This document shows positions 1 through 64,000 of a stretch of DNA of 64,000 bases, in pieces (the first letter of the stretch is position 1; the number at the start of each line of letters is the position of its first letter). The DNA is from a bacterium (GTDB lineage Bacteria > UBA8248 > JACPRG01 > G963555815): positions 416,001 to 480,000 of the forward strand of contig CBDHDG010000007.1 in the NCBI GenBank assembly GCA_965261595.1, given 5' to 3'. A program made the position numbers and the translations under genes. Under the pieces are notes generated by a model that saw only the letters and a program-made list of their open reading frames with translations, did not search any database and was not told where the DNA came from.

Positions 1-660
1 CACGGTCGTGACGGCGCTTCTTGAGGAGTTGGTGGAGCGCGGCGTGCGGCCCGGGCGGCGTCGGCTTTTTGTCATCGACGGCTCGAGGGCGCTTCGTGCG
101 GCGATTGACCGGGTGTACGGGGACGACAATCCGGTGCAGCGGTGCCGCAACCACAAGGTGAAGAACGTGATGGACCACCTGCCCGAGGAGTTGAAGGATC
201 CGGTGAAGGCGACGATGAAGGCGGCCTGGCGGCTGGCGCCGAAGGAGGGGATTGCCCGTCTGCGCAAGCAGGCCCGGTGGCTTCAGATCGAGCATCCGGA
301 CGCGGCCGCCAGCCTTTTGGAGGGTCTGGAGGAGATCTTCACCGTCAACCGCTTGGCTCTTCCGCCCGGCCTTCGGCGCTGCCTGGTGAGCACGAACCTG
401 ATCGAGAGTCCCTGTTCGGGGGTGCGGATGCGCACCCGGCGCGTCGGCCGCTGGCGGGACGGGGCGATGGTGAAAAGGTGGGCCGCTTCCGCCTTCCTCG
501 CCACCGAGAAGAACTTCCGTCGCCTGGACGGCTACCGGGACCTGTGGATCCTGAAGGCCGTTCTGGACGAGCCCCGCTTTGACACCCGAGAGGAGGTCGC
601 ATAAGGTGAACCACACACGGACCGCCGCCTCAAACCTTCAACTGAATTCGGGACACCCTC
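1..660 (+). mobile_element. IS256-family element, 3' part (transposase C-terminus 8..604 plus right end)
   Basis: VIDG, QRCRNHKVKNV and STNLIES motifs of IS256/Mutator transposases; ends TTCAACTGAATTCGGGACACCCTC at 660, abutting IS-A copy 1. Confidence 0.88.
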
Positions 661-2025
661 ATGATTCATGGAGAAAGGGGTGTCGCGATGAACGAACAAA
701 AGCAAGAGGGGGCTTTGGCGGAGGGCGCCCGCAGGGCGAACGGAGCCAAGGCCCCAGGGCATCGCAGTGAGCGGGGTCGGTTCTCCTGCCAGCGCAAGCG
801 GGAGGCGGTCCTGCGTCTTTTGCGGGGCGAGAGCCTGGAGACGCTCTGCCGCGAGTTGGGCACGACAGCGGCTCGGCTTTCCGCCTGGCGCGAGGCGTTC
901 CTTCGCGGGGGCGAGGCGGCGCTCAAAGCCCGCCCGGCGGATGAGCGGGACGAGGAGAACGCCCGGCTCAAGGCCAAGGTGGGCGAACTCACGATGGATG
1001 GCGAGGTCCTGCGGGAGAAGATCGACCGCCTGGAGGCCGGCCGCCCTTTAGCCGGCAGGAGGTGGAGGCGATGAGTCAGGCCCGCTTCACCTCCACGGGC
1101 AGAGCCTACGGCCTGAAGCGGGTGTGCGCCCTTTGGGGCTTGGCGCGCTCCACGGTCTACGCGCAACGGCGGCGAGAGGCGGTCCCCGTTCATGAACGCC
1201 CCACGCCCAATAAGCGCGGCCCTGTGGGCCCGTGCACCGATGCGGAACTCCTCGGCCACATCCGGCAGGTCCTGGAGGACTCTCCCTTCCATGGCGAGGG
1301 CTACCGCAAGGTGTGGGCGAGGCTGCGCTTCGCGGGCATCCGCACCAGCAAGGAGCGGGTGCGTCGCCTGATGCGGGAGGCGGGGCTTCAGGCCCCCCAC
1401 CGGGTGGGCAAACCCCGAGGTCCCAAGGCCCACAACGGGACCATCCGCACCGAGCGGCCCGACCGAATGTGGGGCACGGACATGACGACGACGGTGACCA
1501 CCGAGGAGGGGATGGCCTCGGTGTTCGTGGCGGTGGATCACTGCTCGGTGGACTGCGTGGGGATCCATGCGGCCAAGAGCGGCAACCGCTTCGAGGCCCT
1601 GGAGCCGATCCGGCAGGGGGTCGCCGAGCGCTTCGCCGGCTTGGAGGCGGACGTCGCCGAGGGGCTTAAAGTTCGTCACGACCACGGCCCCGCCTATCTG
1701 TCCGATGACTTTCAGCGGGAGATCGCCTACCTGGGCATGACCAGTTCGCCCAGCTTCGTGCGGGCGCCCGAGGGAAATGGCTACTGTGAGTGGTTTATCC
1801 GCATCTTGAAGGAGAATCTCCTGTGGGTGCGCTCTTTCGCCACCGTAGAGGAACTGCGGTGGGCGCTGCTTGAGTTCAAGAACCTGTACAACCATCATTG
1901 GATTCTCGAGGGCTACGGCTACCGAACGCCGGCCCAGGCAAGGCAGGAAAAACTCGCTCAAGTTGCGGAGGCCGCATGAGGTCGAATACCCTCACCCGAG
2001 TGTCCAATAACCCAGGGGCGGTCCA
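661..2025 (+). mobile_element. IS3-family element IS-A, copy 1 (about 40 bp of left end missing); orfA 688..1074, orfB 1071..1979
   Basis: HTH orfA; DDE orfB (WGTDMT, HDHG, NGYCEWF); near-identical to copies at 10815, 23181, 45350, 46755; right end GGGGCGGTCCA. Confidence 0.92.
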
Positions 2026-2657
2026 CCAACCTGCACTGGCGGGAAGAGAACGTCGTGAGGTTCTACAACCAGCGTGGGACGGCGGAGCAGTGGATCAAGG
2101 AGGGCAAGTACGCCCTGAACTGGACGCGCCTGTCCTGCCACGGCTTTGAAGAGAACCAGGTTCGCTTGCAACTATTTGCCTTGGCGTACAACCTGGCAAA
2201 CTTCCTGCGGCGGCTGGCGTTGCCCAGAGCGGTGAAGCACTGGTCGCTGACGACGTTACGCGAGAAGCTGATTAAGATTGGGGCCAAGGTGGTCACCCAC
2301 GCCCGGCACACCACCTTCCAGATGGCCGAGGTGGCCGTGCCGCGTCAACTGTTCAGGGCAATCCTTGAACGAATTCGACGGTTGTGGTTACCGCCTCCCG
2401 TACCAGATACCGGATGACGGAGCAGATGGCCCGGAAGCTTAGTGACGTGGTGGAGACGGGGGATCAGTCTGTGCCGAACTCCCCTGAGTGTGCCGGTAGA
2501 GCTGGGTTTTCAAGGGATTGCGGCTTTAGGACGGCCGTTGCCCCTCGATTGAGCAGAGGGTTCTGCAAAGAGACCCTGAATCTGTAGTAAAATGGGGTAC
2601 TTTGATGACACAGGAGGACCGCAGGATGGCTAAGAGTGGTCATCTGGGAAATCCCGG
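2026..2657 (+). mobile_element. IS1380-family element, 3' remnant (transposase fragment 2055..2417)
   Basis: FYNQRGTAEQWIKEGK...LFALAYNL...LREKLIKIGAKVV motif; terminus ATCTGGGAAATCCCGG followed by TTGA. Confidence 0.85.
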
Positions 2658-2699
2658 TTGAATGGAGAACAGATCGTCAACAGGAGGAGGATATCGGAG

Positions 2700-4340
2700 A
2701 TGAAAGCGCGTCGATTCAGGCCGGGGACCGTTCACCGAGCCGTTGTTGTCGGGGTTTTGTTGTGGAGCTTGATATTCGCCGGGGCCGCGTTCGCACGTGG
2801 CAAGACCGTCACGCTTGCCTCCACCGGCGACCTGTTCCGCATCTCGAACCCGGCGATTTTCCGGCTTTCCTCGCTGAACTACTGGTGGTATCAGGTTTTC
2901 AGCGGCCTCGTCCGGGTGAACAAGGATTTCAAGCCCGTTTCGGATCTGGCGGAATCCTGGACGGTGAGCGATGACGGAAAGACCTATACGTTCAACCTCC
3001 GAAGCGGGGTCCAGTGGCACGACGGCAAGCCTTTCAGCGCGGAGGACGTGAAGTTCACCTACGAGCTCATGCTCAACAAAGACAATCGCGCGGCTTCCTC
3101 CCACTGGCTGTACTACGGATACATCGAGGGGGCCGCCGCGTATCGGGCCGGGAAGGCGGATTCTATCAAAGGCATTGAAGTTCTGGGACCCGCTAAGATC
3201 CGGATTCGGCTGAATGCGCCTTACGCGGCGTTCCTGACCGTTTCGGCGGCCCAGCCCATTGTGCCGAAGCATATTCTCGGGAGTGTTCCCGTCAGAAAGA
3301 TGATCAAGCACAAGTTCACCCACTACCCCGTTGGAACCGGGCCTTACGTCGTTGAGTCCTGGAAGTCCAGAGACCGGACCGTTTTGCGGGCCAATCCGAA
3401 TTACTTCGGCAAAAAGCCGAATTTCGACCGGATCATCTGGCGAACCCTGCCGGACAGCTTCTCCCGGCTCTCCGCTTTGCGGACGGGTAAGATCGATGTG
3501 AACGGCATGTACGCCGCCGTTCCGGTGGACGAGTTCGGAAACCTGGGCAAAGACCCCTGCTGCCGGGGAGTCCGGATGTCCGGCCAGTCCAACTGGTTCA
3601 TGGATTTCAACCTCAAGAACCCCATGTTCCACGACCCTCGGGTCCGGAAGGCCATCAGCTACGCCATCGACAGGAAGGTCATTCTGAAGGAGATCTTCCA
3701 TGGCTGGGGAACCATCAACAACACGCCCTTCCATTCCCTGTCCTGGGCCTACAAGCGGGACGTGACGATATACGATGGCGACTTGGGCAAGGCCAAGGCG
3801 CTCCTGGAAGAAGCGGGCTGGAAGATAGGGCCGGGCGGCGTACGCGTCAAGGACGGTAAGCGCCTCAGCTTTACCTGGCGCGTGGGCATCGGACGGGCGG
3901 CCGCCATCATGGCCCAAGCGGCCGTGCCGATGTTGCGAAAGGCGGGGATCGAGGCCAAGGTCGAACGGCTCGATTTTGTGACCCTGTGGTTCAAGCATTA
4001 CGTCAGGAAGAAATACGATGTGCTCTCCCACCTCCACCCCAACAGCATTTACCCGGATCCGGACTACGACCTGTTGCGCTGGTACGACAGCAGGATCAAC
4101 AAGACGGGCTATAACAACCCGAAAGTCGAACAGATCATCAAGAAGGCCGCGGTCACGCGGGGCCGCGCGAAGCGCAAAGCCCTGTACGATGAGCTTCAGG
4201 AAATCCTGGCGAAGGACGCCGTGCGACTATGGCTGATCCAGACGGACGAGCTGTGGGGCGTGAGCAAGGACCTGGTCATGCCCAGCGCCCCCACGGGATA
4301 TCGGCGGATCCTGGCCATCGACGAGTGGGATCGGAAGTAG
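2700..4340 (+). CDS. ABC transporter substrate-binding protein, family 5 (peptide/nickel type); no permeases adjacent
   Basis: Signal peptide; LAESWTVSDDGKTYTFNLRSGVQWHDGKPFSAEDVKFT and PVGTGPY signatures; GGAGGA upstream of ATG 2700. Confidence 0.93.
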   Translation: MKARRFRPGTVHRAVVVGVLLWSLIFAGAAFARGKTVTLASTGDLFRISNPAIFRLSSLNYWWYQVFSGLVRVNKDFKPVSDLAESWTVSDDGKTYTFNLRSGVQWHDGKPFSAEDVKFTYELMLNKDNRAASSHWLYYGYIEGAAAYRAGKADSIKGIEVLGPAKIRIRLNAPYAAFLTVSAAQPIVPKHILGSVPVRKMIKHKFTHYPVGTGPYVVESWKSRDRTVLRANPNYFGKKPNFDRIIWRTLPDSFSRLSALRTGKIDVNGMYAAVPVDEFGNLGKDPCCRGVRMSGQSNWFMDFNLKNPMFHDPRVRKAISYAIDRKVILKEIFHGWGTINNTPFHSLSWAYKRDVTIYDGDLGKAKALLEEAGWKIGPGGVRVKDGKRLSFTWRVGIGRAAAIMAQAAVPMLRKAGIEAKVERLDFVTLWFKHYVRKKYDVLSHLHPNSIYPDPDYDLLRWYDSRINKTGYNNPKVEQIIKKAAVTRGRAKRKALYDELQEILAKDAVRLWLIQTDELWGVSKDLVMPSAPTGYRRILAIDEWDRK

Positions 4341-4360
4341 TCGGAAAAGACCGGAAGAAT

Positions 4361-4401
4361 GCGGGGACCCCGGCGGAGGATTTTCCGCCTTCGGGGCCCG
4401 C
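4361..4401 (+). terminator. GC-rich hairpin after SBP gene
   Basis: GCGGGGACCCCGGCGGA/TCCGCCTTCGGGGCCCGC imperfect inverted repeat 20 bp after the stop; no clear U-tract. Confidence 0.4.
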
Positions 4402-4494
4402 AAGAGGTCTGATTCGATGTTGGTGTTTCTGAGCGGCAGGCCGGGCGGGACGCCCGGCCTGCCGCGATCCGGCGAAGCGACGGGCGATTCTTCC

Positions 4495-5206
4495 GGATTA
4501 CAGTGATTTTGCAGCTCTGGTAAAAAACAACTGGGATGATATCCGCCATCTGGCGGAACAGCATTCCTACTGGACGAACCGAGATAATTGCGACGAGTTG
4601 TTAGCTAAAAAGAGAGCTACAGTTTCGACCCTCCTAAATACGGAATCAAGGATTATTCAGGAACTAGATAATTCGGAACAATGGATTCAAACAGCGTGCC
4701 GCCTCAGGACATTACTTGATATTGTGAACACATTGGGCTGCTTCATTCTGACAAAAGGAAGAATTGAAGACTACTATATTCATAAATTAAGCAAAAATCG
4801 TAATGATAAACGCAATGTGGCAGCGCTCGAAGCATCTCATATTGCGGATGCAGATAACCTGAATATCAGAAAAGACTATGCTGATATAGTCGCTGCTATA
4901 GAGTATGCCGCGCACGCGGAGACGATTGATGAAGGCATGGCGATAAGAGATCTTGTTCTGGCGGTCGTCACACCAGCGTTGGCGAATATTACTCCTGACA
5001 CAACGACCATTCAACTTAAGACCCAAAGTAAAAGCATGTTGGGCAAGAAATCCGAATTGTTCGATCTTGAAGTGGAAAACGATGACGGTCTTCACTTGGT
5101 AGTAAACCTAAAATCGACAATATTAGATGTAAAGGGATTTCCACTTAGAATTCCTGTCGATTCAAATCCGATTGTCAGTGTAAATCATCAAATGGGTCTC
5201 GAGTAA
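4495..5206 (+). pseudogene. Low-GC 5'-truncated ORF, possibly C-terminal part of an OLD/TOPRIM-type ATP-dependent nuclease
   Basis: Frame open upstream of 4598 without a good start; abrupt GC drop; GCFILTKGRIEDYY resembles C-terminal motifs of OLD-family proteins (from memory, unverified). Confidence 0.4.
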
Positions 5207-6109
5207 CGGTTGCTGTCTAACGAAGAGTTAACCTCCCAGTATTGAGATGGTGAGGGTTCAATACCTCAGAGTGTTAAATCACATACTCCGCTGACCTGCC
5301 CCCAAGAACGAGACCACCTGCTACGTTAGACACGGGACCCTTTGAAGTCCACTCCGGGGAACCGGCGCCAGGGCTTGGGATCTTGGGAATCTGGTCTCCG
5401 GCGCAGGCGGCCGGTAGGCCAAGGCGCTGTGAGGCCGTCGCTGGTTGTACGCCCCCTCCACCTCTCCACCAGCACCTGGGCTTCCTTCAGCGTCTCAAAC
5501 ACCTCCACGTTCAGGAGCTCATCCCTCAGCTTCCCGTTGAAACGCTCCACATATCCGTTCTCCCAGGGACTCCCTGGCTCGATGTACAACGTCCTCACGC
5601 CAACCGCCTTGAGCCAGTCCCTGACCACCCTGGCCGTGAACTCCGACCCGTTATCTGACCGGAGGTATTCAGGGACTCCCCGGCCCACAAACAGCTCTGC
5701 CAACCGCTCCAGCACATCTTGGTGATTCATCTGCCTTGGGGGCATCAATGGATAAACATTCAAAGGCTGTACGCATCCAAAATGGTCAACAGCCGGAAAG
5801 CTCTCCCTTCTTGGGTACACTCATGCATGAAGGCATAGCTCCAGACATGGTTCCGATGAGTTGGTCTCAGGCGCACGCAGGACCCGTCATGGAGCCACAG
5901 TCTCCTTCGTTTCGGCTGTCTGGACGGGACCTTCAGCCCCTCCTGTCTCCAAAGCCTTTCCACTCGCTTGGGGTTCACCTTCCACCCCTCTAAGGCGAAG
6001 CATGGCCGTGATCCTCCGGTACCCGTATCGATGGGGTGGACGCCCCCTCCCGACGGCATCACGCTGTGGCAAGGTGGTGTCGTGTTCAACCCCTGAAGGA
6101 GGAGGAACC

Positions 6110-7114
6110 ATGGAACAAGTGAGCATCATCGGCATCGATTTGGCGAAACACGGCTTTCAACTGCACGGCGCGCGGCCGGACGGTTCGGTTGCATTCCGCA
6201 AGAAGCTGACCAGGGAGAAAGTGCTGGACTTTCTGGCCTCGCACCCGCGCTGTCTGGTAGCGATGGAGGCATGTGCGAGCGCGCACTATTGGGGCCATGA
6301 GATCGGCAAGCTCGGCCATGAGGTGAAGCTCATGCCGCCGGTCTATGTGAAACCCTTCGTCAAGCGTCACAAGAACGACGCCGCGGATGCGGAGGCCATC
6401 TGCGAGGCGGCCTCTCGCCCGACCATGCGCTTTGTGGCCGTGAAGACGGAGGGCCAGCAGGCCCACGGGATGCTGTTCCGCACGCGCGATTTGCTGGTGC
6501 GCCAGCGCACGCAGCCCATCAACGCGCTCCGGGGCCACTTGGCGGAGTTCGGGGTCATCGCTCCGCAGGGACCGGCTTATGTCGGCCGGCTGGCGTTGGC
6601 CCTTGCAGAGCCGGGCTCGGGGCTGCCCGAGGCGGTCCGCGAGCTGGGCGGTGTTCTGCTCGATCAGATTGCCGGCCTGAACGAGAAGATTCGGGAGTTG
6701 GACAAGCAACTCCGCACGAGTGCGCGCCAGGACGAAGAGACGAGGCGCCTGATGACCATCCCGGGGATCGGGTCGATCAGTGCGATGGCTATCCAGGCCT
6801 TCGCGCCGCCGATGGAGAGCTTCCGGCGCGGCCGTGACTTCTCGGCCTGGCTCGGGCTTGTCCCGCGGCAGAACTCCACCGGAGGCAAGCCGCGGCTGGG
6901 CAAGATATCGAAGACGGGCCAGCGCGATGTCAGGCGGCTGTTGATCACGGGCGCGATGGTGGTGGTGCGTTGGGCGGCCCGGCGCGGTGCGCCGGCAGGC
7001 TCATGGCTGGCTCGGATGCTGGTCGCGGTGGCGCTGCCGAATCGAATGGCGCGGACTGCCTGGGCGTTGATGACGAAGAAAGCGGTCTATCGGGAGCCGG
7101 CGCCGGCCGTCTGA
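6110..7114 (+). CDS. IS1111-type DEDD transposase/recombinase
   Basis: GIDLAK, MEAC, KNDAADA (DEDD); IPGIG; QNSTGGK; GGAGG RBS; apparent short in-frame deletion near C-terminus. Confidence 0.92.
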   Translation: MEQVSIIGIDLAKHGFQLHGARPDGSVAFRKKLTREKVLDFLASHPRCLVAMEACASAHYWGHEIGKLGHEVKLMPPVYVKPFVKRHKNDAADAEAICEAASRPTMRFVAVKTEGQQAHGMLFRTRDLLVRQRTQPINALRGHLAEFGVIAPQGPAYVGRLALALAEPGSGLPEAVRELGGVLLDQIAGLNEKIRELDKQLRTSARQDEETRRLMTIPGIGSISAMAIQAFAPPMESFRRGRDFSAWLGLVPRQNSTGGKPRLGKISKTGQRDVRRLLITGAMVVVRWAARRGAPAGSWLARMLVAVALPNRMARTAWALMTKKAVYREPAPAV

Positions 7115-7185
7115 GCGACAGGCGCGCGGATGACGTCGGGAATGTGAGCAGGTCGGAGGACGGGTAAGGGACAACGGTCAACGCG

Positions 7186-7326
7186 ACGGGATCGGGAAAA
7201 CCAGGGTATGGCCAAGAGCCCTCGAGCTCGCCGTGCCGATTTGGACCTGGTCCGCGCATCTCCATACGGGCCCGCAGCGTGTGACCCGCCGCATCAGAAG
7301 GCCGGATACACGACTGCACCTGACCA
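7186..7326 (+). ncRNA. Putative seekRNA/bridge RNA of the IS1111 element (boundaries approximate)
   Basis: Two internal loops: GTATGGCC (7206-7213) and CCGTGCCG (7231-7238) resemble the target; CTCCAT (7260-7265) and ATACACGA (7306-7313) match the donor circle junction. Confidence 0.8.
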
Positions 7327-7928
7327 CATTGCTCCAAACTGTCCGAAGAAAACGCTTGCATTCACGGGGGCGTCCATACACGGCTATACTGACTGGCCAA
7401 CTCCAGCATCCGGATCACCAGTTGTGCCTCTTCCTTGGGGAATCTGTCGGACTCTTCGCTGGGTGGATCTGGCCTGTCCCAACACGCGGCAGGCCCGACG
7501 CTCACAGACTCGCTCAGGCCCGAACCGCTCTCTGACCCATACCACGGATCCTCTCCGCTTCGCCGGCGCCTGGAAGTTTCCCGAGGAGACTTCCTTCAAA
7601 ATCTGGTTGTCCAGCGACAGGTCCGCCACCAGCTTCTTCAGCCGGCCATTCTCCTTGTCCAGCGACTTCAGACGCTTGGCCTGATCCATCCTCAGACCCC
7701 CGTACTCCTTCCTCCACCGGTAGTCGGTCTGCTCGGTTACCCCGACCGGCTTGCACACCTGGACCACCGTCTTCCCCTGGGACTGGGCCACTTCCGCCTC
7801 TCGCAGCTTGATGACGATCTGTTCCGCTGTAAACCGCTTCCTGGCCAGCCTTCCCCTCCTTCCGAAAATCCAGGAATACTCCTTTATCAACTGGACTCGT
7901 TTGAAGGGGGCAGCGACTGTCTTCGATG

Positions 7929-9038
<1,110 letters not shown>

Positions 9039-9113
9039 CTAGATACCGAAGACAGCCTACCCCTTCCTACCAACTCAGAAACAAGATAAAAGGTCAGGGT
9101 AGCTTTATTCACA

Positions 9114-10014
9114 GGGGATTGTAAAAGCTATGACACCGGATTAGGCTGGTGTCGTGGACGTAAAGAGCTTTGAAGGGCTTGTAAAAACGGAGGTTACAGC
9201 GAGACGCCATTTGCTCAGGGCGTGTCAGAAAAACGGGCGTAAAATCTGCCCTCGTTGTGAGGGTCGAAAATGCTACGTTGTGGGCACGAAAGGGCGGTTT
9301 CGCTGCGCTGGGTGTCGGTACACCTTCGGGCCGTTCACGGGCCGCTGGCTGGGCCAGCTTCGCCTCTCGGCCCGGCAGTGGCTTTGGGTGGTGAAGCTCT
9401 TTGAGCTGGAGGTCGCGGCCCGCAAGATGGCCCAGCAACTCGCCGTGAGCTATCCGACGGCGCTCAGGGCTGTGACGACGCTCAGGCGCAGTCTTGTGGC
9501 CGGAACGCCGGGGGGACAGGAGCTTCTTCGAGGGGAGGTGGAGGCGGACGAGGCCTACTTCGGGGGCAGGCGCAAGGGGAAGAGAGGCCGAGGCGCAGCG
9601 GGTAAAGTCCCTGTTTTCGGTATTTTGGAGCGGGGTGGCCGGGTGAAGGTGGAGGCGGTCGGCAATGTCAAGGCCCGGACCCTTTTGGCCTCCACCGTGA
9701 AGCTGGTCCATCGGGGCAGCGTGGTCTACACCGACCGCTACCAGCGTCTATGACGCCCTGATGTTCTGCGGCTATCGCCACCTGCGGGTGGATCATGATC
9801 GGCGCTTCAGTCGGGGCAAAGTGCACGTCAACGGCCTGGAAGGCTTTTGGGCCTACGCCAAGCAGAGGCTCATCAAACATCATGGCGTGTCCAAGGAGCG
9901 ATTCCCCCTCTACCGGAAGGAGATGGAATTCCGCTACAATCACCGCCACCAGGATCTCTTTCCCCTGGTGGTCCAACAACTCACCCAATTGGTGTCAAAA
10001 CCTTTATAATTCCC
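9114..10014 (+). mobile_element. IS1595-family element; transposase 9154..10009 frameshifted near 9750
   Basis: Zn-ribbon CPRC..CAGC, VEADEAYFGG, VYTD, NGLEGFW, EFRYN; IRs GGGGATTGTAAAAGCTATGACACC/GGTGTCAAAACCTTTATAATTCCC; 8-bp TSD TATTCACA/TATTCATA. Confidence 0.92.
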
Positions 10015-10235
10015 TATTCATATAACAGGACGAAAAAGAGAGCATAAGCATATATATATGGATGGTGTCCTCTAGATTCCCCCGGGCTGGTAGGTAGCAG
10101 GAACGGTACCTAACTGCGTGTGGTGGCCGATCACGGCGCCGGCGGTAGTTTGAAAACCAAGCGCTTTGTGATTATATTCTGTCACCGTCTGGTTCTCAGG
10201 ATGATCCATTCTAACTAATTGAATCATAACACCTT

Positions 10236-13200
10236 ATGAAACTAGTCGGAACTCCTTTCACGCACGATCCGGATAAGGTTTCGAAGATGAATTACAAGTA
10301 CTACGATTCGGCGGCTCTCGTTGATCGGCTCTGCAATGCCTCTGATAGGAGAGACAGGGCCGTCACGTTCCTTGTAGGTTCGCCGCTATCGCTTCCGGAT
10401 CATGTGGGAGGGCACGGCGTGCCGGGTGTCTCCGGCATGATTGACCTCATCCGTCGTGAGTTCGAGTGTAGCGACGCCGAAACTGAATTTGATCAGAGCC
10501 TCAAGGGAGAGGCGGCGAATTGGTACCGGAGAGCCTTCGAGTTCTTGCATGGGCGAAGAGGGCAAGATGTCGTGAATAGAATCGTCAGAGCTGCCGTGTG
10601 GCAAGCCTTGGACGCCAACAATTGGCCTTCTTGCCTTCCCATGAAGTCGCCACATGATGCGGACTCTGCCATCTGCAAAACCCTAGAGGGTGAAGTTGAT
10701 GCTTGGGTCTTGCCACGTGCTGTGGATCTCCTCGGAAATCTGTTGGTAACTTTCTGGGATACGTTTGGAGGAGTTGTGTTGACGACAAACTTCGATCCTT
10801 TGATCGAGGTCAGTGTCCCCCGCTCTAGGGTTTTGTTGGACACTCGATTGATCCATGATTCATGGAGAAAGGGGTGTCGCGATGAACGAACAAAAGCAAG
10901 AGGGGGCTTTGGCGGAGGGCGCCCGCAGGGCGAACGGAGCCAAGGCCCCAGGGCATCGCAGTGAGCGGGGTCGGTTCTCCTGCCAGCGCAAGCGGGAGGC
11001 GGTCCTGCGTCTTTTGCGGGGCGAGAGCCTGGAGACGCTCTGCCGCGAGTTGGGCACGACAGCGGCTCGGCTTTCCGCCTGGCGCGAGGCGTTCCTTCGC
11101 GGGGGCGAGGCGGCGCTCAAAGCCCGCCCGGCGGATGAGCGGGACGAGGAGAACGCCCGGCTCAAGGCCAAGGTGGGCGAACTCACGATGGAGGGCGAGG
11201 TCCTGCGGGAGAAGATCGACCGCCTGGAGGCCGGCCGCCCTTTAGCCGGCAGGAGGTGGAGGCGATGAGTCAGGCCCGCTTCACCTCCACGGGCAGAGCC
11301 TACGGCCTGAAGCGGGTGTGCGCCCTTTGGGGCTTGGCGCGCTCCACGGTCTACGCGCAACGGCGGCGAGAGGCGGTCCCCGTTCATGAACGCCCCACGC
11401 CCCATAAGCGCGGCCCTGTGGGCCCGTGCACCGATGCGGAACTCCTCGGCCACATCCGGCAGGTCCTGGAGGACTCTCCCTTCCATGGCGAGGGCTACCG
11501 CAAGGTGTGGGCGAGGCTGCGCTTCGCGGGCATCCGCACCAGCAAGGAGCGGATGCGTCGCCTGATGCGGGAGGCGGGGCTTCAGGCCCCCCACCGGGTG
11601 GGCAAACCCCGAGGTCCCAAGGCCCACAACGGGACCATCCGCACCGAGCGGCCCGACCGAATGTGGGGCACGGACATGACGACGACGGTGACCACCGAGG
11701 AGGGGATGGCCTCGGTGTTCGTGGCGGTGGATCACTGCTCGGTGGACTGCGTGGGGATCCATGCGGCCAAGAGCGGCAACCGCTTCGAGGCCCTGGAGCC
11801 GATCCGGCAGGGGGTCGCCGAGCGCTTCGCCGGCTTGGAGGCGGACGTCGCCGAGGGGCTTAAAGTTCGTCACGACCACGGCCCCGCCTATCTGTCCGAT
11901 GACTTTCAGCGGGAGATCGCCTACCTGGGCATGACCAGTTCGCCCAGCTTCGTGCGGGCGCCCGAGGGAAATGGCTACTGTGAGTGGTTCATCCGCATCT
12001 TGAAGGAGAATCTCCTGTGGGTGCGCTCTTTCGCCACCGTAGAGGAACTGCGGTGGGCGCTGCTTGAGTTCAAGAACCTGTACAACCATCATTGGATTCT
12101 CGAGGGCTACGGCTACCGAACGCCGGCCCAGGCAAGGCAGGAAAAACTCGCTCAAGTTGCGGAGGCCGCATGAGGTCGAATACCCTCACCCGAGTGTCCA
12201 ATAACCCAGGGGCGGTCCAAGTGTGTCGAAGCACGGTGGGCGATTCTACAGAACTGTGCTCCACGACGACGGGAAACTGGGGCAGACGGTTGCAGAAGGT
12301 ACTCATATCGTCCACCTCCATGGGTATTGGCAGGGCTCTGACACGCTTCACACGCCGCAGCAGTTGGTTCAACCGCGGCCGCAGCTTGGAAGGTCGCTCG
12401 CGCGAGTGGTCGAGGCATCGACCCTGGTCGTTATTGGATATAGCGGTTGGGATGACGTGATTACGCAGACTCTTGTGGAATTACTATCAGATTCGGAGAG
12501 CAATCCAGAGATCATGTGGGCGTTTCATGAAGAAGACACAGCGACCATCGAGGCGTCGAACGAGCGGGTACTCTCTGTACTCGCGCCGGGAATTGGTCGG
12601 GGGAGAGTGTCGCTGTACCGAGATATCGACTGTTGCTCCATACTCTCTGATATCTACGAACAACTGAAACCTAGTTACCCAGCAACTTCTGGCCCGACCA
12701 GAGGGCCACATATGACTACCGTCGTCAAAGAGGACGCCGGTGGAGGCGCTGGACGGCGCCAAGTACGCATCGAGATGAATTTTGCGATGCCGCAGCAAGC
12801 CTCGGCCGATTCAGATAGACCGTTGTTTGTTACCCCCTGGGTCGGCCGAGATCAAGAACTGAGCATTCTGGCTTCCTCAATCACGCCTGTGGCTTTTATC
12901 ACAGGGCTGGGAGGGCAGGGAAAGTCAGCGCTTACTGGACGGTTTCTGCAACAGCAGGCCATGGCCGCGGGCGGTCGTTTTGAGTTCTGGGACTGGAGAG
13001 ACTGCCGAGAAGAAAGTGATCGACTGATCACGCAGATCCTTCGCCTTATCGAGCGTTTGAGCGATGGGGCAATAGACGCCAGCCAGATCGAGGTTACCGA
13101 TATCAGAGCGGTGATCGGTGTGCTGTTTCACGTGCTCCAGGACCGGAAGGCCCTTCTCGTCTTCGACAACGTAGACCAGTACGTCGATCTCGAGACGCTC

Positions 13201-14802
13201 GAGCCTGTAAGAGGACTTGACGTCCTCATCTCAGAGGGCCAAGCACGCAGTCATGAAAGCCTCTTCCTTTTCACCTGCCGACCCGACGTTCGAGTTGATG
13301 AGTCAAGGGCCGTAAGGGTGCCCCTAACCGGGCTTACGGAGGATGAAACCAGGGAGCTGATCATAGCCCGTAGAGCCCTTGAGAAGGATCACCATCTGGT
13401 GCAGGAACTGCATCGAACGACTGATGGGCATCCCTTGTGGGTGAACCTGATCGCGATGCAAGCAGTTCAGCATGAGGATGGACTTCGCGGGGCCTTGGAC
13501 CTGATTAAGCAGGGCGGGGCGACGCTTCCAGATACGACGAGGACCATCTGGGGCATGTTGAACGACCAGCAACGCAACGTGCTTCGTACAATGGCCGAAT
13601 TGGACCGACCAGAACCCGCGAGTCACCTGCTAGACCTGCTTCCCGGCGTCAACGCGAATCGAGTGAATCGAGCGCTGAAGGCACTGCGGTCCTTTCATCT
13701 GATAGAGACACGGACGCAGCCGGAGGGGGAGCCTTTGCTTGGGCTACACCCGATCATTCGCGAGTTTATCAGGACTAGTTTTCCGAAGAAGGATCGTGAG
13801 AAGTACGTTGGCGCGATCCTTGACTTCTTGGACCAGATGATCGGTCGCTTCAAGAGCCTTCTTCCACAGGAACCATCGTACGACATCCTGGAACATTGGA
13901 CGCGAAAAGCTGAACTGCAGATCACATTTAGGCGCTTTGAAGAAGCAACTTCTACCATCGCTGAAATCGCACTCCCGCTGGTCAACCGGGGCTACTCAGA
14001 AGAAATGGTCCGGCTTACGATACGTCTTCTCGGCGAATGCGACTGGGCGGAGGCGTGTTCTTCATACAAGGATTTCGATGCCGTCTTCGAAGAGTGCCTC
14101 ACTCAAATGATTCAGAGCGGACACGACACCTCTGAGGATCTCTTGACACAGTATGAAGCTGCGATCCCAGGCAAGAGCTCGCAGTTCATCTTGCTATGTC
14201 AGCTCCGGTGCTATGCGGACTGGTATACCAGCAAATACGACTCGGCTATTCGATGGGGCGAGAAGGGCGAGCGACTGAAGGAACGTACGTCCGTCGATAC
14301 AGGGTTCTCGACGACGCACAATCTGGCCCTGTCTCGGCGGGATGCAGGACGCGTGCCGGAAGCGGTCGAGAGTTTCCTTGAAGGCGAGTCGTTGGAGACG
14401 GTGGTTACACCGGGCGAGCGAGTTCAGGGCAAGGGAGCACAGTTCTACGGGAACATTGGCCGATGTCTCTTCCTGACTAGTCGCTTGGATGAGGCTCTAG
14501 TTTGCTATGTAAAGTCGGCTCAGTTGCTCGAAGAGGGCCGTACTCGTATGGACCGCCTCAACAAGGGCTACATTAGATACTGGATTGCTGAATTACTGGT
14601 GCAGCAAGAGGAATTCGAGTTGGCAGCGGCTTCGTATCGTGCCGCAGTGTGCATTTGGGATGATTCCTCTCCTCCTCGAGCAGGTCAAGCGAAAGAGAAG
14701 CTGGAGGCCTTGGTGACTGCGCATCCGGAACTTCACAACTACCTTGTCCAGGAGGACTGGAAGGCGGAAGAGGCATACGGGCGTTGGTTGGCTCGTCAGT
14801 AG
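10236..14802 (+). pseudogene. SIR2-like NADase + STAND (NB-ARC-like) NTPase + helical/TPR-like protein (1052 aa reconstructed), interrupted by IS-A copy 2
   Basis: FLVGS..GVP, TTNFD, HLHG, IGYSGWD (SIR2); GLGGQGKS, LLVFDNVD, TCR, GHPL, LHP (STAND); halves join in frame after removing IS plus one TSD. Confidence 0.88.
10815..12219 (+). mobile_element. IS-A copy 2, full length (1405 bp)
   Basis: Near-identical to other copies; TSD AGT (or AGTG) on both sides. Confidence 0.95.
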
Positions 14803-14856
14803 GCTTAACAATGCACTCTCCTCGATCCTTCGGTTTAGAAATTTAAGATTTAACTG

Positions 14857-15090
14857 TCCGACAAGCTGCGCAGCTACGGCGCGGCCCTCAAGATACTCAC
14901 CCCGAGGATTGAGCACTTCAGCCACAAAGGCCTGAACAACAAGGCTGAAGTCTCGCATCGTCCGACCAGACGACGCGAGAGGATTATGACGCAGAGCTTT
15001 TTGGCAACCCATGATCAGGTGCAGACCGTCTTCCGCCTCCCACGCTGCTTGGCTTCGCGTAACGCAAAAGCACTACACGAAGCAGCGCGG
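14857..15090 (+). pseudogene. IS6-family transposase C-terminal remnant
   Basis: DKLRSYGAA...GLNNKAEVSHRPTRRRERIM motif. Confidence 0.8.
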
Positions 15091-15254
15091 GTCCTGGAGT
15101 TACTCCCCGTTTCGATGGGCGGTTTAGGGCTTTCGCCACCAGCCTTGAGGTGGATGGAGCCCGGTCCCAGCCGGTTGTGGATGGCGCCGAAGGCCTCGAC
15201 GAGCTTGTCGTCCTGTTGGATCGGTCCTGGCTTCAGCGAGCGCAGACCTCGCTC

Positions 15255-18200
15255 TCAAAGGCCCAAGTCCATCTCGACCCGTTTCCCACGATCCGGCGTA
15301 GCCGGCTCCCGGTCCTTCACGGCCGGCTCGGTCTCTTTCCCGGCCGCCTCGCTCCTGCCGCGGTCCGTATCCCGGGTGGCTTCAGCCTCCCGATCCGCCG
15401 TCCGTCCCGCGTTCGCAGCCGCTTCCATGCCCTTTGCCGGCGCGTCCCGCGCCGCCTCTCCGATCCCCTCCAGCGCCGATATGCGCTCGCCTGTGGCCGT
15501 TTCGAGCTGCTCGCGCAGCCGCGCCGCATCGTCCGTCACCAGCTCGGCCCGGTCGCGGGCGCGGCTGATCTCCACATAGAAGCTCTTCTGCGTGGTGAGG
15601 TGGGGGTGATTGGCCTCCATCGCCGCGATCACGTTGTCCACCGTCCGGCCCTGAAAGGCATGCACGGTCGAGGCCCAGGCATGGTCGAGATGGTGCAGCT
15701 GGGGATCGCCCGCCTTCATGTCGAGCACGCGCCCGTCTTCCAGACGGAAGGTCACACGGCCGTCCTTCACGCTCGCCACCTCGGCGGTGCGGCTGTTGAC
15801 GAGGCCGAGGCCCTTGTCGTTGCGGGTCCAGCGGATGCGGTCTCCGGCGCGAAGCTCGATGCCCTCGGCTCGGTAGACCTCGGCGCCGCCTGTCCGCCCG
15901 GCGATCCGGCCCGGCTTCCACGGAACGGTCCTGCCGTCCCCGCCTTCGAGTATCACCGTATGGCTCTTGTGATCCACGTCGGCGACCCGGCGCTCGTCGC
16001 CCTTGTCGATTCCGAGCGTCTTGTAGGGGCGGTGGAAGGCGACGATATCGCCCTCGGCGTAGTTGGTCGCGAGCGATTTCTCGGCGTTCGTGTAGCCGTG
16101 GGAGACCAGCCGCTCGCCCGTGAAGGCGGGGCCGTGGATCCTGCCATCGCGCGCGAGGCGCTCCCGGATATGACCGTTGATCTCCCGGCGAAGCTCATGG
16201 CTCGGCGCCATGACGCCGGTGTTCTCTCTCGCCTCGGGGGACAGCTTGAGCCAGCGCGCCGCCACCGCGCCCGCGATGTTGTCGGCCTGGACCTCGGCTA
16301 CGTTGGGGCCGAGCTTCTCGAAGGCCTTGCCGATCTCGCCGGCGAGGCTCGCCTTCACGGCCGCCTTCAGTTCCGGGTCGCGCTGGCGCAGGATCTCGTC
16401 CATCACCGCGGTCTTCATGCCTGCCCGCTACAACTGCGCAAAGGGTTTGCCGGCGTCGACAGCGTCGAGCTGTTTCTCGTCGCCGACCAGGACCACGCGG
16501 GGGACGCGGAGCGCGTTCGCGATCCTGAGCAGATCGCGGGCCTGGACGGTGGAGGCGAGCGAGCCCTCGTCCACCACCAGCACGGTCTTCCGCCAGGCGG
16601 CGCGCATCTCCCGCGCGCCCTTGGCCGTAAGACGGCCCTCGGCGATGCCGGCGTTCCGCGCGAGGAACAATTGCAACGTCTCGCTTTCGATCCCGGCTTC
16701 CGTCCCGAGCGTCTTGACCGCCGAGGCCGACGGCGCCAGTCCCATCATGCGGTAGCCGTTCTTGCCGGCAAGGGCGTTGGCGCGCCGCAGCATGGTGGTC
16801 TTGCCGGTGCCGGCATAGCCCTGCACGCCGACGACGCGGTCCTTCGAAGACAGGATCAGCTTGACGGCCTGCTTCTGCCCCTCGGTGAGCGGTCCCTTGT
16901 GCAGCCGCGCGCTCGCCATCCAGCTTCGCATCACCACCGGGCTTCTGTCCTGTCCGCCTTGCATCAGGGCGATGGTCTCGCGCTCGCCGGCGAGCGCCTT
17001 ATCGGTGGTCATGCCGTCGCCGCCCATGAGCGCCGGGGCGCAATGGAGCCGTCCTTCGCCTTCGAGGGCGCCGACGGCTTTTTCCGCGGCCTCGACCGAG
17101 ACGGCGCCGGGCATCCAGGCGAGGGCGGCGGCGAGCAGATCGGCGCGCGAGAACACCGCCTCGCGTTCGGCGAGATGCGCCATCGCCCATTCCGCGGCCT
17201 CGGCCGCCGGCTCCTTCGTTGCCGGTTCCCGCCGCGTTGGGTCGGTTTCCGCGATGGCGGCGGAAGACCCGACGGCATCCGCCGGAGCGGGATCGACATC
17301 CCGTTCGGGAGCGTTCTCCCGGCCGGAGTCCCTGCCGGCTTCCCTCACCACGGCCCCGGCGACAAGCGCCCGCGCATCGAATCCCAGGCCGGCGGCCTGC
17401 TTCTCCCAGCTTGCCTTGAGCGTCGCCTTGTCGACCTCGCGCTTGTGGGCCCGGGTCATCAGCGCCGCGCGCTCGGCGAGGCGCTGGTTCTCGGCGGTGC
17501 CGCTCATGCCCCGCTCGGCCATCGCCGCCTCGATCTCCGCCCGCCGGGTCGAGAACGCCTCGATGACCTTCCTCGGGACCCCGGCGATCTCGAAGCGTCC
17601 GTCGGCATGGCTCTTCTCGATGCCGTAACCGAGCTTGCCCAACTCCCGCGCGAGTTCGCTCCGGTAGATGATGCCAATCAGCTTCTGGCGGCGGTAGAGC
17701 GCCTCGTTGGCCATGGTCCGCCACTTGCCGTCCCCGCCCTGGACCATGTTGGCGAGGACCGCGTGGGTGTGGAGCTGGGGATCGAGATTGCGCGAGGCGT
17801 CGTGCCGGAAGGTCGCGGCCACCGTCTTCTGGTCCCCGGCCCGGACCATGCGGCTGGTCTCCGGGTCCTTCAACCGGGTCTCGGCGGCGTTGCCCTCGAT
17901 CCAGGCCAGCGAGCGCTTCACCGCCCGGTCGTGGGCGTCGACCACGCGCCCGTCGCCGCCGATCAGCGCGGCGAGCGAGACGGATTTGGGAGCCGAGAAG
18001 GTGAGATCGCGTCCGGGCCGGTGCTGCAGGACCCCATCGGGTCCCCCGCGTCCGAGTTGCCGGCCGGTCCCGTCGAGTACCTTGCCCTCCAGCACCGCCT
18101 TGAAGAGGTCCGGATCGACCGGGCCGGAGAGGCCGAGGTCCTCCGCGCCCTTGCCGGTCCAGGCGCTTGCGTCCCTGTGGGCCGGGTCGTCCCTGGCGTA

Positions 18201-18272
18201 GTAGCCGTCCCTCTCGTAATAGGAGATGCCCTGGGCAGAGGACGCGACGGCGCCGATCGAGACGACCATCAC
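15255..18272 (-). pseudogene. trwC: MOBF (TrwC/TraI-type) relaxase-helicase with one in-frame TAG at 16428-16430
   Basis: YYERDGYY, DLTFSAPKSVS, HDASRNLDPQLHTH, GYAGTGKT, VDE, LVGDEKQL; the two ORFs are in frame across the stop. Confidence 0.92.
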
Positions 18273-20371
18273 AGCCAGTCGGCCGGACAGCGCTCGTCCG
18301 CGCCGCCGGTACCGCTGTCCTCGGGTTCATCCGGATCGGCCGCGGGGTCATTCCGTTGCCCGGAAAGAGCGGAATCCCGGCCGCCGGAACCGGCAACCGG
18401 GACCTCGGGCATTTCCGCGCCTTCCGCTTCCACCGCGCGGCATTCGGCCGGGGCCGGCTCGAGACCGAGCTCGGGTTGATCGCCGGTCCATTCGGCCGCC
18501 GAACTCGCCACGCCCGTATCGCCATGCTCGCTTTCGTTCCCGGCATCGCCCGGCGCCGGGGCATCGGTGTCGCGCCCGCTTCCGGAATCGGCCCCGGTCA
18601 CATCGGAGACCCAACCGCCTTGCTCCGAAGGCCCTTCCTCCCTGGGCACGAAGCGCTCGGCCGCCTTGGGCCTCTTCACGTAGTCGAGTCCGATCCGGGC
18701 CACGGGCCAGGGTCCCGGGAACTTCAGATACCCCTGCAGGTTCTCGAGCCGCATGATCTCCGACGGCAGGGCCAGGGAACGCATCTCACGACGCTGGGTC
18801 AGCGAGACCCCGTCGCGCATGACGCTGGCCCCGTAGCTCATCCCGTGGGAATACTCCTCGACCTCGCCCCGCCCCAGGCTTTCGGCCGACCACCGGGCCG
18901 TCTCCTGGTCGGGCGCGGCCAGGACCACACGGGTACCGCACAGCCCGGATATCGTCTCCGCCCCGTTTTTTCCGTAGAGGTCGCGCAGGGCCGAGATCAC
19001 CTGGATCCCGAGCACGAAGCATCCTCCGAACTGGCGGGACTCGGCCAGCCCCGGCTGGAGGCTCGGCACCTGGTGAAGGGTGGGCAGCTCGTCCAGGACT
19101 ACCCAGACCCGGCGCGCATCGTCCTGATGGAGGGAAAGGAGCGCGTTCACCGCGATCTCGAGCCAGGTAGAGATGAGCCCTCTCAGGCTCGCGTGCTGGT
19201 CGCCCCGGGAGGTCAGGAACAGGAACCCGGTCCCGTCCTCTTGGCCCACCCAGTCCCGGATCGAGAAGGGCTCTCCCGTATCGGGCAGGAACTCGAGCGC
19301 TCCCAGGTGCGCGGTCAGCATGGCCCGGACCGAGAGCGCGGTCTTGGGGTTTTCGGGGTCCACGATGGACTGGGCCACCGTGCCCTCCATGGCCCGGGCC
19401 AGGGCCGTCAGGTCGGTCTTGAGCAGGTGGTCGACCAGCACCCGGTTTTCGGTCACCCCCTGCTTCCAGAGCACGCCCGCGCCGTTGGAGAACAGCTGCC
19501 TGGCGGCCGTGACCCAGAAGGGGTCCACCGTGTCCTTCTGCTGGGGGATGAGGGCGGCGGCCATCATGTCGAAGTCCCGGGGGGTCCTGGCCTCGAAGAA
19601 GGGCGACCAGCGGGGCGCCCGGGCATCGAGGGGGTTCATCAGCACGTCGCGGGCGGGATCGAAGAAGGAGCGGGTATAGCTCCCCATCTTGTCGTAGAGG
19701 ATGCAGCGCTCGCCCCGGGCGCGGAGCCGGGCGACGAGGTCGGAGATCAGGACGGTCTTGCCCGAGCCCGTGGTGCCGGAGACGATGGTGTGCTGGGTCT
19801 CGGCGCGTTCTGGCCAGGGGATCCCGGCGATGCGGCAGGAGGCCCGGCGCGCGGCGGGGAACAGGGCCTCGGCCAAGCGCGCGGACACGGGCTGCACGCG
19901 CCTTCTCAGCTCCCGGGCCGTCGTCATTTCCGCGCCGCGGACCCGTTGGGCGCGGTCCAGGCGCCTTCCCAGGACCGAGAACAGGACCGTACAGAGGACC
20001 GCGCCCCCCACTCCGATCCAGAGGCCGAGCCACGCCCTGGCGTATACCGTATGGAGGAGGCGTTTCCGGATCCGCTCGATCCTGGGGTCCCTAGCGATGT
20101 CGACGATCCTCAGGGCCGTTTTTTGGCCCTCTCGCCACTCGTACGCCTGGAGGGAGTGCCGGGGGTATCCGAGCACGAGCTTGGCCTGGGCGAGGGTCCC
20201 GGTGCCCACGAGGCGCCATTCATGGGCGGTGGTTGTGCGGAACAGGGCCGCGGCCGGGACCAGGACGACGGTCAGGGCGATGCCGAAAAGCCCCCACCTG
20301 ACCAGCTGGCCCCACATGTGGACGTCGTGGGCCAGGGTCTGGCCGCCCCTGAGCGTTGCGTTGCCGAACAT
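18269..20371 (-). CDS. traD: Type IV coupling protein (TraD/TrwB-like)
   Basis: Two N-terminal TM segments, GTTGSGKT, NPLDAR, LDELPTL, acidic C-tail; overlaps relaxase start. Confidence 0.93.
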   Translation of the reverse strand: MFGNATLRGGQTLAHDVHMWGQLVRWGLFGIALTVVLVPAAALFRTTTAHEWRLVGTGTLAQAKLVLGYPRHSLQAYEWREGQKTALRIVDIARDPRIERIRKRLLHTVYARAWLGLWIGVGGAVLCTVLFSVLGRRLDRAQRVRGAEMTTARELRRRVQPVSARLAEALFPAARRASCRIAGIPWPERAETQHTIVSGTTGSGKTVLISDLVARLRARGERCILYDKMGSYTRSFFDPARDVLMNPLDARAPRWSPFFEARTPRDFDMMAAALIPQQKDTVDPFWVTAARQLFSNGAGVLWKQGVTENRVLVDHLLKTDLTALARAMEGTVAQSIVDPENPKTALSVRAMLTAHLGALEFLPDTGEPFSIRDWVGQEDGTGFLFLTSRGDQHASLRGLISTWLEIAVNALLSLHQDDARRVWVVLDELPTLHQVPSLQPGLAESRQFGGCFVLGIQVISALRDLYGKNGAETISGLCGTRVVLAAPDQETARWSAESLGRGEVEEYSHGMSYGASVMRDGVSLTQRREMRSLALPSEIMRLENLQGYLKFPGPWPVARIGLDYVKRPKAAERFVPREEGPSEQGGWVSDVTGADSGSGRDTDAPAPGDAGNESEHGDTGVASSAAEWTGDQPELGLEPAPAECRAVEAEGAEMPEVPVAGSGGRDSALSGQRNDPAADPDEPEDSGTGGADERCPADWL

Positions 20372-20534
20372 GATGAAGCCCTCCTCTTACAAAACACCGG
20401 GGTGTTTATGCCCCGGGCGGGCGCATGGACTCCGGGGAGAGGCCGGGGAAGGCGGAGGTCCGGGTGCAGGGACTCTTGGACCGGAGAGGCCGGCACCCGC
20501 GATCTCCTGAACCCCAACCCCGGAGGAACGAACC

Positions 20535-20900
20535 ATGACCGACGCCAATCCATCCGGCAGCTGGCGCGCCCGGGCCTTCGTCCTCGGCGGGATCGCACTC
20601 GCCCTTGCCGTCACCGTCTTTTCCGTCGTCATCGCGATCGGTGCCCGCTTCCTGGGGGCCATCTGGTTCTGGGCGGTGATATGGACCATTCTTGCCGCTC
20701 TCGCGTGCGCCCTGTGGCGGGGGCTCCGCTATCGGGACTGGTCCGCCTTTGGCGGGTACGAGCTCCCGAAAGAGGGCGGCGATCGGTTCGACTGGGCGAC
20801 CAGGACCGGCCGCTACGCCTGGCTCCGTGACCTCGAGGACGGGCATCTCCACGACCAGGATCACCTTCGCGGTCATGGCCCGAGCACCTGGTCCCTGTAG
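20535..20900 (+). CDS. Small 2-TM membrane protein of unknown function, divergent from traD
   Basis: GGAGGA RBS, two hydrophobic helices. Confidence 0.65.
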   Translation: MTDANPSGSWRARAFVLGGIALALAVTVFSVVIAIGARFLGAIWFWAVIWTILAALACALWRGLRYRDWSAFGGYELPKEGGDRFDWATRTGRYAWLRDLEDGHLHDQDHLRGHGPSTWSL

Positions 20901-21733
20901 AAGGGCCGCCCAAGTCCGGGGTCTTTCTTCTTCCCCGCGTCCGGCGCAGGCGCTCGTCCAGGGGCAGCTCGGAGTGGGTGTCGGGCGTTGTCATGGGAAG
21001 GAACATAAGGAGGAGGTTTGTGCTTGCCCATGGGTATCGATCGTGCATGACCTACACTTGGCTGGCATTCCTGCGCACATCCGCGGTGGAATGCGCGGGC
21101 GTGCGGCAAAAAAAAACCGGGGACACGGCAGTTGGAAGGAAAAGGATGAACCCAGAGGGAAAGACGGACGAAATGAAGACGATCAGACAGGACCCGGTCC
21201 TGCTCAGGCTGAAGGACCTGCTCCGGCGTTACGACCTTCACCCTCGCCGGCGCGGAATGAGCCTTGAGTCGCGTTCAATGACCTGATCCCCTGGCGTCCG
21301 AAAGGTGTCCACACAGTCCCGGACTTCATCGTGCTGGCAACCGAGGTTCGGCACGCAGCTGGTACGGTTGCACACGTTACCGCGCGCGCATGGAGCCATT
21401 GTAATTAGGTTACCGCTTCGCATCGCCGCCAGTCGCGCATGGCGCGGCGACTTGCTCGCCAGAGCGCTCGCGGTCGTCCGCCGACTGGTCGCGAACGCGG
21501 ACGAGCCGCACGGATAGATCGAGGCCGAAGGGCAGGCGTAGAAAGCACTCACAGCCGGAGGAAGAACCTGACGTCACTCATCTACCGAGTGCGCCATTTT
21601 CGGACGGTTCTTGACCGCCATCGACATGCGCCGGATGCAGGCGGAATTTCGCCAATCGGGGTGGGCGGGGCAAAAGGCAGCGTGTATACGTCTTTACAAG
21701 GCGACATGGCCACATGAAGGCCGAAGCGGGCAG

Positions 21734-22087
21734 CTATTCATCAGGTCCGAATGTCTCGTCGACCCATTCCTGAGCACGAGCACGATGTTCTGGTTTTATG
21801 TGTGCGGCGACCATTGCCGCTGCCGCGCCCAGCACGGCGAGGTCATCAACGAAACCGCCGGGCAAGAAATCGGGAACCGCGTCCAAAGGACTAATAAAAT
21901 AAATGAGAGCCCCTATTATGGTCGCTCTCGCCCATGCAAGCGTATCTTCATCTCTCAAACAATAGTAGAGCGTTAAGACTAACTTGATAACCTCTTTTCC
22001 TGCCTTTTTTGCTACTGACTTGATTTTGTCCCACAACGATTTTTCTTCAAAACTCGGTGTGTCGAACACCCCGTTTTCATCCGTCAT
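21734..22087 (-). CDS. DUF1232/YkvA-family protein
   Basis: ALIYFISPLDAVPDFLP.GFVDD motif; GGAGGAGG RBS. Confidence 0.88.
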   Translation of the reverse strand: MTDENGVFDTPSFEEKSLWDKIKSVAKKAGKEVIKLVLTLYYCLRDEDTLAWARATIIGALIYFISPLDAVPDFLPGGFVDDLAVLGAAAAMVAAHIKPEHRARAQEWVDETFGPDE

Positions 22088-22356
22088 ATTTGTTCCTCCT
22101 CCGTAATGTAGCGTGTGTCTGCCGTTGACTGAGTCGAAAAGCACCAATCGACGTGAGGGCCGTGCAAGATGCAGTGCGCAAGGGCCGTCAAGCGGCACCA
22201 CGCGTGGCGAGGCCGTGAGTGTTCAAATCATGTAAACGGCGGTGTAAAACTGTCCCAGTGAGGCGGTCGGATATTCTGGCGGCGGCGGTCTAAAAGTGGA
22301 CCGCTCTTTGGTCTTCCTTCAGGTTTGCAGGATACGACCTGAAGGGAGGCTGGAGG

Positions 22357-25267
22357 ATGTACTCAGTGGAACTGTACGCACGGGTTCGGCACGCCTGCCA
22401 CGTAGAAGGGATGAGCATCCGCGAAGCGGCGCGGGCGTTTGGTTTGCACCGGGACACGGTGCGCAAGATGCTGCGGTTTTCGATACCGCCCGGGTATCAG
22501 CGGAGTCATCCCCGGGCGAGGCCGAAGCTGGATCCGTTTATGGGTGTGATCGACCACATCGTGGAGGGGGACCGGAAGTGTGTGAGGAGACAGCGTCACA
22601 CGGCCAAGCGGATCTTCGAGAGGCTGCGCGACGAGCACGGTTTCACGGGCGGTTACAGCATCGTGAAGGACTACGTGCGGGAGCGGCGGTAGCGGTCCCA
22701 GGAGATGTTCGTTCCCCTGGTCCACCCACCCGGCCATGGCCAGGCGGATTTTGGCGAGGCCCTGGCGGAGATTGCCGGGGTGGAGGGGAAGGTATCGTTT
22801 TTCACCTTCGATTTGCCCCACAGCGACATGGGTTTCGTGAAGGCCTATCCTGCGGAGAGGACCGAAGCCTTCTGCGCCGGTCATAACGCGGCCTTCGCCT
22901 TCATCGGCGGTATCTCTCACAGCATTCTCTACGACAACACCAAGCTTGCGGTGGCGCGCATCCTGGGCGATGGGAAGCGTCAGCGCACCCGGGCCTTTAG
23001 TGAGTTGCAGTCCCACTACCTGTTCAAAGAACGTTTTGGCCGTCTGGGCAAGCCGAATGACAAGGGGAAGGTCGAGAACCTGGTGGGCTATGTCCGGCGG
23101 AACTTTTTCGTTCCCATCCCGCGCATTGAGAGCTTCGAGGCCCTCAATGCCCACCTGGAGGAGCAGTGCCGGAAGCGGTGGTCCCCCGCTCTAGGGTTTT
23201 GTTGGACACTCGATTGATCCATGATTCATGGAGAAAGGGGTGTCGCGATGAACGAACAAAAGCAAGAGGGGGCTTTGGCGGAGGGCGCCCGTAGGGCGAA
23301 CGGAGCCAAGGCCCCAGGGCATCGCAGTGAGCGGGGTCGGTTCTCCTGCCAGGCGCAAGCGGGAGGCGGTCCTGCGTCTTTTGCGGGGCGAGAGCCTGGA
23401 GACGCTCTGCCGCGAGTTGGGCACGACAGCGGCTCGGCTTTCCGCCTGGCGCGAGGCGTTCCTTCGCGGGGGCGAGGCGGCGCTCAAAGCCCGCCCGGCG
23501 GATGAGCGGGACGAGGAGAACGCCCGGCTCAAGGCCAAGGTGGGCGAACTCACGATGGAGGGCGAGGTCCTGCGGGAGAAGATCGACCGCCTGGAGGCCG
23601 GCCGCCCTTTAGCCGGCAGGAGGTGGAGGCGATGAGTCAGGCCCGCTTAACCTCCACGGGCAGAGCCTACGGCCTGAAGCGGGTGTGCGCCCTTTGGGGC
23701 TTGGCGCGCTCCACGGTCTACGCGCAACGGCGGCAAGAGGCGGTCCCCGTTCATGAACGCCCCACGCCCAATAAGCGCGGCCCTGTGGGCCCGTGCACCG
23801 ATGCGGAACTCCTCGGCCACATCCGGCAGGTCCTGGAGGACTCTCCCTTCCATGGCGAGGGCTACCGCAAGGTGTGGGCGAGGCTGCGCTTCGCGGGCAT
23901 CCGCACCAGCAAGGAGCGGGTGCGTCGCCTGATGCGGGAGGCGGGGCTTCAGGCCCCCCACCGGGTGGGCAAACCCCGAGGTCCCAAGGCCCACAACGGG
24001 ACCATCCGCACCGAGCGGCCCGACCGAATGTGGGGCACGGACATGACGACGACGGTGACCACCGAGGAGGGGGTGGCCTCGGTGTTCGTGGCGGTGGATC
24101 ACTGCTCGCTGGACTGCGTGGGGATCCATGCGGCCAAGAGCGGCAACCGCTTCGAGGCCCTGGAGCCGATCCGGCAGGGGGTCGCCGAGCGCTTCGCCGG
24201 CTTGGAGGCGGACGTCGCCGAGGGGCTTAAAGTTCGTCACGACCACGGCCCCGCCTATCTGTCCGATGACTTTCAGCGGGAGATCGCCTACCTGGGCATG
24301 ACCAGTTCGCCCAGCTTCGTGCGGGCGCCCGAGGGAAATGGCTACTGTGAGTGGTTTATCCGCATCTTGAAGGAGAATCTCCTGTGGGTGCGCTCTTTCG
24401 CCACCGTAGAGGAACTGCGGTGGGCGCTGCTTGAGTTCAAAAACCTGTACAACCATCATTGGATTCTCGAGGGCTACGGCTACCGAACGCCGGCCCAGGC
24501 AAGGCAGGAAAAACTCGCTCAAGTTGCGGAGGCCGCATGAGGTCGAATACCCTCACCCGAGTGTCCAATAACCCAGGGGCGGTCCAGTGGGGAGCACGCC
24601 TGCGTGGGCACAGAGAGAGCATCGGCGAGCGCTTTGAGCGGGACCGGCAGGTCCTTTTGCCGTTGCCGCCGTTGCCGTACGACGCCTGTGAGAAGAGCGG
24701 TACGCGGGTGAGCTCTCTGTCTTTGGTGCGCTACCGGGGGGCAACGACTACTCGGTTCCCGTGGCTTACGGCCACCGTGAGGTGCTGGTTCGGGGCTACG
24801 TGCACGAGGTGGTCATCACCTGCGGGACGGAGGAGATTGCCCGTCACCGGCGCTCCTGCGAGCGGGAGGACCTGGTCTTCAACCCGCTGCATTACCTGGC
24901 GCTGATTGAGAAGAAGATCGGTGCACTGGATCAGGCGGCGCCCCTGGCCGGGTGGGAGTTGCCCGAGGCATTCGGCACGCTGCGCAGGCTGCTTGAAGCG
25001 CGCATGGGCAAGGCCGGCAAGCGGGAGTACGTCCAGGTCCTGCGGCTGCTCGAGACGTTCGGGTTGGAGGAAGTTGACGCCGGGGTCCGGGATGCCCTGC
25101 GGCTGGGAACCATCGGCTTCGATGCGCTCAAACACCTGATGCTGTGCCGCATCGAGCGCAGGCCTGCCCGGCTGAACCTGGAGGTCTATCCCTATCTGCC
25201 GCGCGCCCGGGTTGCGACAACCTCCGCCCGGGCGTACCTGGACCTGCTCACGGGGGTGCGGCCGTGA
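22357..25267 (+). pseudogene. istA: IS21 transposase IstA (nonsense at 22690, IS insertion at 23181, frameshift near 24740)
   Basis: HTH, GQADFGE, YDN, KGKVENLVGYVRRNF. Confidence 0.88.
23181..24586 (+). mobile_element. IS-A copy 3 (extra G frameshifts orfA near 23352)
   Basis: Near-identical to other copies; TSD GTG (or GTGG). Confidence 0.95.
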
Positions 25268-26055
25268 AGGAGACTCCCCAGGTGCTCCTGGCCCATCACC
25301 TCAAGGCGCTCAAGCTGCCCACCTTCGGGAGGGAATACGACAAGGTCGCCCGGCAGTGCGCCGCCGAGGGGGTCGACCCCGTGCGTTTTTTGATGCGCCT
25401 GTCCGAGCTGGAGCTGATTGACCGGGAGCGCCGGATGGTGGAGCGGCGAATCAAGGCGGCGCGCTTCCCGGCGGTCAAGAGCCTGGAGCGCTTCGACTTC
25501 CTGGCTCTGCCCTCCCTCAACAAGACGCTGGTTGTGGAACTGGCGAGGTGTGAGTACATCGAACGGCGCGAGAACGTGATTGCCCTGGGCAACAGCGGCA
25601 CAGGCAAGACCCACATCGCTCTGGGTCTCGGGCTTGCGGCGTATCAGAAGGGGTTGTCCGTCGGCTTCACACCCGCCGCCGCGCTGGTCAACGGGTTGCT
25701 CGAAGCGCGTGACGAAAAGCGTCTGCAGCGCCTTCAGAAGCAACTGGCCGCCTACAAGCTTCTGATCATCGATGAACTGGGCTTCGTGCCCCTGTCCAAG
25801 ACCGGCGCCGAACTGCTGTTCGAGGTCTTCAGCCAGCGCTATGAGCGCGGCTCTATCCTGGCGACGAGCAACCTGCCGTTCGACGAGTGGACCGAGATCT
25901 TCGGCTCCGAGCGGCTGACCGGCGCCCTGCTCGACCGCCTGACGCATCACGTCCACATCCTGGAGATGAACGGCGAAAGCTATCGGCTCAGGCAAAGTAG
26001 GAAACGGCGCTCAAACAAACAAGCAAAGCCTCAAGACTCCGTCCCAATGGAGTGA
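25264..26055 (+). CDS. istB: IS21 helper ATPase IstB
   Basis: GNSGTGKTH, LLIIDELG, TSNLPFDEW, LLDRLTHH, GESYR. Confidence 0.95.
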   Translation: MKETPQVLLAHHLKALKLPTFGREYDKVARQCAAEGVDPVRFLMRLSELELIDRERRMVERRIKAARFPAVKSLERFDFLALPSLNKTLVVELARCEYIERRENVIALGNSGTGKTHIALGLGLAAYQKGLSVGFTPAAALVNGLLEARDEKRLQRLQKQLAAYKLLIIDELGFVPLSKTGAELLFEVFSQRYERGSILATSNLPFDEWTEIFGSERLTGALLDRLTHHVHILEMNGESYRLRQSRKRRSNKQAKPQDSVPME

Positions 26056-26283
26056 GGCCACAACCCAGGAAGGGGGCCCATGGGCCCCCTTCTTCACACA
26101 CCAGGTGGGACACTTGCCGCCACGCCGGTACACTTTTACTCCGCCCTTGACACCGTGTACCGCAACCGCTTGACTCTCCTGCCGCCATCGAATTGCGAAA
26201 GCACTGGGTCGGGGCGACCACGTTCGGACAGGACAACGGACCGCTGCTGGCCCCGGCGCCATCATCACCCCACGACTGAATGC

Positions 26284-26861
26284 TTACCAACAGGGACTCG
26301 CCGAGATGCGCAGGAGTTTTAACGAATCCGCTTTCATTTTGATTACGGACTGCAGAAGGCAGGTTTCGAATGAGATTGGAAATTATGTATATTCTCAATA
26401 ATATCAATAGTATAATAGGATCTCACGGCTGGAAAGAACGGCTTTACGGCTGAATCAAGATGCAAAACGTCGTGAAGAAGGTCCGAAAGCGCAACCAGGA
26501 GGCGGTGGTCTCGGGCGCACAAAGGATCTACGAGGCCCACAGCCGCCGGGCGGCCATCGCCGCCTTTTGGCGATGGGCCAAGCAGTGGCGAGGGCGGGAG
26601 CCCAAGGCGGTGGCGTGCATCGAGAGCGACCTCGAGACGTTGTTGGCCCACTTCCAAGAGCCCCCGCCCTTCGGGTCACCCTGCGCACGATAAACCCCAT
26701 TGAGCGGGTCTTTCGGGAGGTGAGACGAAGAACCAGACCCATGACCGTCATGAACAACAACGAGTCCCTGGAACGCGTCGCCTACAGCGTGTTCCACCGC
26801 ATTAACACCTAGTGGGAGACAAACCCTCTCTGCACTTCTACACAAAACTCGTGACATTACC
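26284..26861 (+). repeat. 578-bp repeat copy A (IS-like end + AT-rich segment + frameshifted IS256 3' fragment and IR)
   Basis: Reverse complement of 44036..44613 with about 3 mismatches seen; RTINPIERVFREVRRRT; end CTACACAAAACTCGTGACATTACC. Confidence 0.93.
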
Positions 26862-29617
26862 ACTTACGGCCGCCCGTCTAGGAGATCTGGATGCGGCGGA
26901 AGAAGCACTCGCCAAGATGGAAGCTCTGTATGCCGAGACCTTTGCATGGAGTGGGGTCGCTGATTGGGTTCGACAGCTTTTGAAATCAATGGTATTTCAC
27001 TCGCGAGCCGCCGTATTGGATTCGCGAGGTCGATTGCTGGAAGCGGAGGATCTGCATCGGCAAGCCATTTCGGCCTGGGCCGATTATAGAAAGTGGCCCT
27101 CGGGTGACATAGAGGGTTACATGGATATTAAGATTCAAAGCCTCTTCGCCTCTGACGCTCTTCGTGGGTTGTCCGGTAACCTCCGCCGCCAGGGCCGCCT
27201 TGTTGAAGCTGAGATCGCGGCGTGAAAGGCGGTGCGCGGCGCGCTGCGCTCTCATGGGCGCAATTCCGTGTTCACGGCCTTCACGGTGTCGTTTTTGAAT
27301 CGCGTCATCTTTGAGGAAGGACGCTTTGCCGAGGCCGAAACCCTCGCCCGGGCCAGTCTCGATATGTTCCGCACAGCGGGAGCGTCCCCGGGATCCTTCT
27401 CTCAAGCTTTGGCCCGAAACTTATTGGCCGACGCACTAGTGGCGCAGGGCCGCTGGGAGGGGGCCTTGAAAGAGTACGAGATCATCCGGAAGGGCATGGC
27501 CGGTTACCCGAAGACTTATCGGAGGCGGCTGGGCGGCAATCTCAACTGGGCGCTAGCTCTGGTAGTGACCGGCCGAGCCGACGAGGCATTGGAGATCGTC
27601 CAGACCGCCGTTGAGCGGAATACGCGTCTTCTGGGCGAAAGCCATTACACCACCGCCGAGGCGCGCGGTTTCCTCGGGATGGCGTACGCCGCGAAGGGCG
27701 ACCGAAGGAAGGCGCTTTCCGAGTTTGCCCAGGCCGTCCCCATCCTCATTAGCCATCCCGGTCGGGCGGATGACGAGGGGACGACAATCGGGGCGCGGGA
27801 CCAGCGGCTCAGACTGATCCTCGAAAGCTACATCGATTTGCTATCAAAAATTCGAGGAACCCCGCTCGAAGTCGAGAAGGGGGTGGACGCGGCGGCCGAG
27901 TCCTTCCGTGTGGCGGACGTGGCCCGCGGCCGGAACGTCCAGCGAGCCCTGGCGGCCAGCCGCGCCCGTGCGGGGGCCCGGGACCCCGGGTTGGCCGACT
28001 TGATCCGGCGGGCGCAGGACGCCCAAAGACAGATCAGCGCATTTAACACCCTGCTCTCCAACGCACTGGGCATCCCGACCGATAAACAAAACCCCAAGGC
28101 CATCAAATCCTTGAGGGCCAATATCGGCCAGCTGCGCGGTGCGCGGACCACCCTGAGGGAGGAGATCGGGCGGCGGTTTCCCAAGTACGCCGACTTGATC
28201 AATCCGAAGCCCGCGACGGTGGGGCAGGCCCGTGGGGCGCTGCGGACCGGGGAGGCCTTGATTGCCACGTATGTCGGCCGGAACCGAACGTATGTCTGGG
28301 CCATCCCGCATCGGGGCAAGGTCGCCTTCTCGGCCGCGCCGCTGGATCAGAAGAAGGTGGCGGAAGTTGTGGCCGGGCTCCGGAAGTCCCTTGACCCCAA
28401 GGCGAAGACGCTGGGAGACATCCCGGAATTCAACGTCGCCCTGGCCTACAAGCTCTACCGGGACTTGTTGTGGCCCGTGAGGGCGGGCTGGGAAGGGGCA
28501 AGGAGCCTTCTCATCGTTGCGCACGGCGCGCTGGGGCAATTGCCGTTCTCGCTTCTTCCGACCGACCCGGTGGAATTGAAGGGGGACGGGAAAGGCCGTT
28601 CGGGGGCCGGCGGCCTGAAGCGCAGGGGCGTCTCGGTCGTTCCCTACCGGCCGCCGAAGCTCGCTCGGGAGAAGGGCGTTTTGTTCTCCAGCTACCGTTC
28701 GATACCCTGGCTGATCCGCCGGGCGACGGTGACGCGGTTTCCCTCGGTGGCCTCACTGCTGACGTTGCGGAGCGCAGCCGCGCCGCGGGCGAACAGGCGT
28801 GCCTTTGTGGGGTTTGGCGAGCCTTATTTCAGTGAGTCGCAGGCGAAGGCGGCGTCCCAGGTGAAGCAGGTCGTGCGGGTCGCCTCGCTTTCGGGGCGCG
28901 GCGGCAGGACGCTAAAGGTCCGGGGTTTCCCGGTCTTATTGCGGGCGGCGCCCGCATTGGAGGGCGTGGATTCGAGCGAGCTGGCGCGCCTTCCCCGCCT
29001 GCCCGAGACGGCGGAAGAGGTCCGCGGCATCGCCCGGGCGCTGAAGGCGGATTTGGCGAAGGACGTGTTCCTGGGGGCGGCGGCGAACGAACATCAGGTG
29101 AAGAGCATGGACCTGTCGGACCGGCGGGTGGTGGTGTTCGCGACGCACGGCTTAGTGCCCGGGGATTTGAACGGTCTGACACAACCGGCGTTGGCGCTTT
29201 CATCTCCGAAGGTGTGGGACGAAGGGGGACGGCCTGCTCACGATGGGCGAAATCCTGGGGCTGCGGCTGGATGCCGACTGGGTGGTGTTGTCGGCTTGCA
29301 ACACGGCGAGCGGCCGGGGGGCCGGGGCCGAGGCGGTGTCAGGGCTGGGCCGGGCGTTCTTTTATGCCGGCACGCGCGCGGTGCTGGTGAGCAACTGGCC
29401 GGTGGAGACGACGTCGGCCAAAGCACTGACGATGGAGTTCTTCCGGGGCCAGCCCGGGGGGCGGAAGGCGTCGCGGGCCGAGTCGCTTCGCCGGGCCATG
29501 CTGGGGCTGATCGACGGGAAGGGGTTTGTGGACCGGGTCACGGGACAGAGCATCTATTCCTACGCCCACCCGATCTTCTGGGCGCCGTTCTCTCTGGTCG
29601 GGGACGGGGGAAAGTGA
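26862..29617 (+). pseudogene. TPR + CHAT (caspase-like) protease; 5'-truncated, nonsense at 27223, frameshift near 29220
   Basis: TPR-like helices; HGALGQLPF, RLPET, FATHGL (His), VVLSACNT (Cys), HPIFWAPF. Confidence 0.9.
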
Positions 29618-29776
29618 TGAGTGGCCGGCGGTAACGCGAAACCGCGACATTCTTCCCGAGAGCCAGTTGACCCACACTCACAATGACGGCTCGGGTGACC
29701 CGGCGCTCGCTAACGCGTGAGTCCGTGGTTGCTCCTACGACGGGATGCGGCATTCGTCTTTGTCCAACAAAATTGC

Positions 29777-29881
29777 TTCTTGCGAAAGAGGGCGGCCCTA
29801 AAGGGCCGCCCTCTTTCGCCAAATGAAGGTAGGGCGGCCATCTTGGCTGCCTTCCAATGGCGGGCTGGAAGCCCGCCCTAC
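29777..29881. repeat. Palindromic repeat plus GTAG-type REP-like pair
   Basis: GCGAAAGAGGGCGGCCC-TAAA-GGGCCGCCCTCTTTCGC hairpin (related copy at 34236); GTAGGGCGG...CCCGCCCTAC. Confidence 0.65.
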
Positions 29882-30741
29882 TTCAACCTTTTTTCGAAAA
29901 ACGCCAGCGTCCGCGTCCAGGCGTCCTTGGCGGCCGCGGCGTTGTAGCGGGCCGCCGCCGTGTCGTTATGGAAGGCGTGTTGAACGCCCGGGTACGTCTT
30001 CATCTCGTACGTCACCCCCGCCTTGTCCAGCGCCGCTTTGTAGGCCGGGACGCCCCGGTTGACCCACCCGTCCTTCTCCGCGTAGATGAGGAGCAGGTGC
30101 GCCTTGATCCTCGGGACGGCCGAGAGCGGCGGGACCGGGCCGTAGAACGCGGCGGCGGCCCGGAGTCCGGGCGCGGCGGTGGCGAGACGGTTGGTCATCC
30201 CGCCTCCCCAGCAGAACCCGACGACGCCGATGCGCTCGCCCCGGACGTCCGCCCGGCCTTCGAGGTCAGCGAGCACCGCCTTCAGGTCCGCGACGGTGTC
30301 GGGGCGCTTGAGCGTCCGGATGGCGGCGATGGCATCGCTTTGAACGGGGGGCGTTCCGCCGTTACGCGAGAGGAGGTCGGGCGCGACGGCGTGATAACCG
30401 GCCAGGGCCGCGCGGCGGGCGACGTCCCGGATGTGGTCGTTGAGGCCCCGGTTTTCATGGATGACGAGGACGGCGGGAAGCTTCTGGCGCCCGGCGGCCT
30501 TCGCTCTGGCCCGGTAAGCGCTGATCGGACCCGCCGGGCCGGGGATCTTGACCGTTCGGGTCGCAAGCCGGGCGTCATCCGGAGAGACCATGGCGGCCTC
30601 GGGGTCTCCTTCGAGGAGCGGAAGGATCGCGACGGCCGAGGCCGTTCCCCCGGCGAGCCGGGCCAGGCGGCGGATGAACGCCCGGCGGTCCATCGGCGTG
30701 TGGCGGTACTTGTGATAGAGGTCGAAGATTGCCTGGTCCAT
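29878..30741 (-). CDS. Dienelactone hydrolase family protein (YghX-like)
   Basis: HENRGLN, GFCWGG, HAFHNDT; DRRAF N-terminal motif. Confidence 0.92.
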   Translation of the reverse strand: MDQAIFDLYHKYRHTPMDRRAFIRRLARLAGGTASAVAILPLLEGDPEAAMVSPDDARLATRTVKIPGPAGPISAYRARAKAAGRQKLPAVLVIHENRGLNDHIRDVARRAALAGYHAVAPDLLSRNGGTPPVQSDAIAAIRTLKRPDTVADLKAVLADLEGRADVRGERIGVVGFCWGGGMTNRLATAAPGLRAAAAFYGPVPPLSAVPRIKAHLLLIYAEKDGWVNRGVPAYKAALDKAGVTYEMKTYPGVQHAFHNDTAAARYNAAAAKDAWTRTLAFFEKRLK

Positions 30742-30808
30742 ACAATCCTCCTTTCGCGGCAACCGGTTGGTGGATCTCCGCCCGTTCGGCAATTCCTCCG
30801 GGGCGTCC

Positions 30809-32014
30809 TCAAAGGGCGTCGGAAACAAGAAGAAGAATCCCCGAGTATTGGTGGAGATGCGTCTTGCCTTGGATGGGGGCGATTTCCGACCCCGTGAAGA
30901 ACCCCGCCACGGGAACGCCTTTCAGCGATTCCCTCAGGGTGCGGGAATCGACGTCCGGCTCCCCGTAGAGGCCGCGGCCGCGCGCCATGCAGTTGAAGTA
31001 GAGGCCGAAGGATGCATCCGGACGGTCCCGCTGAAGGTCGGAGGACATCCGCATCAGGTCTTCCCGGGCGCCGGCCGGCTCGCGAAGGGCGAACGTGAGG
31101 AGCTGGCCCGTTTTGGCTTCGCCGGAGATGGCGATGGCCCCGGAGTCGGGATCGACGCCCATGATGTTCCGGACCAGGTATTGTCCCCGTTCGATCTCGT
31201 CCTGGTCCGGCTGCATGGGCAGGCCCACGAAAACCGACGTGACCGCACGCCGGAGGTTCGCCGCCAATTCCTCGCCCGCCGCCTCTTTGAACAACTCCAA
31301 GGCCGGCCGGCCCCCCAATTCATAGATAACGTTCTCCTCCGCCCGAGTCACCACCCGGGGCTCGCCCAGTGGGCGGCACGCCTGCGTCATCCGCATGTCC
31401 AAGGACACGGCCCCGGTCATGAGCATCCCGACCACCGCGTTGGATTCGATGTTCTTTCCATAGAACTGATACGTCCGGCCCTGGGAGCCGTCCTCCGAGG
31501 CCCCCCCGCCGAACAGCGGGACCCCTCCGGTTTCCCTATCGAGCGATGCGAAAAAACGGGTCGGATGAAGGTGGTAGGTGTCGGGCAGGAGGAGGATTGC
31601 GGCGTTCCCGGGGCGGCCGGACCGGGGCAGGTGCGGCCGGATTTTCCCGGCGATGGCCAGGGCGGCCTCATCGGGCCGGCTGTGGAGGGGCCGCTCCAGA
31701 AACGGGAACACCTCAAGGGACGGGGAAGAAACCGCCAGGACGGCGATTCCCGGGGCGTCCTCGATCTCGCCCTCCTCTGTCAGCACGCCGTGCCCGCTGC
31801 ATCCGACGATCTTTTCCGCGCCGGTCTTGGCGGAGATGGTCTCAAGCATCGGTCCGAACGCGGGGAAGTGATGAACCGTCGCGAAGACCACCGCCCAATC
31901 GGCCCGGCCGCCGCCCATCCGGGCCATCGCCCGGCCGGCGGCTTCCTCCGTCGCGTGAATCGTCTCGGCGTCCCCCGACAAGCCGCTGCCGGCGGAAGTG
32001 GCGCCTTCCGGCAT
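30809..32014 (-). CDS. FIST N/C-domain signal transduction protein
   Basis: VGCSGHG, GGGAS, TQACRP.G, ELGGRPA, FNCMARG, GFFTGSEI. Confidence 0.9.
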   Translation of the reverse strand: MPEGATSAGSGLSGDAETIHATEEAAGRAMARMGGGRADWAVVFATVHHFPAFGPMLETISAKTGAEKIVGCSGHGVLTEEGEIEDAPGIAVLAVSSPSLEVFPFLERPLHSRPDEAALAIAGKIRPHLPRSGRPGNAAILLLPDTYHLHPTRFFASLDRETGGVPLFGGGASEDGSQGRTYQFYGKNIESNAVVGMLMTGAVSLDMRMTQACRPLGEPRVVTRAEENVIYELGGRPALELFKEAAGEELAANLRRAVTSVFVGLPMQPDQDEIERGQYLVRNIMGVDPDSGAIAISGEAKTGQLLTFALREPAGAREDLMRMSSDLQRDRPDASFGLYFNCMARGRGLYGEPDVDSRTLRESLKGVPVAGFFTGSEIAPIQGKTHLHQYSGILLLVSDAL

Positions 32015-32213
32015 GGCGCGCCCCCCTTCGATGAGAAAGAATGCTATTTCTATCCTACACACGGCGCCGGAAGGCGTAAACCGCTATCGATGGGCGCCGC
32101 CCGGATCGGACCGGGGGCGGTCCGGACGCCGGACGAAAACGATCGGGGTTCTTGACAGAAAACGCCGTCTCCAAGAAACTGGATGAAAGGGGATTCCGCA
32201 TTCAGCCCTCCGG

Positions 32214-34163
32214 GTGGATGGACCGGCTGAAATCGCAATCTCCGCGATGCGGGCGTTTGCCCGTCCGTCTTATCAATGCCATCCAGAAACGGAGAAGCGG
32301 GCCGTGTGGAGCGATTCGACCAAAGAGGAACGGACACCCCAAGACCATCGGTATCGGCAGTGCCGGGCTGACTTGAGCGCCGGAAGCTTCCGGGAAGAGA
32401 TCAAGAGCTGCGAGGACCTCGAGGACATGCTGGGCGGCATCGGCCGGTCCTTCAAGCTGCTTCAGGATTACGACGTGGAGGACCCCTACGCCCCTGAGTC
32501 CCCCCTCGTGATGAACCTGGGGCTTTTCACGGGGTCGGATGTCATGACGGGCCTGCGGGCGTTCTTCAGCGCCTACAGCCCTTTGAAGACCTCGAAATCG
32601 GGCCTGCCCTCAGCCATGTGGAGCGCGGTCTCAGGCAAGTTCGGCACCAAGCTGGCCTGCGCCGGCGTGGACGAGGTCATCTTCACGGGCCGGTGTGAAA
32701 AGTGGAGCTATCTCCTTATCGAGGGAGACCGGGACACCCGCACGTACACCCTGCACGACGCCTCCGAGCTTCTGGGGATGACCACCCACGAGAAGATCCT
32801 GTGGTTCGCCGATCACTATGACGACGCGCACTTCGCCGTCCTCGGAGCCTCCGGAGAGAATTGGCGGGGGAACCGGTTCGCCGGGATCGCGTGCAGCACG
32901 GTGAATCAGATCAAGTCGCGCCAAGCGAAGCCCCGTTTCGCGGGACGCGGGGGCATGGGAAACCTGATGGGGTCGAAGAACCTCCTCGCCATCGCGGCCA
33001 AGGCCCCCGATCCCAAGGGCCGGGTGTCCCCGGTCATCAAGATCGTCAACGTCGAGGTCTCCCGGGGGGACGGCTCGCGCAACTACCGGGACAAGCGCAA
33101 GCAAAACGGCGGGGGCGGCACCTGGCGGAACTATCCGCCTCTGCACAAGGCCGGCATCCTGCCCGAGAACAACTTCATGCCGAAAGGGACGGAAGACCCC
33201 GTCCCACAATTCCGCGACAGCTTCGAGGAGAACTACTACGTCAAGGACGAGTCCTGCTTCAAGTGCGGGATCGCGTGTCACAAAAACGTCTACGACGCCG
33301 TCGAGGAAAACGGCAAGCGGAAGCCCGGAAAGTTTCACGTCAAGCTCGATTACGAGCCCCTCAATCTCATGACGACCAACATCGGCATCTACGACCAGGC
33401 GCAGACGCTGGAGCTTGTGGAGTTGGCCGACGACACGGGGTTCGACTCCATCAGCCTGGGCGTCGTCCTGGGCTACGCCATGGAGTACAACGAGCGGCGC
33501 GACCGGGGCGAGCCGGGAGAGAAGATCCTGGGCGGCATCCGGTTCGGCGATTTCGAGGGGACCATGAACCTCATCCGCCGGTGCGCCGAGGGGCAGGAGC
33601 CGGACCTCGGCCAGGGCGTAATGCGGCTGTCCGAATCGCTCGGCGAGACCGGCTACGCCATGCACTGCAAGGGGGTCGAGCTCCCCGCCTACCTGCCCGA
33701 GACCAACCCCGGCTACCCCTTCGCCCTCGCCGGCGGCCACATGTCCATGCGGACGTTTCTCTTCCTGGTCTTCGAGGAGGAAACCTCCCTGGACTACTGG
33801 GAGGACGCCATCCTGAACCGGGGGATTCACTACACCCGCGACGACCTGATCGGCACCTGCAAGTTCGCCGGAACGCCCGACTCGTTCTTCCTGGACGCCA
33901 TCCGGGACATCACGGGCGTGCCCACAACCGAGACCGAGATCAAGGACGCGGTCATGCGGACGTACCTGCGCGGACTGCTCCTGGAGAGGAAGCAGGGCTT
34001 CACGGACGAGGATTACGTCCTGCCCGCCCGGGTGTACGAGCGCCAGGAGCACATCAAGGTCCCGCAATTCATCACGCCGGAGTTCTGGACCGAGCTGCGC
34101 GCGCGTGTCTTGAAGGGGCTTGATAAACGGTTGGAAGAGTATGGGATGGTGACGTCGGTGTAA
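32214..34163 (+). CDS. Aldehyde:ferredoxin oxidoreductase family (tungstopterin) enzyme; start may be 32247
   Basis: SPL, GRGGMGNLMGSKNL, CFKCGIAC, GFDSISLG, KGVELPAY.P. Confidence 0.9.
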   Translation: MDGPAEIAISAMRAFARPSYQCHPETEKRAVWSDSTKEERTPQDHRYRQCRADLSAGSFREEIKSCEDLEDMLGGIGRSFKLLQDYDVEDPYAPESPLVMNLGLFTGSDVMTGLRAFFSAYSPLKTSKSGLPSAMWSAVSGKFGTKLACAGVDEVIFTGRCEKWSYLLIEGDRDTRTYTLHDASELLGMTTHEKILWFADHYDDAHFAVLGASGENWRGNRFAGIACSTVNQIKSRQAKPRFAGRGGMGNLMGSKNLLAIAAKAPDPKGRVSPVIKIVNVEVSRGDGSRNYRDKRKQNGGGGTWRNYPPLHKAGILPENNFMPKGTEDPVPQFRDSFEENYYVKDESCFKCGIACHKNVYDAVEENGKRKPGKFHVKLDYEPLNLMTTNIGIYDQAQTLELVELADDTGFDSISLGVVLGYAMEYNERRDRGEPGEKILGGIRFGDFEGTMNLIRRCAEGQEPDLGQGVMRLSESLGETGYAMHCKGVELPAYLPETNPGYPFALAGGHMSMRTFLFLVFEEETSLDYWEDAILNRGIHYTRDDLIGTCKFAGTPDSFFLDAIRDITGVPTTETEIKDAVMRTYLRGLLLERKQGFTDEDYVLPARVYERQEHIKVPQFITPEFWTELRARVLKGLDKRLEEYGMVTSV

Positions 34164-34235
34164 GGCGGAACCCGCGCGGGGGCGCTTCCTTCGGCATCAC
34201 TCAGGACAAGCCTTGCCCCCCCCCCCGAAAAACTG

Positions 34236-34287
34236 TCATTTGGTGAAAGAGGGCGGCGCCGGAAGGCGCCGCCCTCTTTCGCAAGAA
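34236..34287. repeat. Palindromic repeat, inverted relative of 29777..29826; possible terminator
   Basis: GAAAGAGGGCGGCGCC-GGAA-GGCGCCGCCCTCTTTC with shared flanks. Confidence 0.65.
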
Positions 34288-34901
34288 ACTGATGCGGAGC
34301 CTTGCGCCCGTCGGGCGATAAGAAGAATCGGTTTGTGAGACTCCCGTCCTACACCTTCCGCAACGGTCTTTCGCGGCGGCCGGGGATCAACAGCCGGAAG
34401 GCGGTCAGGGCCCCCAGACCCACCAGATGGAACAAGCGAAGCGTGCAGAACCAGATCCGCCGGCCCTTGCGGTAAGAAGGATAGATCTGCTTCCTCACGT
34501 TGTCCCGCGGGAAACTGGCTTCCCACAGAAAAGCGACACGGTCGGGAAACCTGGCGATGGTCGGGAGGAGGAGCAGATTGGCGAGCGGTCCAATGTCGAG
34601 TTGGCGCGCGAGGCGGACGAGAATCAAATTTTCGAGACGGCGGCGCGGCGCGGCGGCGCGGTATGTCCTCCAGCGCATGAACGGCCGCCGCTCCCTGGAA
34701 CAAATCGGCCGGGAGCTTTGTCTAAAATATCCGGAAGTCTGCGACGACCCGAAGACGGCGTTCCGGAAGGTTCTGGACCTCACGGGAGACCTGTTGGAGT
34801 AAAATAACATTACGCGGGAACCCGGGAGAACGGCATCCGAGGAACGTTTGTCTGATCGCCTGAAAGGTTCATTCCACATTTCGGAAGGATCAAATCTTTC
34901 C

Positions 34902-35894
34902 ATGCCTCCGGCCCTTTCAAACCGTTCGAGCGCCGGGACCCGCGCCCGGAAGGTCCTTTGCGCCATCGTTGTGTTCCTATCCATTCCGTCTATCGGCGGG
35001 CCGCCGTCCGGCGGGCGCGCCGGAGAGGCGTCGGCCCAATCGCTGTCCGACGAGATCCTGAATATGGTCATACGCGCCCAGAAATTTTTTCTGGGCGAGC
35101 GCCCGTGCGGCGTCCGACTCGGCGTGAGAGGGGAGGCCTGGCAAGGGCTGGCCGGGGGGATCGAAAGCCGGGTCCTCCACGTTACGCCGGTCGAAGGGGA
35201 AGCCGCTTTCGATCTGCTCCTTATTCGCGTCGACCCGAAGGAGATCGCCATCCGGGGGTTGTTGTCCGAGACCTTCGGACAAAAGGCGTCGACCGCGGCG
35301 GATTTTGCCAAGCAATCGGGCGCCCTCGTGGTCACCAACGCCGGGTACTACGACAAGGCGCTGCGGCCTTTGGGCTTATTGATCGTCGATGGGAAGCGAA
35401 GAAGGTCCTTTGTCAGTCTCCGGGGCCGGCCGAGCGACGCCCTGTATAACGGGGTGTTCCTGGTGAAGGGGGGGAGACCCGCCATCCGGCGCAACAAGGA
35501 TTACCGGCCCGGAGGCGAGGAGTTGGCGGTCCAGGCGGGACCGCTTCTTATCGCGGAGGGAAAGCCCGCCGCCTCCCTGCGGGGCCTTCGGGATTCGAAG
35601 CGGCTGGACGGCCGGCTGATCCTGTCGCTGGACGGCCGGGGACGCGTTGTGATTTGGGTGACGGCCTCGCCGCTGGGCGGGATGAACTGGTGTGAGCTGC
35701 GCGACGTGATGCTTCAATACGCCGGCCTGGAAGGCGGAGCGAAAAGCGGAAAAGCGGAAATACGCTGGGCGTTGAATCTGGACGGAGGCGCCTCCGCCCA
35801 GCTCTATGTCCGAAAGAACGGCCTCAAGAGAAATCCGCCCCGGGTCAACGGCAACCCCGTGCCCGTCGCTCTCGGGTTCTTCTCCCGCAAGTGA
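34902..35894 (+). CDS. Phosphodiester glycosidase (NAGPA/DUF2233-like) exported protein
   Basis: NAGYYD, QAGPLL, ALNLDGGAS motifs; N-terminal hydrophobic segment. Confidence 0.85.
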   Translation: MPPALSNRSSAGTRARKVLCAIVVFLSIPSIGGPPSGGRAGEASAQSLSDEILNMVIRAQKFFLGERPCGVRLGVRGEAWQGLAGGIESRVLHVTPVEGEAAFDLLLIRVDPKEIAIRGLLSETFGQKASTAADFAKQSGALVVTNAGYYDKALRPLGLLIVDGKRRRSFVSLRGRPSDALYNGVFLVKGGRPAIRRNKDYRPGGEELAVQAGPLLIAEGKPAASLRGLRDSKRLDGRLILSLDGRGRVVIWVTASPLGGMNWCELRDVMLQYAGLEGGAKSGKAEIRWALNLDGGASAQLYVRKNGLKRNPPRVNGNPVPVALGFFSRK

Positions 35895-35933
35895 ACCGTG
35901 AATGCGCGCGGGGGGGGAGGGGAGGATGAACCC

Positions 35934-36725
35934 CTATCGGCCTTGGAACCGGGGTTTCCGGCGGGTCTTCCGGGCGCGCGCGGCCTCCTGGGCGTCCCGG
36001 CTGGCGTAGAGGGGGCCTGCCGCCAGGGCCTCCAGCTCGATTCCGGCCTCGACGTCCATGGCGTAGGCGCGGGTGATGACGCGCTTGGCCAGGCCGATCC
36101 CCAGCGGCCCCCCCTGGAGGAGCTCTTCGGCGAACCGTCTCGCGGCCCGGCCGAGGTCCTTCGCGGGGACGACGCGGTTGACCAGGCCGATGCGGTGGGC
36201 CTCCTCCGCCGGGATCAGGTTCCCTGTGAGGATCATTTCCTTAGCCCGGCCGATGCCCACGTTGCGGGCCAGCCGGACGCATCCGCCCCCGTCGGGCATG
36301 ACGCCCACGCGCGTTTCGACCAGGCCCATCCGGACGCCCCCGGCCGCGATCCGGACGTCGCAGGCCAGGGCGATCTCAAGCCCGGCGCCGACCGCGACGC
36401 CGTTGAGGGCCGCCACCATCGGCTTCTCGATCTGCTCGAAGGCGTTGAACGTCGTGTTGATCCTCCGGAGGGCGCGCCGCATCCCGGCGGCGGTCTCCTT
36501 TTGGAACGTCTTCAGGCAGGACAGATCCAATCCCGAGCAGAACGCCCGGCCGGCCCCGGTGACGATGACCGCGCGGACGGTCTTCCGCGTGGCCGCCCGC
36601 TCCAGGGCCGCGTCGATCTCCTCCAGGGATTCCATCAGGAGGGCGTTGAGCCGGTCGGGGCGGTTCAGGGTGAGCGTCAACAGCCCTTTGCTCTCTCTGA
36701 GGGTGATGGATTTGAAATCCGCCAT
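35934..36725 (-). CDS. Enoyl-CoA hydratase/isomerase
   Basis: LNRPDRLNAL, FCSGLDL, AALNGVAVGAGLEIALACD. Confidence 0.95.
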   Translation of the reverse strand: MADFKSITLRESKGLLTLTLNRPDRLNALLMESLEEIDAALERAATRKTVRAVIVTGAGRAFCSGLDLSCLKTFQKETAAGMRRALRRINTTFNAFEQIEKPMVAALNGVAVGAGLEIALACDVRIAAGGVRMGLVETRVGVMPDGGGCVRLARNVGIGRAKEMILTGNLIPAEEAHRIGLVNRVVPAKDLGRAARRFAEELLQGGPLGIGLAKRVITRAYAMDVEAGIELEALAAGPLYASRDAQEAARARKTRRKPRFQGR

Positions 36726-36734
36726 GCGGTCTCC

Positions 36735-36821
36735 TTACCGGACGTATTGCCGGCGGTGATCAATCACCCGCCGGGCTTTGAGCGTTGTGCGCTCCAGCGG
36801 CCCGGGCGGAAGGAAAATCCA
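36735..36821 (-). pseudogene. Possible C-terminal scar of a phenylacetate-CoA-ligase-like gene
   Basis: PGPLERTTLKARRVIDHR* resembles the PaaK-type C-terminus. Confidence 0.5.
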
Positions 36822-36823
36822 CG

Positions 36824-37240
36824 TCAACCCGTGGGTTTCCGGGCGGCCTTCTCGGCCATTTTTTCGTTGACCTTGGCGGCGTCGACGATGAAGCGCTCGT
36901 GAACGCCCTCGCCGACCTTGTCCAGCTCGTCGCTCACTTCGATCCGGAAGACCAGCCGCCGCCGGTCGATCTCCACCAGCTCGGCCCGCGCCGTGGCGGT
37001 GAAGCCGACGGGGGTGGCGGCCAGGTGGGTGATCTCGACCTTGGTTCCCACGGTGATCCGGCCTTCCGGCAAGTGGGGGTCCACGGCGTCGCTGGCGGCC
37101 TTTTCCACGAGGTGGACCATGTCCGGCGTGGCGAAGACGGCGATCCCCTCGAGTCCCCACCGGCGCGTGCTGGTCTCCTCCGTGACGGGCCATTCGGCTT
37201 CGGCGGCGAGGCCGACTTTCAAATCCGGATAATCGCTCAA
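36824..37240 (-). CDS. FlK-like hot-dog thioesterase
   Basis: VFATPDMVHLVE, TVGT..ITHLAATPVG, GEGVHERF; probable TTG start. Confidence 0.9.
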   Translation of the reverse strand: MSDYPDLKVGLAAEAEWPVTEETSTRRWGLEGIAVFATPDMVHLVEKAASDAVDPHLPEGRITVGTKVEITHLAATPVGFTATARAELVEIDRRRLVFRIEVSDELDKVGEGVHERFIVDAAKVNEKMAEKAARKPTG

Positions 37241-37479
37241 CTCACATGCTCCCTGAATGCAAAGTCCTTCGTATACAGGATGCAAAGACCATATCATATT
37301 GTCCGCGCGCGGGCGGGGGGAATGGTAAGGTGGACAGCAAGCATGTAGAAGGGTCGTCGGAAGGTTGACCGGGGGGGGCCGGTGATTGCGATTCCCCCGC
37401 CGCTTTTTCCGGCGCAATCGGCATCAATTGCTGTGAAGACGGTCGATATCCGGCCGGTCAAAATAAAAGGAAGCGGAAA

Positions 37480-38148
37480 ATGACGATCGGGCTCGACCCG
37501 GGGCGGACGGCGGTTCTCGTGATCGATATGCAGAACGGCTTTTGCCATCCCGAAGGCGGTTTGGCGAAGGCGGGCCAGGACAACGCGCCCCAGGTGGCCG
37601 TAATCCCGGCGGTGAAGGGGCTTATCCGTCTCGCCCGGGGCGCGGGAATCCGGGTGGCCTGGTCGAAGCAGGTCCACTTTCCGGAAAACCGCGCCCGCGA
37701 AGGCCGCGCGGCGGCCTCCCACCTCAAGAAGAAGCCCAAGGGAGGGAGCCCCATCTGCGCCAGGGGATCGCGGGACGTCGAGTTCGTGGATGACCTGGCG
37801 GCTGAAGTGGCGCCGGACGACGAGGTCATCGTGAAGCACAAGATGTCGTGCTTCTACAACACCCGGCTGGACGAAGTCCTCCGGATGTGGGGCGTGACCG
37901 GTCTGATTTTGTGCGGGGTGTCCACTTACGTCTGCGTGGAATCCACGGTCCGGGACGCCTACTTCCGCGACTACGATATCGTCGTCGTCGAAGACTGCGT
38001 GGCGGGCTCCATCGAGCGCCTTCACCTCGATACGTTGGAAAAGATCCGGATGTACTTTGGAGAGGTCGTGACGCTGAAAGCGCTGGACGGTGTGTTGACG
38101 GCGGGTTCCGCCGCGCACGCCGCCCTCCCCCTCCGAGGATCGGAGTGA
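37480..38148 (+). CDS. Isochorismatase-family cysteine hydrolase (RutB-like)
   Basis: VIDMQNGF, K..MSCFYNT, STYVCVESTVRDA. Confidence 0.92.
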   Translation: MTIGLDPGRTAVLVIDMQNGFCHPEGGLAKAGQDNAPQVAVIPAVKGLIRLARGAGIRVAWSKQVHFPENRAREGRAAASHLKKKPKGGSPICARGSRDVEFVDDLAAEVAPDDEVIVKHKMSCFYNTRLDEVLRMWGVTGLILCGVSTYVCVESTVRDAYFRDYDIVVVEDCVAGSIERLHLDTLEKIRMYFGEVVTLKALDGVLTAGSAAHAALPLRGSE

Positions 38149-38170
38149 CCCAGAGAGGAGGCTTCCCTTC

Positions 38171-41014
38171 ATGTGTCCCCCCCCCCTTGCATCGGTGAAC
38201 CTTCGGATCAACGGAGAAGATCGGTCCGCGCGGGTCGATTCCGGTTTGCCCCTCGTCCGGTATCTCCGGGACGAGCTGCGCCTGACCGGGACCAAGGTGG
38301 GGTGCACGCCGGGGGACGGGGATTGCGGCGCGTGCATGGTCCTCGTCGACGGGAAGCCCGAGCTCGCCTGCCTGGTCGGGATGGGCGGCCTGGAGGGCCG
38401 GTCCGTCGAGACGATCGAGGGGGAGTCGCCCGGCGCGCCTCTGGATGGGGTCCAGGAGGCGTTTGTCAGGAGCGGGGCGATCCAGTGCGGTTTCTGCATC
38501 CCCGCCTACGTCCTCGCCGCGCGGGCGCTGCTGAAAGACAATCCGGATCCCTCGGTCGATGAGGTCAAGGAGGGCCTGGACGGCATCCTCTGCCGATGCA
38601 CGGGATACAGGAAGGTGATCGAAGCGGTTCAGGCCGCGGCCCATTTCAACGCCGCGGGGAGCTGGCCCGGCGGGTTCGGGAAGTCCGCTCTCGCGGAGTC
38701 CGAACACGCGGTCCGCAAATCCGTCATCAAGGTGGACGCCGCCGACAAGGTGACCGGCCGGGCCGTCTTCGCCGACGATGTGTACATGGAGAACATGCTC
38801 CACGGCAAGCTCCTGTACAGCGAGCGGCCCTCGGCCCGGTTCACCCTGGACATCGCCGAGGCGGAGAAGTCGCCCGGCGTCGCCGCCGTCCTCACGGTGA
38901 AGGACATCCCCGGCGGCACGAACCTGATGGGCGTGCGCGTCAAGGACAAGCCGGTCTTCGCGGAGGAAAAGGTCCGAAGCGTCGCCGACGTCCTGGCCGC
39001 CGTCTACGCCGAGACCCCGGAGCAGGCGGAAGAAGCGGTCCGGAAGATTCGGGTGGAGTATGAGGACCTGCCCGGGATCTTCAGTCCCGAGGACGCGGCG
39101 GCCCCGGACGCCCCGCTGATCCACGAGGACCACCCGACGGGGAACGTCCTCCACGAAGTGACGCTCGATCGGGGAGACGTGGACACGGCCTTCGCCGAGG
39201 CCCATTTGGTCGTCGAGGGCGAGTACTCGTGCTCCCGGATCGATCACGGCTTTCTGGAGCCGGAAGCGGGCGTGGCCTACATGGACGAGCGCGGCGTCCT
39301 GACGCTGCTGATAGCCTCCCAGTGCCTCTTCATGGACCGGGACGACCTCTGCGGGGCCATTGGGCTGCCCAAGGAGAAGATGCGGGAGATCGTCGTCGCG
39401 ATCGGCGGGGCCTTCGGCGGGAAGGAAGACCTCTCGCTTCATCCCTATCTGGCCCTGGGCGCGCTGCGAACCGGGCGGCCCGTGAAGATCACGGCCACGC
39501 GCGCCGAGTCCCTCCTGATCCACCACCGGAAGCACCCGATGCGCTTGCGCTTCCAGACGGCCGTGGACAAAGAGGGCCGGCTCACCGCCGTCCGGACCGA
39601 TATCCTGGCCGACGGCGGGCCTTACGCCTACACCGGTCCCTGGGTCATCGGCAACGCCACGATGTTCTCGGCCGGCCCCTACGCCGTGCCGAACCTTCAC
39701 CTCCACGGTCGGCGGATGTACACCAACAACATCCCCTGCGGGTCCTTCCGGGGGTTCGGGATCAACCAGGTGAGCTTCGCGATGGAGAACCAGATGGACA
39801 TCATCGCCCGGCGTCTGGGAATGGACCCCTTCGAGCTGCGGCTGAAAAACGTCCTGGAACGGGGGGCGACGATGCCCACCGGCGTGGACCTGAACTGCAC
39901 GGTTGGGATCCGGGAGTGCCTGGAGCGGCTGCGGGACGCGGTCCAAGCCGAGGCGCCGTTCCCCCCGCGAAACGGGGGGAAGGTCGGCGTCGGCGTCGCG
40001 GCGGCCTACAAGAACATCGGCGTCGGCCAGGGGCGGCCGGACCGGTCGGGGGCCATCGTGGAGTTGCTCGAGGACGGGACGGTCCGGGTGCGGACCGGCG
40101 CCGCCGATATCGGCGGCGGGCAGAGCACGGTTATCGCCCAAATCGCCGCCGAGACGCTTGGCATCCCCTACGAGGCGGTGACGCTGATGACGCCTGACAC
40201 CGAGCTCACGCTGGATTGCGGCCGGACCGCAGGCTCCCGGCAGACGTACACGACGGGCAACGCTGTCTTCGGCGCTTCCCGTGAGTTCCGTGACAGGCTG
40301 TTCGACTTTGTGAGCGGCCGGTGGGAGATTGCGCGGGAGGACATCGTCTGGAAGGATGGAAAGGCCTTCCAGTCGCAGGGCGGGAGGGCGATCGCCGCGA
40401 ACGAGGAGGTCGTCGCCCGCGCGAAGACGGAAGGCGAGGACCTGACGACGGAATTCCAGTACCTCTGCCCGGAGACCTTCCCCCCGGTGCTGGACCCGGA
40501 GGCCGAGCTGGGGATCGCGAAGAAGGATTACCGCAACTATCACAGTTTCACGTTCGTCGCGTCCGTGGCGGTCGTCGAGGTGCACGAGAAGACCGGCGAG
40601 GTGGACGTGTTGAAGGTGTTCTCGGCGACCGATTGCGGCACGGCCATCTATCCCCTGGGGGTCGAAGGCCAAGTGGAGGGGAGCGTGCTCCAGGCCCTGG
40701 GTTACGCCTTGTCCGAGGAGTACGTGGTCGAGGACGGCATCCCGAAGACGTGGACCCTGACGGACCTCGGCATCCCGGGGATCAAGAAGGCGCCGGAGAT
40801 TGTCCCGTTCATTATCGAGGACCCGGAGCCCGGGGGACCCTACGGGGCGAAAGGCATCGCCGAGGCATCCCTCCTGCCGGGCGCGCCGGCGATCATCAAC
40901 GCTGTCTACGACGCCGTCGGCGTCCGCTGCACCGACCTCCCCCTCAAGCCGGAGAAGCTTCGCGAGCTTTTGAAGGGGAAAGCGGAGGAGGCCGCGCGGG
41001 TCGGGTCCGTTTGA
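38171..41014 (+). CDS. Molybdenum hydroxylase with fused 2x[2Fe-2S] domain (XDH/aldehyde oxidoreductase family)
   Basis: GC..GDCGAC, QCGFC, CRCTGY, GGAFGGKE, FRGFG, AGSR, GAKGIAE. Confidence 0.93.
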   Translation: MCPPPLASVNLRINGEDRSARVDSGLPLVRYLRDELRLTGTKVGCTPGDGDCGACMVLVDGKPELACLVGMGGLEGRSVETIEGESPGAPLDGVQEAFVRSGAIQCGFCIPAYVLAARALLKDNPDPSVDEVKEGLDGILCRCTGYRKVIEAVQAAAHFNAAGSWPGGFGKSALAESEHAVRKSVIKVDAADKVTGRAVFADDVYMENMLHGKLLYSERPSARFTLDIAEAEKSPGVAAVLTVKDIPGGTNLMGVRVKDKPVFAEEKVRSVADVLAAVYAETPEQAEEAVRKIRVEYEDLPGIFSPEDAAAPDAPLIHEDHPTGNVLHEVTLDRGDVDTAFAEAHLVVEGEYSCSRIDHGFLEPEAGVAYMDERGVLTLLIASQCLFMDRDDLCGAIGLPKEKMREIVVAIGGAFGGKEDLSLHPYLALGALRTGRPVKITATRAESLLIHHRKHPMRLRFQTAVDKEGRLTAVRTDILADGGPYAYTGPWVIGNATMFSAGPYAVPNLHLHGRRMYTNNIPCGSFRGFGINQVSFAMENQMDIIARRLGMDPFELRLKNVLERGATMPTGVDLNCTVGIRECLERLRDAVQAEAPFPPRNGGKVGVGVAAAYKNIGVGQGRPDRSGAIVELLEDGTVRVRTGAADIGGGQSTVIAQIAAETLGIPYEAVTLMTPDTELTLDCGRTAGSRQTYTTGNAVFGASREFRDRLFDFVSGRWEIAREDIVWKDGKAFQSQGGRAIAANEEVVARAKTEGEDLTTEFQYLCPETFPPVLDPEAELGIAKKDYRNYHSFTFVASVAVVEVHEKTGEVDVLKVFSATDCGTAIYPLGVEGQVEGSVLQALGYALSEEYVVEDGIPKTWTLTDLGIPGIKKAPEIVPFIIEDPEPGGPYGAKGIAEASLLPGAPAIINAVYDAVGVRCTDLPLKPEKLRELLKGKAEEAARVGSV

Positions 41015-41089
41015 GGGGACGGGGGGGAGGCGTCGACCATGCCTTTCCCCGGAAGCGTCCATTCACAATCAGTGACGGGAGACGGCAAG

Positions 41090-41563
41090 ATGAGCGATCA
41101 CGAGAAATTCATGGCCATGGCCATCGAAGAGGCGCGGCTCGGTCTTCAGTCGGGGGAGGACCCTTTTGGCGCGGTGATTGTTCGCGAGGGTGAAGTGATC
41201 AGCACCGGGCGAAGCATCAAAATCTACACGGGCGATGTGACGGACCACGCCGAAGTCGGCGCCATCGGAAAGGCCACCCGGGCTTTGAGAAATCTCAATC
41301 TAGCGGGGTGCACGCTGTATTCGTCCTGTGAGCCCTGTCCGATGTGTTGCGGGGCCATCATCAACACGAACATGGCCACCCTGGTCATCGGCGTGCGTCT
41401 CGGCGACCTGAAAGAGCTGTTCGGCGAACCCGTGGACCTTCACGAATACACGGCCGAGCGTCTCGTGGAGCTCACCGGAGCGAGCACCCGGGTCATCGAC
41501 GGGGTCCTCGAACAGGAGGCCAAAGACCTGTTCAAGGGGGTGAACCTTCGATACCGGAAGTAA
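41090..41563 (+). CDS. Zn-dependent nucleobase/nucleoside deaminase
   Basis: PFGAVI, HAE, EPCPMC. Confidence 0.92.
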   Translation: MSDHEKFMAMAIEEARLGLQSGEDPFGAVIVREGEVISTGRSIKIYTGDVTDHAEVGAIGKATRALRNLNLAGCTLYSSCEPCPMCCGAIINTNMATLVIGVRLGDLKELFGEPVDLHEYTAERLVELTGASTRVIDGVLEQEAKDLFKGVNLRYRK

Positions 41564-41626
41564 AGCGGAACGGCCCTGGTCCGGGTTCAGGAGAGGAGCG
41601 GCCTTTGAATTGTTCGCTAACACATC

Positions 41627-41727
41627 GGGGCGGGCACGGACAGCCCCCCGGCTGAAGCCCCGCCCCTACACCGGTTTTGGTGGTAGGGGCTTTGAAATGT
41701 AGGGGCGGGGCTCCGTGCCCGCCCCCC
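41627..41727. repeat. GTAG-family REP-like inverted pair
   Basis: GGGCGGGCACGGA...AGCCCCGCCCCTAC and GTAGGGGCGGGGCTCCGTGCCCGCCC. Confidence 0.65.
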
Positions 41728-42007
41728 TCAAGGACAGGGTGTTCCACTCGCTTCTCTCGGCCAATCGGTTAATTTTCAAAGAGTTTCTCGCATGAAAACC
41801 GCTTGCCCGTTCTTTCTTGTGAGAAATTCAGGCTAGGTGGCCGACACCTTGACACATTCAAACGCCCGCGCGATTTATTCTTCATTATGAAAAAGAAAGA
41901 AGCGTCCGCTTTTTCCAATTCATCACACTTCGTCAAAACCCTTCACAGGGAAGACCCGGATTATTCCACCCCCCCCCCTGAAGATCCCGGCTAAAGCCCG
42001 GAAACGG

Positions 42008-43804
42008 ATGTTGGCTCATCTGCGCCTGCTCTACGGGGAGGAGGTTGCGGCCGGCTTCCTGCCTGATCTCGAACGAATTCTCAAGGTTTATTACGCCCAT
42101 AAGCCGCGGGAATTGATTGACGCGGAAAAGGAGATTGATCCCAAAGGGCGTTTTACCGAGAAAGACATGGTCCTGATAACCTATGGGGATCTTTTTCGAG
42201 GTGGAGAGCGCTCTCCCTTGGCCACATTGGCGAATCTATGCGACACATACTTGCGCGCGATCAACACCCTGCACATCCTGCCGTTTTATCCCTACTCTTC
42301 GGATAGGGGGTTCTCCGTCATAGACTTCCGGGCGGTCGATCCCAGGCTTGGAAGCTGGCGGGACATCAACGTCCTCGAAGAGCGTTACCAGCTCATGTTT
42401 GACGGGGTGATCAACCACGTATCCTCCCGGAGCGACTGGTTCAGGGAATTCCTAAACGGCAACCCCGAATACGAGGACTTTTTCATCGCGTTTTCTTCTC
42501 CGGATGAACTGACCATCGAGGATCGGGGGAAAATCTTTCGTCCGAGGACCTCCGACATTCTGACCCGATTTCAGACGATAAACGGTCCCCGGTACGTGTG
42601 GACCACCTTTTCGGCCGATCAGATAGACTTGAATTATAAGAACCCGAAAGTCTTGCTGAGCGTCATCGATCTTCTTCTGTTCTACATCCGTCATGGGACC
42701 GACATGATTCGCCTGGACGCGGTGTCCTATCTCTGGGCCGAGCCGGAGACGACCTGCGTACACCTGAACCAGACCCATGAAATCGTAAAGCTCTTTCGCA
42801 CCGTATTGGATGTCGCGGCGCCGCACGTTGCCTTGGTCACGGAGGTGAATCTTCCGCATGAGCAGAATGTTTCGTATTTCGGCAACGGTTTCGATGAAGC
42901 GCAAATGGTATACAATTTCGCCCTGCCCCCGCTCGTGCTCTATAGCTTCTACAAACAGGACGCCACCGTCCTGACGCGGTGGGCGAATAGCTTGGAAACC
43001 AAGTCCGATACAACGGCCTTCTTCAATATTCTGGACACCCATGACGGGATTGGTTTGATGGGGGTCAAGAACATTCTTTCTGAAGAAGAAATCGATTTTA
43101 TCATCGGACGGGCGCGGGAAAACGGCGCGTTCATCTCGTATCGGGCGGAGGAGAACGGCGGGCGGGCGCCTTATGAAATCAATACAACCTGGTGGAGCGC
43201 CCTCGACGGCGACGACGGTGATGAAAACATGGCGTTCAAGGTGGCCCGCTTTATGGCCTCAAGGTGCGTTCCGCTTGTTCTCAAGGGGGTGCCCGGAATT
43301 TACGCCCACGGGGCGCTGGGAACGGGCAACAATCCGGACATTGTCGAGACGAGCGAAGCGAAACGGGAAATCAACCGGCAGAGCGTCGATAGCCGGGCCA
43401 TCGTAAAGGCCCTGGAAGACCCGGACTCCAAGCTGTCTCGAATCGGGCCGATACTGAGAAAGATGAATGTGACCCGAACGGCCCAACGCGTATTCCATCC
43501 CAATGGGAGGCAGGTCCTTTTGACGGTCTCGCCCGGCGTGTTTTCCGTCCTGAGGATATCCCCAGAAGGGGACCGGCATATTCTGGCCCTGATCAACGTG
43601 TCCGATCGGGTGACGGACATGAAAATCGGTTTTTCAGATCTCGGGATTGAGGAATCCCTTTGGGTCGATCTTTTGAGCGGAAAGGAATGGTCGGCGCAAG
43701 GCCGGGAGCTTCCCATCACCTTGCGGCCTTATGAAGTCATCTGGCTGAAGCCATATCATCAGATGGATGAAGGCGGGCTTCCATCCGATCCCGCCCTGGA
43801 TTGA
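42008..43804 (+). CDS. GH13_18 sugar phosphorylase, glucosylglycerate-phosphorylase-like; likely true start 41887 across a C10 frameshift
   Basis: ITYGD, HILPFYPYSSDRGFSV, IRLDAV, TEVN, HDGIG, YEIN. Confidence 0.88.
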   Translation: MLAHLRLLYGEEVAAGFLPDLERILKVYYAHKPRELIDAEKEIDPKGRFTEKDMVLITYGDLFRGGERSPLATLANLCDTYLRAINTLHILPFYPYSSDRGFSVIDFRAVDPRLGSWRDINVLEERYQLMFDGVINHVSSRSDWFREFLNGNPEYEDFFIAFSSPDELTIEDRGKIFRPRTSDILTRFQTINGPRYVWTTFSADQIDLNYKNPKVLLSVIDLLLFYIRHGTDMIRLDAVSYLWAEPETTCVHLNQTHEIVKLFRTVLDVAAPHVALVTEVNLPHEQNVSYFGNGFDEAQMVYNFALPPLVLYSFYKQDATVLTRWANSLETKSDTTAFFNILDTHDGIGLMGVKNILSEEEIDFIIGRARENGAFISYRAEENGGRAPYEINTTWWSALDGDDGDENMAFKVARFMASRCVPLVLKGVPGIYAHGALGTGNNPDIVETSEAKREINRQSVDSRAIVKALEDPDSKLSRIGPILRKMNVTRTAQRVFHPNGRQVLLTVSPGVFSVLRISPEGDRHILALINVSDRVTDMKIGFSDLGIEESLWVDLLSGKEWSAQGRELPITLRPYEVIWLKPYHQMDEGGLPSDPALD

Positions 43805-43819
43805 GTTCCACGCACCGTG

Positions 43820-43975
43820 TCGCCGCCGAAAGATCTCCTGCCCGCGATTGCCCCGCTGAGTGACGCGATGGGGTAAGCCTGACGCCACGACGCGTGCGAT
43901 TCTTGGCATGCACCGACACGATGGCCGCGCAAGCCGAAAGTCAAGAATTAAGTATGGTGTCCCCTTAATTCCCAA
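43820..43975 (-). pseudogene. REP-associated tyrosine transposase (RAYT) 5' remnant
   Basis: MPRIARVVASGLPHRVTQRGNRGQEIF; upstream GGGGACACCATACTTAATT. Confidence 0.75.
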
Positions 43976-44035
43976 GCAGGCGGTGGTCGGTGCGGGTCTG
44001 TCCGGAGTTAAAATGGGAAATTCCGGTTAAATATA

Positions 44036-44613
44036 GGTAATGTCACGAGTTTTGTGTAGAAGTGCAGAGAGGGTTTGTCTCCCACTAGGTGTTAATGCGG
44101 TGGAACACGCTGTAGGCGACGCGTTCCAGGGACTCGTTGTTGTTCATGACGGTCATGGGTCTGGTTCTTCGTCTCACCTCCCGAAAGACCCGCTCAATGG
44201 GGTTTATCGTGCGCAGGGTGACCCGAAGGGCGGGGGCTCTTGGAAGTGGGCCAACAACGTCTCGAGGTCGCTCTCGATGCACGCCACCGCCTTGGGCTCC
44301 CGCCCTCGCCACTGCTTGGCCCATCGCCAAAAGGCGGCGATGGCCGCCCGGCGGCTGTGGGCCTCGTAGATCCTTTGTGCGCCCGAGACCACCGCCTCCT
44401 GGTTGCGCTTTCGGACCTTCTTCACGACGTTTTGCATCTTGATTCATCCGTAAAGCCGTTCTTTCCAGCCGTGAGATCCTATTATACTATTGATATTATT
44501 GAGAATATACATAATTTCCAATCTCATTCGAAATCTGCCTTCTGCAGTCCGTAATCAAAATGAAAGCGGATTCGTTAAAACTCCTGCGCATCTCGGCGAG
44601 TCCCTGTCGGTAA
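44036..44613 (-). repeat. 578-bp repeat copy B (inverted relative to copy A)
   Basis: Reverse complement of 26284..26861. Confidence 0.93.
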
Positions 44614-44644
44614 CCGTTCGGACGGGCCGTGATGGGGGGGTAAT

Positions 44645-44962
44645 TTAGCTGTTGAGGGTTCGTTTCCAATTTTTTTTGAGGGGGCGGAGCCAGATATCCT
44701 TTTTCGGTTGGGCGCGTCTCGTGTACCTGTCGTAGCGTCCGCGTCCCTGGGTGGTTCCGACGTGGGTCCATCCCGATGCCCTGTAGACGGCGCCGGTGTA
44801 ACGGGGGGTCTCGACGAAGGTTTCGATGAGCACGGGGGTGGTGTTGTAGCGCTCGGCCCAGTCCTGGGGCAGGCGACGGCGGACGATGGCGAGGATGTGC
44901 GAACCGAGGTTGGGGATCTTGATCCAGGGCAGGATGAGGAACCTCGGGTTGTCGACCACGAG
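44645..44962 (-). pseudogene. DUF4338-domain protein C-terminal fragment (IS-associated)
   Basis: N.RFLILPW...NLGSHIL...DW..RY..PVLIETFVE...G..YRASGW..VG.T.GRGR. Confidence 0.85.
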
Positions 44963-45349
44963 TGGAGTTACCCCGTTTCAGTGGACAGTTTAGGGCTGTC
45001 GTCCCCAGCCCTGAGGTGGGCAACAGCCGGTGGACGTACAGTCTTCTCCCTATCCGATAGATAGGGTGCCCCCGGGGGGTATGTCTTGACCTTTGGCTCG
45101 CTGCTCCGGGAAGCACCGGGGACGGCTCGATCCGGACGATGAGCGTTGCGCACTGCACGTGGCGTTTCCTTCGCCGCGGACCGCTCGTAGTCGTTGGGGC
45201 TGAGGTAACCCAGGGCTGAATGACGACGGCGTGGGTTGTACCAGCCTTCGATGAATTGGAAGATCGCCAGGCGCGCTTCGGCCTGGGTACGGAACGAGCG
45301 CAGGTCGATGAGCTCGCACTCCAGCGTGGCAAAGAAGCTCTCGGCCATG

Positions 45350-46754
45350 GTCCCCCGCTCTAGGGTTTTGTTGGACACTCGATTGATCCATGATTCATGG
45401 AGAAAGGGGTGTCGCGATGAACGAACAAAAGCAAGAGGGGGCTTTGGCGGAGGGCGCCCGCAGGGCGAACGGAGCCAAGGCCCCAGGGCATCGCAGTGAG
45501 CGGGGTCGGTTCTCCTGCCAGCGCAAGCGGGAGGCGGTCCTGCGTCTTTTGCGGGGCGAGAGCCTGGAGACGCTCTGCCGCGAGTTGGGCACGACAGCGG
45601 CTCGGCTTTCCGCCTGGCGCGAGGCGTTCCTTCGCGGGGGCGAGGCGGCACTCAAAGCCCGCCCGGCGGATGAGCGGGACGAGGAGAACGCCCGGCTCAA
45701 GGCCAAGGTGGGCGAACTCACGATGGAGGGCGAGGTCCTGCGGGAGAAGATCGACCGCCTGGAGGCCGGCCGCCCTTTAGCCGGCAGGAGGTGGAGGCGA
45801 TGAGTCAGGCCCGCTTCACCTCCACGGGCAGAGCCTACGGCCTGAAGCGGGTGTGCGCCCTTTGGGGCTTGGCGCGCTCCACGGTCTACGCGCAACGGCG
45901 GCGAGAGGCGGTCCCCGTTCATGAACGCCCCACGCCCAATAAGCGCGGCCCTGTGGGCCCGTGCACCGATGCGGAACTCCTCGGCCACATCCGGCAGGTC
46001 CTGGAGGACTCTCCCTTCCATGGCGAGGGCTACCGCAAGGTGTGGGCGAGGCTGCGCTTCGCGGGCATCCGCACCAGCAAGGAGCGGGTGCGTCGCCTGA
46101 TGCGGGAGGCGGGGCTTCAGGCCCCCCACCGGGTGGGCAAACCCCGAGGTCCCAAGGCCCACAACGGGACCATCCGCACCGAGCGGCCCGACCGAATGTG
46201 GGGCACGCACATGACGACGACGGTGACCACCGAGGAGGGGATGGCCTCGGTGTTCGTGGCGGTGGATCACTGCTCGGTGGACTGCGTGGGGATCCATGCG
46301 GCCAAGAGCGGCAACCGCTTCGAGGCCCTGGAGCCGATCCGGCAGGGGGTCGCCGAGCGCTTCGCCGGCTTGGAGGCGGACGTCGCCGAGGGGCTTAAAG
46401 TTCGTCACGACCACGGCCCCGCCTATCTGTCCGATGACTTTCAGCGGGAGATCGCCTACCTGGGCATGACCAGTTCGCCCAGCTTCGTGCGGGCGCCCGA
46501 GGGAAATGGCTACTGTGAGTGGTTCATCCGCATCTTGAAGGAGAATCTCCTGTGGGTGCGCTCTTTCGCCACCGTAGAGGAACTGCGGTGGGCGCTGCTT
46601 GAGTTCAAGAACCTGTACAACCATCATTGGATTCTCGAGGGCTACGGCTACCGAACGCCGGCCCAGGCAAGGCAGGAAAAACTCGCTCAAGTTGCGGAGG
46701 CCGCATGAGGTCGAATACCCTCACCCGAGTGTCCAATAACCCAGGGGCGGTCCA
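45350..46754 (+). mobile_element. IS-A copy 4 (first catalytic Asp changed to His: WGTHMT)
   Basis: Near-identical to other copies; no TSD. Confidence 0.94.
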
Positions 46755-47977
46755 AGGCGGTCCTGCGTCTTTTGCGGGGCGAGAGCCTGGAGACGCTCTG
46801 CCGCGAGTTGGGCACGACAGCGGCTCGGCTTTCCGCCTGGCGCGAGGCGTTCCTTCGCGGGGGCGAGGCGGCGCTCAAAGCCCGCCCGGCGGATGAGCGG
46901 GCCGAGGAGAACGCCCGGCTCAAGGCCAAGGTGGGCGAACTCACGATGGAGGGCGAGGTCCTGCGGGAGAAGATCGACCGCCTGGAGGCCGGCCGCCCTT
47001 TAGCCGGCAGGAGGTGGAGGCGATGAGTCAGGCCCGCTTCACCTCCACGGGCAGAGCCTACGGCCTGAAGCGGGTGTGCGCCCTTTGGGGCTTGGCGCGC
47101 TCCACGGTCTACGCGCAACGGCGGCGAGAGGCGGTCCCCGTTCATGAACGCCCCACGCCCAATAAGCGCGGCCCTGTGGGCCCGTGCACCGATGCGGAAC
47201 TCCTCGGCCACATCCGGCAGGTCCTGGAGGACTCTCCCTTCCATGGCGAGGGCTACCGCAAGGTGTGGGCGAGGCTGCGCTTCGCGGGCATCCGCACCAG
47301 CAAGGAGCGGGTGCGTCGCCTGATGCGGGAGGCGGGGCTTCAGGCCCCCCACCGGGTGGGCAAACCCCGAGGTCCCAAGGCCCACAACGGGACCATCCGC
47401 ACCGAGCGGCCCGACCGAATGTGGGGCACGGACATGACGACGACGGTGACCACCGAGGAGGGGGTGGCCTCGGTGTTCGTGGCGGTGGATCACTGCTCGG
47501 TGGACTGCGTGGGGATCCATGCGGCCAAGAGCGGCAACCGCTTCGAGGCCCTGGAGCCGATCCGGCAGGGGGTCGCCGAGCGCTTCGCCGGCTTGGAGGC
47601 GGACGTCGCCGAGGGGCTTAAAGTTCGTCACGACCACGGCCCCGCCTATCTGTCCGATGACTTTCAGCGGGAGATCGCCTACCTGGGCATGACCAGTTCG
47701 CCCAGCTTCGTGCGGGCGCCCGAGGGAAATGGCTACTGTGAGTGGTTTATCCGCATCTTGAAGGAGAATCTCCTGTGGGTGCGCTCTTTCGCCACCGTAG
47801 AGGAACTGCGGTGGGCGCTGCTTGAGTTCAAAAACCTGTACAACCATCATTGGATTCTCGAGGGCTACGGCTACCGAACGCCGGCCCAGGCAAGGCAGGA
47901 AAAACTCGCTCAAGTTGCGGAGGCCGCATGAGGTCGAATACCCTCACCCGAGTGTCCAATAACCCAGGGGCGGTCCA
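46755..47977 (+). mobile_element. IS-A copy 5, 5'-truncated within orfA, directly abutting copy 4
   Basis: Starts at AGGCGGTCCTGCG (internal orfA); intact orfB 47023..47931. Confidence 0.94.
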
Positions 47978-48030
47978 GGACGACAGCCATCAACTGTCAA
48001 TTGTAACGGGGTAACTCCAGGAGAATAGCG

Positions 48031-49383
48031 ATGCTGCTTGTGGCAAGAGCAGTTGGGCGCGTTTCATGTGTTACGGCACTTACAGTGCTCCTCGCGTTCG
48101 GAGTCCTGCCTGCCGAAGCCGACGAATCGAGCGTTTGGCCCGCCTTTGATCGCCCCGGTGTTTCGTTGCTGCCCGGAGTGCAGAGGTGTGGACCTGCCCT
48201 CAACGACGGCTTGTCGGAGGCCTCACAATGCCTGACGAGCTGGGCGGTGACTCAGCTCTTGCTCGACGCAGCCATCCGCTTCGCGACCGAGCAGGGCCGA
48301 GCGGTGTTTGGCGAGCATTTCCGTATCGTCAATAAGCTGAGCTACTCGCCAGATGGGAGCGGGCTGGGCGGAGGGCTTGACGTCGTCTTTCCATTTGCGT
48401 CGTCGACATTTCTCGGCGCCGCGCCGTCTGAGTTAAGCGCCTTCTTCCTGCAACAGGGTGTGACGCGCTGGGTCGACGACCGCGGGACTAACCGAAACGA
48501 CCTTCGTTTCGCCGCCGTTCGCCGTTTCGGCCTGTCCGAAGAAGGCGCGGCGCCCGGCATTCTTGGTCTATCCACCTTTGTCCAGCAGAGCCTTGAGTTC
48601 AAACACACGCGACTCGTAGCTGGCGCCGACTATGCCGGTAAGTGGGGACGGGGGTCGCTCAACCTGTTTGTACCCACAACGGGCTGGCGACCTGCTCATA
48701 TCGGGTACGAAGAGCGCGCACTTGCCGGAATCGAGCTTGGTTTCAAGCTGAACCTCACCACCACCTTGTCCATGAGCACGGCGATTGGCCAATGGGAAGA
48801 CGATGACGGTCTCGGCGGCTGGTCAACGAACGGTCGAGTGGCTGTGGGTTGGCGTCCGCATCCCTGGTTCAACATCAACGTTGCGTGGAACGGGCTCGGC
48901 ACACACAGCAATACAGAGCAGTTTCTTCTGGCATTCTCACTGCCCTTGAGGAAACGCGCAAAACCGCCGCAGTGGGCGGGTCTGGGCCTTGTGGGTGACG
49001 GTCCGAAGCCGTCCGCTGTCGACCCTTGGAGTCCGGTCGACAATATCGACGTTATCCATGTGGCGCGGCGTGAGAGCGCGAGCGATCCTCTCGTCTCCGC
49101 GGCGACGGTCCGGTTTCTTCAGGAAAGGGCGAGTAGTGGTGACGAGATCGGCATCGAAGTCCTCCTCCCTTCCGTAACATCTCGCGATCTGGATTTGGTT
49201 GTGACTCTCGCGCCCGGCACGGGCGACAACCCTGCCGTGCCGGGAGTGGACTTTGTGGACGAACCCGTCCCGGTCACGATTCGCGCGGGAACGTCCAGCG
49301 CCGTTGTCACCATTCAACTCCCGCTGAATTCCGAACTGAACGAATCCCGGTCTCTGAGTGTCACAGTAAGCTCGGCGTCCTGA
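48031..49383 (+). CDS. Inverse autotransporter (intimin/invasin-like) beta-barrel with one C-terminal Calx-beta-like domain
   Basis: Signal peptide; NDLRF..VRRF, GLSTF, HTRLVAGADY, SLNLFVPTTGW, EERALAG pattern; PGVDF..VTIRAGTSSAVVTI. Confidence 0.75.
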   Translation: MLLVARAVGRVSCVTALTVLLAFGVLPAEADESSVWPAFDRPGVSLLPGVQRCGPALNDGLSEASQCLTSWAVTQLLLDAAIRFATEQGRAVFGEHFRIVNKLSYSPDGSGLGGGLDVVFPFASSTFLGAAPSELSAFFLQQGVTRWVDDRGTNRNDLRFAAVRRFGLSEEGAAPGILGLSTFVQQSLEFKHTRLVAGADYAGKWGRGSLNLFVPTTGWRPAHIGYEERALAGIELGFKLNLTTTLSMSTAIGQWEDDDGLGGWSTNGRVAVGWRPHPWFNINVAWNGLGTHSNTEQFLLAFSLPLRKRAKPPQWAGLGLVGDGPKPSAVDPWSPVDNIDVIHVARRESASDPLVSAATVRFLQERASSGDEIGIEVLLPSVTSRDLDLVVTLAPGTGDNPAVPGVDFVDEPVPVTIRAGTSSAVVTIQLPLNSELNESRSLSVTVSSAS

Positions 49384-49460
49384 CCAAATGGCGCCCTCTG
49401 ACATCGCGAGGCGATGGAGCCCATCGAAATGATTCGTATTTATATACTTGACACAGACGA

Positions 49461-49511
49461 CCACAACATGTAGGTCGCGCCCGCGTCTCGGCTGACCACA
49501 AGATGTAGGGG
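49461..49511. promoter_or_regulatory. Tandem NrdR-box-like motifs behind TTGACA in left TIR (mirrored at 50266..50316)
   Basis: CCACAACATGTAGG and CCACAAGATGTAGG, 35 bp apart; TTGACA at 49448. Confidence 0.45.
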
Positions 49512-49564
49512 CATGCTTCCATCGATCCGTTTCCAGAAGATGCGCTCTATCAGATCGTTCGGTT

Positions 49565-50180
49565 TCATTGATCGATAAAATCCACGCGCTGAATATCGCC
49601 CTTTTCATTGAAGTGTAAAAACAACTTTTTGTTTATATGCAATGTGTTGTTGGTTTTTCCTTTTCTTCCGTACTTAAACTCAAATTCAAGACCGCCCTCA
49701 AAAACGCCGCTTCTCTTCTGCTCTATAGGATATGTAGTGATCGTCAAACCACCCCATCCCTCCTGCAGGGATGGTATAGCTATTCTTGGCATATGGCTCT
49801 TTTGTCGGGTACAACTTATCAAATGTTGAGACGACATTTACAACCTCAAATGTCACCGGGAAAAGAGCTTTGTTGTTAAACGTAGCACCAATCCGCAGTG
49901 ATTTTACTACACCAGCTTTGTCGATTATTCTGTCAGTTCTCACACTATGAAAGTTAAGCATATCCGCAACTCTATTACGATACCGCCATTCGCTGAATCG
50001 CAACAATCCCATAGAGGAAACTGAAAACAGAATGACCGCTCCAACATATAGGTTGAACAACTGGATATGTTGCGCAAAACCGATCATGACGCCAGCCGCC
50101 GTGACCGCAATGGGCCATATCCAGCTCCGCAGTAATTCACCCGCCAAAAAGAGGGCGACTTTGCGAAGCCAATTGAGCAT
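49565..50180 (-). pseudogene. Low-GC 2-TM membrane protein with beta-rich soluble domain, frameshifted near 49730
   Basis: ORFs 49698..50180 and 49565..49837 overlap in different frames; much lower GC than flanks. Confidence 0.65.
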
Positions 50181-50344
50181 GATTCAGTCATTGTATGATC
50201 CCTCTTCGGTTGAGTCAAGCGCATAATTGCGAATCCAACTCCACCATGACTTGAGTTGAAGCATGCCCCTACATCTTGTGGTCAGCCGAGACGCGGGGAC
50301 GATCTACATGTTGTGGTCGTCTGCGTCAAGTACATAATTCCGAA

Positions 50345-53300
50345 ATGATTACTCGTTCACACAGCTTGAAGGCGATCGCGTCCATAGCGCTTGTCGTGAT
50401 GACATGCATTGGACTTGCGGGTTGCGGTGGCGGTGGCGGCGGTGGCGGTGGCGGTGGCGGTTCCAGACCGGCCACCGGAGGCAGCGGGGACCAGATGACG
50501 ATCGAGCCGCGGCCGTCACAGGACCGTCCGGACTTGGCGGTGGGTTCGCCATCGGTGAGCGACAGCAACCCGGCCGCCGGGGCGACGTTCACCCTGTCGG
50601 CGACTGTGCGGAACGGCGGCGCCGGAGCCTCGCCGGCCACGACGCTGCGCTACTACCGGTCGACGGACGCAACCATCACGACATCGGACACATCGGTGGG
50701 GACGGAAGCGGTAGCGGGGCTGGCCGCGTCGGGGAGCGGCAGCAAGTCGGTGGATCTGACGGCTCCGGCGAGCCCTGGGACGTACTACTACGGGGCGTGC
50801 GTGGATGCTGTGGCAGGAGAGTCGAACACGACCAACAACTGCTCGTCCTCGGTGCAGGTCACGGTGAATGACAAGCCCGACCATTCCGATATGCCGGCGG
50901 GCGCCACCGCCATTGCGCTGAGCGAGAGTTTCCAGGGGCGGATCGATTCTCCGAACGATGTGGATTACTTCCGCCTGCGGGTCGATTCGCCGGGCACGCT
51001 CACGATCCGGACAACCGGAAACGCGGATCCGGACATCGCGGTCTTCGATGGCGCGGGAATCGAGGTGCCCGGAGTTTCCGGAAGCTGGATCGGCAGTATC
51101 ACGCAGGAAATCCTCGACAGGGGGAGCGACCTGCGCGTCAGGTTCTCCGGAGGCAATGCGGGGGGGGAATACACGGGAAGCGCCACGCTCGACCAACTGT
51201 CGCAAACCTCACCGGACCTGTCGGTGGGGTCGCCGTCGGTGAGCGACAGCAGCCCGGCCGCCGGGGCGAGTTTCACCCTGTCGGCGACGGTGAGCAACAC
51301 GGGCGACGGCGAGTCGGTGGCCACGACGCTGCGCTACTACCGGTCCACGGACGCGACGATCACGCCGTCGGACACGGAGGTGGACACGGAAGCGGTGGCG
51401 GAGCTGGCCGCTTCGGGGAGCAGCAGCGGGTCGGTGGACCTGACCGCGCCGGCGAGCCCGGGGACATACTACTACGGCGCGTGTGTGGACGCGGTGACGG
51501 GCGAGTCCGACACGACCAACAACTGCTCGGCATCGGTGCAGGTTGTGGTGGAGACACAGCAACAATTGCAGGGCCAGCCGGACTTGGTAGTGGCATTGTC
51601 ATCGGTGAGCGACAGCAGCCCGGCCGCCGGGGCGAGTTTCACGCTGTCGGCGACGGTGCGGAACGACGGGGACGGAACCTCGGCGGCGACGACGTTGCGC
51701 TACTACCGGTCGACGGACGCGACGATCACGACGTCCGATACATCGGTGGGCACGGGCGCGGTGGCGGGGCTTGCGGCTTCGGGGAGCGGCAGCGAGTCGG
51801 TGGACCTGACCGCGCCGTCGAACCCCGGCACGTACTACTACGGCGCGTGCGTGGACACGGTGGCGGGAGAGTCCGACACGACGAACAACTGCTCGAGTTC
51901 CGTAACTGTCGTAGTGGCTGGGCCGGACCTGGTAGTGGCATCGCCATCGGTAAGCGACAGCAGCCTGGCCGCCGGGGCGGGTTTCACCCTGTCGGCGACG
52001 GTGCGGAACGACGGGGACGGGGACGCGCCGGCCACGACGCTGCGCTACTACCGGTCCACGGACGCGACGATCACGACGTCCGACACGTCGGTGGGCACAG
52101 ACGCGGTGGCGGAACTATCCGCGTCGGCGACCAGCGACGAGTCGGTGGGCCTGACGGCGCCTTCGAGCCCTGGAACGTACTACTACGGCGCGTGCGTGGC
52201 CGCGGTGGCGGGAGAGTCCGACACGTCGAACAACTGCTCGAGTTCCGTAGCTGTCAATGTATTGGATCCACAATTGCCGGTGGTGAATGAGCCGGATCTA
52301 GTGGTGGCGTCGCCTTCGGTGAGCGACAACGGCCCGGCCGCCGGGGCGAGTGTCACGCTGTCGGCGACGGTGCGGAACGACGGGGACGGGGACTCGCCGG
52401 CCACGACGCTGCGCTACTACCGGTCCACGGACGCGACCATCACGACGTCCGACACGGCGGAGGGCACGGATGCGGTGGGCGCGTTGTCGGTGTCGGGAAC
52501 CAGCGCGGAGTCAATCTCGGTGACGGCGCCTTCGAGCCCCGGCACGTACTACTACGGCGCGTGCGTGGTCACGGTGACGGACGAGTCCGACACCACCAAC
52601 AACTGCTCGTCCTCGGTGCAGGTCACGGTGCCGCAGCCGGTTTATCCCGACCTTGAGGTGGGGTCGCCATCGGTGAGCGACAGCAACCCGGGGCCGGGAG
52701 GGTCGTTCACCCTGTCGGCGACGGTGAGCAACCCGGGCGACGGTGAGTCGCCGGCGACGACACTGCGCTACTACCGGTCCACGGACGCGACCATCACGAC
52801 GTCCGACACGGCGGAGGGCACGGATGCGGTGGGCGCGTTGTCGGTGTTGGGAACCAGCGCGGAGTCAATCTCGGTGACGGCGCCTTCGAGCCCCGGCACG
52901 TACTACTACGGCGCGTGCGTGGACACGGTGACGGACGAGTCCGACACCACCAACAACTGCTCGTCCTCCGTGCAGGTCACGGTGCCGCAGCCGGTTTATC
53001 CCGACCTTGAGGTGGGGTCACCCTCGGTGAGCGACAGCAACCCGGGGCCGGGAGGGTCGTTCACCCTGTCGGCGACGGTGAGCAACCCGGGCGACGGTGA
53101 GTCGCCGGCGACGACGCTGCGCTACTACCGGTCCACGGACGCAACCATCACGACGTCCGACACATCGGTGGGGACGGACGCAGTGGGTTCGCTCTCGGCG
53201 TCGGGGAGCAGCGCGGAGTCGATCTCGCTGACGGCGCCGTCGAGCGCCGATACGTACTACTACGGGGCGTGCGTGGACACAGTGACGGACGAGTCGGATA

Positions 53301-54961
53301 CGACGAACAACTGCTCGTCGTCGGTGCAGGTGACGGTGCCGCAGCCGCCTGACCTGAGGATCCAGACGATCGCAGCTCCGAGCAGCATTACTGTGGGAGA
53401 ATCCTTCAACTTGTCGGTTACGGTACTGAACGATGGCGACGGTGAGTCGCCGGCGACGACGCTGCGCTACTACCGGTCCACGGACGCGACGATCACGTCC
53501 TCCGACACGGCGGTAGGGACGGACGCAGTGGGGGCGCTTTCGGCTTCGGGGACGAGCGCGCAGTCGATCTCGCTGACAGCGCCGTCGAGCGCCGATACGT
53601 ACTACTACGGGGCGTGCGTGGACACAGTGACGGACGAGTCCGACACGACGAACAACTGTTCTTCCTCCGCACAGGTCATCGTGGAGGAGAGACAGCAGCA
53701 ACAGCAGGGCAATCCTGACCTTGAGGTCGGGGCGCCATCGGTGAGCGACAGCAGCCCGCCGGCCGGGATGAATTTCACCCTGTCGGCGACGGTGAGCAAC
53801 ACGGGCGATGGGGAGTCGCCGGCGACGACGTTGCGCTACTACGAGTCGACGGACGCGACGATCACAACGTCTGACAGGGAAGTGGGGACGGACGCGATAG
53901 CGGAACTGGCCGCCTCGGGGACTAGCGAGCAGTCGGCCTCGCCCGAGGCGCGGTTGAGCGCCGGCACGTACTATTACGGGGCGTGCGTGGACACGGTGAC
54001 GGATGAGTCCGACACGACGAACAACTGCTCGGCATCGGTGCAGGTGACGGTAGCGGCTGCAGCGAGGGTGGAAGTGACGCCGAACCCGGTTAGCTTGGAC
54101 GCAGTGGGGGCGACCGCGACCCTGACGGGAACGCTCTTCGACACCAACGGCGAAGAAATGCAGCCCCAGTCCTGGGGCTGGTCCTCGGAGGACGAGACCG
54201 TGGCGACGGTGAGTGGTTCGTTCTTCACAACGGGCTCGGCTACCGTTACGGCGATCGGGCCCGGAACAACGACGGTGACATACGGCGCAAACGGCGTGGA
54301 AGGTACGGTCACGGTAACGGTGGCGGTGACCGGGGCGCGGGTGGAGATATCGCCGCGCAAGCTGACGTTCGAGGCGTTGGGGGACACCAAGTCGGTGACC
54401 GTCCGGGTCCTGGACGAGAACGGCGATGAGGACGAGGATGCGTCATTCGGCTATATCGGCGTCTTCAGTCCGTGCTGCCGGCCTAATCTTGCCGACCCGC
54501 CGAAATACATCGACATCGAGAGAACGGACGAAGGCCTGGAGATCACGGCAGAAGGACCGGGAAGCGGCTCGTACACGATAAGTTCGCCGGGCGTGGCATC
54601 AGCCATTCTGCTCGTGACCGTGTACATGAAACCGGCGTCCCTGGAGGTTTCGCCGAACTCGGTGAGCTTGGACGTCGACGAAACGACCACGCTGAGCGCG
54701 ACGATCAAGGACGCCAACGGCCACTCCATTCACGTGAACCAGGGCGACGGCCAGGGCGGTCTCGCGGTGTATTGGGAAACGAGCGACGACCAGGTGGCGA
54801 CTGTCGAGGGCAACACCGCCGGAGCGGACCGTAATACCGGAGGCACCGCCACGGTAACAGCGGTTGGAGCCGGAACGGCGACGATCACCGGCAGGTGGGG
54901 TGGTAGTAGTACGGTCACGGGCACCGCCACGGTGACGGTGACGGTGACGGACAGCAACTGA
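50345..54961 (+). CDS. Large surface lipoprotein: 9 CARDB-like repeats, one PPC-like domain, C-terminal Ig-like (Big_2-type) domains
   Basis: Lipobox LAGC + poly-Gly; repeats PDL.V.SPSVSDS...TLRYYRSTDATIT...GTYYYGACVD...ESDTTNNCS; DVDYFRL; WSSEDETVATV. Confidence 0.9.
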   Translation: MITRSHSLKAIASIALVVMTCIGLAGCGGGGGGGGGGGGSRPATGGSGDQMTIEPRPSQDRPDLAVGSPSVSDSNPAAGATFTLSATVRNGGAGASPATTLRYYRSTDATITTSDTSVGTEAVAGLAASGSGSKSVDLTAPASPGTYYYGACVDAVAGESNTTNNCSSSVQVTVNDKPDHSDMPAGATAIALSESFQGRIDSPNDVDYFRLRVDSPGTLTIRTTGNADPDIAVFDGAGIEVPGVSGSWIGSITQEILDRGSDLRVRFSGGNAGGEYTGSATLDQLSQTSPDLSVGSPSVSDSSPAAGASFTLSATVSNTGDGESVATTLRYYRSTDATITPSDTEVDTEAVAELAASGSSSGSVDLTAPASPGTYYYGACVDAVTGESDTTNNCSASVQVVVETQQQLQGQPDLVVALSSVSDSSPAAGASFTLSATVRNDGDGTSAATTLRYYRSTDATITTSDTSVGTGAVAGLAASGSGSESVDLTAPSNPGTYYYGACVDTVAGESDTTNNCSSSVTVVVAGPDLVVASPSVSDSSLAAGAGFTLSATVRNDGDGDAPATTLRYYRSTDATITTSDTSVGTDAVAELSASATSDESVGLTAPSSPGTYYYGACVAAVAGESDTSNNCSSSVAVNVLDPQLPVVNEPDLVVASPSVSDNGPAAGASVTLSATVRNDGDGDSPATTLRYYRSTDATITTSDTAEGTDAVGALSVSGTSAESISVTAPSSPGTYYYGACVVTVTDESDTTNNCSSSVQVTVPQPVYPDLEVGSPSVSDSNPGPGGSFTLSATVSNPGDGESPATTLRYYRSTDATITTSDTAEGTDAVGALSVLGTSAESISVTAPSSPGTYYYGACVDTVTDESDTTNNCSSSVQVTVPQPVYPDLEVGSPSVSDSNPGPGGSFTLSATVSNPGDGESPATTLRYYRSTDATITTSDTSVGTDAVGSLSASGSSAESISLTAPSSADTYYYGACVDTVTDESDTTNNCSSSVQVTVPQPPDLRIQTIAAPSSITVGESFNLSVTVLNDGDGESPATTLRYYRSTDATITSSDTAVGTDAVGALSASGTSAQSISLTAPSSADTYYYGACVDTVTDESDTTNNCSSSAQVIVEERQQQQQGNPDLEVGAPSVSDSSPPAGMNFTLSATVSNTGDGESPATTLRYYESTDATITTSDREVGTDAIAELAASGTSEQSASPEARLSAGTYYYGACVDTVTDESDTTNNCSASVQVTVAAAARVEVTPNPVSLDAVGATATLTGTLFDTNGEEMQPQSWGWSSEDETVATVSGSFFTTGSATVTAIGPGTTTVTYGANGVEGTVTVTVAVTGARVEISPRKLTFEALGDTKSVTVRVLDENGDEDEDASFGYIGVFSPCCRPNLADPPKYIDIERTDEGLEITAEGPGSGSYTISSPGVASAILLVTVYMKPASLEVSPNSVSLDVDETTTLSATIKDANGHSIHVNQGDGQGGLAVYWETSDDQVATVEGNTAGADRNTGGTATVTAVGAGTATITGRWGGSSTVTGTATVTVTVTDSN

Positions 54962-55014
54962 TTGAGTCGAGTGGACTCGGGCCGTTCCCGAGTGCTGACG
55001 GTATTGGCAGGTGC

Positions 55015-55097
55015 CAGGGCGGTGCGTGCGTGGACGCAGTGGCCGGGGAGTCCGACACGACGAACAACTGCTCGGGAACCCTATCCGTGCAAGTCAA
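55015..55097 (+). pseudogene. Orphan fragment of one more CARDB-like repeat
   Basis: GACVDAVAGESDTTNNCS after the lipoprotein stop. Confidence 0.75.
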
Positions 55098-55223
55098 TGC
55101 AAACTAGACTGAAGTTCCCCTTGCCGCGACAAAACAACTCATTGATACTCAGCCGGATTTTCAGCTTCCGGTGGGTTCCGGCACAGGGAACATTTCGATG
55201 AGTTCGGCTACGCGGCGTTGAGT

Positions 55224-55345
55224 TGACCCACCCCCACTAACGAGACCATCCCCTACGTTAGTCTCGGGACTATCTGAAGTTCACTCCGGGGGACCCGCGC
55301 CAGGGCTTGGGAACTTGCAACTCTTTGCCTCTGGCACCGAAAACC
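55224..55345 (-). mobile_element. IS407-group right-end remnant related to the 5292 end
   Basis: TGACCCACCCCCACTAACGAGACCATCCCCTACGTTAG resembles 5292..5330. Confidence 0.7.
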
Positions 55346-55349
55346 GGTA

Positions 55350-55445
55350 ACCCCAGGCATGGTCGAGATGGCGCAATTGTCGGTTGTCCCTGCCGGTTCC
55401 AGACTGCGCCGCCCTCAAGTTAGGAAGAAGACACGGCCATTCGCG
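55350..55445 (-). pseudogene. Decayed fragment of a second MOBF relaxase-helicase gene
   Basis: NGRVFF..LEGG...QLRHLDHAW vs DGRVTFRLEDGR...QLHHLDHAW at 15.7 kb; CCCAGGCATGGTCGAGATGG shared exactly. Confidence 0.6.
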
Positions 55446-55456
55446 AGCAGAGCGAG

Positions 55457-56092
55457 TGACCAGACCGATTTTTTGTACCACTTATTGGGAGAGAGTTTAC
55501 ATGCAGCCTGAGGCTGTGAAACCGGTTTGGGGGGAAGGAATGGAGTGCAGACCTCCGGCGCCGGGGGCCTATAATTCAGCGCCGAGTGCGGTCTCCGGGT
55601 GTTATATTCCTCCCGCCATGGCTCAATCACAATCTGGGCCTCCTTCAACGAATAGAAGATCTCACCATTCAGGCATTCGTCTCTCAGCTTCCCATGGAAA
55701 CGCTCACAATACCCATTGTCCCAGGGACTACCGGGTTCGATGTATAACGTTCCGGTTCCGACCTTCCCCAGCCACTGGCGCAAGTCCCGGGCCAGAAACT
55801 CTGGGCCGTTGTCGGATCGAATATGCTCCGGGACCCCTTGCCACACCATCACGTCCGACAACGCCTCGATCACCTCCGGGCTGCCTATCCTCCGCTCGAC
55901 TCGGATGGCCAGGCATTCCCTCGTATACTCGTCCAGCAGCGTCAGAAGCCGCAGCGTTCTTCCATCGTGCGTTCTGGCGCTGACAAAATCATAGCTCCAG
56001 ACGTGGTTCCGATGCTCCGGCCGCAGTCGCACACAGGAACCGCCGTTCAGCCAGAGCCGTCCTCGGGGCCTTTGTTTCTGCGGCACTTTCAA
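55457..56092 (-). mobile_element. IS407-group IS3 3' remnant, cut by an IS1380-type end at 56093
   Basis: WSYDF, SDNGPEF, PGSPWDNGYCERF, YNTRRPHSAL; CCGGGATTTCCCAAATG at 56093. Confidence 0.85.
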
Positions 56093-56407
56093 CCGGGATT
56101 TCCCAAATGACTCCAGTTTCGCAATCCCGCAATCCGCAAATGACATCAGAATCCCCAGTTTACCACTGATTCACCCTCCCTTTTTTGAACCCATCCGGAA
56201 CCATCCAATGAGGACGGGGCCAGGCCTCTCATTCAAATTCCCGCGAGGAAACCCCTGCAAAGCGTAGGCGAACCCGGCTGGATGCTGATGTTCAATAAAA
56301 GACCCAATCGAATCGCCTTATTTCGCGTTTGCTCTTCTTGGGTTTATCCGCGAAACGTGCCAAAGTGCCGGAATCATAGATCGTTCACGAATCACGGAGG
56401 GAGGTCC

Positions 56408-57343
56408 ATGTCGAGAATTCTGACGGTGGGCGGCGCACAACTTGGACCGATCGCGCGGAACGAGCCACGCGGGTCCGTAGTCCAGCGGATGCTTGCCCTC
56501 TTGCGGGAGGCCAAGGAGCGGGGGTGCGGGCTTGTCGTCTATCCCGAACTCGCGCTGACGAGCTTTTTCCCGCGCTGGCACATCGAGAATGAGGAAGAAC
56601 TGAACGGTTTTTATGAGCGTGAGATGCCCAACGAAGAAACCCGTCCGCTTTTCGAGGAAGCGGCGCGGCTTCAGATCGGTTTTCATCTGGGGTTCGCGGA
56701 ACTGACCGAGGAAAACGGGAAATTCCACCGTTACAATACCGCCATCCTCGTGGACCCGTCGGGCCACGTCATCGGCAAGTACCGCAAGATCCATCTTCCG
56801 GGCCACGCGGAAGAGGACCCCAAACGCATGTTTCAGCACCTCGAAAAGCGCTACTTCGATGTGGGAAACCTCGGTTTCAAGGTTTGGAAGGCCATGGGCG
56901 GATTGATCGGAATTCTGATTTGCAACGATCGCCGCTGGCCCGAAGCCTTTCGCGTCCTGGGGCTGCAAGGGGTCGAACTGGTCCTCATCGGCTATAACAC
57001 CCCCACGCTGAACGGGCTGCTGTTTGAGCCGCCGCATCTGCGCGCCTTTCACAACCACCTCTCCATGCAGGCGGGGGCCTACCAGAACGGTGCGTGGGTG
57101 GTCGGTGTCGCCAAGGCCGGCCGAGAGGAGGGGGTCGATATGATGGGTCGCAGCGTCATCATCTCGCCCACCGGCGAAATCGTCGCCCAGAGTCTGACAC
57201 TGGAGGATGAATTAATCGTGGCGAAATGCGATCTGGAAGCCGGCCGGTACCTCAGAGAGACCACATTTGATTTCGCCGCCCACCGCCGTCCTGAGCACTA
57301 TGGCCTCATCGTTGAAACAACCGGAGCAGTGCCGCCAAAATGA
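56408..57343 (+). CDS. N-carbamoyl-D-amino-acid amidohydrolase (nitrilase superfamily)
   Basis: PELALT.FFPRW, YRKIHLPGH, HLEKRYF, ICNDRRWPE, GYNTP. Confidence 0.93.
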   Translation: MSRILTVGGAQLGPIARNEPRGSVVQRMLALLREAKERGCGLVVYPELALTSFFPRWHIENEEELNGFYEREMPNEETRPLFEEAARLQIGFHLGFAELTEENGKFHRYNTAILVDPSGHVIGKYRKIHLPGHAEEDPKRMFQHLEKRYFDVGNLGFKVWKAMGGLIGILICNDRRWPEAFRVLGLQGVELVLIGYNTPTLNGLLFEPPHLRAFHNHLSMQAGAYQNGAWVVGVAKAGREEGVDMMGRSVIISPTGEIVAQSLTLEDELIVAKCDLEAGRYLRETTFDFAAHRRPEHYGLIVETTGAVPPK

Positions 57344-57373
57344 ATCGGGCCGATGATTCAAGGCTTTCTGATT

Positions 57374-57421
57374 TGACCGGCGGTCATGAGGCTATGGGCT
57401 CGATCCTCCTCAGCTCCACCA
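57374..57421 (+). other. Degenerate 3' half of tRNA-Ala(GGC); att-like remnant
   Basis: TGAC-CGGCG-GTCA anticodon arm, GGCTCGATCC T-arm, AGCTCCACCA end; no D-arm or 5' acceptor strand. Confidence 0.6.
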
Positions 57422-57567
57422 TTTGATTTCAAAGGGTTGCGGGAGAATCCCGTGACTGTTTTTCTCTCGAGTGCTAACAGGAGCCGAGGGAAGAGGTCTC
57501 GGCGGTAGGCCTTCCCATTGCGCGCTCTTGGGGTGAGGAAGCTGATGTAAGAATGCGGGGGTCCAGG

Positions 57568-58056
57568 ATGAATCTTGAAAAATCTTGAAGGAGAAGAGGG
57601 CAAAAATTCTGGAAACCGTTGAGGGACGCGGCGCCAGCAATGTGCGCGTATTCGGCTCGGTGGCGCGCGGCGACTTCGGTCCCGAGAGCGACATCGATCT
57701 CCTCATCCACCCGGGGCCGGACATGAGCCTGTTTGGGCATGTGGATCTCGCGCAGGAGCTGGAAGACCTCCTGGGCTGCAAGGTCAACCTGGTGAGCGAC
57801 TGGGGTCTCAGGCCGCGCGTCCGCGAGCGCGTCATGAAAGAAGCCGTCCCCTTAGGACCCCGATGCGGGATGACCAGCAACGCCTTCTCGACATTCAGGA
57901 AGCCATCGCCAACATCGAAGAGTACGCGGCCAAGGGAAAAGAAACGTTTCTCGGGGAAAAACTTGTTTAAGTCTGGGTGGTCCACCACCTACAGATCATC
58001 GGCGAAGCAGCCTCCATGTTGTCCCGAGAATTGCGCGAGCGCAATCCCGATATCCG
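57568..58056 (+). pseudogene. MNT antitoxin + HEPN (DUF86) toxin pair, degraded
   Basis: VFGSVARG...SDIDLL; MRDDQQRLLDI...*...LQIIGEAA, truncated before RxxxxH. Confidence 0.85.
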
Positions 58057-58059
58057 CTC

Positions 58060-58221
58060 GGATGTCCCGGTGAAGGACAGAAAACCCGTCAGCGGGAACC
58101 ATGCGCCGAGGACCACCTCGGTATCCGTGACCCCCGGATCGGCCGTCCATCCAGGGCCGCTCCATCCGATCAATCCCACCATTAACGCAAGCGCCAATAC
58201 GCCCTTCCTGATGCGATTCAT
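58060..58221 (-). pseudogene. 5' fragment of branched-chain-type ABC substrate-binding protein
   Basis: Signal peptide then PGVTDTEVVLG..PLTG; runs into the HEPN remnant. Confidence 0.75.
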
Positions 58222-58570
58222 TCTCTTCCCTCCGAAAGAACTCTCCACCTGATGTGGGAATGGTTCCCAAGAATCTTCTTGAAAATCAGATGTCTTCTTT
58301 TGCCACATAGAAGCCACCCATTGACAGAGAACAAATCGATCCGGTGTGAGTCTCGCCGGAGGCGGCTCCGACGCGTGATCGAGTCTTCCCGCCCCCTGCG
58401 CGTTCCTGGTCTGAGCCTGCTTCCGGCGAGTGTTTTGATTTGGAAAATCGTCATGGAAAAAGGGGGGAAAGCTTTGCCGAAGATTCTATGGATTACGAAT
58501 ATGCGATCCTGTTGAAGCGCTGTTCGCAAAATCCACGTTCAGCTTGACGGAGCGCGTCTCGGACCGGCGT

Positions 58571-59089
58571 TCAACCGGCCGGGAACCGGGTCGCCACGAA
58601 GTGGGCGATAACGCCCGTGACCGGCGGCACCCAAAACACCGACGCGAAGCGCACCAGGAAGAAGCCGCCCCCCATAATCGGAATCTCGTAGACGAAGATG
58701 CGCGATGGTCCAAGGAGGGCCGTTGCCGTCAGAAGCGTCACGACGGGGCCCATGCCCGCACCCTCTTTGAGCAGGCCCGCCATCATGGGCAGCATCACGA
58801 AGGGCGCGCCTATGGGCATCAGGCTCCCCGCGGCCCAGCCGATGGCGATCCCCTTCCAGCCGGAACGGTCCGAAAGCCAATTCCGCACCAACGCCTCGGG
58901 CAGCGCTTCCAGAAGCAACGTGCCGATCAGAAAGCCGCAAACGATTTTCGGCAGGATGCTGACAAGAATCCGGCCCGCCTGGCTGGCTGAAACCCAGGGA
59001 ATTTGACCCGTCCTCTCGTAGTGATAAACGACAAGCGCGGCGGCGACGGCGGCGAGGATGAGCGTCGTGCGGTCGAAGGCTCCACTCAT
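58571..59089 (-). CDS. Small putative permease (DUF318/ArsP-like half)
   Basis: Multiple TM helices; LPEALVRNWL..SGWKGI.IG..AG..P.G.PF pattern. Confidence 0.7.
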   Translation of the reverse strand: MSGAFDRTTLILAAVAAALVVYHYERTGQIPWVSASQAGRILVSILPKIVCGFLIGTLLLEALPEALVRNWLSDRSGWKGIAIGWAAGSLMPIGAPFVMLPMMAGLLKEGAGMGPVVTLLTATALLGPSRIFVYEIPIMGGGFFLVRFASVFWVPPVTGVIAHFVATRFPAG

Positions 59090-59120
59090 GACAGGATCTC
59101 CCTCCTTCGCGCATGCGCGC

Positions 59121-60128
59121 TTATTGAAAGCGCGGGAGAACCTTTTCCGAGAAGAGACGCATTTGCGCGAACTGGTCGTACGTGGCAAACCGGACGCAGT
59201 AGTGCCGGCACCCTTTCTCCGCGAGGCCCTCGATATTGCGGATGACATCGTCCGGCGTCCCGAAGGGGTCCCGGTTCCACATGGATTGGGAAAGGTCGGT
59301 GAATTCCGTGACGTAGTACTTGTTGAGGAATTCGAGCGCCTCTTTCCGGGCCTGGTCTGGATTGGGGCGGAGACTGCACGTCAACTGATAGCCCCCCACG
59401 ATGTCCTCGGGGCGCCGTCCGGCGTCCTTGGCGTAACCCTTCACTATCCCGAAGAGCTCTTCGTACTCGGCGGGGGTTGCCGTGCAGGTCTGCCAGCCGT
59501 CCGCCAGCTCCCCCACCCGCCGCATCATCCGCTCCTTGACGTGCGGCTTGACGGGAAAGATTTGGGGGTTGTTGGAGATCCAGATGGGGATCGGCTTCTG
59601 GACGGGCCGCACGTCCACGGAGATTCCGCTGTAGGTGTGGAAGGGCATGTCGCTTTCGTTGACGACGTTCGACTCGAGCCAGAGCCGGCGAAGGAGCTTG
59701 ATCTGCTCCTCCATGTAGAAGCCGCGCTTTTTGTAAGGCACGCCCACAACGGTGTATTGCTCATGTGCTTGGGTGCCTCCGGCCTCGGGGCTTCCGCCGC
59801 CCACGCAGACGGTCATGATCATCCGCCCGCCCGAGAGCTGGTCCAGGCTCGCCCAGGTCAGGGCCATCCACGCCGTGTTCCGGGTCGTCAGGATGAAGGA
59901 GGCCGTGCTGAGCTTGACGCGCTTTGTGCGCGACGCGCACGCGCCGAGGGTGGTGGTCGACTCGACGCGCGCCTTCTCGAAGAAGTTGTCCCCGCACCAA
60001 ACCGAGTCGAACCCCAGGCTCTCGACCTCTTCGGCCATCTCGTACATGTCTTGGGCCGTATAGAAATCGGGGTAGATGATCGGTACGCGGGTGTTGATGT
60101 TGACGCCGAACTGAAGCCGGTCTGACAT
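59121..60128 (-). CDS. LLM-class flavin-dependent oxidoreductase
   Basis: GFDSVWCGD, ASRTKRVKL, SLDQLSGGRM, RPVQKPIPIW, LADGW. Confidence 0.92.
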   Translation of the reverse strand: MSDRLQFGVNINTRVPIIYPDFYTAQDMYEMAEEVESLGFDSVWCGDNFFEKARVESTTTLGACASRTKRVKLSTASFILTTRNTAWMALTWASLDQLSGGRMIMTVCVGGGSPEAGGTQAHEQYTVVGVPYKKRGFYMEEQIKLLRRLWLESNVVNESDMPFHTYSGISVDVRPVQKPIPIWISNNPQIFPVKPHVKERMMRRVGELADGWQTCTATPAEYEELFGIVKGYAKDAGRRPEDIVGGYQLTCSLRPNPDQARKEALEFLNKYYVTEFTDLSQSMWNRDPFGTPDDVIRNIEGLAEKGCRHYCVRFATYDQFAQMRLFSEKVLPRFQ

Positions 60129-60238
60129 CAGGCTGTCTCCTCGGTAAATTTCTCCCGGGATTCCTGGAAATGATGGTTCTCCGCCGCAACCGGTGTTTCC
60201 CGGGTCCGGATGGGGTGCATGGACGGCGCTTGCCGCCC

Positions 60239-62536
60239 TTACGGTTCGGCCGCGTCCCGGTCTTTCAAGGCTTTCAGGATTTTTTCGGCGGTGACGGGCA
60301 AGGTTCTGAAATGGCAGCCCGTCGCGTGGGCGATGGCATTGGCCACGGCCGCGGCCGTGGGAACCAAACCCGGCTCGCCGATGCCCGAGGCCCCGAACGG
60401 GCCGTCCGGGTCGGGGTTTTCGACCAGGATGGCTTCCACGCGCGGCAAGTCCAGGAAGCTGGGGATCTTGTAGTCGGCGAAGCTGGGGTTGATGGTCTTG
60501 CCTCCGTCCAGGAGCAATTCTTCCATCAGCACGAAGCCCACGCCCTGTGCGACGCTCCCTTCGATCTGTCCTTCGGCGGCCATGGGGTTGATGGCCCGGC
60601 CGATGCCGTGGGCGGCCTTGAAGTCCAGGACGCGGACCTGGCCCGTCTCCGGGCTCACCTCGACCTCGACCACGTGGGCCGCCGAAGAATAGTTCGGGCT
60701 CTGGGTCTCCCAGTCCTTGAATTCGGGTGCGGCTTCGTCGATGAATTTCCCCTCCGCCTGGATCGGGCTTCCCCTTTTCTTGAAGCACAGATCGACGGCG
60801 GCGGCGAAGGACATCCCCCGCTCGGGGGCACCCGGAACGCCGACCCAGCCGTCGCGGGATTCCAAATCTTCGGGCGAGACCTCGAGGGCCTCCGCCACGG
60901 TTTCCAGGATCTGCCCTTTGGCCTCCCGGGCCGCGGCCTGAGCGGCCTGGCCCACCACCCACGTCGTCCGGCTCCCCCACGAGCCGAGGTCATAGGGGGT
61001 CAGGTCGGTGTCGTCGGTGATGATCACCACGTCGTCCAGGGAGACGCCCATCTCCTCGGCGCAAATCTGCGCCACGACGGTCTGCGCGCCCTGGCCCACG
61101 TCGCAGGCCGGGGTGACGAGGGTCACCATCCCGTCCTCGGACACTTTCACCACCGAAGACGCCGCGTTGTAGCCATAGAACCGGTTGCCGCCGGCCGTGT
61201 GGATCATCGTGGCGACCCCGATCCCCCGCCACGGCCCGCCGGGCTCGCGCTTGCCGTACGTCTTCCGCTTCTCGGCCCAGCCGGCCGCGGCGGTCGCCCG
61301 CTCCAGGCATTCGGTCATGTCCATGACCTTTATCTCGGCCCCGACGGCCCGGGTTTTTCCGGGGCGGTTCGCGTTTTTCAGGCGCAACGCGAGGGGATCC
61401 ATTCCCAGGCGCTCGGCGATGAGGTCGAGTTGGTGCTCGTGGGCGAAGGTGATTTGGGGGTTGCCGAATCCCCGAAACCCCGTTCCGTATTGCCGATTCG
61501 TGTAGACGGCGCAGGCGTCGTACTGGAGGTGCTCCACGTCGTAGATCAGGCAGAACATCGAGCCCGTGAAGCTCAGGATGGCGGGGGCCTTGTCGTTGTA
61601 CGCGCCGTTGTCGGCGATGACCCGGGCGGCCCGGGCGTGGACCCGGCCGTCTTTCTTGACGCCTGTTTTGAGGTCGATGATGTAGCGATAGCGGGTTTTG
61701 CTGGTCTCGAATTCCTCTTGCCGGGTGTTGACGATTTTGACCGCCCGCCCGGTCTTGGCCGAGAGGATGGCCGCCACCGGAGGGGTCATGTCCATGACCA
61801 GCCGGTTCCCGAAGGCGCCCCCGGTGGGGAGCTTGCAGACGCGCACGCGGGAGGGAGGGATGCGGAGGGACTTCGCAATCTCGTTCCTCAGGGTGTGGGG
61901 GGCCTGGCTCGGAGCCCAAACCGTCAACCGGCCCGCAAGGTCGAACCGCGCCACGCACCCCCGAGTCTCCATCGGCGCGTGCGCCACGCGCTGGGTCTCG
62001 AAACGGTCTTCGAACACGTGATCTGACTCTGCGAAACCCCGGTCCGGATCGCCGTACTTGCGGTGCAGCTCGAAGGCGATGTTCGAGTCTTTGTGTTCAT
62101 GAATGACGGGGGCTCCGGGCTGCATGGCCTCGTCCACGTCGTACAGGGCCGGAAGCTCTTCGTACTCGACCCGGATGAGATCGGCCGCCGCCCGCGCCGT
62201 TTCCTCGTCCACCGCCGCCACCGCCGCCACCTCGTCGCCCACGTAGTGGACCTTGTCCTTGGCGAGGATGTATTTGTCGGCCAGGTATTCCACGAATGAG
62301 AAGCGTTTTTGGGGCGTATCTGCGCACGTGAGGACGGCGCGCACGCCGGGGAGGCTTTGCGCCGGAGCGGTGTCGATGTTCAGGATTCGGGCGTGGGGGA
62401 AAGGGCTTCTGAGGATCGCGCCGTAAAGCATCCCCGGCAGCTTGAGGTCCGCCAGGTAGTGCATCTCGCCCGTGGCCTTAGGCAGCGCGTCCACCTTGGG
62501 CAGCCGTTTTCCCACAACGCTCAGCGTGTCGGCCAT
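60239..62536 (-). CDS. XDH-family molybdopterin-binding large subunit
   Basis: RSPFPHARI, HAPMET, GGAFG, FRGFG, GQG, WGSRTT, GQIEG, GIGEP. Confidence 0.94.
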   Translation of the reverse strand: MADTLSVVGKRLPKVDALPKATGEMHYLADLKLPGMLYGAILRSPFPHARILNIDTAPAQSLPGVRAVLTCADTPQKRFSFVEYLADKYILAKDKVHYVGDEVAAVAAVDEETARAAADLIRVEYEELPALYDVDEAMQPGAPVIHEHKDSNIAFELHRKYGDPDRGFAESDHVFEDRFETQRVAHAPMETRGCVARFDLAGRLTVWAPSQAPHTLRNEIAKSLRIPPSRVRVCKLPTGGAFGNRLVMDMTPPVAAILSAKTGRAVKIVNTRQEEFETSKTRYRYIIDLKTGVKKDGRVHARAARVIADNGAYNDKAPAILSFTGSMFCLIYDVEHLQYDACAVYTNRQYGTGFRGFGNPQITFAHEHQLDLIAERLGMDPLALRLKNANRPGKTRAVGAEIKVMDMTECLERATAAAGWAEKRKTYGKREPGGPWRGIGVATMIHTAGGNRFYGYNAASSVVKVSEDGMVTLVTPACDVGQGAQTVVAQICAEEMGVSLDDVVIITDDTDLTPYDLGSWGSRTTWVVGQAAQAAAREAKGQILETVAEALEVSPEDLESRDGWVGVPGAPERGMSFAAAVDLCFKKRGSPIQAEGKFIDEAAPEFKDWETQSPNYSSAAHVVEVEVSPETGQVRVLDFKAAHGIGRAINPMAAEGQIEGSVAQGVGFVLMEELLLDGGKTINPSFADYKIPSFLDLPRVEAILVENPDPDGPFGASGIGEPGLVPTAAAVANAIAHATGCHFRTLPVTAEKILKALKDRDAAEP

Positions 62537-62582
62537 GTGGTCACCTCTACGAAAATTGCGTGTCGATCAAAGACGCGGGGGA

Positions 62583-63149
62583 CTACTCGCTCAACCGGAA
62601 CGTGCCGAGGGAGAGGTCTTCCGCCTCCTCCTCGTCCGCCCGGGGGGTGAAGACGAGGTTGGGTGTGTCGAAGCGGACCTCGCCCCGGGAAGCGGCCAGG
62701 ATGGCTTCGACGATCTTCTTGTACCCGGTGCACCGGCAGAGGTTTCCCGCCATGTAGAGTCGGACCTCATCTTCGGTGGGGTTCGGGTTCTCGCTCAACA
62801 GGGCGCGGGCCATCATGATCATTCCCGGGATGCAATAGCCGCACTGGATGGCGCCGTATTCGATGAAGGCCCGCTGGAGGATGTCGAGACGGCCGTTCTC
62901 GGCGAGTCCCTCGATGGTCGTCACTTCGGCGCCTTCGGCGTCGAGCGCCAGGGTTGTGCAGGCGCTGACCGCCCGCCCGTTCACCAGGACCGTGCAGGAG
63001 CCGCATACCTGAATGTCGCAGGACTTCTTCAGACCGGTCAGGTCCAGGCCATCGCGCAGCAGGTCCAGGAGCAGCGTCCGGGGCTCGGCCGCGGCCTCCA
63101 CGTCCGCGCCGTTCACCCTCAGGCGGAGGATCCGTTTGGCCGGCTTCAT
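62583..63149 (-). CDS. XDH-family 2x[2Fe-2S] small subunit
   Basis: CDIQVCGSC, QCGYC.PG, GNLCRCTGY. Confidence 0.94.
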   Translation of the reverse strand: MKPAKRILRLRVNGADVEAAAEPRTLLLDLLRDGLDLTGLKKSCDIQVCGSCTVLVNGRAVSACTTLALDAEGAEVTTIEGLAENGRLDILQRAFIEYGAIQCGYCIPGMIMMARALLSENPNPTEDEVRLYMAGNLCRCTGYKKIVEAILAASRGEVRFDTPNLVFTPRADEEEAEDLSLGTFRLSE

Positions 63150-64000
63150 GGGCTTTCCTTCTCCGAGGGCCGGGCCGCCATGGCCATGGCCTCGGCCAGG
63201 CCTTGTTTCAACAGGGCCCGGGCGACGTCGCGCTTGTACCAATCCGAGCCGTAGATGTCGGTTTGGGGATTGATCTCTTCCCCCGCCGCTTGGGCGGCCG
63301 TTTCCAGCAGCTCGGCCGAAAAGCCCCCGTTTTCCGGACGGACTCCCCGGACGCATTCCTCGGCCCGCTTCGCCCGGACGGGCGTCGGGGCGACGGCCCC
63401 GAGGACGATGCTCACCTCATCCACGACGCCGGCCTTCAGCGCGAGGCGGACCGCCGCGCAGACCGTCGGCTTGTCCGAAGCCGTTCGCTGACAGAACTTC
63501 CGGTACGAGCAGCCCACCTCCCCCGCCGGAACGGGAATGGAGATTCGGGTGATCATCTCCAGCGGGTCGAGGGCGGTTTCGTAATAGTCGACGTAGAGCG
63601 AATCCAGGTCTAGGACTCGCTCCCCTTGCGGCCCGGCAACGCTCACTTCCGCGCCCAGGGCCATGAGGAGGGAAGGGGGATCGGACTGGGGCTCGGCGAA
63701 GGCCAGGCTCCCGCCCAGTGTCCCGACGTTCCGCACCCGGACATTCGCCAGATCGGATTCCATTTCCGGGATGACGGGAATTTTGTCCTTGAGCAAGTCC
63801 GAGAACTCGAGCGCCCGGTGGGTCGCCATCGCCCCGATGTGGACGCGGCTCCCGCCGATCTCCGATTCCAGCTCGATTCGATCCAGGCCGGAGACGCGCT
63901 TGAGGTTGACGACCTGCTCGGCCGAGAACAGGCCCTCTTTCATCAGGAAGAGCAGAGAGGTTCCCCCCGCGTAAAGCTTCGCGTCCTCTCCGTACCGCTC
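63146..64000 (-). CDS. XDH-family FAD-binding medium subunit (5' end outside window)
   Basis: AGGTSL, IGAMAT, VRNVGTLGG, SD.P. Confidence 0.93.
   Translation of the reverse strand, partial: ERYGEDAKLYAGGTSLLFLMKEGLFSAEQVVNLKRVSGLDRIELESEIGGSRVHIGAMATHRALEFSDLLKDKIPVIPEMESDLANVRVRNVGTLGGSLAFAEPQSDPPSLLMALGAEVSVAGPQGERVLDLDSLYVDYYETALDPLEMITRISIPVPAGEVGCSYRKFCQRTASDKPTVCAAVRLALKAGVVDEVSIVLGAVAPTPVRAKRAEECVRGVRPENGGFSAELLETAAQAAGEEINPQTDIYGSDWYKRDVARALLKQGLAEAMAMAARPSEKESP

Follow-up and report, generated by a model that had tools for sequence, protein, structure and literature searches.

A nested IS1111-type element with predicted guide RNA blocks, inserted at conserved codons of a decayed IS3-family transposase gene

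An IS1111-type element inside a decayed transposable element

The 64-kb stretch of DNA analyzed here (the window) contains, at positions 6031–7380, a 1350-bp IS1111-type element of the IS110 family that is nested inside another, decayed transposable element (Table 1). Its transposase joins a DEDD/RuvC-like N-terminal domain to a Transposase_20 C-terminal domain (Pfam PF01548, 1.6e-14; PF02371, 1.5e-22) and scores 297.5 bits against the NCBIfam model NF033542, "IS110 family RNA-guided transposase" (cut-off 140); these matches assign the protein to the IS110 family. Published descriptions of the IS1111 group give a transposase of 330–350 aa with a GL-P----S(t)G motif (PMC11187229) and subterminal inverted repeats of 7–17 bp (PMC11208160, PMC11187229). 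Here the protein has 334 aa and reads GLVPRQNSTG, an 11-bp perfect repeat (6037–47/7366–76) is set in from the tips by 6 nt at the left and 4 nt at the right, and the longer non-coding region lies 3′ of the transposase gene (266 nt downstream vs. 79 nt upstream). Comparison shows the left end to be kept in relatives. An interior inverted repeat (6065–85/7308–28, 17/21) was considered and set aside: its pairing is not kept family-wide (own 0.514 vs. cross 0.510).

The transposase reading frame is intact. The protein lacks seven residues near the C terminus that are nearly invariant in homologues—a deletion relative to 21/22 other aligned sequences—so this copy of the transposase may be impaired. 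A protein 97% identical to it (P0001, a cluster of 10 members), found on three contigs elsewhere, has the same seven-residue deletion, which indicates that the deletion variant has spread or persisted.

Both junctions are legible. At the left, ..CCGTAT is followed by CG (6029–30) and ATGGGG..; at the right, ..CCATACA is followed by CG (7381–82) and GCTATAC... Together they give the empty site CCGTAT-CG-GCTATAC, the same as in the initial annotation. Relatives likewise have core copies on both sides, reading CG, TG, or AG.

The interrupted element has the IS3-family arrangement, in local pieces: orfA with HTH_Tnp_1, then orfB with HTH_21 and the rve integrase core. Its distal part matches Pfam HTH_21, rve, and rve_3, and tblastn with an intact relative, P0125—itself 241.9 bits against NF033516 (cut-off 160)—aligns in several frames. 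The insertion point separates the R codon from the Y codon in the Q-Y-S-R|Y-G-Y-R-R of the decayed orfB, the window's only YGYRRI-coding site. The surroundings are full of decayed elements.

Table 1. Coordinates of the IS1111-type element, its predicted RNA features, and the interrupted target in the window
Feature	Position	Strand	Basis or remark
Target, distal part: decayed IS3-family orfB from the Y-G-Y-R-R-I codons on	5326..6028	-	Several frameshifts
CG core, left copy	6029..6030	.	Common to target and element
Left end, 79 nt	6031..6109	+	ATGGGG extension, inverted repeat, ribosome-binding stretch ahead of ATG
ATGGGG terminal extension	6031–36	+	Part of left end
Left subterminal inverted repeat	6037–47	+	Part of left end
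Transposase gene, 334 aa	6110..7114	+	Pfam, NCBIfam, alignment
Right end/3′ non-coding region, 266 nt	7115..7380	+	Putatively seekRNA-encoding, bridge-RNA-like
Predicted target-binding domain	7189..7253	+	RNAalifold on 54 sequences; guide loops either side of P3
Stem P1	7189–96/7246–53	+	Target-binding domain
Stem P2	7201–03/7242–44	+	Target-binding domain
5′ target guide (T), GTATGGCC	7206..7213	+	Complementary to right-flank top strand (7 nt) and adjacent core base
Hairpin P3	7216–19/7226–29	+	GAGC/GCTC, between the two target guides
3′ target guide (B)	7232..7239	+	5 nt of left flank (7232–7236), CG core (7237–38), element's first base, A (7239)
Candidate left-end donor guide, CTCCAT	7260..7265	+	Complementary to ATGGrG element start
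Second stem domain: P4 7269–72/7300–03, P5 7274–78/7288–92	7269..7303	+	RNAalifold, pair counts
Donor guide, ATACACGA	7306..7313	+	Right end's last 5 nt, CG, and left end's first base; 8/8
−35-like TTGCAT	7356..7361	+	Promoter of joined ends
Right subterminal inverted repeat, GGGGGCGTCCA	7366..7376	+	11 nt, 100% complementary to 6037–47
TACA 4-nt terminal extension (7377–80) and right CG core copy (7381–82)	7377..7382	.	
Target, proximal part: orfA (HTH_Tnp_1) and orfB start, to ..L-A-S-Q-Y-S-R	7383..8010	-	Pfam PF01527

Guide blocks covary with flanks and junction across relatives

Relatives were drawn from a genome scan, of which the best 80 of 542 related loci were kept. Both ends were placed in 58 of those 80, plus the window element; the right-end alignment holds 57 sequences (56 relatives and this element), and guide/target scoring covers 49 elements. 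The folding and covariation check across homologues proposed in the initial annotation gave, with RNAalifold on 54 sequences, a consensus of 24 pairs with compensatory changes in 16. Pair counts place 97.8% of cells in pairs vs. 89.4% in shuffles (0/500 shuffles as high), and slid controls reach 42.9% at most. The RNA scaffold is fully conserved in this copy; folded as a single sequence, the copy exceeds shuffles only modestly (z = −1.9). An Rfam scan of 5000–9500 found no family in the element and five weak matches elsewhere, all far below gathering scores. On this comparative evidence, the 3′ non-coding region is predicted to fold into a conserved, covarying RNA. The earlier assignment to an IS1111-type element with a 3′ seekRNA is supported, and the GAGC/GCTC hairpin lies between the guides as described.

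Three blocks of this RNA are variable among the 56 relatives, and they lie at the coordinates at which the initial annotation had put two target guides and a donor guide; every string it quoted is found in place. Block 7206–7213 tracks the right flank, 7232–7239 the left flank and core, and 7306–7313 the circle junction. The 5′ block, GTATGGCC in this element, matches the bottom strand GTATAGCC at 7/8 positions, the sole difference being an RNA-G:DNA-T wobble (8/8 with wobble); in relatives, the block agrees with its own right flank at a mean of 6.3/8 vs. 3.2/8 for non-cognate flanks. The other target guide had been given as CCGTGCCG (7231–7238), which fits the top strand CCGTATCG at 6/8. Its location held up, but its first C (7231) is part of a GC conserved after the hairpin in most relatives. 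Block 7232–7239 is identical to left flank, core, and first element base and hence complementary to the bottom strand. As in the published IS1111 seekRNAs, the top-strand complement (7206–13) stands 5′ of the bottom-strand complement (7232–39), with covariation across 49 elements.

Left guides equal their own left flank at 5/5 positions in 32/49 elements and at 4/5 in 11 (mean 4.5 vs. 1.3 non-cognate). This element fits less closely: its left guide agrees with its own target at 3/5 flank positions and 2/2 core positions. Its combined guide score of 10/13 is equalled or exceeded by 17/2332 (0.73%) non-cognate pairings from the 49 elements, so the match to its own target beats chance. The two left-guide misfits, at −1 and −2, adjoin the core. 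Such core-adjacent misfits are rare (5/24 left-guide mismatches in the 49 elements, two of them from this element), and this element is the only one of the 49 in which the two occur together. Mismatches showed no clear excess of the wobble type in either guide: 9 wobble-compatible vs. 7 reverse transitions among 24 on the left and 13 vs. 10 among 51 on the right.

Two other readings of the guide region were discarded. A fixed register for the 5′ guide would put this element out of register; the core of relatives, however, stands at loop positions 8–9, 9–10, or 10–11, and with this variation the register of the initial annotation stands. A 7-nt match of 7264–70 to the left flank, CCATACGGGCC, is conserved scaffold in all relatives.

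The donor guide was described as an exact match to the predicted circle junction, and it is one. Across the alignment, the corresponding block fits the junction at 8/8 in 39/57 elements and at 7/8 in 18/57, over 13 different junction octamers. Joining of the ends would also set the TTGCAT at 7356–7361 exactly 17 nt from a −10-like CACGAT (7379–82 plus 6031–32), the promoter arrangement noted initially; CACGAT agrees with TATAAT at only 3/6 positions, and the circle itself is predicted from sequence. TTGC occupies the −35 place in 55/59 elements with the 17-nt spacer, and the junction hexamer always reads xAxGAT. CTCCAT (7260–7265) might be a left-end donor guide: in several relatives (e.g., GCCAT with ATGGCG), though not in all, its variable base changes in step with position 5 of the left end.

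Guide fit at the IS3-family codons and the proposed route of entry

We regard it as likely that this IS1111-type element entered by RNA guidance at the CG between Arg and Tyr codons of an IS3-family orfB. The DEDD transposase would work with an RNA from the 266-nt region downstream of its gene, an RNA that is presumably made and bound, and that would form a stem-closed three-way junction displaying two short guides. The 5′ guide would pair with the top strand over the target's right half and the 3′ guide with the bottom strand over its left half, both reaching into the CG core as the expected site of strand exchange. Segment 7306–13 would pair with the two ends once they are joined in the excised circle, and end joining would assemble the TTGCAT-17-CACGAT promoter, directed toward both transposase gene and RNA. 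Entry would then have taken place in the CG at the Arg|Tyr codons of Q-Y-G/S-R|Y-G-Y-R-R, antisense to the orfB of an IS3-family (IS407-like) element.

The initial annotation went further, reading the guides with one G:T wobble as spelling Y-G-R-Y-G, the typical IS407-group motif, in preference to the local Y-S-R-Y-G. In a survey of 120 orfB homologues, the search pattern found no motif in 32; Gly is present in all 88 motif-bearing sequences, 76 as YGRYGYRR and 12 as [FH]GRYG or YGRFG, none with S. Likewise, 14/14 sampled plasmid relatives of the target (60–68% identity) carry YGRYG. An IS476-family copy and a Burkholderia glumae relative both read differently at this place (2/2), so the motif is typical of the close subfamily and not of these two. 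Named plasmid relatives of the target at 37–42% identity include the IS476, IS1403, ISKpn34, and ISSen4 families; IS476 we take to be a member of the IS407 group.

The preference for Gly holds for the right guide. Intact relatives P0124 and P0125 read ..ELASQYGRYGYRRITAML, which places the local Ser one transition from Gly, and the local codon probably arose from Gly (GGC to AGC) as the target decayed. With a Gly codon in the target, the right guide fits 8/8: It reads G-TAT-GGC-C, the Gly version of the motif, and matches 8/8 in 4/14 sampled plasmid relatives, above the local site. The left half is less accommodating, as spelling the motif there needs CGG in addition to the G:T wobble. The Arg codon in the 14 sampled relatives is CGC in 10, CGA in 3, CGT in 1, and CGG in 0; in 14/14 the left guide misfits at two positions, just as it does locally, and the G needed to restore position −1 is present in none.

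This misfit is where the foremost alternative takes hold, namely that the seekRNA is real, that its proper target, CGTGC-CG-GCCATAC, lies elsewhere, and that the orfB site was taken as a near-cognate whose right half happens to fit. Such an origin is unlikely in our estimate, yet it deserves the most weight among the alternatives. It accords with a left guide at 3/5 whose wrong core-proximal positions are unique among 49 elements, with the need for a codon seen in 0/14 target relatives, and with the fact that the His of a Watson–Crick reading occurs in 0/88 homologues. The site also agrees with the guide-implied 15-mer at 12/15, and sites with ≤3 mismatches are expected 3.5 times per 64 kb, no rarer than chance. 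Set against it are the perfect fit of the right guide to the family-consensus codons; the direction of all three guide/site differences, GC-to-AT in the target, one of them demonstrably off the family consensus (Gly to Ser); the position of the element's relatives, likewise inserted at conserved codons in transposases of other IS families; and the rest of the window, where the 15-mer was not found beyond one match with three mismatches, at chance level. Y-G-R-Y-G may, on the sequence comparisons, be the lineage's habitual target and not a near-cognate site.

Alternatively, entry could have been at a perfect site, with two left-guide mutations following in a copy no longer moving. We consider this improbable. 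The seven-residue deletion relative to 21/22 sequences, the single copy in the window, and the many decayed elements around it would suit an inactive copy. Drift would nevertheless have had to fall on precisely these two guide positions (G and C, 7235–36) while the RNA scaffold stayed fully conserved and the reading frame intact, and the deletion itself recurs in P0001 on its three contigs. That the short matches are accidental, with the site chosen by protein alone or at random in an IS-rich region, is scarcely credible: The matches are indeed short (8 and 6 of 8), the scaffold motif at 7263–70 also matches the left flank over 7 nt, and nested insertions gather in IS-rich regions, but all three blocks covary family-wide with flanks and junction, which already contradicts this reading, and the mechanism is reported as experimentally proven in IS1111 relatives (PMC11187229).

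No second copy with the same guides was found in the 64-kb window, among 438 plasmid records (best 68% nucleotide identity), or among the best 80 of 542 genome loci (best 84% amino-acid identity). A search with read-through ORFs that include the left flank found no match. The N-terminal extensions of longer homologues were dropped as target evidence, as they start inside the left end and are uninformative on the target.

Relation to known RNA-guided elements and a possible clade-wide pattern

The mechanism was described in 2024, and the element is an ordinary further example of it. Siddiquee et al. 2024 (PMC11187229) report the IS1111 seekRNA elements ISEc11, ISPa11, ISKpn4, and ISPst6, with the top-strand guide 5′ of the bottom-strand guide, a 3′ non-coding region, and a junction promoter. 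As in that account, the present element combines subterminal inverted repeats with a long non-coding region 3′ of a 330–350 aa DEDD transposase, has the top-strand match 5′ of the bottom-strand match in the RNA, and shows no target duplication past the common core; a circle-junction promoter is predicted for it. It differs in its target and in having, within a three-way junction, a small hairpin with a guide loop on either side. Unlike those published elements, its transposase is 57–84% identical to unnamed relatives only and is known here from sequence alone.

With the IS621 bridge RNA (Durrant et al. 2024, PMC11208160), it shares a two-part RNA, target and donor, each part reading the two strands that surround a core dinucleotide, and guides that covary with target and donor across orthologues. 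As described there, IS621 has its RNA in the left end, simple internal loops, and a CT core. The present element has the RNA at its right end and uses CG as core, with TG or AG in relatives; its donor-binding bases are not contained in a simple internal loop, a situation also noted for many IS1111 orthologues (PMC11208160).

An IS110-family element aimed at conserved IS3 transposase codons, ISEc21, has already been published. The present element belongs to the same superfamily, is RNA-guided on our reading, and likewise has its target within a conserved coding stretch of an IS3-family transposase gene. In ISEc21, an IS110-type element, the non-coding region lies upstream, the guide order is reversed, and catalytic-core codons are the target, whereas this element is IS1111-type and is known from a single insertion, in a different IS3 subgroup, at the N-terminal Y-G-R-Y-G-Y-R-R codons (HTH_21). 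A literature search, not exhaustive, found no report of these codons as the target of an IS1111-type element. With it, conserved IS3-family codon blocks of two kinds would serve as landing sites. It also provides a natural example of the IS1111-type guide-RNA layout, backed by 56 aligned relatives: a predicted three-way junction, a core whose register varies in the loop of the 5′ guide, and a donor guide following a 4-nt terminal extension. The mismatched left guide may reflect natural tolerance of core-adjacent misfit, or the speed at which a site decays after insertion.

More tentatively, the element may be part of an IS1111-type clade that lives as a transposon parasite, its seekRNAs directed at the best-conserved codons of other IS families. 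If so, the clade would use conserved multi-copy transposon codons as host-harmless landing pads, knocking out the invaded transposons, a pattern that, if clade-wide, would bear on the spread of RNA-guided elements without host harm. Among the 58 relatives, insertions are seen at M|DN in IS630-type transposases of two genera, at G|HWK or G|HYK in IS630-type genes of three Methylobacterium genomes, at GH|WEGD in an rve-domain transposase, and just ahead of TDNG in another; others lie inside IS21, IS5/IS1182-like, IS66, IS6, and IS110 elements. In the relatives inserted in other transposons, the guides follow local sequence variants.

Element anatomy and insertion site

CG is the only sequence common to the two junctions of the element, whose single transposase gene is flanked by noncoding DNA of 79 nt on the 5′ side and 266 nt on the 3′ side. 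The transposase scores 297.5 bits against the NCBIfam model "IS110 family RNA-guided transposase" (cut-off 140) and carries the GL-P----S(t)G motif as GLVPRQNSTG. All four features by which the account in PMC11187229 distinguishes IS1111 from IS110 type—subterminal repeats, a downstream noncoding region, a protein of 330–350 aa, and this motif—are present. Around residues 300–310 (window 7018–7040), the protein has a seven-residue deletion (consensus ARKPRML; three positions ≥90% conserved) in a stretch that 21/22 other aligned sequences retain; a homologue 97% identical to the protein (P0001), found on three other contigs, has the same deletion.

Features of the element, its insertion site, and its predicted RNA (window positions)
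Feature	Position	Strand	Description	Basis
Left junction	6029–30 (CG)		..GGTACCCGTAT, CG, ATGGGGTGGACGCCCCC	Read from sequence
Right junction	7381–82 (CG)		GGGGGCGTCCATACA, CG, GCTATAC	Read from sequence
Perfect inverted repeat, 11 bp	6037–47 and 7366–76		Just inside each tip	
Transposase gene	6110–7114		Single gene between repeats; 334-aa product	DEDD_Tnp_IS110 and Transposase_20 domains
orfA (HTH_Tnp_1) and orfB start	Right of insert	−		Domain matches
Rest of orfB (HTH_21, rve, rve_3)	Left of insert	−		Domain matches
Stem P1	7189–96 / 7246–53			RNAalifold consensus
Stem P2	7201–03 / 7242–44		With P1 closes junction	
First 12-nt loop	7204–15		Within P1/P2-closed junction	
Hairpin P3	7216–19 / 7226–29		Between the two 12-nt loops	
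Second 12-nt loop	7230–41		Within P1/P2-closed junction	
Stem P4	7269–72 / 7300–03		Second domain	
Stem P5	7274–78 / 7288–92		Second domain	

The flanks constitute an IS3-family element on the minus strand. With the insert removed, that strand encodes ..L-A-S-Q-Y-S-R-Y-G-Y-R-R-I-T-A-M-L in one unbroken frame, in which the CG core supplies bases 1–2 of an Arg codon of the interrupted orfB; at the level of sequence, this shows insertion at CG inside conserved IS3-family codons. No Y-G-Y-R-R-I coding site other than the target occurs in the window. The interrupted copy is decayed: tblastn alignments of an intact relative (P0125) fall in several different frames.

Guide blocks in a conserved, predicted RNA scaffold

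Homologues of the transposase number in the thousands. Scanning species-representative genomes with a 23-sequence transposase alignment yielded at least 542 relatives (542 of 552 among the matches listed), of which the best 80 (57–84% identity) were retained. Automated placement of both ends succeeded in 58 of these 80 loci, giving 59 elements with the window copy; within the stretch searched, the left end was unrecognizable in 4 of the 22 dropped loci and the right end in 18. The 59 elements, 58 of them from the best 80 of at least 542, have a core of CG, TG, or AG on both sides, with unlike copies in seven, and their right tip always ends in a 4-nt extension, yAnA. Right ends were aligned for 57 sequences, two exceeding 300 nt being left out, and the RNA core for 54 after duplicate removal.

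These comparisons show, besides the element's anatomy, a conserved, structured, RNA-like region in which one block tracks the right flank, a second the left flank, and a third the joined ends. Both alignments (57 and 54 sequences) consist of a strongly conserved scaffold interrupted by three variable blocks. Across the 54 sequences, RNAalifold predicts five helices comprising 24 pairs, 16 of which show compensatory changes. Paired cells reach 97.8% vs. 89.4% (SD 0.4) in shuffles, with 0/500 shuffles as high; sliding the 3′ partners by 1–3 columns leaves at most 42.9% paired. Support for the predicted structure is comparative: the single sequence folds only modestly better than its shuffles (z = −1.9). 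The region matches no Rfam family. An interior 21-nt inverted repeat (6065–6085 / 7308–7328, 17/21), joining the 5′ leader to sequence immediately 3′ of the donor guide, was rejected as a family-wide feature (own 0.514 vs. cross 0.510); it is retained at 15/21 in the closest relative, L001.

The initial annotation had named absent guide–target covariation as one possible refutation; covariation is instead present across relatives, where the blocks follow both flanks and the junction. The second-loop block equals the element's own left flank (5 nt) plus core plus A. Over 49 distinct combinations this left-flank guide matches its own flank at 5/5 in 32, 4/5 in 11, 3/5 in 5, and 2/5 in 1 (mean 4.5, vs. 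1.3 in 2,332 noncognate pairings). The first-loop block reads as the right flank in reverse complement and extends into the core; in its best register over 8 positions, the mean match is 6.3 for own and 3.2 for noncognate flanks. Because the core falls at positions 8–9, 9–10, or 10–11 of the 11-nt loop in different relatives, the apparent one-base offset in the window element disappears. The third block, just 3′ of P4, equals the last five right-end bases plus core plus the first left-end base, and matches the junction at 8/8 in 39/57 elements and 7/8 in 18/57, across 13 different junction octamers. By this covariation the three variable blocks are guides. Their order is that of the four IS1111-type elements for which PMC11187229 reports experiments, with the top-strand-complementary guide 5′ of the bottom-strand-complementary one.

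Joining the ends would place TTGCAT (7356–61) exactly 17 nt upstream of CACGAT, a predicted promoter. TTGC occupies the −35-like position in 55/59 elements, and all junction hexamers have the form xAxGAT (CATGAT 23, CACGAT 15, GATGAT 12, others 9); the window element's −10-like hexamer is weak, with 3/6 matches to TATAAT. Junction promoters are reported in members of both the IS110 and IS1111 families, and RNA of IS1111 relatives is described as copurifying with transposase, being required for circles to form and for insertion, and being reprogrammable (PMC11187229). In the mechanism we propose, the RNA would be made from a transcript initiated at the junction promoter, its two loops would pair with opposite strands flanking the core, and strands would be exchanged inside CG. 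Separately, a promoter-like site facing outward, TTCACG-18-TATACT, straddles the boundary between right tip and flank (7361–7390, plus strand; 9/12 matches; one found vs. 0.2 expected).

The proposed YGRYG target

The window element fits its own site, although loosely for its family. Its right-flank guide GTATGGCC matches GTATAGCC at 7/8, the sole difference being RNA-G opposite DNA-T. The left-flank guide CGTGC matches CGTAT at 3/5, with a G:T wobble at −2 and a C:A mismatch at −1, and the core at 2/2. Only 17/2,332 noncognate pairs (0.73%) reach the combined score of 10/13, so the fit is real; scores of at least 11 occur in 35/49 elements. Left-guide mismatches total 24 over the 49 elements, 17 at −5/−4 and only 5 at −2/−1. 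Two of these five belong to the window element, and no other element misfits at both positions. As the sequences now stand, chance alone would give 3.5 15-mers per 64 kb that lie within three mismatches of the guide-implied target.

The guides had been proposed to spell an ideal IS407-group target, TAT GGC CGG TAC GG, encoding Y-G-R-Y-G with one G:T wobble. The right half of this proposal stands. A recognizable motif occurs in 88 of 120 target orfB homologues among the matches listed—YGRYGYRR in 76, FGRYGYRR in 9, HGRYGYRR in 2, YGRFGYRR in 1—and none of these 88 has Ser at its second place. The nearly identical P0124 and P0125, both intact relatives, read ELASQYGRYGYRRITAML, which puts the local Ser (AGC) one transition from Gly (GGC); with GGC substituted, the right-flank guide matches at 8/8. 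We also compared the target DNA with 16 plasmid-borne relatives, 14 at 60–68% identity and two more distant. The right-flank guide pairs 8/8 by Watson–Crick in 4 of the 14 and in five more allowing wobbles.

The left half fares worse. In all 14 the left-flank guide misfits at no fewer than the two core-proximal positions where it misfits the local site, since their Arg codon reads CGC (10), CGA (3), or CGT (1) and in none of those sampled CGG; two add a third misfit, a wobble farther out. The full ideal target is thus seen in none of the 14. Read strictly by Watson–Crick, the left guide specifies His, found there in none of the 88 motif-bearing homologues (of 120 listed). As for YGRYG as a typical motif, QYGRYGYRR is encoded by 14/14 relatives at 60–68% identity, but the two more distant ones, an IS476-family copy and a Burkholderia glumae relative, differ at the motif position, so YGRYG is probably a subfamily trait.

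The three differences between guide-implied target and site are all GC-to-AT in the target. Decay after insertion can explain Gly to Ser and perhaps also CGG to CGA. CAC is excluded as an earlier form of the Tyr codon, which means that one wobble has been there from the outset. The original site would have been G-TAT-GGC-CG(A or G)-TAC-G.

Descriptions of IS110- and IS1111-group bridge RNAs and seekRNAs date from 2024 (PMC11208160; PMC11187229), and the idea of an element aiming at conserved IS3-family transposase codons is already published for ISEc21. Whereas ISEc21 is of IS110 type and matches catalytic-core codons, the window element is of IS1111 type and its motif lies in the N-terminal HTH_21 block; the IS3 subgroups of their targets also differ.

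Unequal cores and nested insertions

Left and right core copies are unlike in seven of the 59 elements. Six differ by a single base: left CG and right CA in L001–L003 and L022, left TG and right CG in L056 and L069. In five of these six (not L069), each junction carries the core of the guide reading that side, which hints that the specified core may differ between the two target guides and that core mismatch is tolerated. In the seventh, L073, the copies are TG and AC, perhaps because its right end is misplaced.

By their right flanks, L022 and L004 have apparently landed in the 3′ noncoding region of a second element of their own kind, the flanks resembling conserved scaffold or donor-guide region. 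A single target, ..CTCTGT-TG-CACAAATC.., is occupied in loci from four genera (L030, L033, L046, L076); no Pfam match was obtained from its flanks, and it may be a conserved noncoding repeat.

Comparing 89 stop-free stretches (≥50 aa) adjoining the relatives' insertion points with Pfam gave matches in 19 loci, in 12 of them to another mobile element's transposase or recombinase (IS21, IS5/IS1182-like, rve-type, IS630-type DDE_3, IS66, IS6, IS110, resolvase), a raw count not yet indicating a "strategy," since IS-rich regions gather nested insertions anyway. Within other IS genes (L047, L051, L057, L067, L070, L040, L024, L017, L023, L062, L068), insertion points often lie at very conserved peptide motifs. 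Rebuilt IS630-type sites read ..VIM|DNL.. and ..VVM|DNL.. in two genera and ..FG|HWK.., ..QG|HYK.., and ..HG|HWK.. in three Methylobacterium genomes; in rve-domain genes, one insertion lies at ..PGH|WEGDL.. and one just before ..TDNG.. We take these peptides to be catalytic-core motifs of the IS630, IS30, and IS3-like families. One relative sits between istA and istB of an IS21. The guides of these nested relatives track local sequence variants.

The window itself is very rich in insertion sequences. Next to the interrupted IS3-family element, directly past its start, lies a second, different IS110-family transposase gene (7929–8981, minus strand), split in two frames: 8142–8981 (DEDD_Tnp_IS110 and part of Transposase_20) and a tail, 7929–8108. 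Five plus-strand copies (1116–1934, 11310–12128, 23677–24495, 45845–46663, 47068–47886) represent a different IS3-family transposase with about 29% identity to P0125, and a further minus-strand IS3-family fragment (55230–56092), 64% identical to P0125, lacks the N-terminal motif region.
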